Positions 1-64,000 of a stretch of DNA of 64,000 nt are shown in pieces (positions within the stretch are counted from its first letter, which is position 1; each line of letters begins with the position of its first letter). Under the pieces are notes generated by a model. It was not told the origin of the DNA and searched no databases. It saw only the letters and a program-made list of their open reading frames with translations. The translations under genes and the position numbers were made by a program. Origin of the DNA: Pocillopora damicornis (Eukaryota); the NCBI RefSeq assembly GCF_003704095.1, contig NW_020843442.1:1-64000 (forward strand), given 5' to 3'.

Positions 1-12302: not shown

Positions 12303-13654
12303 GTAAGTTTGGTATTGTTAGCATGAAATGCCTTCCCCAGTTTGTGCAGTTTGATTGACAGGCTTGCACCTTAGAATGTTGTCTCTCTCACAAGCCTATG
12401 AGGTACAATCCCTTCAATTGAAGAAAAATTAGATAGGAAACTATTTTAGCTTTTACAGACGTTTTTTGCCATAAGAATTACACTCTTTACTATGTGCAAT
12501 AGCCAAGAGAGTAGACCCATGTGCCACCAGCTGTGACTGTGTGGGTGATAGTGATGTCAGTATTCTGCTGAAAAATGTAGATAATTGCATGCAAAATGCA
12601 AATAAAAGAAAGCATGTTTTCAAATTCTTGGGATTGTATTGTATTACTTTGTTTTTCTTGTTGTTGTTGTTTTACTTTTGTTCTGTTTTGTATTTGTCTT
12701 TTAATTTTTACCTAATCAAAAAAAAATCATGTTGCATTCATTCTGAGTGCGGTTGTTTGAGACTGGTAAAGATTCTTCGGTTGAAGATCGAGAAAATGAA
12801 AGACACAGCATATACAAACAACAAAACTATAAATAGTACCAAGGGTCACTTGTGCTGTTAAAAAAAATCTCCGCTATTTCAATGATTTCTTCTCGGCCAA
12901 ATTTTAATATATTTGGACAGTCTCTCAGCCGCGAACATATTAGCTGACATACCAACCGCCTAAGAAACATCTGGTCAATGTAATATTAAGAGAATAGCTG
13001 ATTACAACACAAAAGCATTTTCAGAGCGTGCCACACGTGTGACAAGGTCCATTGCTATTTCTGGCTTTCATTAGAACATACCGTAGCCTCTTTTGTTAAG
13101 ATATTTCTTGAACACTAGCGGGAGCAGCGGATAGAGGTGTTAACCGTTTTCCTCTCGTTACCTTGGACGATTTCAACTTCATAAAATCTGGCGCATGTAC
13201 TACAAATCTTGTGGGGTGTAAAAGAGATCTTGTGAAGGTCTTAATTTAAAAATGAGGTAAAGGCCACGTGCGCATTTTCAGTTGTTAAAAACTGAACGAT
13301 TAGTGCTAACAGTTCATGAAATAAGTTCCACTCTCACGGCCATGAACAGATGGCTAACGCTCAAGATGCCAGCTGTCCAATATCGTTTCGCTATTTTTAT
13401 TAACTGAGTGACTGATAAGAAAGACGTCTGGAAAAGCTTGAGTCCTAATATAGTGGACAAGTGTTTAAGCAGCTCTTCTCTAGCAGATAGGGTTACGAAA
13501 CGTTCAGGGGTTCGTGTGGATTTTATTATCCAATACTTGTAAAGGATTCTGGGATATAATTATTTTACGTAACAAAAGTTGAAACATCTCCCCCTGGCAT
13601 GATGAACTTGGCACCGTGGACTCGAGGCTAAATTAAGCTTTTGGCTTGCTTCAA

Positions 13655-13716
13655 GCTGATTGGTTGATTATCTACGATTCAAAACAACCAAATTAGTTAC
13701 CATCGCCGCCATCTTG
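13655..13716 (+). promoter_or_regulatory. Akirin proximal promoter motifs: reverse CCAAT box (TGATTGG) and YY1-type CCGCCATCTT (13706-13715)
   Basis: Motifs read directly about 170-230 bp upstream of the ATG. Function is inferred. Confidence 0.45.
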
Positions 13717-13882
13717 AGCTATACGTTCTTCCTTAGAGATTCTAGTGTTAAAATCCGTACCATCTTGAGTGCATCGTCCTTGTAAAACATTTCTCGGGTC
13801 CTGTGTCAAGTCTTAAATTATCAATCTGCCCTAGGCTCGGCTTTTTTTGTAATTTTATCGAGAAGGAGCAAGTTAAAACGCA

Positions 13883-16800
13883 ATGGCTTGTGCTACCCTC
13901 AAGAGGTCTTACGAGTTTGACCCTCTTCTTACGCCTCAACATCAACCCTCACCGAAAAGAAGAAGATGCATTCCGCTTAAACCATCAACCCCTCCTCCGT
14001 CAGTCTCAGCGGAATCCCATTTTCGTGGCGCTGCTCCAAGATTATCACAAGGTAATGCTTAATTTTGCTATATCATAGTTGGTTTTACAGCTGAGCTTTT
14101 CTTTGCGACGTATAGGGTTCGTTGAGTTTCAGTGTGACACAATCCTTAAGTGAGACCGTTTTAAGTTGTAAAGGCGAAAACTTTTCTCAGTGCATCAGCT
14201 TCAATGGGGTAACATTTAAAAATTTTCATTTCTTTTGAAATTTAAGTCAAAATCGAGGCGATCGTTGTTGGGCGAACGTCGTCTCTGTAAGGTATTCTTT
14301 GTTTCTTGCGTGTTCTTATACATTTTCAACTTTCTTTTACCTTTTCACAAGAATTACTGTCGGCATTGTTTAAGTTACTGTTTTGTAGGACTAGAGAGAC
14401 AACTGAATACGTTTATTGATTCCCAAGTTTATTTCTTAGGAACATTTTGCAAAATTTATGTGAGTTCAAAGGTAGATGGTACTGAAATCGATTGTGCTTG
14501 TGTGATGACGCCAAACGAGATCGAGATAAGCTCATGAGGTTGCACATTTCTTTCAAGGCTTTGGTGTTAAAAATGTGATTCGTTTATATTTGCGGCGTTC
14601 TCTTATGGCTCTGGTTATATTGAACTCAGGATAATTGTTTTTGTGGGCGAGTTTACTTCGAGAATTCTTGCGAAATTGTTGCAAACTTGAATGGAATTTC
14701 ACAAATGTCGTCTGCCCACTGCACTGAGACGAAGTTAGAAGAAAGATTGCCTTATTTGATAGAGGAGCGGGTGTCAATTCGTGTTTTGCCGGTGATTTTT
14801 TTCTTTCTATTTAACTGGATAAATTCATTGTTACGCTCAAATGATAACATGTGGTATAATGGTGCGAAAAGGCCTCTACTTTCATCTGTTCGTTTCTTAC
14901 TTGTATACATATTGAAATGCAAATGAACCAGAAATTTCTTTGAAGATATGAAAGAAAACGATCGTATGTTTCTATGATAGGAAGAGCTTATTGTTCTTGG
15001 TTTTAAAACAGCTTGTTTAAATTCATCCTTTCATAACTAAATGTTTGATATGGTAAACTGCTCCCATAGAAATCTTTGTAGAATGAATGATTATGATGGT
15101 CCACGATATGTAGCTGTTTTTCATGAAAGATATATTGTGTCCATGCATATAGTTAAATATTTAGACAAGACCTGTGGTTCTGATTTGATTTCATGAATAG
15201 ATATTGATGGATTGTGGTCATTCTCAAAATATGTTCCCTTTTAAAATCTGAAAATTAATTATAAATTTGATTTGAATTGAGCTGAATGTTTGAAACACAT
15301 GGTTTGAGTTTTGTAGCTTTAATAGGTTTCTATACTTTTAAGCAGAAACTTTTGGTGTCATGCTGTATATAGTACAGGCTTCACCTTGCTTATGATGTTT
15401 TGTCATTTTTATTAAACCCTCATCTGGTAGGATTATGACATCTCCTTTGAAGTGCAGGTTGGCATGTGACTTCATCATGTTTCCAAACTGAAAATATTAC
15501 TAATCCCTTTGAGTTTTTAGTTTCATCAGCTGTAAGAAAAATTGAGAAAATGAACTTTTACATATTTATAGCCTATTCTGTAATAGATTTGGATAATGTG
15601 ATATTTTAACCGGTTTTTAGCCCAGGACAACATTTTAAGATGCAAGGGAAGTGTTTAAGAAGGCAGTATCAGCCCTGTTAGCTTTCTTCATTCCATTGCT
15701 AGTCATAGCCCCACTCAATTTTAAAATTTTAACTCTCTTAGATTGTTTGGCCCTATTAAGTTTTGCAAAGATGGTTTTTTTTTCCTTTTTTTTTTTTTTT
15801 AAGATCCTTGAATTTGAAGATGAGTATTTCTGTGGTGACATTCAAGATATAGCTGAATTACAGTGTTACTTTAAATACTGACTTGGGTGTGATAATTCTT
15901 TGTAATTTGGTTTCTTATCTTGGTAAGATTTTAAGGGTCATTACTTTTCTTCAGGGAGAGTTATTCACAGTCACAGAACAAAAGCCATTTTAAAAACAGT
16001 GCTTTATAGAGCTTTGCTTGATTTTGGTTGCAGTAATCAACAAAAAGGATTTGATTGAGAGATGTTCTTTATCTCTTATTAAAACACCCTTCCATGATTT
16101 GTGGCTCTTTAGAAGTTTTTTTTTTTTTTTTTTACTTCAAATAAGTATGCCAATTTTTTCCACACAGGGATTGTTATTGATGTAACATTTATTGGTTTCC
16201 TTCAATGTTTAGATCAAGTTTCAGCGAGCATTAATCAGGAATGGAGAAGACTCCAGAGGCGAAAGCATCTCAGAGTGCCATGTCCAAGTTCCCCTGAAAT
16301 GAGTTCTTTCTCTTCATATTCACCTGGATCTTCTCCCCCACGGAAAGAACAACCTCTTTTCACTCTTAAACAAGTAACGCTCATCTGTGAAAGAATGCTA
16401 AAAGAAAGAGAAGCACAAGTTACAGAGGAATACGATAAAGTTTTGAGAGAAAAACTGGCAGGTTGGTGACTGAATATCATTTTGAGTAGCATACTGGAAA
16501 GTTCTCTCCCTTGTTGAGGTGTTTATTTCTAGTTTAGGGAATGCTATCCTGTAATGCTCTGTAGACCAAACATTATGATTTTTGGTCTGTTCATCTCTTT
16601 CTGTCATCTGACACCAGACACCAGATTTATCTGTAGTCAACAGGGTTGATTTACATGCTAAAATCATGAAAGGAAGAGTAGCACCTGATGGCATTGGTGA
16701 ATTGTCTAGCCAAACTACATGTATTCATGGAAGAATTATTCAACTGTGACTTATTTTCTTATTTATATTTGATTTCTCTTTTCTTTTTTAGAACAATATG

Positions 16801-17848
16801 ATGCATTTGTCAAGTTTAATTATGATCAGGTGCAGAGAAGATTTCAAGAGACTGCACCAACATGTAAGGATTGCAAAATTCAAATTTTTTTTTGGCAAAA
16901 GTCTACAAAAGTGCATATCTTTTTCTGTCTCACCATTTGTTTCATTCTCAGTTCCTTACTTTCATGCCTTTATAAAATTCAATTTTTTTAATGGCATGTG
17001 ATGGAGAGGTTTTTAAAGAAAGGCAGGCAGTTGAGATTTTGGTCTGGTTAGCTGCTACCAAGATTTTGTCAAAGATGTCTTCTTTTTAATCTCTAATCTT
17101 CTTTACCCTAAAACAGGTCCTCTTCATAATACTTTGCTCCAGCTAATGAAAAATGCAATTGATCGCTTTTTTCTAGACCAGTGAAGGTCACGGGAAGCCA
17201 ATGATGAGCAACACCCCTCTTATTTGTGATGTTTCTAATTAGCAATGGAATGCTTACAAGTAACACACTGAAGTGAAGTTACTTTGAAAGACCTTTTCTC
17301 TTAACCAAACAAGAAATCCTAGATACTGATTATCTCTGTGTTATCCTAAAAACTTGTTGAACAAGAAGAGTTCAACTCTCATTATAACCACTATGTCCAG
17401 TATTTTGGCACATTTTGCAGGCTAAAATGGATGTTTTAAATTTTGCTCAATTTTTTTGCATGATTGTTCAGACGGTTTTGTTTAGTTCATTTTTTTTCCA
17501 ATGCCCTCCAAAGTAATAATAGAAAGTAGTAATACAGGTTGTTCTTGGGCTTAATTATTTTTTTGGGCCATTCTCAGAGTCAATGTAACCCTGCCTGCTT
17601 GGGTTTAAATGATTGTGAATTGGGCCCCAAAACAAATTCATGCCTGGGAACATAAACGCCATTGTTTTATTCCACCATGTGAATTAGATATATTCACATG
17701 TCTAAGGAATGACAAAAAAACAGTTTTCACTACAGCCCTCAATTTTACTGGTCTGTCAATATTGCATGTTCATTTGATGTTACTTCTTGCCATATCTCCT
17801 ATTTATATTTTGATACATGTCTTGTTTCTCTTTGCAGATGTTTCGTAA
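13883..17848 (+). CDS. AKIRIN: Akirin. Exons 13883-14051, 16213-16461, 16792-16863, 17838-17848
   Basis: MACATLKR...FDPL...SPKRRRC N-terminus with NLS, PLFTLKQVTLICERMLKERE, KLAEQYDAFVKF and C-terminal TYVS. Intron phases are consistent. Confidence 0.95.
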
Positions 17849-19544
17849 ACAATTGTTCCTGAGCTGGCTCAGCAGAACACTCATTGTCCACTTCCATCTA
17901 GTTGCTATTTCAAAAGCAAGAGCAAGATTTTAAGGAAATGCTGTATAGACAATCATAAGCAATAGTTAATGACAATTACAAGGACTATTTTTAAGTGATC
18001 ACCATAGAAGACTAATTGTTTCTTACCATGCCTCTTCTTGTCATTGTATTACTAGTCTTAAAAAAAATTGGTTCATGTTATCCTTTGATCAGAGATCATA
18101 TCCTCATCCTTTCTGATGTGAAGCAAAGTACTTGTCACTAAAGAAACTATGGAACCAGCTTCACTTCAACTTTTGTTATTTCATTTCTTGTGATTCTTAA
18201 CTTTTTGGTGTTCACTGTTAACTAGTGTAAATATGTTTGTAAATAAGATTGGCTGATTAATTCAAGTTGTAAATCTGTTTTGTTTCTCAATCTAGAATTT
18301 TTGTGTCATTATCTCTGTCTGAATATCTGTTGACATTAAATAGGAAATAGTTGTTAGGAAGCAACAGGGAAATAAAATTTGTTCTGTAAGCAGCCCGGAT
18401 GGTTTTTTTTATACAGTATTATATTTGATGCTAATCAGCTGTATCTGTTTCATCTGGTACTGGTAAACTAAGTTTTCAAGTGGCCGAACACTTGAGGATG
18501 ATATTCCTCCATTGATGTTTTCTAATTTTAACCTTGCATCCCTTCTGACCAGAGAGGATGGTCAAGAGGGCCCTTTTTTCTGAAAAAGAGACAAACTACC
18601 TGAGAATAGTAACAGTCCTCATTCCATACAGTAAACGTGACATGTAAGGAAAGAAAATCAATTTGAATGAAAAATATGGCAATTGAGGCTATTATTTCTA
18701 ATTTTCCTGACCTTACGTGACTGATTTTGAGTAATGGTGATTGAATTAATTAGAGTCCAATGAATCTGTTGAATCTTACTTACACCAACCCAACCACTTT
18801 CTTTGCTCGCCCAATTACTCATGAAGTTTTCATCTACACCTCTCTTTCCACCCTTGCTTTCCCCTTTTCAGTCGCATAGTTTCTTCGTTAAAGTACGTTA
18901 TATATCTATCTACAAGAGTTCGAAGATGTTGTCAATATGCGAGTGGTAACGGAAGAACCTTTGGATATTGTTTTAGCCTTCAGTAAAGCTTATGCTTTCA
19001 AGTAACTTTTTGTCAACGTGACCCAGGATATTACGGAGCTTGGGTTCTCGTTGACACTTGACCAGTGTGGTTTGAAGTGATGTAAGATAAAGCAGGAAAT
19101 GGAAGAGTCATTATTAATCGAGAATCGTTAAGTCCATGAGTAACCAAGGTCGCCATATCTATGATCTCCATCTCGTCCCATTCACGATTTTCAGAGGGAC
19201 TAAATAGAATATATCTCATATCATATCAAGTGATAGTTATTTTGCAGTTGTATTTCTTGACATGATATCGATTTTTGGGGGGGTTCTTGAATTGAGAAAA
19301 ATTAAACGCAAATGGCGAGTCGTCCAATATCATTATTGTTGAGTTGCGTGATGTGTTCCTCCTTTTAGAATTTATTCCTTTCCGGCCCTCTTCCGTTACG
19401 TCATCGGAAGGAGTTCGTGGACTCGATCGCGTTCCGTGAAACATTCGAAAGCATGCGTTGACGCGACAAGGGCCCGCGAATTATTCATAATCCCTTCTGT
19501 TCTCATGACACATTGGGGAAACAGAGTGTGCGTGTGTGTTTGTG

Positions 19545-22500
19545 ATGGCAAAGTTTTCTGTCAGAAGACACTCTGATCCGTTCTTTGTTATAGCGTTGAA
19601 GGAGGCCATCGTTAAGATATCCGCTCAGAAACAGTGTCCGAATGAAGGCAGGATTGTTCGATCGGTCCTTCAAGAATTCGATTGGAGTAAAACGGAGATA
19701 CAGAAGCAGTTAAAGTTCGCGGTTAAAGATGGTTTGATTCTTCAGGTGACTACATTTTCTAGCCATGGGAGTACTAAAGGAATCCCTCAAACTGCTTACA
19801 GGATTCTTCGGAAAGATGGCGAAGACGAGGTGAGTACCTATGGTTTCATGTCTTAGAACACGCGCACATTCATCGCGCAGGAAGTGGTATTCGGGATTCG
19901 TTTTACTACTTCCAATTGTTTATGTATTAAAGGCTTATAAGAGCGGGGGCGTTTCGATGACTGGTCCCATCTCTAACTGGTTTTACCGTTGAGAGAGTGA
20001 AGACGACGTTTGTGATCGTTTAGGTCATGTTTGTAACTATTCTTGTGCGTCTGAAGCATTTCTGTTTAGGCAGTTACACTTCGATGGTTTTCCATCATGC
20101 TGACCCGAACATGCAAATTGAGATTTTAACAAAACAAGAATATTCATGACATGAAAAAATACAAAAAAATTTTATTAATGGAACTCTTTCGAATATAGAG
20201 TATCATTCTGTTGGGGGATTTAATCATTTCCTCCGGAGCTAAAACATAGCGAGTTGTGTGTCGTGCGACCAAGCCGGTGTATTTCTGCTTTTTCGGATGG
20301 TCCTTATCATGCAGATTAGCAGCGCTTGTGTCTCATTGTTGTATTCCACGTTAAAGAAGCTTGTCTATGAATATTTATTACTGTTTGCGGTCACTTAAAT
20401 GCTGTTGCCCTGAATTAACAAGTGTTTGACTTGTTGCGTTGCTAACTCCACGTCATTTAGCTTAACTAAAGGAACGCTTGGGTCGTTTCTAAACATGGCA
20501 ACTTTCTCACTCGTGCAACGCTCGAGTCATTACCCCTTCTCGGGTTTTTGCACTAACTCAGCCGGTTCGTGTTCTTCTCATTCCTTTTAGTCTCTCAGAC
20601 TTAATCTGTTCATTGGTTCCGGCTTCTGACTTCATTTGCATCTTTTTTATCCGTGTTGGTATAATTTACTTTCCCTTCAGCTCTTAATTATTTAATACTT
20701 TTTTCAGCTTTTTCGCGTGAACGATTTTCGATCCAAAATGCATTCGCAATACAGAATTTGTAGAAATACTCCCTAGTTTGACGGTTGTAATTTCAATTTT
20801 ATGATAAAATGGTGCTTTTAGCATAACGAGAGAATATTTGAGCCATTGATTCTGACTTTTGTAGGTGTCGATGCTTTGAAAACCTTAATCTTACGAAGAA
20901 ACAATCGATTGCTTTGTTGAAGCGATATTGTTCGTTCTTGATAGTAATCTCAATCCTTAGGTTAAGAAAAAGTTTTATTTGTATTTAAAACAAGCTTAAA
21001 GCAATGAAACAAGTCATTTTTGTTAATAGCCTTATAGTTTATCACTGTAGTGCAAGCCACTTTCATGCATCAAACCTCCATTCAAATTACGAAAACCTTT
21101 TGTTATAGGTCATTTGCATATCTTATGTATGACATCCAAAAAGTTAGATATCGTCACTATGGTTTGAAGTTATTGTAGCAGAATTCTTTTAAAAACCAGT
21201 TTGCGGTCAAAATAAAAAATTGTCAAGTCCACTATCATAACTACATGGTTAGGAGTTCAGTCTTAGCCAAGAGAGCAAAGTGTCAGTCCTATTGTCTCTG
21301 ACATGGTAGATTCTCTCGAGGCACTTAATTCTACCTTTGGTAGACAGGATGAAGTAGTTTAGATTAGAGTTTCAGACAGATTCCCTGAGGGGTCACAAAA
21401 CAAGACTTGTTGGTTCATTTGTGGAGAGTTCTAAATAATTAACAATGATAACTGGAGGATGTTTAGTGCAGTTGCAAGAATTATAAAGGATGAGAGGTGT
21501 TTTATCTGCTGAAACAAAAGGCAGAGGTGGATAAAGCTAACCTAGGTCTTGACATTTCTAGTTCCAATCTTGCAAAAAGCGAATAAAAAAAATTTTGTGA
21601 CATCACTTTACATGCATATTCAAGTAAGCTATTGTTTGTAGTTATGACATAATGAGAACATAGCAAGCAGCTGATAGAATGGACTTCATGCTTATAGTCA
21701 ACCTGCTTTGAGGTAGTATCATTTATATATTATTATAGTGCTGATTGTTTGGAGAGCCTGTGTTCTGTCACATGCTGCATTTTCAGTGCCAATTGGGCAT
21801 GCTGGGAACGTTTTTAGTGGTGTGGTGTCATGTGCTAGCAATGTATGCAAATTCTTGTTTCACCTTGGAAGGTTTGCTGAATTAAATCATGGTTACACTG
21901 CTGGAGCCTTGTCTTTGATAATCTTAACCTCCACTAAAGGACAATACTAATGGACCAGAACTGCCTGCATGGTCAGTGAGACCATGTTACAGGGGATGAA
22001 AATCTTTCTTAACCTCTGGGTGGAAAATTGAAAAAAAAATTTCCTTTTTGGCCTTGTTTGATAGTTGAAGCACAACTACATGAAATTCTGTGCTCGCATT
22101 AAAAGAAGAAACAGCAATCAGATAGGCTGAATGTCTGTCATAAAGATGGAAGTGGTCAATGTCAACAGACATTATATGCAAATTTTTTTTCTCGCGACGG
22201 AAGTAAACCAGACAATATCGGGCACTTTTAATTCAAAACATTCAAACATCTTGTCACCAAAGTGGTGTCTAGACTAGCACTACACCAACCCCTTTGTCAC
22301 ATTAGCTTCATCTCCATCACAGTCTCTCTAGCCCTGAATCATATTAAACAATCCAGTTCAGTTACCAGAAAAATACTTTAGAATTCTAAGTGCTCTTAAT
22401 TTCAGTTTTAATTTTGTTTGTTTGTTTGTTGTTTTTTTTGCCTTCATAAGTTTTCTGCTGTATGATTGTTAGCTGAGTACTTTAGACTAATAAAAATCAT

Positions 22501-25500
22501 TGTACATAGACTTTTTTGCTGACAGGGTTGAAGGTTATTCAGCAGTTGTGCTCTGAATTTCATATCAGATCTGTGTATAACATCTGACATTCAGCTGTTG
22601 TAGCTGGCTTCTATAAAAAGTTTCATTAATGTCTTTTGTTATAAACTCAAGGTTCAACAGCAATATGTTAGTGGTTGACTTTATCACAGCTTGCCACCAA
22701 ATATCACCTGCTTTACACAACTAACCGTTTTCTTCAAAACTTAAACCAAAGCCTGTAAAGAATTGCCTTTTTTATTTATTTCTTTGTCATCAGGATGAAA
22801 TAGAGAAGCAAAAGAAAAAATTGAGTTCCAACACTCATGACTGGTATTGCTGGGAATGTCACAAAGCAGGAGAAGTGATTGCATGTGAATACTGTCCTCG
22901 TGTGTTTCACAGGAAGTGTGCTCATTCTGGTACAGTTGCAAATGGCAAATGGAAATGCCCATCCTGCCAGGTAATCAGTAATTTCTTTGTTCTGTGTACA
23001 GGCTGGAGACAGAGCGACAGGGGCTACTCTACTGGCCTCTGGATGGAATGGTCTGGGCTCCAGCTCTGTGGGGTCATAGTGTTGTGTTCTTAGGCACAAC
23101 AATTCTCTTCCACAGTGGGTGTCTCCACTCAGGGTAACTTGATGAAATGCAAGGGGCTTATCTGCAATAAACTAGCATCTTACTCTAGAGGATTAATAAT
23201 ACTCCTGGTCACTTTCTGCAACTGATATACTCCTGAGGATTAATAATACTCCTGGTCACTTTCTGCAACTGATATACTCCTGCAGCTGTGAGCTACAGTG
23301 TGGTACACAGTGTTTTTCTTTCCAGGAAGTAGCTGGTAAATTTATTCCTAGAGTACTGTTATCTCATCTTACTGGGTTGAAATGGCTGATAATTATTGAA
23401 AATTGAATGGAAAAAGGATTGCTCTACTGGTTTGAAAATTTCTTTCACCTGTCGTCCTCAAAATAAGGGAGAAGTTTTCATGCATAATTCATATTGTTTG
23501 AGTTGAATGGGATGATATCAGGTTTATTTTTAAACTTCAAGTTAGTTGATGTCTGTCTGGACAATTTTTTCACAAGTGGAAGTGATAAAGGCTGATAAAG
23601 CACCCACTTTCATTTAAACATTTAAGCTTCTGCAAAAGCTACCCTATGAAGTTGTAAAGAAGATAATAGAAATATTAACTTTGGTTGATCTTATTTTTAT
23701 TGTAATCTTTGCTGTTCCTGTGACCACAGCCCCAGAAGCTCTCTGCCTTGATGGCAAACAAGACACCAGACCAGCTTGCTAAGTTGCTGAAATTTACTCT
23801 GGAGAGAATGAAAGAAAAGGTAACTCAGTATACTTCTTGTGGTTTTTTAATATTGTCTATTTTTATGCTAGGGAGGGGTTTTGGAAACTCTAAATGGTAA
23901 TTACATCTCAAAAGCCAAAATATTTAAAGGGAAGTGTGAAGGAAAGCAAAGTGGGAAGTTCAGATTAAAAAGATCACCTTTATTTCTTACTGAAACTTGA
24001 CAATCAAGGCTAAATTGTGTTGTTTACCTAAATACATCTGCAAACTTAGAAAGGTTATTTTGAAATCATCATATGTGACTTCATAAGCATTTTACAAAAG
24101 CCAGCATACACACATGTTGCTCAATTGGATAAAACAATCATATATGTGCTATAATATTAAAACTTCACATGAAATTTGCTGTGATTTGTTCGCATATGCA
24201 TGGTAGCTGAAAGAAAATTTTAAGAAATACCAGTTAAGTTTTCCAAGAAATTATTAACCTGGAAATTATGAAAATCTAGTTTTTAGGCTCAAAAATAGGT
24301 GGCAACTTATACATGGGATCGACTAATACTGGATTAAATACAGTAATTGTGTTGGTGAGGGTGAATAACAATGCAGGAACTTGATTGAAATCAAAGCCAT
24401 CGCTACTTGTTTGTTCAGTGTTTTTACATATTTGTGGCAGAAACCAATTTGTCCTTTTCCTTCTGAGGACTGACTGTTAAGACATTCATACTCTGCAATC
24501 AACTTGTACTTTATGGAGCAAGCTGCATTACCACTTCACAATCAAGGTTGCTGTAGGAAGTTATTAGATTGTGAACAAATTATCAAGTTATTGAAAGACA
24601 TCAAGTTATCAAGTAATTTTTATTAAGTTTATATCACTGATGATTCTGTTGAAACATTATAAGTTGCTCTTGAGGAAATTCTTGACTCAAGCAACAGTTG
24701 TTATTGGTCATACCATGTTTTTTGGCAATCCTCTTTCAAGTTAGATGTATATTAGATATGCAGTAGGATTATCTCTCTATGTTATTGAGAGGTAATAAAG
24801 TAAGTGACTGTCTTTGGCAGGCCAAGGAATTGATGGAGCCAATTTCTCAAGATGAGCATCCAGATTATGAGGACTTCATATTCAAACCAATGGATCTTAA
24901 GAATTTGGAAAAGGTTTGTAATACATAGTGTTCTCTGGAAGCACCAGTGTAGGCTGCTCTTTTCTTAAGTGGCATCTGCTTTAATCAGGTAATTGGTGGC
25001 TGGCTTCTGATAAATCTCTGATGAACTCTGGCTATCAAACATGGATGAAAAATACACAGTCAAACAAATGCAAGACATGTCTCTACCTGGCTTTGTGTAT
25101 TCCAAAGGATGAATTAACTTCAGTTGTAGATCTCACTTCACAGGTTAAGAGATGTAAAATAGAACTCAGTGTTCTTGCATATATGCCAGATGGTTTCAAA
25201 AGATGTACGAGTTTATGCTTAGATCTTATCTTTTTATATATTTTGTGTAACAGGTGTGATGCAATGTTGCATTTTATTCCGCAGCTGGTTGAAAAGAAAT
25301 CATTTAAGTCTCCTAAAGAATTCAGGGAAGAATCTCAATGGATATTTCACAATGCGATCATTTATTTTGGAGGTAATAAAGAAATATACTGTTAACATAA
25401 ATCAGAGTTCTCAAAACAAATAGGTACCTATCTTAAAGCATACGGGTGTGCTTCTTGGCTGAAGTGTTGTTGGTATGTAGCGAACAGTTGTGATATTTGG

Positions 25501-28174
25501 CAGGAAAGTTCTGATAAAAGGTAAAAATTCTCTCTATGAGAGGAATTTTTTTTTTTAGTTGCACAAGCTTTACAAGAGCTGTAACTCTTTCAGTACTTAA
25601 TCAGTAGGCCACTTCTTATTGGCAACTTCATTTGGAATTTGAATGAAAAGTTATTTTTGTTTTGTAGACGATGATGATATCACAGATCTTGCAGAAGCCA
25701 TCATGGAAGACTGCGATGGAGAGGTGGGTACCTAATGTAAGCAATTTAGTGTAGCCTTTGTCAAGGAAGCTTGGTTGTCACATGCTAAATTTATTTTGGG
25801 TTTTTTTAATTTTTTTTTTTAATTTTTAGCTTGAAGAGATGGTTAGATGCCCAGATTGTTACTTGATGTCAAATTTACGAACTAAAAATTGGTTCTGCAA
25901 ACCTTGTGTAAGTATTATTTGAAAATATGTAATATCCAAGGTTTGATGATAATTTTAGGGCTTCTCCATTTAATATTAAAGCTGATGATTAGATTCTCAT
26001 TAATTTTGAGTTGAATAGTAAAATTAAAAAGGGATGCACCTTTCCTCTAGAGCAAGTATGTAAAAACAAAGATTAAGTAACCTAGCCAAAATTATGTCAA
26101 AACTCATACTAAAACTTCAGAAATGCAGCAACAGACTTATGTTCCACATGAGTGACTGTTCAAAATATCTTTCTGTCACATTTTAGCTGTTAGAACAGAC
26201 TCCCCCTACCTCCTCTTCAATCAGTTTAATGAACAACTAAAAGCAACTCTTCATGTAACTCTGATGATGACTTCTGCTCAGGTTGTCAAAATGTCAGTCA
26301 CTTCTACAGACAACAGTCCATCTCAGGACTCCTTCACCCAGATAGTCACACTACATACTCATTTCTGATGTTGTAAATAGTTTTTGGATCAGTAATTCAG
26401 AGTGGGATTTCCTTTTTTTTTTTTCTTTTTGATTACAGTATTTCCCCCATGAGCTTGTGTGGGCAAAGATGACAGGGGAACCACCGTGGCCTGCTAAGGT
26501 AAGGTGATCTCATCAGAAAAATTTAAATCCTCTTTAGCTCTGCAGCATAAATCAGGCCTATCAAATGTCGCAGAGACAATGTTGTGATACTTTGATTATT
26601 GTCAAAAAGTGATAGGTAACTGTATAGAGACATGCTATGTTGTTGTGATAACAAGTTGGCAACAGTTATGTGATTTTTCTTTCAGTTGTTGAGTTGGAAT
26701 AATGATGAGACGAAAGCTCTGGTGCGATTCTTTGGGGCTGCACATCAAAGGTATTAGTGTATAATAGTTGAAATTATGTTTTTCACTCTGTTGGTTTTTT
26801 AACCTTCAGTAGTTCAGTCAAGCTTTGTTTGATTGAGATAATTGGAAAAAGAATTTTGAAAAACAATGAATAATTTTTTTTTACACAACTGAAGTTCTTT
26901 TTTCCGTGTCAACCAATAGGGCCTGGGTTGGCCGGAAACACGTGATGCCAATCACAAGTAAGCCGGAAGTCAAAAAACGATCTCAAAGATGGGTCCAGGC
27001 TAATGAAGAGATGAAAGAATATCAGAGGCAGCTGGCTCTGCTGTACCCGGACGCTAATAAAAAGGTATACGATGCTTTACAATGGTGTGATTTCCTCAGC
27101 TGTCCACAAAGAGAGCGCTGAAAGAGTTGGAGTTCCTTAGGTCGGTCGACATGATCCATTTTTCAGTCAAGGACCAAAAGCAATATAGGATTTCGTTCGT
27201 TTGTGCCTCGTAGTCGAGACATTTCACTCCCTTCTGAGCCAATCAGAGGCAAACCAAAACTAGCTTGTTCAACCGTGTCTAAGGTAGTTTACGGGTTATT
27301 ATTTAAGTTCTTACATGTCTCTCTGTTGTGATTTCTTTTGTTACGGCATTATTAGACAGTTTTAAAGCACCCTGAACTGATGGGAATCACTCTGTTTTAG
27401 GAAACTCCCCCTCTGCCAAAAACCGAGACCAAGGAATGTCAGACGGATGTAGTCTTGAATGAGGAAGACAAAGAAAAGATAAAACAGTTGGAAGAAAAGG
27501 TTCGGCAGCAAGAAGAGGAACTGAAGTCACTCCAGGCGGACTTGAAGTGCGAGCGGGAGCGCGCTAAGCAGCTGGTCGAAGGAGCGAAAAAAAAGAAGGA
27601 AGAACAAGACCAACGAGTGTTACGTGACAAGTCTGTGAGTGAACAGAAGGAAACATCCGAGAACTGTGGCAGTAGCGGCCCAACTATTGACCTTTCCATG
27701 ACTAGGGATCAGTCAAGTGTTATAAAAATGTTACAGGAGGCGCTCGAAAGAGAGAGACAAGATAAGAAAGAACTTATAGACAAAGTCACGCGTGATACTC
27801 AAAAGAACAGGGAGCGTGACATACAACAGGCTGTGAAGCGAGCCGTGAATAAGGAGAGACTAGAACGAGAGCGTATCACAGAGGAGGCAGTGAAGAAAGC
27901 TGTAGAGAAATGCAAACAGGAAAGAGACAGGCACACTCAAAAAACGCTGCAGATTGCTAAAGACGAGGCTGAAAAATCGGTGCAGGATGCAGTCAGCTTG
28001 GCTAAGAAGAAACAATGGTGTGCGAATTGCCATGCCGAGGCTTTTTATCCGTGTTGTTGGAACACAAGCTATTGTACTTTGGAATGTCAAAAGGCTCACT
28101 GGTGCTCACATAGGTTCCATTGTTTGAGGGTTACTTGTAGCTGCAATCGAGATAGCCCGATGACGCAATCGTGA
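19545..28174 (+). CDS. ZMYND11: ZMYND11/BS69-like chromatin reader (winged helix, PHD, bromodomain, PWWP, coiled coil, MYND). Exons 19545-19829, 22794-22970, 23730-23819, 24821-24913, 25285-25372, 25668-25723, 25830-25907, 26439-26498, 26686-26750, 26921-27063, 27401-28174
   Basis: [11 protein letters not shown]...[11 protein letters not shown] matches the ZMYND11 N-terminus. Also [25 protein letters not shown] (PHD), CPDCYLMSN...[28 protein letters not shown] and [33 protein letters not shown] (MYND). Confidence 0.93.
23005..23210 (+). mobile_element. SINE-like repeat (TGTGTTCTT-GGCA-ACA core family)
   Basis: Similar core to about 805-1005 (+), 55425-55512 (+) and reverse copies at about 4360-4640 and 49490-49740. 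Confidence 0.5.
23188..23281. repeat. Perfect 47-bp tandem duplication
   Basis: GAGGATTAATAATACTCCTGGTCACTTTCTGCAACTGATATACTCCT x2. Confidence 0.9.
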
Positions 28175-31100
28175 CGTCATGATTAGCCCACGTTGACCGC
28201 TGGTCTCAATAATGTAAGGTGACATGTACATGTAATCATGGTAACAGGTGGGGTTGTCTGATGTAGCAAGGTTTGTTTGTTAAGCGGCTTAGTCATAAAT
28301 TGTATCCCGTTCGCATCTAGGCTCGAATTCTTCCAATCTTTTAAGTCTGCTTATCGTTTCTTCAAGAAAAGAAACTTCTGGGAAGTAGCGAGGGCTTAAT
28401 CCCGAACTGCGGCCGTTGTCGAACCCAGTTCACTTTGAGTTCTTCCGTGCGAACGGGATATGTAATTAACAGTGCAACTCTACAATTACCCACAATGTTC
28501 TTTTCTGAAACACTCCCTAAATTAGCAGACTAAATCATTTGAAAGTGCTGTCAATATTTCACCATCAGTTAGAGTTCATAGAAGCTGAAACTTTTACCTA
28601 AACCAACGATAAATGCGTTGTTCTGGAAATTTGTGCATTGGAAGCTTATTGCCTTGTTTGACAATTTCGGGAATTGAAGCAAGCTGAGGTAATAATTGCA
28701 AAGTACCAGCCAAAGTAATCAAGTCATGGTGAAACCTTTTCATGGAAAGATAACGAACGGTTTGACATATTGCTCGTTTGTAATTTGTACATTCCTTGTA
28801 AGTGGTGTCGCTTATTTCGCGTTTTGCTTTCGTTTTGTTTTGTGTGTACGTTTTTATATGCCTTTTGTATGCCTTCCTCATGCTATATATTTTGTTTTTT
28901 TTCCTTTTTTTTTCCAGCTGTTTGTTCTTTTTTTGTATTTATACCTTTTTTACAATTTCCTTTTTTAGATCTATTTGTTTGTGTGTTTGTTTGTTTTTGT
29001 CTCTCAATGCTCTAACCTTATTCCTCGTTATAATATTTCGGTTGGTTTCTTCTTTTATAGATGTGGCTTTTCTAAAAAGTTTCAAGTTTCCCTTTTTACT
29101 GGTTTAGTTTTTCGTATTCTTGTACCTACCATTTTCAAAAGGCTTTTCCAACGTGTTTCCTATCTCAGTGCTCGCAGGGCGCAGCGAAATGCTATCGACA
29201 AATTAGTGTGTCCGCAACAAAATAAAATTTGACGTGGCATATTTATCGACTAAAAATGAATTCACCTAGAACATACATTACGACTGAACACACATTATAC
29301 AGAATCCTTTTAGTAATGTCTGCATGAAAAAGGAGACTGGACCGTATGTTTTCTTTAACCGTAGTTCTGCATTAGGAAAACGTTTTCAGTTTGAGAAAAT
29401 TCCGAATTCTAAATTTCTATTTTTATGATTGCATCCAAAGAAGATGCTTGTAAATAAAGCAAAAACGAGCTAGTGTAATTGTGTACTGTAACACTATGCC
29501 TCGGTGGAGGTTAAATGCCTTCCAAGGCGGTAGATTCTGATAGTTTTGATATGAGGTTAAATTCAAATGCAATATTTTTAAGATCATCAGTCTAGAAGAT
29601 TAACTTCTTAAACAGCATTTGTTTTTTTATTCAACTAATTGTGCAGTATACACATTGACGCTTTCAATCTAGACGTCATAATATAACTCTCCATACAGAT
29701 TTTGCTGGTTTGGAGATTGTAACCTTGAGGTTGATATGTTATCAGATTCTCCTAAATTTTGTTTTTCTTACAAGGAGAAATTAGAAATGGATCGCTTCCG
29801 GAAAGGAACGAGTTCACTGAATTGTTATGAAATTAGAAACGAAAAATGTTGAGTAGAAATAGAATAAGATTCCCAAAAGAGTTTATTATATGATTTGGAA
29901 TTGTGTCATAGTTCCAGTTTTAATCCTATCGACGCATAAAACAATAGCAATACCCAGATCCCTCTCGCGTCTGCGCCTTTAAAAGCGTGAGAGATCCAGC
30001 GACAAGATCAAGTTGGGGAGTTTTAAAGGAAAAAAAACCTGGAGGAAATTATATTTAGCGCTCAAACTGACCCTAAAGATTTTTTTCCCGCTTTTCTGTT
30101 GTATTGCTGTTGGTATTTTTGCTGCAGTTTAAGTTTCTTTTCATCTGGCGTCATTGGAATAACTCGAATTAGAGGAAATTTAGTTATCATCCAGAACGTC
30201 AATGTGAGTGACAAATTTATTCTCTAAAATGAAGACAAATTTACCACTGTACATTGTTTGCTTGGTGGTCCTTCGTTGCAGTTATATAAAATTTAAATGA
30301 GTTTGTACTGCACTCTTCAGAAGAAAGGAAGATAATTGTTCGTGCGTACAGATAAGTCGTCGGAGCTGGCAGCCTGTCATGTACGAAGAGTATAACCTAG
30401 TACTCGGACTGTTGACGAGTGGGGTTCGTGAATTGCCGGAATCATAAGAATTTAGGCTGGGCTCCGTAATTGGCAGTTTTTGTACGCACGAAAAATGTTT
30501 AAAACGTAAGGCACTGTTTAAGGAGGAATTATTGGTTTTTAGGGGTAAATTTTATGTTAACTTAAGTTTTGTGAGTTGTTTCAAACGCTTGACCCTGTGA
30601 AGAAGGTTAAATGGCTAGAAGTTTTTAAATCTTGGTATTTATGAGTAGTATTTATTAGAGGTAGTGCACTGTCCATGACAACTCCCTGCTTTTAGGGTTT
30701 GGTTTGGTGTATCATTTATTTCCCTCTGTTATTCAATATGCCAATTATCATAGCAAACGTATTTGCTTTAACCAATCAGAAAGTGGTGTTCGCTTTGACA
30801 AAGAGCTAACGCTCGAACCTCTTACTAAATTGCCCTGTTATACTCTTGCACCTACGCAGCACCTCAGTTTCTTTGGAAACTTACTCTCTTTATCTCGACT
30901 CTGGCTCATCATGCTTTGGAAACTTAACGTGAGGTGAAGATGACCTTCCACGCGCTTTTTGTTGGTATCATAACCACATTGCAGCGCTTTCGCATCGGTC
31001 ACCCCGTTTTCTGATTGGTTTGTTGCATAATCTACTTTGTTGTAATTGGCTTACCTGGTGTAGATGACACCTCTTACGTCATTGGGAACACTAGGGTGAA

Positions 31101-32003
31101 CTTTAGTGAATGGCTGTTAGGCAGTGATTAAAGATCGCAAACAGTTGATGTGATATGGGTATGTTGTTATTTTTAAAAAAAATTACTCCATTATCAATTT
31201 GAGATTTATGCCTCGCCAATATAAGTATTACGGATGAATTAAAGCATTTTTTGATTCCTAGAATAGATCAAAAGGAAAAAAGGAAAGGAAATTGGTTTCC
31301 CCCCCTCCCCAACTCCCTGCCTATCATCTCGGTGTCAGTCAATAAATCAATTAAGTAAACGGTATCTTTTCGTTGAAGTTGGTGAGCCCAGTGGAAAAAC
31401 AAAATCATGAAAAAAAGGAAAGGAGAAAAACAAAGAAATAAAATCGTGACCCATCGTTACCCAACGATTTCTAGCTGTGCAGACAAGACCATGAGAATGT
31501 CTATGTTTTATCCCTGAGGGCACGTCTAAGTCTACCGACACTACCTCTGAAATAAGGCGAAGACAGATTCCTCATCAAATCATTGGCAAATATTCAAAGG
31601 TTATTTTACAAAAATAGAGTTGATATTTTCCCGAATTATTTCTCCGCCTTTCGCAAAGATGTTGGACTCCTAGCCGCGGATTTCGAAGGGTGGATAACGC
31701 TATCCACTGGACAAACCACTATCCGTTGGATAATGTCGTACGTTTTGTTTTTTGACGCATATCCGCTGGATAGCGATTTATCAATATTGGACTGGACAGA
31801 GTTATTTTAGAACACAAGCCGCACCCAGGCCGCGCCCGGATCGGTTAAAACAAGAAGGCGACTTAGGCGATGGAGTAAGGAATTCGCTCGCTGCGAGAAT
31901 GCCTTGGTTTTCCACAGTTGCAGAGTGGCAGATGTTTCGTCCCGACTCATCGTTAGGAAAAAAGTGAACCAATATCGTCAATAATTTGATTGATCCGAAC
32001 AAA

Positions 32004-35000
32004 ATGTTGTCTAACTGCGCTTTGCGGCCGCTTCGCCGATGTCTCCCTGATACAAATCATCCGACATGTTTTAATTATCTGCCTACTCGTTTACTTGCGT
32101 TTTCTCGTTCACTTTGCATCGCCCATTCAATGGAAGCATGGACTATTGACGGATATGGTTCCAACGATGTTTTAGAACTGAGCAATGTACCGTTGCCCAA
32201 GCTTCAAAAATCAACAGATGTATTAATTCGTGTACGCGCAGCATCTGTGAATCCAATAGACTACAGAATGAGGAGTGGTTATGGTCAGACTTTATTGAAT
32301 TTGTGGCGTAAGGCCGAAAAGGTGGACGAATTTCCACTGATTTTAGGAAGAGATTTTTCCGGAGAAGTGTTGAAAACAGGAAGGCTAGCCAGAAGATTTG
32401 AAAAAGGGGATGAGGTAGAATTTTGTACACAATTAACTTATCTCGTAACCTACGAAGCGGCAAGGTTGCTTAAATATGTTGACTGTGAAATAAGCAGTGC
32501 ACGACGTTTTAATGGTGAGACTGTCAAACGTCTCATGTTTATTAAAACGCCATTTATTTTGGCTGTGATGCTATCTTCAGAAGTTTGAAATCAGAATCGA
32601 GCTGAGTTGTTTATTGAAATATACTTACTACAAAGTTTAAATTAAGATATGAGATGATTGCTAGAGGCACCTCAAGTATTACCAACGAGAAGAAGAGGAT
32701 GTTTAAGTTTCAAGTTGATTGGTATATATCAAAACATTTTATCTTTTATCTTAGAAGGATGCAGATTTTGTTCAGAAGTTAAAACTATATATTTGTTCTT
32801 CTCCACGTTCTCTAAGGTTTGGGGAACTCCAAGTGTAATTTCTGGAGGGACACATGCCGAGGTTGTAGTTGCCAGCCAAGATGAGGTAATTTGATTTAGT
32901 TTAGTATCGAAAACACTGATAAAGTGTAGATCAATTTGTTGCTGTTGGTGCTAAAGACATTTTTTTTCTGTCTTGGAATACTGAACAGTAGATCTCGATA
33001 AAACCCTCAATATGGACCCACCAAGAAGCAGCATCTCTTCCATATGTAGCGTGCACAGTGTGGACAGCTCTGATTAGTAGAGCAGGCCTTAAACCAAATG
33101 AGTGCCACAAGAAACGGCAAGTAAATCATCATAAGCAGAGATATGATCTTTGCAGGTGGACTGCAATTTAAGCAATTGCTGAAAAGAAGCTTTAAAAAAA
33201 TTGTTTGGCAAATTTGGTTCACTTTAAGCCCTGTGCATTGTAGCTCAGGTAGTAGTAACATCAAGCTAGTATTTTGGCAGGGTTTTGAATCCAGTCTTCT
33301 CTGAAATTGCGTAAGTTGCCTCCCACAGGCAAGAGTCATCTCTTTACTTGATTTTCATGTGCTCCTCAAATGAAATTTGTTTCATAAAAAAAATTGTAAA
33401 GCATCTTAGATGGGCTAGTCAAGTTAGATAGTAACCTCGTGTTGTTACATTGCCCAAGACAGCAAACTATACAACGTAGTTATGTCAGAGGTATTGCCCT
33501 GAAAAGTAATACTCTATGATTGAGTGACCTTTAAAAATTTTCAAAATGTTTTAGGGGTACATTGCTGTGTGCTTTTTGTTAATAAATAATCCCATAAAAT
33601 GTAGATATGTACTGTCAATACACTTCTCTTAGGGAAAGTGGAATGGTGTGTTTAGACATGGAGGATTACACAGAAATTCGGTTTAAGTTTCTCGTATTTT
33701 TTCTTAGATAGGGGAAAATAATGTCATTTTTTTCCTTTTTTCCACAGTGTTCTTGTCCTTGGTGGGTCAGGTGGAATAGGAAGCTTTGCCATTCAGGTAG
33801 TACTGGGTTGTACTGAATCTTGTCAAATGTTATGTTAACAATGCTCAGAGAACAGTTGCAGAACATGTACACACTCAAGAGGGCTTTACTTTCTTCCTTT
33901 CTCATAGCTGTTAAAGGCCTGGGGAGCATATGTTGTTAGTACTTGTTCCAGTGATGCTGTTGAACTCGTGGCTGGTCTTGGAGCAGATCATGTAGTTGAT
34001 TATACTGCATCTAACTTGGAAGATGAACTGAAAACAGTTGGGAGGTAAGAGCTTGATGTGTGCATTGTGTTGCTCAAGATATTTTTCTTTTTTTTTTTTT
34101 TCCTCTAATTTATGAAAAGAGTGATATGGACATGAATTTTTATTGGGTTTGAAATAGTAGAATGTAAAAGAATGTAGCACAATGCAGAATTGATAGAGTG
34201 AGATTCCATTAGATGGTGGACTAGTGAAATTTGGGACATTGATTTAGCTACCTCATCACTGGGGCAAACAGAGATGACATCATTGCTAAGCTTCATGCTT
34301 ATGGGTACTTATTGTTTACAAAGACCAGGAGTTTGAGGATCAAAACATGTCTATTGAACTCACTGAAACAAACATTAATTGAAAGTGTTCATTTAGCCAG
34401 TGATACAAATTAACTAAAGTTACAAAACATTCCATAACAGAGTGAAGTGATTTAAAATTTCTGCTTGTTTGTTTTAATAAGATGCATCGACATTCTCTTG
34501 ATATTTATGTCAGTTTCCATTTTGGAATTGGAGTATAAGCCTAAAGATAAACAAATTTTTACTCCTATATGATTATCAGTTGTGTTCTTGTAGTCTATTC
34601 ACTTACAATACTCCTTTCAGCAACATCTCTTATGTAGTGGTCTCTCTTAAAACTTAGTTACTTGTGACTTTAAGCTATTTACAGAATTTTGTTGAACATA
34701 AAGTGTTCCATTCTAAGTGCAGTTCATAATAGTCCATGGTTATTCATCTTTTTCATGTGAATTTCCTCATTTTGTTGTCAGCTTTGATGTAGTTCTTGAT
34801 CCTTTTGGAGGAGATCTGGGCAGGCAGTATGCCAGACTGTTATCAAAATGGAAAGGGTCAATTTTTGTGACGTTGGCCCCACCTGTTCTGAACAATACTG
34901 ATAAGCTAGGTGCTGGTCTAGGACTCCTGTCAGCTGGACAAAATTTGGCATCAACTGCCATTCCAGAGGTAAAATTGTGAATGATTTGCTAGTAGGGAAA

Positions 35001-36310
35001 AACTTTACCCTCAACTACTAAGAACTGATTGTCAATTCTTCCCTATAGCTGCAACACATTTCCTCGCGAATTAGTCAGGAGAATTTGGTGTTAGATCAAG
35101 ATAACTTTCATGTAATATGTTCGAGTATTCTTGTTATCTGTTTGCTGGATGATGTATGGATATTATAGGGAGAAGTTACCTGTCAATCACTTCTGACAAG
35201 TGTTCAACTGGTACAAATTTTACAGCAATTTTGGTCTAAAGTATGTGATTGGAATTATAGTTTTAGTCATCGATTTATTTTTATTTTGACAATAGTGTTG
35301 TTAGCCTAAAGCTATTACAGGGTCATCTGATTATTTGGAACATGAAATTAAAGGGAAATGGTGTTCTGCTTAAGTGTTCATCACATCTTTTTTAATATAG
35401 TTTGTTTTTTCACTGCAGGCACTATGCAGTGGAAATTTAGTTTCTTGGGGTTTCTTTAGTCCAAATGGTTCTGCGCTTGATCACATCTGCTCTCTCTGTT
35501 TGTCTGGGATGGTATGTCATTCATATTTAATTCTACATTCATGGAAACTCGTTAGTTATTTTCATTTGATCACATAGGATTTCAGATGAAGGCTTGATAA
35601 GGGTATCTGTTAATAATATGACTTACACAAAAAAAACCCTAGGGTTGCAATCTTGCTTAACTCACTTCTAATTAGGTCAAAACCATTTTACTTGTGGATA
35701 TGCACAGCACAGGGATGAGAAATGTAAGGATTTAATGTGCAAATAGGAGCCATAAGAGTCTGGGGAGAGCGTGCATCCTCTTAAAGGCAGTGGATTGTTA
35801 AATAATGTTAACTCACTTTTTCAATTTCATAGTTCAGAATACTAACCCACTGGCTACCCAAACCCTTGTTAGTCCCTAGAGGTTCAATTCTGTTTCTTGG
35901 AATCACAGGATTATTGGCTTTTAGTATAATCACTGTATATTTAATGAGTTCACCACTGTGCCACTTTGACTATTCTCATTTCATCAGGGATTGTGGTGAG
36001 TTAGTTGTTTTATTTGCAACCAGCTCATATCAGTACCTGCTAAAATTTGAATAAATATTCACCGGTGCATGGAAATTGATTTAATTTTACAACATTGCAC
36101 TATTGGGTGGGAGGAACAGAACATAAAGTTGACTAATTCATTTTTTTTTTTCCATTTCACATGCCCAAGATTAAGCCCATAGTTCAAGAAGTGTTCCCAT
36201 TTTCAAAGACAAAAGATGCCTATGCAAAATTAGAGGGAGGTCATGCAAGAGGAAAGATAGTTGTCAGTATGGATCCTGTTGATGCAACAGGAGAAGAACC
36301 TTCAGTTTGA
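32004..36310 (+). CDS. RTN4IP1: Reticulon-4-interacting protein 1, mitochondrial NADPH oxidoreductase (MDR family). Exons approx. 32004-32414, 32817-32886, 32992-33116, 33748-33797, 33908-34044, 34782-34968, 35419-35511, 36170-36310
   Basis: MEAWTIDGYG, AASVNPIDYRMRSGYG, EFPLILGRDFSG, AASLPYVACTVW, VLVLGGSGGIGSFAIQ and GHARGKIV, with an N-terminal presequence-like extension. Confidence 0.92.
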
Positions 36311-36882
36311 TTTTCATGACTCTTCTGTTCTTAAGTTATCAAATAGGATTTACTGTCAAGGTGTTCAGAGACGAGTTAATCAGTAAATTAACTCAAAAAA
36401 GGACCACTTTTTTCCGCAAGTTTAAGAAGAGTCTACATGCCTTATGACACAAATTCGATTACTTATGTTATCAGAGAGTTGTGTTATTCCCTTAATGGGT
36501 TATTTACTTCAGCATCATTGAAAAGATGTTGTTTCCATGACAATCGTATGTACAACAACAAAAAAAGAGAGAAAAGCTTGACACCCAACAGTTGGCCTGT
36601 GTGTGTTTGTGTGTGTTGGGAGGGGGAGGTCGATATATGCAGTTTTTTACGTCATCTGTATCAAAGCTTTCTATCGGACAGTCGTTTAACNNNNNNNNNN
36701 NNNNNNNNNNNNNNNNNNNNNNNNNNNNNNNNNNNNNNNNNNNNNNNNNNNNNNNNNNNNNNNNNNNNNNNNNNNNNNNNNNNNNNNNNNTCACTTCACT
36801 TCAGTTCATTTCAGTTCAATTTATCATTATTTTTATTGCAATTTAAATCTTGTCGTTCCTATTGACTATTGTAATCTCGTCA

Positions 36883-38755
36883 GGAGGAGGTTTAATCGAA
36901 AACATTCCTCGTGTCCTGCCCCATGGTTTGGGGGTGTCACTTGATGCTAGCTCTTGGAGCATGCCGTCAGTGTTCGGGTGGTTATTTGGACAAGGGAATG
37001 TAGCAACACACGAAATGGTGCGGACTTTCAACTGCGGTATCGGAGCAGCCCTTATTGTTGGTCAAGACATTGCTACTTCGGTTATGGAACATCTTTCAGC
37101 GTTGAACGAAAAAGCTTGGATTATAGGAAAGGTCACTGAAAATAGGGAAAACGTTGACAGAGTTATTGTTAACAATCTTGAAAGTGTGCTGTGCGAGTCT
37201 GCTAAAAGTGCAGACATTAAACACCAGGATGACAATGAAACTGTTAAACGACCAAAACTAAGCAGCGTAGAAATGGAGCGTGGAAAGAAAATGAAAGTAG
37301 GGGTACTAATCTCTGGCTCAGGAACAAACTTGCAAGCTCTGATCGATCACAGCTTACGGGAGGGCAGTAGTGCAGAGATTGCTGTGGTCATATCAAACGT
37401 GCCTGGAGTTCAGGGTCTAACGCGGGCTCAAACAGCTGGTATACCAACTAAAGTAAGCTTGATTCTGAAAACTGATTCAACTGCTTTGTGTGTTTTTGGC
37501 TCATTTTCGTCCTTTTTATACCCGCTTCATCTTCTAATATGTATATCTTGGCAGAGAAACTGATAATGAATCCCTCCTAACGTGAATCCGATTAGTTTGT
37601 TACAACTTGTACAAACAAGCTGTCCGTAACATGTCTGAGGTACCACAAGCGTTGAAAAAATTGTGAAATGCAAAGCAGCTTTGTCAGTAATAATGATAGT
37701 AATGAAAATGGTAATCATTTACGGACTGTATATGAAAACTGTGGTTTAAGAAATGAATTCGAAAGCGATCTTCGCCGTAAGGAACACTACTTAAACAGTA
37801 GTGTAAATAAGGTATGAGAAAAATTCACGCCTCTACAGGATGTGAACCCATGACCTCTGCGATACTGGTGTAGTGCTCTACCAACTGAGAGCTGTTAGAA
37901 AATGGTAGGGGTTGTGACGATAACGATAACGACTATGATAATGATGACGATAACGCTGATGGCAATAATGAAGATGACGACAATGTTACTGATAATGATG
38001 ATAACAACAGTATAATGATGATTATAATGACAACGCTACTGACGGGAAGCGTGAACATTTTTCGCGAATTTTCTTTCGCGGGTTGGTTATTTTCTTTTCG
38101 TCCTCGAAGACATTTCAGCAGGTCAACATACCTGAAATTTCGTTGGATTTAATTTTTGCTATTTTTTGCTCTAGCACCAGAACATTAACTACATATGAAA
38201 CGGTATGTTTTCAAATTTTCTCATTTGTTGAGTTCCATGGAGGAAAGGTATACGGGAGATTATTTGTAGATGGATATATGTGCAAAGAAAGCAATTGGAA
38301 CATAATTCGCATGAAGAGTTCTGTTGCATTTCATTTTCCGAGATGTCTTTTCGGGCGGGAACGCAGATTGTGGATTCTCTATTAACCAAAATTTTCACGC
38401 TTTGTGTTACATGTGTTATTTCTTACCAGTCTATATTCTGTCTTTGCAGAGGCTGCGAGAAAATGTTTTCGTTAAATTTCCGTTGTCTGTTTTCCAGGTA
38501 ATCAAGCACAAAGATTTCAAAAGCCGTTTAGATTTTGACATGGCAGTGCATGCAGCATTGGAAGAAGCTGGAGTAGAACTGGTTTGTTTAGCAGGATTTA
38601 TGAGAATTGTAACCGGCGAGTTTGTTCGAAAGTGGCGTGGTCGGCTGCTGAATATTCATCCCTCTCTACTTCCTTCATTCAAAGGCATGCATGCGCACAA
38701 ACTTGTCTTGGAGGCAGGTGTGCGCATATCAGGGTGTACGGTTCACTTTGTGGAG
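36883..38755 (+). CDS. GART: GART 3' part (AIRS C-terminus plus GAR transformylase). Exons approx. 36883-37452 and 38498-38755; last exon absent
   Basis: GGGLIENIPRVLP, EMVRTFNCGIG, VGVLISGSGTNLQALID, CLAGFMRI, LLNIHPSLLPSFKG and GCTVHFVE. Lies on a segment bounded by two 100-N gaps. Confidence 0.9.
37723..37890 (-). mobile_element. tRNA-derived SINE
   Basis: Reverse strand reads CTCAGTTGGTAGAGCAC (A box)...GGGTTCACATCC (B box-like), then a non-tRNA body; no acceptor stem. Confidence 0.65.
37915..38043. repeat. Degenerate trinucleotide (GAT/AAT/GAC)n repeat
   Basis: Read directly; intronic, next to a SINE. Confidence 0.85.
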
Positions 38756-40639
38756 GTAAGCGCGGTTCGCACGACACTGAATTTTATTACCTTCCCCACT
38801 GTACCAAAAAAATTACAGATGTAATCTACTGTTACTAATAAACCTTTCGTTATTTTCGAATTATCTTTTTCGCTTGATTAAACGCTGCGGCGTTTTGAGC
38901 TTTTTTTCTTTATTTTGCGACTAAGTGCGGCGCATATTTGGGAGTGGTTATCTTTCAGGTGGCGCTTATTTTAAAGTCCTCAAAATTTAAAAGCAAAAAA
39001 TCGTGGCCGTGGAAGAGACCCTTTTTTTTCGGAATAGCGCAGGCTTGCGCTTTGCACTATCAATCAATCAAACTTTATTTAAAGAGGGTGANNNNNNNNN
39101 NNNNNNNNNNNNNNNNNNNNNNNNNNNNNNNNNNNNNNNNNNNNNNNNNNNNNNNNNNNNNNNNNNNNNNNNNNNNNNNNNNNNNNNNNNNTAACTTTAA
39201 AAGAGAATTGTCCAAGTTTATTATCTTTTGAAGACTTATGTATTGCTCCAATCAGGAAGTTCTGGAAAATGTTTCTTCCAAGACGTTATTGCAGAGGGTT
39301 CAGTATCAAGTCTTTTAATAAACTGTTTATAATAATTTTCAACAAAATTTAGTTGAAACTATTGTTCTTCCAACTGAAAGAATCCCAACGGTGCACCAAG
39401 TAGATCAGGGACAGGAGAATCAAGAGCCTTTCTTTTCCAGTCTAAAGGAATGGCAACAATTAATTGAAAATAATGCAAACAATTGACATTAATCCAGACT
39501 CAATTGAACACACTTTTATACATTGTCAAGAATCAACTGATTTCTTTACGTAAACTTTAGGAAGGTTTCATGATTTTCACAAGACTAAGATAAAACTCTC
39601 AAATAGACAAATTGTATTCAATACATTTGAAGACTCCTCTCCTCTATGTCTTCTGATTTTATTGCAAAAGAAATATTTGTATACCTGCAAAAGCAGAACA
39701 GGGAAACCAAATTTAGATGAATTTGTGAGAAAGTTATTAGAACAGTTCCGTATTGAAAATGGCAGCAATTCTTATTTTAAATGTATGTGGCAACTGACAG
39801 ATTTTTACTTCAACACAGGCATTTTCCTTTTTTCTTCTTTTTGTGTGAACTATGTCTAATGATTATAAAATACATTTAGTCACTTTGTTATTTTTTACTG
39901 ATTGTTGTAAATTAACATTTACATTTTATTTCGTTTTGTCTCCAATAAAGTTTTGTTTATTTAAAAAAAAAATAAAAATAAATCATATCACCATGAAAAG
40001 TGGCAACATTTTTATCCAGGCTTAACTTATTTCAAAATTCAATTCATTAACTCTTTATCGGCTAGGAGTGATTGCCTTCTAATGTCTCATTACAGTATCA
40101 CCATCAAATGTGAAGATCACCAGAATAACAGATTTAACAAGCTACTAATTGTCAAATTTGTTCTCCTAGTTAGTATCATTGGAAATGTATTGAGAACAAT
40201 AAGGAGAATATTACACCAATGTTGGAGTATAAACTAGGGGTTAATTCAATATTGTGGGGATGGCTCGGTTGAGTGATGAGCATGTTGGACTCCCAATCAG
40301 AAGAACAGTTAAGAATGATAACTTCTGGTCAGCAACACTGGCAAACCACATGTTATAGTATAAAGAATAGTAGTAAGTTCTTTACAACCCACAAACAAAA
40401 CATTTGTTCAATAAAAAAAAAAAAATGATGATTGACCTGGATATTATAAATGACAGTGTTCCCCTAGATCATTGGAAGCAGACATTTTTCCCAGCAATGC
40501 CTTTCTGAAGCAGCAGCTATTTTAGTTAGACAAAGCAGTAAAACACCAATCTTTGTCTAAATTAAATTTCAACCTTGGCTGGCTACTAAAAAACCTCTGA
40601 ATAAACCTGAGGTGACAAGTATCATAATTGTATTTCTAC

Positions 40640-45372
<4,733 letters not shown>

Positions 45373-45419
45373 GCTGTACTTCAAGAAATCAAAGATCAAA
45401 GAAATCACAACTCTAAATC

Positions 45420-45495
45420 CACGTGCAGGAGATGGACATTGTGCGCATGCGCATTCTTTGGCGCGCTCGGCGTCATTTTAATATTTTTAGCGCGC
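45420..45495 (-). promoter_or_regulatory. GART proximal promoter motif cluster: E-box CACGTG (45420-45425), NRF1 TGCGCATGCGCA (45442-45453), E2F-type TTTGGCGCGC (45457-45466)
   Basis: Consensus motifs within about 100 bp upstream of the GART ATG (45372). Confidence 0.6.
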
Positions 45496-45691
45496 TTCTA
45501 CTTTTTGTGGTATTTTTGGAGAGGGATGAAAGAGTATGACAAGTTTACCAACAATCCTAACTCTGTGGATACACGTGGTGTTTTCAAGCTCTTCGGATGT
45601 TTTAATGATCAAAGTGCGAACGAAATGCGAAAAAAGCCCGAAAACTTTAAGTTTGAGATTGGATTTACTATGGTAATTAAATTATTACATT

Positions 45692-46118
45692 ACCGACTGA
45701 AAAAAATTAGGCCGTTAGTTACTGGCGTAAAATCGTACAGTATAAATGTTGTGGTTCAATTATATCCTTGGTGCAAATTTTAATTTCTTTTGTTTCAAAC
45801 TCATTATCCTTCATTACAACACCCAAAAACAAAGGAAAATGAAATTTAAACCAAGGATAAAATTGAACCACAACATACACAATACCGACTGGAAGAAATT
45901 ACGCTGTTAATTACTAGCGTAAAATCTTACTGTATACACAATACGAACTGAAAGAATTTACGCCGTTAGTTACTGGCGTAAAATCTGACAGTATATATGT
46001 TACTGACTCAAAGAAATTACACCGTTAGTTACTGGCGTAAAATCGTACAGTATATATATTTCCGACTGAAAGAAATTAAGCCGTTACTTACTGGAGTAAA
46101 ATCTTGCGGTTTATATAG
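45692..46118. repeat. About 59-bp tandem repeat (5 units), interrupted by a MITE
   Basis: Unit ACCGACTGAAAGAAATTACGCCGTTAGTTACTGGCGTAAAATCGTACAGTATA.. recurs at about 45692, 45883, 45942, 46001 and 46061. Confidence 0.85.
45747..45875. mobile_element. MITE with about 25-bp terminal inverted repeats
   Basis: TGTTGTGGTTCAATTATATCCTTGG ... CCAAGGATAAAATTGAACCACAACA, inserted at a TA-rich position of the tandem unit. Confidence 0.8.
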
Positions 46119-46399
46119 AGGGTCTCCGATAGGTTTTTTGAGGTCCGGGATTGCACTCGTTTAAAGTCCAGGATCCGGGCATTTACAGTAAGAAGGGAAC
46201 GAGATGCGGGATTGCTATTATTAACAGGACACGGGAATCAGCAATTTTGAGAAGCAGGATTCGGGAAATAATCTCTTTAACGAACCGAGAACCGGGATGT
46301 CCGCTGACGAGAATTTATGAAGAAATTGATCTTCTCAGTCATGAAAAGCACTAGGCATACAGGCTCTCTAGCAGTCAAGAGGCGAAGGGCTTCTCAGCG

Positions 46400-47090
46400 A
46401 CTCTCTTCAGTTAATGCGCGGGAATGAAAATTATATCAGAAGCGAAGTTGCCAATTTGTCAAAAATCCTCAATGGCCCACAGGGAAACGTGGTCTAAGAC
46501 TGCTGCGTCAAGTGAAATGCTTAACGGCGTTGAAAAACCTCCTGCAAGTCTTAGAATTATACCGATATGCTGCTCTTAACCTGTCGAGTTACATGACTTT
46601 AAATGTGAAGAATATTCACTCGGTTGTACATCACAAAGATAAACTTTTCACAGTGTTAGACTTCCCAAGGAACTTTGGAAATATAGCCTAAGAAGGCTTA
46701 ATGAGGAAAACCCATTGGGCGGCGTTCTATTTAACAAATCCAAATTCTTGGTATCCTGTACCCCAACGTGCCAGGATCCTGTCGGCCATACCAGCAATTC
46801 AACCGTTACTACCTGACAGGAAACAACGATGGCAAGAGCTCGAACTTCCCGTCGTACTTCTATCAGAGAGAAATTCAGCCGGTCGAACCCGGTAAGCTTC
46901 GAACAGTCTGACTTCGAGGAGCAGGAAGAAAACAGCGGTAAACAAAACGAAGAGGAAGGTGAAATATTGGAGTACGATTCCCCGGGTGATGATGACATTC
47001 CATCTTTGGAACGAGAGACTGATTTTACCTCGGAAGAGGTTCTTGCTTCGGGAGAAGTATTCGCTGTAACAGCAGAATTGTGTTCAGTAA
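46400..47090 (+). pseudogene. Decayed intronless coding remnant, probably transposon-derived
   Basis: Protein-like segments run across stops and frameshifts: LNGPQGNV / MTLNVKNIHSVVHHKDKLFTVLDFPRNFGNIA*EGLMRKTHWAAFYLTNPNSWYPVP / QETTMARA..acidic tract. Family not established. Confidence 0.45.
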
Positions 47091-47546
47091 TTATTTCTTT
47101 ATCTCCGTTGGTATGGAACCATGGGATTGCCGTGACCTTTGTGTTTTATGCACTTGTTGAAATTGTTATTCGTTTCTTTGATACTGACCTGCCTGTACGT
47201 TTGTCCGTGATCGAAGTTTAATGAAAGGAAGTCAATACCGTGACTAGCGTACGTTATTCGTGCAAAACTTTGAAAACTTCTAAAATGAACAATGTCATCA
47301 TTTTGGTGAAAAGAGATAAACTCACGCCTTGCGGTGACCATAGACTTCAACGGATCAATGCTGGTTAAGGAAATCGTCACCCACCGGAAAGGCCCTTCTA
47401 AGTTTAGGAAATAGGCCAAGACAAAATCATACCGCTGACAATAGGCCAAAGTGATCCTGGGCTCGAGATTGATGGCCTTCGTCATGTTTAGCTACCAAGC
47501 CTTTCAACCGAATACAGGTAAGCTGGGGAGTACTTCGTGTAGAGTC

Positions 47547-47589
47547 GTTGCCGTGGAAACAACCCGGCTGCAATCAAAAGTCACGTGAC
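47547..47589 (+). promoter_or_regulatory. RFX X-box GTTGCCGTGGAAAC (47547-47560) and palindromic E-box GTCACGTGAC (47580-47589) upstream of ARL13B
   Basis: Near-consensus X-box about 150 bp upstream of the ATG of a ciliary gene. Confidence 0.65.
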
Positions 47590-47709
47590 GAGCTATTAGC
47601 AAAAGGAATATAAAATCGAAATGAGTTTAAAGTGGTCAATGTCGGGTCATGTTTCAGGTGCAGTTCCGTGAAATTTTGGTGAATTTTCAACTCAGATACG
47701 TCATCAGTG

Positions 47710-50700
47710 ATGATTAGTCTTATGGCAAACTGTTTTACTTGGGTGAAGAGGAGAAGGGAACCTTCAAAGTACGTTTTAACAGAGTTTGATTTACGTTGTG
47801 ACAAAAAATAGTGTTGATGTCGAAATATTGTGGTCGAAAATGTGATTTCAAGTGATCAAACCTTAGATGCATCTTTCTGTTCTTTCTTCAGGAAAGTTAC
47901 CCTTCTTATGGTGGGTTTAGATAACGCAGGGAAAACGTCTACTGTAGCTGATCTGACGGGAGGTAGGAAAGTAAAATTACATTTAATTTTATAATCTATT
48001 CTTGGCGGTAGTTCCTCGTACCATATGAGTTTGTAGTTACTAAAATCAGCTGCCACTTCCTGATGACATCCGAGTACATTCATAAACGTTATGAGAGGAA
48101 AATATTGGTTTGTGGCCAACCATAGTAGAGGCACGGTTAGTAAGGGTTATTGAAAGATACTTTTTCGTGGTGATGGAAGTTTCTAGTCCAATCCGTGAGC
48201 CATTTTGACGAGGTTTTCTCTCTAGTTATTATCTGAATTGGGCCGATCGGCACCCAGCATACACGAGCACCCTCTTGGGGAGCTTTTAATAAATTTATAC
48301 TTATGTCATAATTTTGTTTTTTATAGTCACAGTCTAAATCAAAATAGGAAAATGGGACATTTTTATAATGTTTAAGTTGGGGTTTCTGTGAGGAAACTAA
48401 AAATTTTCTGCTTTTCTAAATGAATCTTTACAGACTGAACAAATTTCAGAGTTAAAGAGAGCTAACTGCAAGAATTTTGTCTAGCTGCCTAATATGTTAA
48501 AATGTTGGGGAGGCTCCAAATCTTGAATTCTCTGTCTCCTTGATAAGATAAGCAGAATCCTGCCTGCTTTCTATTAGGTTCTTACTTTAAATCAATTGGA
48601 GAACAGACTCATAGCTAAGGTCACCATGAACAAAGTTTTCCATTTTTATCATAGAGACAAATAGATTCTATCCCACTGTGGGTTTGTACCATGATACATT
48701 ATTGAAGATGTCAAAATGTGGTGAAGACATCAGTAACACGCTGTTTTGTTGTCACCACACTTTGACATCATCTGTAACCTATTACTGAACACATGCATGG
48801 CAACTTGAAATTTTTAGGTTAAAGGTTCAGTACTAATAGATTCCATTTGAGGCCTAGAAATTAGCACTTGTGTGAAATGAATATTATTTTCTGTATTAAT
48901 TATCCAAGATGTACATGCTTTCATAGAGGAAAAATCATAACTGCACTGGTCTACAGTGATGTAATTGTTGCTGGATTTGATATTTATTTGATTCACAAAT
49001 AATGTTTACTTGTGTTGTATTCTCTTTGCAGAGTCAACAGAGGGAATTACCCCAACAGTTGGCTTTTTGAACTCATCATTTTCATTGTATAGATTCAGTG
49101 TGACAGTATTTGATGTAGGAGGTGGTGCTAAGATTCGTTCAATTTGGAAAAATTATTATGCTGAGGTCAGAATCTACAAGTGTACATTATCAGTTAATGA
49201 ATTTTTCTTGCTGTTGAAATTTTTTGTGTGATTGAATTTTAAAATCTATAGAGTTTATTACATTAAAATCTTTTTAAAGTCTTTTATGGATTGATTAATT
49301 TCTTTTTCATTTTTGTTTTGTAGTCATATGGAATAGTATTTGTGATAGATGCCAGTGACACAACTAGGCTAGAGGAAAGCAAGAAAGCTCTTTATGAAAC
49401 AGAGATGCAACCCCGTGTAGCAGGAAAACCTTTACTCGTGTAAGAAGACACTCCAAATTATGCTTATGAATATTTAACAACCTGTCACACATGTATGGTT
49501 TTTTCTGTTTTCAAGACTGCAACACATATTATTACTTCTCCCCTGAATGGTATGACCAGTCCTGTTAACATCCCCTCCCCCCTTCCCCCTTTCCTCCTGC
49601 CCCCCACCCCCTTCTCTAGCAGTTTGTCAAGTTTAAAAGTTTTCTATGACCCATATACAGATGCCCCAGGGTCTAGAATCTGAAGCATGGACAGTTACTA
49701 GCTCTCTTACTCAAGAACACGACACAGAGTCCCTTACTAGAGCTAGATCATAAACCTTTCTTTTTTTGTCACAAGCACTTTTGGACAATTTTACATTGTA
49801 ATACATTCTTAAGTTAACATTCTTTATATTTCTGTGACAATGTAATGGCTAAGAAAATCAATTTAGCCTTTTTTTTACACAAATTGTTAACTCATCTTAA
49901 ATTTTCTCTGTATAAAGACTTGGAAATAAACAGGATAAGGAGGGAGCTCTGAATGAAAATGAACTACACAGGCAGCTTGAGCTAGACACACTTGCTGAAA
50001 AATACAGTTGTCCATGTAAAGTGGTAAGTTGTTACATTCAGGTTATTTCTGATTGTGACTTTTTGCCAGCATTATTTGAAATCATTTTTTTTAAAGATGT
50101 TTTAATCAGATCATTTCTTATCTTCCACCAGTTTTGTTGTTCAGCAGTACTTGGTAGAGGAAATAAAATAGATAGACAAATTAAAAAAGGTGAGTTGAAA
50201 ACCATTTGTTAACATGTTTATGTGGAAAATTTTTATAGAAACTGTCAAACTCGTAAACCTCTTTTTATAACTTGGTGAGTAATTCAGTACTTCTTCCCTC
50301 AAATGTTTTGCATTCTTAAGGATGATATAAAGAATAAAAATTGGCAGCCCTGAATAGAAAGAAAGGATGCTTGGGAAATCTAAAAAGATCACTTGCGTCT
50401 AATTGTTCTTGTTTATATGATATCTATAGGCTTCCGATGGCTCCTTGCTGAAATATCCAATGATCATGTCAATCTGTCGAGAAGAGTGGAGAAAGACATG
50501 GCTGAACAGGTGATTATAACCATCTCAGTCATAGAATTTATTTTTTCAGCAGGCATCTGGCAGGGCGGTATGGCTATTTCTTGCCTGGTCATGCCATTCT
50601 AGAGGGCGAGGGAGAGGGGTGGGGGGCATTTTTGTCTGTTGTCTACAATAAAAGCTCATATAGGGAGGTTTGGATCATTTGAGAATTACTGTTGAGAATT

Positions 50701-52788
50701 ATCTGTAGTGTGGATGACTTGATGGCTCTGCCGGAGAAAAACATTCTGAGAGCTAAGCTGAAAAGGAAGAAAGGTTTGAGTGGGGTACAGCTCTTTCAAA
50801 CCTCAGTACCTTAACCTTTTTGCTCTGTCACTACACTCTTTTGTTATGTTTAGAAACTGATTGCCTGAAACTTGCTAATCTGTGGCTAACTTATTAGTTA
50901 ACGTCTAGTTTCTAGCAATTATTATCTAAAATAATGACTGAATCATTTCCTTGTTAATTGCAGAAAAAGGCACAGGATGAAGAAAGAGAGCGCAAAAGAG
51001 AAAGAGTCAGATTAGCAAGGGAGGCAAGGTTGGTGGTAGAGGACTTATGCGTGCGAGACATTAACTTTGCCATCTTTTTTCATTAGATTTTGTTATTCTT
51101 GTGATATTAAATTTGTTTTTAACTATTACCTTAGGGAGAAAGCTGAAAGAGAAGCTGCAGAAAGAGAGAAACAGCAGGTGGAGGAGTCAGACGATGGTGT
51201 TGTTGTTAGCAAGGTGAGATACTTAGAAAGCAGTTCTTTACCATCATAGGTACTTAAGCCCCTATTTTTAGTCATCAACAAAAGAGGCCTCGTGTGACAA
51301 GGAGTAAATAAGTTATATATTGTTCTGATGAAGGTAGGTTTAGAATTTAATACTGGTCAAGATTGTTAGTGGGTAAATGATCTGTGCTATTACAGATTGA
51401 TGCATAATTATATGTCATTTCATTAAGCAAAATTAAGACCAGATTGGGTGTGGTATTTCATCCAAGCATTTGAACTAAACTCTTTTGGTCTGAAATCAGG
51501 ACAAAAAGAAGAAAGACAGAGATACACCAGAACCTCAAACCTCATCCAAGAAAAAGAAAAAGGGGAAAGAAAATAATCATGAGCCTGATGCAACAGAGAA
51601 AGGGAAGAAAAGTAAGAAGAAAAAGAAAACAAAACAGGATGAGGACATGGTGGATGGACAAGATACTAGAAATGTATGTTCATGATGGAAGCATGTGTTT
51701 TTGTTGTAACTGTGAGAGTATCTATAGGGTTCAAGTACTGAGGGGAACTTGGAAGGAATGTGCACATGTAACTTTTCAGTTGTGTCTTTTTTTTCCAAAC
51801 AGATAGAAGACCAAACCCTCAGTAATCCTAGTCCACTAGAAGAGCACTTAATTGAAGATAGGTCCAAAACTCACGATGAAACAATAGAGCATTTACAACA
51901 AGGAGGTTGGGGTGAAATGAGAGAAAGTTTGCCTGTACATGAAAATACTACACCAGAGGATAGTGAAGTGAAAACAAAAAAGAAGAAAAAGAAAAAGAAA
52001 AAATTAAATAAAACAGCTCCAATGGAAGGAGAGGAAACAGAACTTCCACCACTCAATGCTTGGGGAACTCCATCGAGTACATTAAATGGATTTCCAGGAA
52101 GTAGTGGAGTATCTCCGAGAAGACTAGAGCCATTGGGGCTACCTCGTACATCAGGTACTGTGAAAGAGACCCTTGTGACGTAAATGACTCACAGATTGCC
52201 ACGTGAATATCTTAATTAGTAAAGAAAACTGGGCAATAGGCTGACACAGACACCGCTTTCTTGGCATAACACTGTAATTGTTTTGTTCTTATTCAGTCTG
52301 TGGGCTTCTTCTTGTGTCAGTCTATATTTAATGATAATTCAGATAGTAGTCTTGAGTTAAGATAAACATGTTGAGTTTTTATTGAAGCAAAAAGGCTAAA
52401 ATTTACTCAAACTATACCTTGTCATGAAATAACTCTACCTTAATTTTTTATTTCTTTCATGTGTTGTATTTTCTCAGGAAACAAAGCCATACCTTCATTA
52501 TCAATCCCAGAAGGCGATGAGGTAAATTTTGCAAAGATTCACATTCATAACTTCAATTATTGAAATTCTTAAATAGCAAAGAACTTTTCTTCCCATGAGA
52601 GGCATTTATATTGAGTACTGCTTCTGAACAAGCTCTTTAAATTGAACATGTTATTCCAATGTGTCTATAATTATACAATGACAATGACTTATTTCTTCAC
52701 ACAGGAACCAAACAGTCTTCCTCCTATTCGAGGATCATCGTGGACAAGAAGCAGACCAAACAGTGAAGATTGTGATGTGGTCACATAG
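47710..52788 (+). CDS. ARL13B: ADP-ribosylation factor-like 13B (ciliary GTPase), about 13 exons: 47710-47768, 47892-47962, 49032-49165, 49324-49439, 49918-50023, 50132-50189, 50430-50508, 50964-51028, 51135-51213, ~51499-51661, ~51803-52154, ~52478-52521, ~52706-52788
   Basis: [72 protein letters not shown], a coiled coil, and a Pro-rich tail with RLEPL (RVxP-like). The 3' exons are less certain. Confidence 0.92.
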
Positions 52789-53641
52789 AATATTACAATT
52801 CTATTTTTCTCGGTCACATTTAAATCAACACTTATCTTGATCATTTACAATGCCACTCAGTCAAATTAAACTTGAAAGCCTTCAGGTTGTTGCTTGAACT
52901 TTTCTCCACTGTCTTAGAAAGATTTTCCTCTCAGGGAGGAAAATCTTTAAATTTGTGGGAAAACCTTGTAATTTGACTCCTGATGGCAATTGGGTCAAAA
53001 ATGGGTCACAAAGGTCCAAAATTCTCTGATTTAGCTGAGCTGCATCTAAAAACATGTCACATATTTGGTGAAAATTTTATTTTTCCTGTAAATACACATT
53101 TCTTGCCTGTTTTTATAGAGAAAAACACCGCATCATATTTAAGGAAATATTGCTAAGCAATATTTAAGCATTTCCACCTCAGTTATAATAAGACTATACA
53201 CAATTCATGTATCCTCATTGTATCTCCATAGCATTGAGATAATTTTGTAAATACCAAAGAAATCCTCTATTAAAGTGAATTATCTTTACATTTTGTGTTA
53301 TGTGGTCAACTCCCCTTTCCTTGTTATTCTGTTTTTCATGAGAGTAAGGCTCTTTTAGGTTAGAAAAATAAATGTGGATTCACCTCAACCTTTTAACCCC
53401 AGCCTATGTGTAGTGGCTAATTTCTCTTTGCATTGTCACTGTTGAATTGAGCATTAAGATCACAAATATATACAAAAAATATATGAATTGAGCTAGGGAA
53501 AAAACAAAGAGACAACACTTTATCATGACAAGCCTGTTTCGTGATTAGATCATTCTTCGGAAGCTACTTCTATATATTGAGCACTGTAATACGGAAAAAC
53601 GGAAACATAGACTTCTTTATAAAAAATAAAAAATAAAAAAA

Positions 53642-53645
53642 TATG

Positions 53646-53702
<57 letters not shown>
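53642..53702. repeat. (TA)n microsatellite
   Basis: Read directly. Confidence 0.95.
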
Positions 53703-53705
<3 letters not shown>

Positions 53706-54158
53706 CATAAGTATTTATATCATCAACTCAAGGAGCTTCTGACTGATAAGGAAATTTTCCTTGTCAGTACCATACGAAATTTATGGTGAACCGTATGGAG
53801 AATATGCACATTGTTATTGTGTAAAGGATTTAAAGACCAAGAAATATCAGGGATTTTATTGTCATCCGCAAATTTGTAAGTCCCTTTCTTACGTAGCCTG
53901 TTATCTTTTTTCACTGTCGTCTCCGAGCCTAGGTTTCGCGGGTGGTAAAAGTTTTCTGGCCACCATTCATTTTGGAGATACAGGGCTCCATTTAATGGAA
54001 TGTGCCGATTGATAACTACGGACACGTTCACGGTATCATACATAACGTAATCGTAACAAGTCTCGCTCTCGCTCCCACTCCCGCTGAGATTTGAAGTTTG
54101 TTTGGTTTGCTGGGCAAAAGGATCTTTTCGAAGCTGTTATTCTAACGTTTAAGCCATA

Positions 54159-57022
54159 ATGAGCCGTGAGAAGCCATCTGTGTTGATAGACATTATTTCT
54201 GACACCGTCTGACCATGGTAAGTACTGGTAAAATCGATCAGGATTGAAATGATGAGTCATTCTAAGCGTTAACAATTCAGTGAAGCGCAACACTCGTCAG
54301 CTGCATGCCCTGCCGTCAAATCTTGCAACGAACGAGAAGAAATTGCTGTGCGAAGCCGTGATTAAGACGAAAAAATCTTATATCGTGATTAGGAAAAGGA
54401 GAAGTAAATTTGATACTGAAAACGGGATTTCACGGGCCTCGGCAAAATATGCCTTAGATTGTGTTGGAAATCGTTTCCAATTAAATCTTCGCCCTTGGCG
54501 CTCACACAATTGCAATTTTGGGGAAGACCTCAAAAACGCTCTACAGACTGCTAAAAGATATAGGAAACATCCCAAAATTATTCAACGAAAAAAATCTGAT
54601 ATTGGTCAATTTGCACACGGAGAGGTGTACAAAATTGAAAATCAGTGGGTGAAGAACTGTAGAAGAAAGGGCCTCTTAATTTATTCATGGAATCCTGTTG
54701 TGCCTTTCTTAATTCTTGAAAGCATTTTAAGTGGCCCTGTATTCCTTAAGCTGTACTACATTTGGTGATAAACTTTGAATTTGCTCTCCCAAGGCCTTAA
54801 TATTCCCACACTACAGAGCAATGTCAGGCTACATTGCGTTTTAAAAAGATTAGCATCTAATTGTTTTTTTATTTGTGGAAGATCGTGTTTGTCACACTTT
54901 TTTCAGATAGAATGATCATATCCCTTTGTTTTCCTTCAGGTGTTTTGTTGGAAAACGCCATCTGGAGGAGGCCATGAAGGTGTTTTCCAACGACTTGTCA
55001 TTTGTGGTGACATGGAAGCCTTTCTTCCTGAACCCTACAACTCCTGAGGCTGGTATACCTCTCATTCAATACCTGACACAAAAATATGGACCAAGGGCAG
55101 GTGCCATGGCCAAGGATGGGACTAGTCCTCTGACAAAAGCTGGGTTGAATGTGGTAATGATTATAACATCATTTTTGGTATCTAATGCCACATCAAATTT
55201 GGAGCTCCCACATTTTAAGAAATAGAGTACCAAAACAAGCTCAAATTAGTTTCCTACTTACTTTTTAGAACTCCATCTACCCATGGATATACTGAGACTA
55301 TAAGGCTAATAATGCCCCCCCCCCCCCCTCCCTTAGATAAGCAAAAAAAAAAAATTGATCCAGAGCAGAACAGGTAATGAACAACTACAATCATATGAAA
55401 ATTCAAGCTGCAGTGGGCAGTTATAAGAGTGCCACAGAAGATCAAAAGCTCCAGATTCTAGCCATGATTATATCTTTTGTTCATATCCTGGAGCAAGACA
55501 CTTGACTGTCACAGATAACCCTCATGTAACCATGTGACCCCAAAGAGTGACCAGCATCAAAATTCTCCTTACAATATTATTCCTGAATTGTACTTTAGGA
55601 TGACAAGAATAAAGGAAACAACCATTAACTAAAGAAGCTTTTGATTGTTAAACAAATTCTCCTTGTCAGCACTATAGGAAATGTATAGAGAACAGTATGG
55701 AGAATATGCATACTGATGTTGGGGTGTAAAGGGCTAACCACACAGGAGTACAAAGTGTTAGGTATCAACAAACAGTCAGGGTAGTGTACAAATTAGTGGG
55801 ATGTCACTGCCTATGTTGGATGATTATGGTCCAGCAGAGTACTAATTTATCTTATGTTCTTCTTTCTCATAATAGGGCATCAATTTCACAACAGATCGTC
55901 TCATAGTCAACACTTTAAAATCTCATTGTATGCTGGATTATGCCAAGTCAGAGGGGAAGCAAAATCTTCTGGCAGAGAACCTTTTCAAAATATATTTTGA
56001 ACAAGGAAAGAATATCAATTCCACTGATGTTTTGGCACAAGTTGCAGTAGACACTGGGCTCAACATAGATGCTATGGAAAAGTGAGTATCTTTGTCGATA
56101 ATCTTACCCCTTTCCTACATACGAAAGATTATTGAAATATGATTTTAATGCTAAACTTAAGTATGCTCATTTCCTTGGGCATGAGCTGTTTTGTTATTAT
56201 TTACTTGACTAGTTGTTGTATTTACTTTTTAAGATGTTACCACACTTCATATGTCCATATTACTACGTCTTTGTGCATAGGTCATTTGTTCAGTCAGTGT
56301 AATAATAATTTCTCATTAGTAAATGGTTTGAACCAAGGGGTAATATGTGATAGTGGAGTCTGATAGTTGGGTTTAACAAGTCAGTAAAGCCTCTTCATAT
56401 GAGCCTCATTGATCAGGCAGGCCTGGTTTTCAATATCTCAGCGCATCCCTAATTCTCTTAAAAAATCCTGATGTGTTAATATGAACAGGTGATCTGGCCT
56501 CGGATCCTGAGATCTCGGTTTTTCCCTGTAAGATCTCAGGAACCAGGCCAGAAATGTTTTTAGCCCCTTCTCTCATTTAAGTACACAGATTGAAATTTCT
56601 CACATGAACCCAAGACAAAATTTGTCTTGGTTAACAAGCCAGCCTAGTCAACTGGGCTCATGTGAAGAGGCCCTGAGTCATTTATTAAATCCTATTCAGT
56701 CACTCATTTTATAAATTTCCTATGGAAAACATATTTGGTTTTTAAGTCCAGTTCATGTTCTGAACAACACTCATTATTTTATTAGCCAGTTGTTAACAAT
56801 GTTTGCATCTTATTTAGGCACCTGAAGGACAAATCAGTTGTTTCACGAGTGCAAGAGGAAGCCATGGAGGCTCATGATGAAGGAGTCCATGGAGTGCCTT
56901 TCTTCAACATCCACCTTAAAGGAGAAAGCCAGAAGATTGCTGGATTCTCAGGTGCACAACCACCTGAGACATTCAAGAGTATCTTCCAGCAGCTGCTGAA
57001 TAGATTCAAAGCTAGTGTTTAA
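54159..57022 (+). CDS. DsbA/FrnE-like thioredoxin-fold oxidoreductase, probable selenoprotein (UxxC). Exons 54159-54217, 54940-55153, 55876-56081, 56818-57022; 227 aa with Sec18
   Basis: MSREKPSVLIDIISDTV(TGA)PW|CFVGKRHLEEA...WKPFFLNP...NTLKSH...YFEQGKNI...GVHGVPFF...SGAQPPETF. The exons total 684 nt, in frame, with strong GT-AG sites. Confidence 0.9.
55528..55738. mobile_element. Second near-complete copy of the TTAA/CCC-ended MITE family
   Basis: Extended similarity to 10449-10659. Confidence 0.75.
56386..56673. mobile_element. MITE with short terminal inverted repeats in DsbA-like intron 3
   Basis: GCCTCTTCATATGAGCC ... GGCTCATGTGAAGAGGC. Confidence 0.6.
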
Positions 57023-57333
57023 GGTCACACTTCTGACGTAGTTCTACTCTTTTGCACATTGTTAGCTAATAATACTTTTGAAAAAAGAAGCTTTTAGAGC
57101 AAGGGTTTTTTCAGCATTATGGTATATATATAATCAAGAAAAAAAAAGTCTTCTAGGTTACTCAAATCCAGTTTCTGTGGCAATATTTTGACCACTTTCC
57201 TTCTGGTTAGCTTGGCTTGTGCTCATCCAAAGCCTGGATATCTTAAGAGACCAGGCATTGTCTTCTGAAAACTTACCTTTGTTTTAATGCAAGGCTGCTA
57301 ACTCTTCTAGTCTTCTTGTACTTGATGAGTTCA

Positions 57334-57392
57334 AGTGTCTAACATGATTACCTTTGAGAAAACATATTCTCAAGGGTTTGATGATAAGAATT
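57334..57392 (+). promoter_or_regulatory. SECIS element candidate 1 (type I, AUGA_AA_GA)
   Basis: ATGAT at 57344-57348; helix ACCTTTGAGAA pairs with TTCTCAAGGGT; apical AAAA at 57359-57362; 3' TGAT at 57379-57382. Paired by hand. Confidence 0.75.
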
Positions 57393-57582
57393 ACAAGGAA
57401 TTCAAGACAGTACAAGACAACTGAAACTTAAAACACATTTCAATACACGTTGTATGACACAGTTTAGGCCTACAGTGATATGTTATTTCTTAAGATGGAT
57501 GTAGTTAGTTAAAATTTCAAAAGAATGCAAAACCCATTGGACCAAGCAGGTTAGAAAGCTGTAATGTTTTATGAGGCTTGGA

Positions 57583-57664
57583 ACAGTAATGTCAGTGAAG
57601 GTCTGTGACTAAATGATTATCTTGGGATAAATTTGTGGTCATTCTAAGATTTGATGTTGACTGT
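57583..57664 (+). promoter_or_regulatory. SECIS element candidate 2 (type II, GUGA_AA_GA)
   Basis: GTGAA at 57595-57599; GGTCT/AGATT helix; AAA at 57611-57613, 11 nt from the core; mini-stem TGATTAT/GTGGTCA; 3' TGAT at 57652-57655; lower helix GTCA/TGAC and ACAGT/ACTGT. The upper half of helix II pairs poorly. Confidence 0.45.
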
Positions 57665-58640
57665 CACAAAGATGTGGAGGGTGTTTGTGAGTGGCCTCAC
57701 GTTAAAATTGATTTGTAAAGGGACTTTTGCACCAGTCATTGGGCATATGAAAGTAACTGTAGACTTAATGTAGATGACAGCTTTGGAGTAAAAGTGCTTG
57801 CTAAAACTTCAGTGTTGCCTTAATTAACTAAATTTCACTCTGAAGAAGGGCTAATGCTCAAAGTGTCAGTTTTGAAACTCTTAGCAGTGGCCAATTTATA
57901 TTATCAACTCAACTTTTGCAACCAAAATCATCTTGCAAACAGTAGGTCAGCCATGCCATGGCACTGGGTCATATAGAAAATGGCTTGTTCAAATAGTTTG
58001 TAGAAAACGTGATGCTTCTATCTGGACACAGGATCACCAAGGGCATGTGATTTAAATGACCATTTTCAAGCATGCAACCAGTTCTGACAAAGAGGGGTAA
58101 TTTCCCCCCCCCCCCCCCCAGCCCCATCTTAATCAGCTTATTTAGTGTAAAGTACCACTAGTTTGTGGAACATACCACTGGAATCGAAATCCTGTCGGAA
58201 ATAGAGTAAAAATAATGTACAAGGGCCTGTTAGAGTGCAATCTCGTTTGCAGCCAGTTCTACCTTAAGTAAGTAATAAGGAACCCGACTCTTCCTCCCAT
58301 TCCACTCCAAAACCTACGGCTTGGGGAAATGAGAGAGCCTGGGCTCTATGAAGCTGGAACTCATGGTCCCGACGAACTAAAACCCTCATTCCCCAACCTC
58401 CCTTCCCCTTCCCTTTATTCTCTCCTGCGTGCTACAGTCAAATATAAAACAAACACAACGTAACAACATCGACTCACCTTAGATATGAAATTTTATTAAA
58501 AAGTATATAATTATGTATTCACTTTTGAAGAGCGCACGCTCATCTCTTCCAATAAATAATTTCTTGGCTATGAAATGACCGTTAAGAATTACAATTCATT
58601 TATAATCCGTCCACTAAATAATAATTTCTCAGATTGTACA

Positions 58641-61600
58641 TCAACTATCGCCATTGGTTGGACTCACGTTAGCGACGCAAACAATCAGTCTGCTCTTGAT
58701 TAGGTGTGTTTCCACAGTGAGTTCATTGCTTGGTAATTCACTGTCAAGACTCAGGGGGTACACAGATCTGTTACCCTATAAACAAAAGGCAGACACTCGA
58801 TAAGTAATTAATCAGCCAATATTTTGCGTCTAGTGTGGCGTCACGTCTTAGCTTTTCGTCATTCATCGGATACAATCGACTCGCGCTAGGAATGAATCGT
58901 TAAGGGTCGGGTCTGGGACCCGTTTCTCGAAGATCCCGGTAACTTATCGGGGCCGTAAAGCACTTCTGTTTTCATTCAGTACGGGAGTTTATAAGACTTC
59001 GGCTAAAGAAACAAAATGAATTGGTTAGGGTGCCAGAATCTGCTCCGCCATTCTTCATAAATTTTGATTCTAAATATAGCTGTGAGCCCGTTAATTCGCC
59101 GGGACTTTCGAGAAACGGGCCCCAGTGAAATGAGATTGTCTATACGAGGATATCTTCCTTAAAAATTTGGAATTGGGCGTTGGGCATGGTCAGGCCCAAA
59201 TCATCAAACAATCCAAAACATCAAACAATAACCCCCCAAAAAACGAATTTAGACGGCTTTCCTACCAGTTACCGCTACTGATTATGGATTAATAGGAGTA
59301 TACCGTGTATTTCCTCAAAGCTACAAGGCTACTTGACTGTCCGGCGAAGAAAAGCTGTTAATAGTTGCGGCAAAAAGAATTGAAATCTAGGAAGATTTTG
59401 TGATATGAAACGTGATTTAAAAAAGAGGCTCGTGAACAAAGGCGGAAAAAGCTATTTTCCCACAATACTGACCTGAACCAGTGGATACTGTATACTGGAA
59501 TTTAGCAGTATTGAGCGTACTCCATTGTCACCGCAAAAACTAAGACATACTTCATCACCGTAAAAATCAGCTTTCACACAAAATAAAACCACTTTGGTGC
59601 CTATAAGAGATAGAGGCAAATATGTAACAGTTGTTGATCGGCATAGACATACTGGGAATTGCTGGAAACTTAAAGAACATGAGAGACAGTTTACTTAGTA
59701 AGTTTAGTTTGGTTAAGTTTGAAGAATAAACTGATCAACTGGACAAAGTGCTGGAAAAAAAAAAGCAACAACAAGGTAAGTTACACGTTATCGACACAAA
59801 TGCTGATATAATTTACCTGGAGGTGCTTTATTCGAGTTATATTTGATAAGGAAAGTCTCCCTGTCTTTCTCCCCCGGAGCAATACAGCGATACGGCATAA
59901 CCAAGGGGAGCCGTAAAGTTCCGGCTGATTCCAGACATTTCCCCAATGCAGCTTGTAAAGTGTTGTCCATGCTATTAAAAAGGTTGAGATAAAGTAACGC
60001 TAAAAGAATTAGTCTCCCGATAAATAGATACCTTTGCCTTAGATAAACCCTCATAAGTCAATGTAATCTTAACAGTTTTCGGAGATTTCTATAAGATCTA
60101 AAGGTAACCTATCCTTTGTCTATACCATACGATATCCATTCCCCATCTGCACAATCAAGCAACACTCGAGGAGGGAGACTGGGTACCTAAGTCTAAAATA
60201 ACTGAAGAGGAGAAAGGGGGGCTTCAGTCTCTCCACTTCATTCTCTCCTGGGTAAAGCTAAAGATAAACTCACATTGCTAAAGAAAAGATGACTAATAAG
60301 ATCTAACCTTTTTTCGTGTTCTGAGAGCAAATTTTGTATTTCAAAATACTGGTTTCTCACAGCGATTTGTATAGCGGTCTGCTCGTAGTTTGACTGAACT
60401 TTTGTGTCCACACCATGCTTCAATAACACTCCAACAACTTCCTCATGGCCTTTCTTACACGCCTACCAAAAATATACCATAAGTGAAAGTTCATTGTCTA
60501 ATTATCTATTCCTATAAAAAAAGCACGTGTGTTATTCACGATGACCACTGACCCTCATGAGTGCCGTCTCGCCTGCCGGCTGTTGCCAATTGATGTGGGC
60601 CCCACACTCTAGCAGGATTTGCACAGTTTCTGGAAAACCCTGAAAAAAAAACGATAAACTTAGTAGTGCCCATTTGTACTTCACGAAGAGGATGTCTTCC
60701 TCAGCGGAGAACACGCGAGGAGTAACGAGCCGGAAGATAGCTTCAAAGGAAACGACTACCAACCACTTAACAGTCATTCCCTGTCCAGCCTTTTCTACAG
60801 TTGTTCTTTATCACACCGCGGTTAGATTATTGAAAATGAAAAACCAAAATCACATTGGATTTTAAGCCAAGACACAATCACTTAAAGGCTCCTCGTCCGA
60901 GTCGAATGGAAGTTGGAGGTTGGAAGTTCGAATGGAAGGCGGATCGTTGAGATGAAAACAAGAGAACCACGAGAAAAATCCTCGGAACATGGACAAGGGC
61001 CGACAACAAATTCTACCCAAAGAGGGAAGAGGAGGAGCAGACCACAAGGCACAACACGGCGGTGGGAGGCGCGCCCTTTCTTCATTGCACTATCCCTACC
61101 CGCCAAACATTTCTCCACAGACCTGTTCTGCAGCATGCATGAGTGCTGTCATTCCGGTTCTTTTCTGATCAGTGTTTACACCAGCTCCTTTTTTCAATAG
61201 AAGCCTCACGATGTCATCCTTGCCACAAGTCGCGGCCCACATGAGTAGTGTCATTCCTGATGCAGTGTCGATGGTATCCGGATTGAACCCAGGCACAGCA
61301 AGAGCACGCCTCACCAGCAGGGTGTCGCCGTCTCGAATCGCTTGTTTCAAGGCGGCTGAAAGAGACAAGCATCAAGATTTTGTTGGACGAGCTAAATCGT
61401 GGTTTCTGGGTCTTAACTTATTCAGCCTAAAATATTCAAGTTCGTCATTTATAATCCATTTTAATCTTAGCCATCCTTAGCTATCCTTGTACATTATCCT
61501 CTCTTTCTCCCGCACGTCCCTCAAAAATCCTACCCGTGTTTCCCACCATAATGATCAAAATGTAAACCTGTTACCAGACCCATACGGCCAAAGCAAAACT

Positions 61601-62504
61601 ATACACGCGACACCCAACTACACAGTTTACATGGGGCAGTTCCCAGCCCCTCCCCGCCAGGTAAAATGCAAACTTGTGATAGAGGCGGAAGGGACAAATA
61701 TGCCATAAAAACAAGGCTTTCACTATTTGTAACCAAGTATTCTTGCTTGTGCGGTTTAAATAAGTTTCCCGAAAAAAATTTGTACAGTTTATTCGGCAGT
61801 GACTTACTCCATGAGAGAATCAGAGGTTCTGCGGCTGGGGAAGGAGCTCTATCACTAACAATCGCTTCCTGCAAAGAAAAATTACATACATTTTAGAAAC
61901 CATATGAATTAAACTTACTTCATCCACCTGTTTCCTTATAAACCCATATTCAAGCATACTCTTACGTACAACATTTTCACCAATGTTTGAGCCGACTTTT
62001 CTCGTAAACCAATTCTGATTCAGTTTCGGGAGTTTTGGGAAGGCTACAATACAGTATTCAGCTCAAATGGATTTTTTGTGAGCTGATAAGATCGGTTCGA
62101 ATCCATAAACTATGACATCACTCCTCTTACCGTGCGCGTTGACCGAGAAGAACCTGGAGTCTAAACAGTGAATGAGACTCGTCAGTAAAGCATTTCAGCA
62201 TAGTATGCATATATAATATACACCTTCCTCTATTACCTTTTCAAATATACAAGAACAGAAATACGTACCATTGATATGGGTAAGTATTATACTTAAGGAA
62301 TATAATCAACATGCGCGGCTCTAAATGGAAAAACCACTTTGGCTTTCTTTTTGGTCCATATCTACAGTTTCATGTTGCCTTTTTGGTGTAAGTTTGGCTT
62401 ACCTCGACTTCGTTAAAGAAAGAATGTGGCGAAAAGTCATCCAAGTCGAACTCAAAATCACTTAGATCATCCTCTCCTTCTGAAATGTCTTCCATTCCGC
62501 TGTC
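58641..62504 (-). CDS. MPHOSPH8: MPHOSPH8/MPP8-like protein, C-terminal part (ankyrin repeats plus MPP8 C-terminal beta domain). Exons approx. 62504-62403, 62160-62131, 61868-61808, 61355-61123, 60639-60553, 60462-60308, 59972-59817, 59600-59473, 58775-58641
   Basis: LKQAIRDGD...SGMTLLMWAATCGKDDIVRLLLKKGAGVN..GMTALMHAAEQ..TVQILLECGA..QQPAGETALMRACKKG and KADFYGDEVCLSFCGDNGVRSILLNSSIQYPL are collinear with vertebrate MPP8 as recalled. No chromodomain exon was found in the window. Confidence 0.78.
58915..59123. mobile_element. MITE with GGG(A/G)CCCGTTTCTCGAA terminal inverted repeats (Harbinger-like)
   Basis: GGGACCCGTTTCTCGAAGATCCCGG ... CCGGGACTTTCGAGAAACGGGCCCC. Confidence 0.75.
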
Positions 62505-62703
62505 CTGTTACCAACAAAAGAGCAAACAAGTAAACAACGGAATATTTGAAATGAGCAATATCTGACTTGTGGATAATCCTATCAGATGGACCACTCAATA
62601 GTTGCGAAAGTGAACCACACCGAAAAGGAATTATGGTATTAACCGGGGTATGCTTAAACCTCTCCCCTCCTCAGGGGATAATTTGCTTCGAACATGTCGC
62701 TTC

Positions 62704-62852
62704 GTAGCTCAGTTGGTAGCAGACAGTGCCCAACCTATCTGACAGGCATGGGTTCAAATCTCGTCGATGCCCAATTTCATTTGTTAGGCTTTACTTTCTG
62801 CGGTTGGGTTAATTGCAGTCGAAATGTTGAGGTCGGACAATTCGTCCCAAAA
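62704..62852 (+). mobile_element. Degenerate tRNA-derived SINE
   Basis: GTAGCTCAGTTGGTAG (A box), GGGTTCAAATC (B box), then a body and an AAATAAATAAA tail. Confidence 0.55.
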
Positions 62853-64000
62853 ATAAATAAATGGATAAAAAATACACGATGCCTTCCCAAAGGTCCTGTC
62901 CTTTCAAATGAGAAACACGACCTTGCGAAGATGCAACTTACATCTCACTCGAAAAAGTTGAGGTGAAAAAAGAGACGACAAATTGTTTAGTAGAGTACCT
63001 CATAAACCAAAATCGTCCACGTCTCGGGTCTAAGTCCTTGACACAATTAAAAAAAAATTTAGTCTACATGTTTTATCATTCTAGCAATGTCCTTTAATGA
63101 CGACTCGCTACTATGTAATTACAGAGTTCTGTTTTATCTCTTTGTACTTAATTTTATTTACGATCTTTCTTTTCATTCATTGATCAAACCTATTTTTCCT
63201 TCCTTTTGTTCATTTTGATGGAAACGGAATATGTTATTTTTCAACAAAAATTGAAAAAAAATTTCAAAAGAGAGTCCCACATGATTTAATACGCCGTACG
63301 TGAAATATCAACACAAATGATTAAAAGCACATTCTATCGCAAGAAACTAGAAGTCGTGGAAACCATTTATGGAAATTCAAACTCACACAAAAACAAAAAC
63401 AAAATTCTTCCTGAAACAATACATGTTCAATTGGAAATTCATTAATTGTCCCTATTTTTCGCTATTTACCCACCAGATTCTAGATCTTTTATCCAAATCA
63501 TATTACCTGAATAAAATGTGCTGATAAGTCTTTCAACGGAATGTAAATTAAGAAGCACGAAGACAGTATATAAAGCACCTGACGTCAAAATGGATTTTTT
63601 TCTCGGAAACCCTTCAAAAAAAAAATTCATTTGATTCAGACCCTCAATTTGCCGAATACGACAGAGAGATTTAAATATTCTTTTCAATCAGTCCATTTTT
63701 CTCTAGTTCAAAACATCCGTGTAGGAAAATATGCAGCGAACTTCGATGTTGAGAGATGGAGATTCAAAATCAGAGCCACGTAACAGATGCGATTCAAATA
63801 CATATGATACTATTAGTGTTTTAATAGCGAATCGCTGCTTTAATCGGAAAGACACGAAAGCTGGAGTATCGAACTTGACAACGTGACAAAATTTGCATGT
63901 GATCCCATTGGGGAAAAAACATTAATATAAAATGCTTGAATAATAGTATTTCGTTCCAAGAGAAACTTACCAAAATTCTACCATTTTCCCCGTCACCTTG

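What the first reader, a model, noticed from the sequence alone, without database searches (positions are those of the whole stretch)
54159..57022. Hidden first exon with in-frame UGA makes the DsbA/FrnE-like gene a UxxC selenoprotein
Seen: exon 2 begins mid-motif (G|TGT TTT GTT = W-C-F-V). About 720 bp upstream, an ATG-initiated 59-nt exon reads MSREKPSVLIDIISDTV-TGA-P-TG|gtaagt in the matching phase. TGA 54210-54212 sits exactly where the first Cys of the family's D-x-x-C-P-W-C motif belongs, and the rest of the 227-aa frame is intact. Known: DsbA/FrnE selenoproteins have a scattered distribution (algae, some invertebrates, marine bacteria), are absent from vertebrate selenoproteomes and have little functional characterisation. 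Inference: this is a selenocysteine redox enzyme that standard gene callers would truncate or mis-start.
Basis: partly seen in the sequence, partly recalled or inferred. Interest (0 to 1): 0.88.

Follow-up and report, generated by a model that had tools for sequence, protein, structure and literature searches.

The report
Coral DsbA/FrnE-like selenoprotein gene, mis-annotated
This coral gene really does encode a small redox enzyme with selenocysteine at its active site, which gene callers truncate, but the same selenoprotein family is already described in sea anemones and other marine invertebrates.

Summary
The gene has four exons on the + strand: 54159-54217, 54940-55153, 55876-56081 and 56818-57022, giving 227 codons. 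An in-frame TGA at 54210-54212 sits where Cys-form relatives have the first Cys of CPWC.

- RNA contigs from three independent studies show all three GT..AG junctions. They keep the TGA, as does an independent DNA run.
- Seven orthologous loci, six transcript contigs and one genomic, keep TGA at the same codon. Substitutions on both sides of it concentrate at third codon positions.
- The 3'UTR holds two SECIS-like hairpins. The distal one (57598-57674) is conserved and covaries across corals. The proximal one (57335-57398) recurs only in one close relative.
- The genome has two tRNA-Sec genes, a SepSecS gene and a Cys-form paralogue.
- Public protein calls for this gene are truncated to 196 aa or less, or put W at the UGA.
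- The closest solved structure is Deinococcus FrnE (E 1e-29).

It is not new as a kind. DsbA/FrnE selenoproteins were reported in Ciona, amphioxus, Nematostella, Lottia and Capitella in 2010-2012, and the family is in SelenoDB 2.0. The modest extras are the paired SECIS elements, a hairpin just after the UGA, and systematic mis-annotation in coral genomes. Selenocysteine insertion itself was not shown.

The parts
54102..54158 (+). 5'UTR (minimum extent)
   Evidence: RNA contigs start at 54102 (X15) and 54128 (X18). An in-frame TAA at 54150-54152 closes the frame upstream of the ATG.
54159..54217 (+). Exon 1 coding part: Met1 to the first two bases of Trp20
   Evidence: Translation. The GT donor is at 54218. 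The joint 54217->54940 is seen in three RNA runs. The orthologous exon in L011 at 4463-4522 has the same TGA and a gtgagt donor.
54210..54212 (+). UGA codon 18, read as selenocysteine (U-P-W-C redox motif)
   Evidence: Unchanged in RNA and DNA contigs. TGA sits at the same codon in L009, L011, L012, L013, L014, L016 and L017. It aligns with the first Cys of CPWC in Cys forms and in FrnE 5cnw.
54218..54939 (+). Intron 1 (722 nt, GT..AG)
   Evidence: table 5.
54940..55153 (+). Exon 2: completes Trp20, then the resolving Cys21 (CFVGKRHLEEAM...)
   Evidence: Translation. PF01323 matches profile positions 13-53. Joints.
55154..55875 (+). Intron 2 (722 nt), containing a very high-copy repeat at about 55627-55737
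   Evidence: tables 2, 5 and 7.
55876..56081 (+). Exon 3 (helical insert of the DsbA fold)
   Evidence: Translation. PF01323 scores 37 bits at E 3.9e-9.
56082..56817 (+). Intron 3 (736 nt, GT..AG)
   Evidence: table 5.
56818..57022 (+). Exon 4 coding part, including the cis-Pro loop (GVPFF) and the TAA stop at 57020-57022
   Evidence: Translation. PF01323 matches profile positions 143-190. The GVPFF stretch aligns to the GVPFF of FrnE.
57023..57900 (+). 3'UTR (minimum extent; the X18 contig runs about 570 nt further)
   Evidence: X18 record 15 is one 2155-nt contig from 54128, through all joints, to beyond 57900.
57335..57398 (+). Proximal SECIS-like hairpin: AUGA 57344-57347, UGAU 57379-57382, A-rich apical loop
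   Evidence: Folds at -24.1 kcal/mol with z -3.2. Model R1 scores it 24.2 bits at E 0.0024. A counterpart lies at L014 750-825 (36.1 bits) with two pairs changed on both sides. No counterpart was found in L011, L012, L015 or L016.
57598..57674 (+). Distal SECIS: helix I 57605-57609 with 57663-57667, AUGA 57613-57616, 10-bp helix II, apical AAA, UGAU 57652-57655
   Evidence: Rfam SECIS_1 scores it 18.4 bits, below the gathering score. Homologous elements lie in L011 (25.8), L013 (25.7), L015 (29.5), L016 (23.7) and L014. Covariation: 82% of cells paired against 25-45% when slid. It is the only R1 hit in the whole genome.

Best explanation
This is an expressed four-exon gene of the coral host. 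It encodes a 227-residue cytosolic thioredoxin-fold thiol-disulfide oxidoreductase of the DsbA-like/FrnE family.

Codon 18 is UGA and is decoded as selenocysteine, which gives a U-P-W-C redox centre. Recoding is directed by SECIS RNA in the 3'UTR. The conserved distal element at 57598-57674 is the main candidate, and the proximal element at 57335-57398 may assist. The organism's Sec machinery (tRNA-Sec, SepSecS and, by inference, SBP2 and eEFSec) carries out the recoding.

By analogy with DsbA and FrnE, Sec18 is the exposed attacking nucleophile at the start of helix alpha-1, and Cys21 resolves the mixed intermediate into a selenenylsulfide. The enzyme would reduce or isomerise disulfides in substrate proteins, probably in oxidative-stress defence.

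Shown here: gene structure, transcription, retention and conservation of the UGA, coding constraint across it, SECIS conservation, and family membership. Inferred: actual Sec insertion, the catalytic cycle, substrates, and cytosolic location. Location is inferred from the lack of room for a signal peptide, since the motif starts at residue 18.
For: 1. Gene model and TGA. Three RNA studies show all GT..AG joints. Exon 1 has 0 differences in RNA and in an independent DNA run.

2. Conservation. TGA sits at the same codon in L009, L011 (genomic), L012/L013, L014, L016 and L017/L018.

3. Coding constraint across the UGA. Summed pairwise differences at codon positions 1, 2 and 3 are 91, 84 and 208. 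The 11 residues after Trp20 are identical in five of the six compared loci (all but L009) despite several synonymous changes.

4. Cys-form homologues. 33 representatives read ...SD..CPWC.., and the paralogue on C3313 reads SDLSCPWCYVGKRR. In the FrnE 5cnw alignment the site falls on the first Cys of CPWC.

5. SECIS. The distal element gets Rfam SECIS_1 hits in the window and four orthologues. The R1 alignment has 82% of cells paired against 25-45% in slid controls, and a covariation score of 0.308 against at most 0.109. No shuffle in 500 reaches the observed value. The element lies in the transcribed 3'UTR.

6. Machinery. There are two tRNA-Sec genes at 77.8 bits with anticodon TCA and a multi-exon SepSecS gene.

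7. Family. PF01323 matches exons 2 to 4, and FrnE matches at E 1.3e-29.

8. Literature. DsbA selenoproteins with the first Cys replaced by Sec are reported in Ciona, amphioxus, Nematostella, Lottia and Capitella (PMC2874816, PMC3473315).
Against: - There is no protein-level evidence of Sec insertion.
- Rfam SECIS_1 scores are all below the gathering score of 35: 18.4 bits here and 23.7-29.5 in orthologues. The first 7-kb scan listed nothing at E<=1.
- R1 was built from these same sequences, so its high scores on them are by construction.
- No SECIS was found in the short 3'UTR pieces of L009 (about 190 nt) or L017/L018 (327 nt). These contigs probably end before it.
- The read evidence is from assembled Logan contigs, not raw reads, so rare variants could be hidden.
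- One related genomic contig (L010) has an in-frame TAA in exon 2.
Confidence: 0.93

Rival explanations
1. The UGA is a true stop. Exon 1 would carry a 17-codon upstream ORF, and the real protein would start at Met32 (MKVF...). That gives the 196-residue product that public annotations show, a DsbA-fold protein without a redox motif.
For: Public gene calls for Acropora muricata and Montipora foliosa, and many transcript-derived calls, are exactly this 196-aa form.
Against: The stretch between the UGA and Met32 (PWCFVGKRHLEEA) is conserved at the protein level, with changes concentrated at third positions. The in-frame register of the ATG, the UGA and the downstream frame is kept in all orthologues. 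A conserved SECIS lies downstream. The missing part is exactly the catalytic motif of the family. The 196-aa calls are what a caller produces when it treats TGA as stop.
Confidence: 0.03
2. The TGA is a nonsense allele, an assembly error or a mark of a decaying pseudogene in this individual.
For: L010, a genomic contig of a related coral, has a TAA inside exon 2. This shows that broken copies or erroneous contigs exist.
Against: The TGA is unchanged in contigs of an independent DNA run and of RNA runs from three studies. It is conserved in seven other loci from several species. The frame is otherwise intact and under purifying selection, and the mRNA is abundant in polyA libraries.
Confidence: 0.01
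3. The UGA is read through, but by a near-cognate tRNA (Trp, Cys or Arg) or under a variant code rather than by Sec-tRNA.
For: Two database proteins (P0006, P0158) and possibly P0056 show W at this site.
Against: Those W residues come from gene callers that used a code in which TGA is Trp. Their contigs do not translate to them under the standard table. The gene has a SECIS and the genome has tRNA-Sec and SepSecS. Other genes in this window end in ordinary stop codons, and orthologues use TAG or TAA stops.
Confidence: 0.02

Closest known systems
Metazoan DsbA (FrnE) selenoproteins described in Ciona intestinalis, C. savignyi and Branchiostoma floridae (PMC2874816), and in Nematostella vectensis, Lottia gigantea and Capitella teleta (PMC3473315); family 'FrnE (DsbA)' of SelenoDB 2.0 (PMC3965025)
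   Same: Same DsbA-like fold, with Sec replacing the first Cys of CxxC and a eukaryotic SECIS in the 3'UTR. The typical mis-annotation is also the same: the first exon with the Sec-TGA is taken for 5'UTR. [quoted passage not shown]
   Different: This is a reef-building coral (Scleractinia) orthologue, and I found no paper describing it. It carries two tandem SECIS-like elements where the other coral orthologues examined here show one. I could not fetch the published Nematostella sequences, so I could not test direct orthology.
Deinococcus radiodurans FrnE (PDB 5cnw, 5cp1)
   Same: It is the best solved-structure match: E 1.3e-29 over residues 5-198 of the orthologue P0158. It shares the ...D.WSD..CPWC.IGKRR.. 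motif context, the helical insert and the GVPFF cis-Pro loop. [quoted passage not shown]
   Different: It is bacterial, in the Cys form, and 260 aa long. From my own memory, it has a C-terminal tail with an extra Cys pair. The coral protein ends without any Cys in exon 4 and uses Sec.
Escherichia coli periplasmic DsbA (classical disulfide oxidase)
   Same: Thioredoxin fold with a helical insert, and a CxxC motif whose first residue is the exposed low-pKa nucleophile (summarised in PMC2874816).
   Different: The coral protein has no signal peptide, because the redox motif begins at residue 18. The motif is UPWC rather than CPHC. Sequence similarity is only at Pfam-domain level, and NCBIfam DsbA models score far below their cut-offs. 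It is probably a cytosolic reductase or isomerase rather than a secretory oxidase.
Selenoprotein mRNAs with two SECIS elements (SELENOP; Ciona SelW1, PMC2874816)
   Same: Two SECIS-like hairpins lie in one 3'UTR.
   Different: This mRNA has a single UGA. The two elements look like a tandem duplicate found only in the window species and the L014 relative. Whether both are functional is untested.

Membership tests
Eukaryotic selenoprotein gene | In-frame UGA conserved in orthologues | tested here: met
   TGA sits at the same codon in L009, L011, L012/L013, L014, L016 and L017/L018. It is retained in RNA and DNA contigs of the window species.
Eukaryotic selenoprotein gene | Protein-coding conservation continues downstream of the UGA in the same frame | tested here: met
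   Differences at codon positions 1, 2 and 3 are 91, 84 and 208. CFVGKRHLEEA is identical in five of the six compared loci, with only synonymous changes.
Eukaryotic selenoprotein gene | Cys-containing homologues align with the UGA | tested here: met
   33 representatives have CPWC or CPFC at the site. So do the paralogue on C3313 and FrnE 5cnw.
Eukaryotic selenoprotein gene | SECIS element in the 3'UTR: AUGA/GA quartet, helix II of about 10-12 bp, unpaired AA in the apical loop | tested here: met
   The distal element at 57598-57674 has all these features. It is conserved and covaries in orthologues and lies inside the transcribed 3'UTR. Caveat: Rfam SECIS_1 scores are 18-30 bits, below the gathering score of 35. 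SECISearch3 was not available.
Eukaryotic selenoprotein gene | Sec-decoding machinery in the same genome | tested here: met
   Two tRNA-Sec genes with anticodon TCA and a SepSecS gene on C23. SBP2, eEFSec, PSTK and SPS2 were not searched.
Eukaryotic selenoprotein gene | Selenium actually incorporated at the UGA | not testable with these tools
   Needs 75Se labelling or mass spectrometry.
DsbA-like thioredoxin domain, FrnE subgroup (Pfam PF01323) | Domain match over the whole protein | tested here: met
   Exon pieces match profile positions 13-53, 75-139 and 143-190. Exon 3 alone scores 37 bits against a cut-off of 25.6. Full orthologues carry PF01323. FrnE matches at E 1.3e-29. The joined 227-aa model itself was not scanned.
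DsbA-like thioredoxin domain, FrnE subgroup (Pfam PF01323) | C-P-W/F-C redox motif after the first beta strand (..D.xSDxx-C-P-W-C-x-x-G-K) | tested here: met
   The window reads DIISDTV-U-P-W-C-F-V-G-K, with U in place of the first Cys.
DsbA-like thioredoxin domain, FrnE subgroup (Pfam PF01323) | cis-Pro loop (G-V-P) facing the active site | tested here: met
   Exon 4 reads HGVPFFNI, aligned with the GVPFFVL of FrnE. The cis conformation itself was not modelled.
Classical secreted or periplasmic DsbA oxidase | N-terminal signal peptide or export to an oxidising compartment | tested here: not met
   The N-terminus MSREKPSVLIDII runs straight into beta-1 and the motif at residue 18. An in-frame stop lies 9 nt upstream of the ATG. 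No signal-peptide predictor was run.

The most novel reading that the evidence does not exclude
In this coral lineage the single-UGA DsbA/FrnE mRNA may have evolved a three-part recoding apparatus. The parts would be two functional SECIS elements derived from a tandem duplication, both kept with compensatory changes in two species, and a conserved stem-loop starting 3-7 nt after the UGA that acts as a Sec redefinition element. Together they would tune Sec insertion efficiency for a stress-defence enzyme.
Probability: 0.25. Interest if true: 0.45.

Novelty: new member of a known kind. Interest (0 to 1): 0.3.

Why it matters
The practical value is in annotation. In every public coral gene set I saw (Acropora muricata, Montipora foliosa, Oculina patagonica, and this genome's own calls) the gene is truncated and loses its catalytic residue. 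Coral stress-response transcriptomics and proteomics therefore miss or misread a selenium-dependent redox enzyme.

Corals suffer oxidative stress during bleaching, so a correct catalogue of their selenoproteins is useful. It also links reef health to selenium availability.

The paired SECIS elements and the hairpin after the UGA offer a small natural system for studying recoding efficiency. None of this changes what is known about the family in principle.

Tried and rejected
- **Rfam scan of 53000-60000 at E<=1.** It gave no SECIS, only microRNA-like chance hits on a TA repeat and on an intronic inverted repeat. A narrower scan was needed to see the distal SECIS.
- **Loose AUGA..AA..GA pattern.** It matched 287 times against 248 expected, so it carries no information.
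- **The look-up of encoding contigs.** It found nothing for P0013, P0005, P0002 and P0157. I could not inspect the NCBI Montipora and Oculina loci.
- **L009, L017 and L018.** Neither R1 nor a simple scan found a SECIS in them. Their 3'UTR pieces are only about 190 and 327 nt, so this says little.
- **NCBIfam.** It gave only far-sub-threshold hits.
- **mir-200-like hits over the ATG..UGA stretch of L012 and L013.** I take these as a by-product of local hairpin potential, not as a microRNA.
- **Control for the post-UGA hairpin.** The Cys paralogue folds differently at z -0.9. With n=1 this is inconclusive.
- **Other DSBA-domain loci in the genome (C2798, C3136).** They look like GST-kappa/HCCA-isomerase-type genes, not paralogues of this gene.
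- **Joined-exon model.** No search, fold or structure prediction was run on the joined 227-aa model or on the spliced window mRNA. I used exon pieces by reference, natural spliced transcript contigs, and database proteins instead.
Full report
**What is in the sequence**

- An ATG lies at 54159, with A at -3 and an in-frame TAA nine bases upstream.
- It opens a 59-nt coding exon that translates as MSREKPSVLIDIISDTV, then TGA (54210-54212), then P and the first two bases of a Trp codon.
- A gtaagt donor follows at 54218.
- The acceptor ends at 54939, 722 nt downstream. G 54940 completes TGG, and the frame goes on as CFVGKRHLEEAMKVF....
- Two more exons, 55876-56081 and 56818-57022, complete a 227-codon frame that ends in TAA.
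- Pfam's DSBA model PF01323 matches the three larger exon pieces in colinear order, at profile positions 13-53, 75-139 and 143-190. Exon 3 alone is over the curated cut-off.

Nothing was searched or folded as a joined model. I used exon pieces by reference, naturally spliced transcript contigs and database proteins instead.

**Is the gene model real, and is the TGA real?**

The stretch is held by coral and marine-metagenome runs. I laid three RNA runs from three different studies and one DNA run on 53900-57900.
- All three RNA runs contain contigs with the joints 54217/54940, 55153/55876 and 56081/56818, each GT..AG.
- One 2155-nt contig (X18 record 15) runs from 54128 through all junctions and beyond 57900.
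- Exon 1 has no differing letter in the RNA contigs X15 (54102-54216) and X18 (54128-54216), nor in the DNA contig X5 (53900-54262).
- The UGA is therefore present in the mature mRNA and in independently sequenced DNA.
- No alternative first exon joined to 54940 was listed.
- These are assembled contigs, not raw reads, so a rare allele cannot be excluded.

**Comparative evidence**

A phmmer search with exon 3 against 1.84 billion representatives gave 403 relatives.

Cys-form relatives:
- 33 of the listed proteins have the full N-terminus and read ...SD..CPWC..GK...
- A Cys-form paralogue in the same genome (contig C3313) reads SDLSCPWCYVGKRR.

Mis-called forms:
- Many relatives start just after that motif.
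- Two proteins (P0006, P0158) read ...SDTI-W-PWCFVGK.. Their contigs do not translate to them under the standard code, because the W is a TGA.
- The closest coral orthologues in public sets are 196 aa and begin at the Met that corresponds to residue 32 here (Acropora muricata, Montipora foliosa). The Oculina patagonica entry is 130 aa.
- The window's own gene calls are 72- and 145-residue fragments that run into intron 3 (P0170, P0004).

Orthologous DNA:
- I fetched six transcript contigs and one genomic locus, L011.
- Every one that reaches the 5' end has TGA at the same codon, followed by CCN TGG TGY.
- In L011 the exon ends in a GT donor at the same place.

Coding constraint:
- I compared six loci over the 19 codons up to and including the Pro after the UGA, plus the 11 codons after Trp20.
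- Differences at codon positions 1, 2 and 3 sum to 91, 84 and 208.
- CFVGKRHLEEA is identical in five loci despite several synonymous changes.
- Translation therefore continues through the UGA in frame. This rules out an upstream-ORF or 5'UTR reading.

**SECIS**

By eye and by folding I first found a hairpin at about 57335-57398. It has AUGA at 57344-57347, UGAU at 57379-57382 and an A-rich loop, and folds at -24.1 kcal/mol with z -3.2.

Rfam then pointed to a second element at 57605-57667, scoring 18.4 bits on SECIS_1, below the gathering score. It has textbook anatomy:
- a 5-bp helix I;
- an AUGA/UGAU quartet;
- a 10-bp helix II;
- AAA at the 5' side of the apical loop.

The same element is found downstream of the stop in L011 (25.8 bits), L013 (25.7), L015 (29.5) and L016 (23.7). 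The core sequence is strongly conserved.

I built covariance model R1 from five of these elements and searched with it.
- It also finds the L012 copy.
- It finds two hits in L014, at 750-825 and 1032-1111.
- It scores the window's proximal hairpin at 24.2 bits, E 0.0024.
- Genome-wide, the distal element is its only hit.

On the eight-sequence alignment:
- 82% of cells are standard pairs, against 25-45% when partners are slid.
- Six pairs show changes on both sides.
- The covariation score is 0.308 against at most 0.109.
- No shuffle in 500 reaches the observed value.

The alignment was fitted to the model, which leans towards the structure.

The proximal elements of the window and L014 differ by two double-sided compensatory changes in helix II: C-G versus U-A, and U-A versus G-U. 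Proximal-proximal identity is 66% and distal-distal 73%, against 58-64% for cross comparisons.

I conclude that the distal SECIS is the ancestral, conserved element. A tandem duplicate exists in the lineage of the window species and L014. Whether the duplicate works is open. Variants seen in RNA contigs fit this picture. The distal element shows only G57624>A, which turns G-U into A-U. The proximal element carries four variants, and one of them breaks a pair.

**Machinery**

The genome has 234.35 Mb in 4393 contigs. From memory only, those figures match the published Pocillopora damicornis assembly.
- It has two tRNA-Sec genes, at 77.8 bits with anticodon TCA by ARAGORN.
- It has a multi-exon SepSecS gene.

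**What the protein is**

The closest solved structure is Deinococcus radiodurans FrnE. It matches at E 1.3e-29 over nearly the whole length of orthologue P0158. The UGA site falls on the first Cys of FrnE's CPWC, and the GVPFF loop is aligned.

The N-terminus runs straight into the first strand and the motif at residue 18, so there is no room for a signal peptide. I read the protein as a cytosolic FrnE-type thiol-disulfide oxidoreductase or isomerase, not a secretory DsbA oxidase.

By analogy with DsbA chemistry, summarised in PMC2874816, the first residue of the motif is the exposed low-pKa nucleophile. Here it is Sec, with Cys21 as the resolving partner. That mechanism is inferred, not shown.

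**Comparison with what is known**

- DsbA selenoproteins with Sec at the first motif position were described in Ciona intestinalis, C. savignyi and amphioxus in 2010. That paper reports the same mis-annotation, with the Sec-TGA exon sequence taken for 5'UTR (PMC2874816).
- In 2012 they were reported in Nematostella (two genes), Lottia, Capitella and amphioxus. Sponge and placozoan have Cys forms, and vertebrates lack the family (PMC3473315).
- SelenoDB 2.0 lists 'FrnE (DsbA)' among its 23 families (PMC3965025).
- Algal surveys list the family as widespread (PMC7539508, PMC6627142).
- I found no paper on coral selenoproteomes in the library.

This is therefore a new species member of a known selenoprotein family, in a phylum where the family is already recorded.

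**Extras**

A stem-loop is predicted to start 3-7 nt after the UGA in all five spliced orthologous transcripts.
- It folds at -9.3 to -12.7 kcal/mol. The z-score is -2.3 to -3.6 in three of them.
- The stem letters (UGGUGUUUU, then the loop GUUGG, then AAAACGCCA) are the same in the window, read across the exon 1/2 junction.
- L017 keeps the stem through one double-sided change at synonymous sites, U-A to C-G, and two wobble changes.
- L009 forms a stem in a shifted register.
- This resembles the Sec redefinition elements known from other selenoprotein mRNAs, which I recall from memory.
- The signal is confounded by the conserved WCFVGKRH peptide, and the single Cys-form control was inconclusive. 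I give it about 30%.

**Verdict**

Novelty is low, because it is a new member of a known kind. Interest is modest: the value lies in correcting coral annotations, in the paired SECIS elements and in the possible post-UGA hairpin.

The scan's earlier notes s1-768132 and s1-768159 point to the same two SECIS elements. I had found both independently before reading those notes, and I tested them here.

Noticed in passing
window 57335-57398 and 57598-57674; L014 750-825 and 1032-1111: There are two SECIS-like elements about 260-280 nt apart in one 3'UTR that serves a single UGA. They occur in the window species and one close relative only; the other coral orthologues show one. The pair looks like a tandem duplication that predates the split of the two species.
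   Followed up: yes
window 54210-54217 plus 54940-54965 (across the exon 1/2 junction); L012 96-135, L014 21-60, L016 88-127, L017 163-202, L009 121-160: A 9-bp stem-loop is predicted to start just after the UGA in all spliced orthologous transcripts. One compensatory change at synonymous sites is seen in L017. It may be a Sec redefinition element, but the signal is confounded by peptide conservation.
   Followed up: partly
window 55627-55737 (intron 2): A repeat of about 100 nt has summed contig depth of 10^4-10^5 in every RNA and DNA run, with many loose ends at 55627 and 55733-55737. It is a very high-copy short interspersed element of the coral genome.
   Followed up: no
window 56493-56553 (intron 3, - strand): A near-perfect inverted repeat gives sub-threshold mir-605 and lin-4-like Rfam hits. 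It is probably a small foldback or MITE-like element rather than a microRNA.
   Followed up: no
window 53643-53714: A (TA)n microsatellite is scored by Rfam as mir-297/mir-1277-like. This is a composition artefact.
   Followed up: no
L010 265-477 (Logan contig of SRR26849152): The exon 2 orthologue in a related coral carries an in-frame TAA where the window has Gln (YLT*KYG). It could be a broken copy, a nonsense allele or a contig error.
   Followed up: no
L017 28-111 and L018 15-98: In a more distant orthologue (60% identity) an in-frame upstream AUG would add a 28-residue Arg-rich, acid-free extension (MLVRRIAANFRSVKQLARPRHFSTNISR). It looks like a mitochondrial presequence. The window gene has a stop 9 nt upstream of its ATG and no such extension.
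   Followed up: no
L015 380-551 (JGI 3300008006 contig): This contig has exons 2-4 spliced but carries the 3' end of intron 1 upstream of exon 2. It may be a partly spliced transcript or an internal start, and no exon 1 lies within its 551 nt upstream.
   Followed up: partly
G000 C3313:88126-90016 (-), loci L001/L002: This is a Cys-form DsbA/FrnE-like paralogue (SDLSCPWCYVGKRR) in the same genome. C2798:22254-22373 and C3136:345699-345833 hold GST-kappa/HCCA-isomerase-like DSBA-domain exons.
   Followed up: partly
window 56991 (A>G in X15 and X18): A coding variant changes Gln to Arg near the C-terminus (FQQLL to FQRLL). It matches the transcript-derived protein P0153 and is either a polymorphism or a sister-species difference.
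   Followed up: no
window 55325-55340 and 58106-58121: Long homopolymer C tracts (about 15-16 C) lie in intron 2 and in the distal 3' region. No contig of any of the four runs, RNA or DNA, was laid on the bin (55240-55373) that holds the first tract.
   Followed up: no
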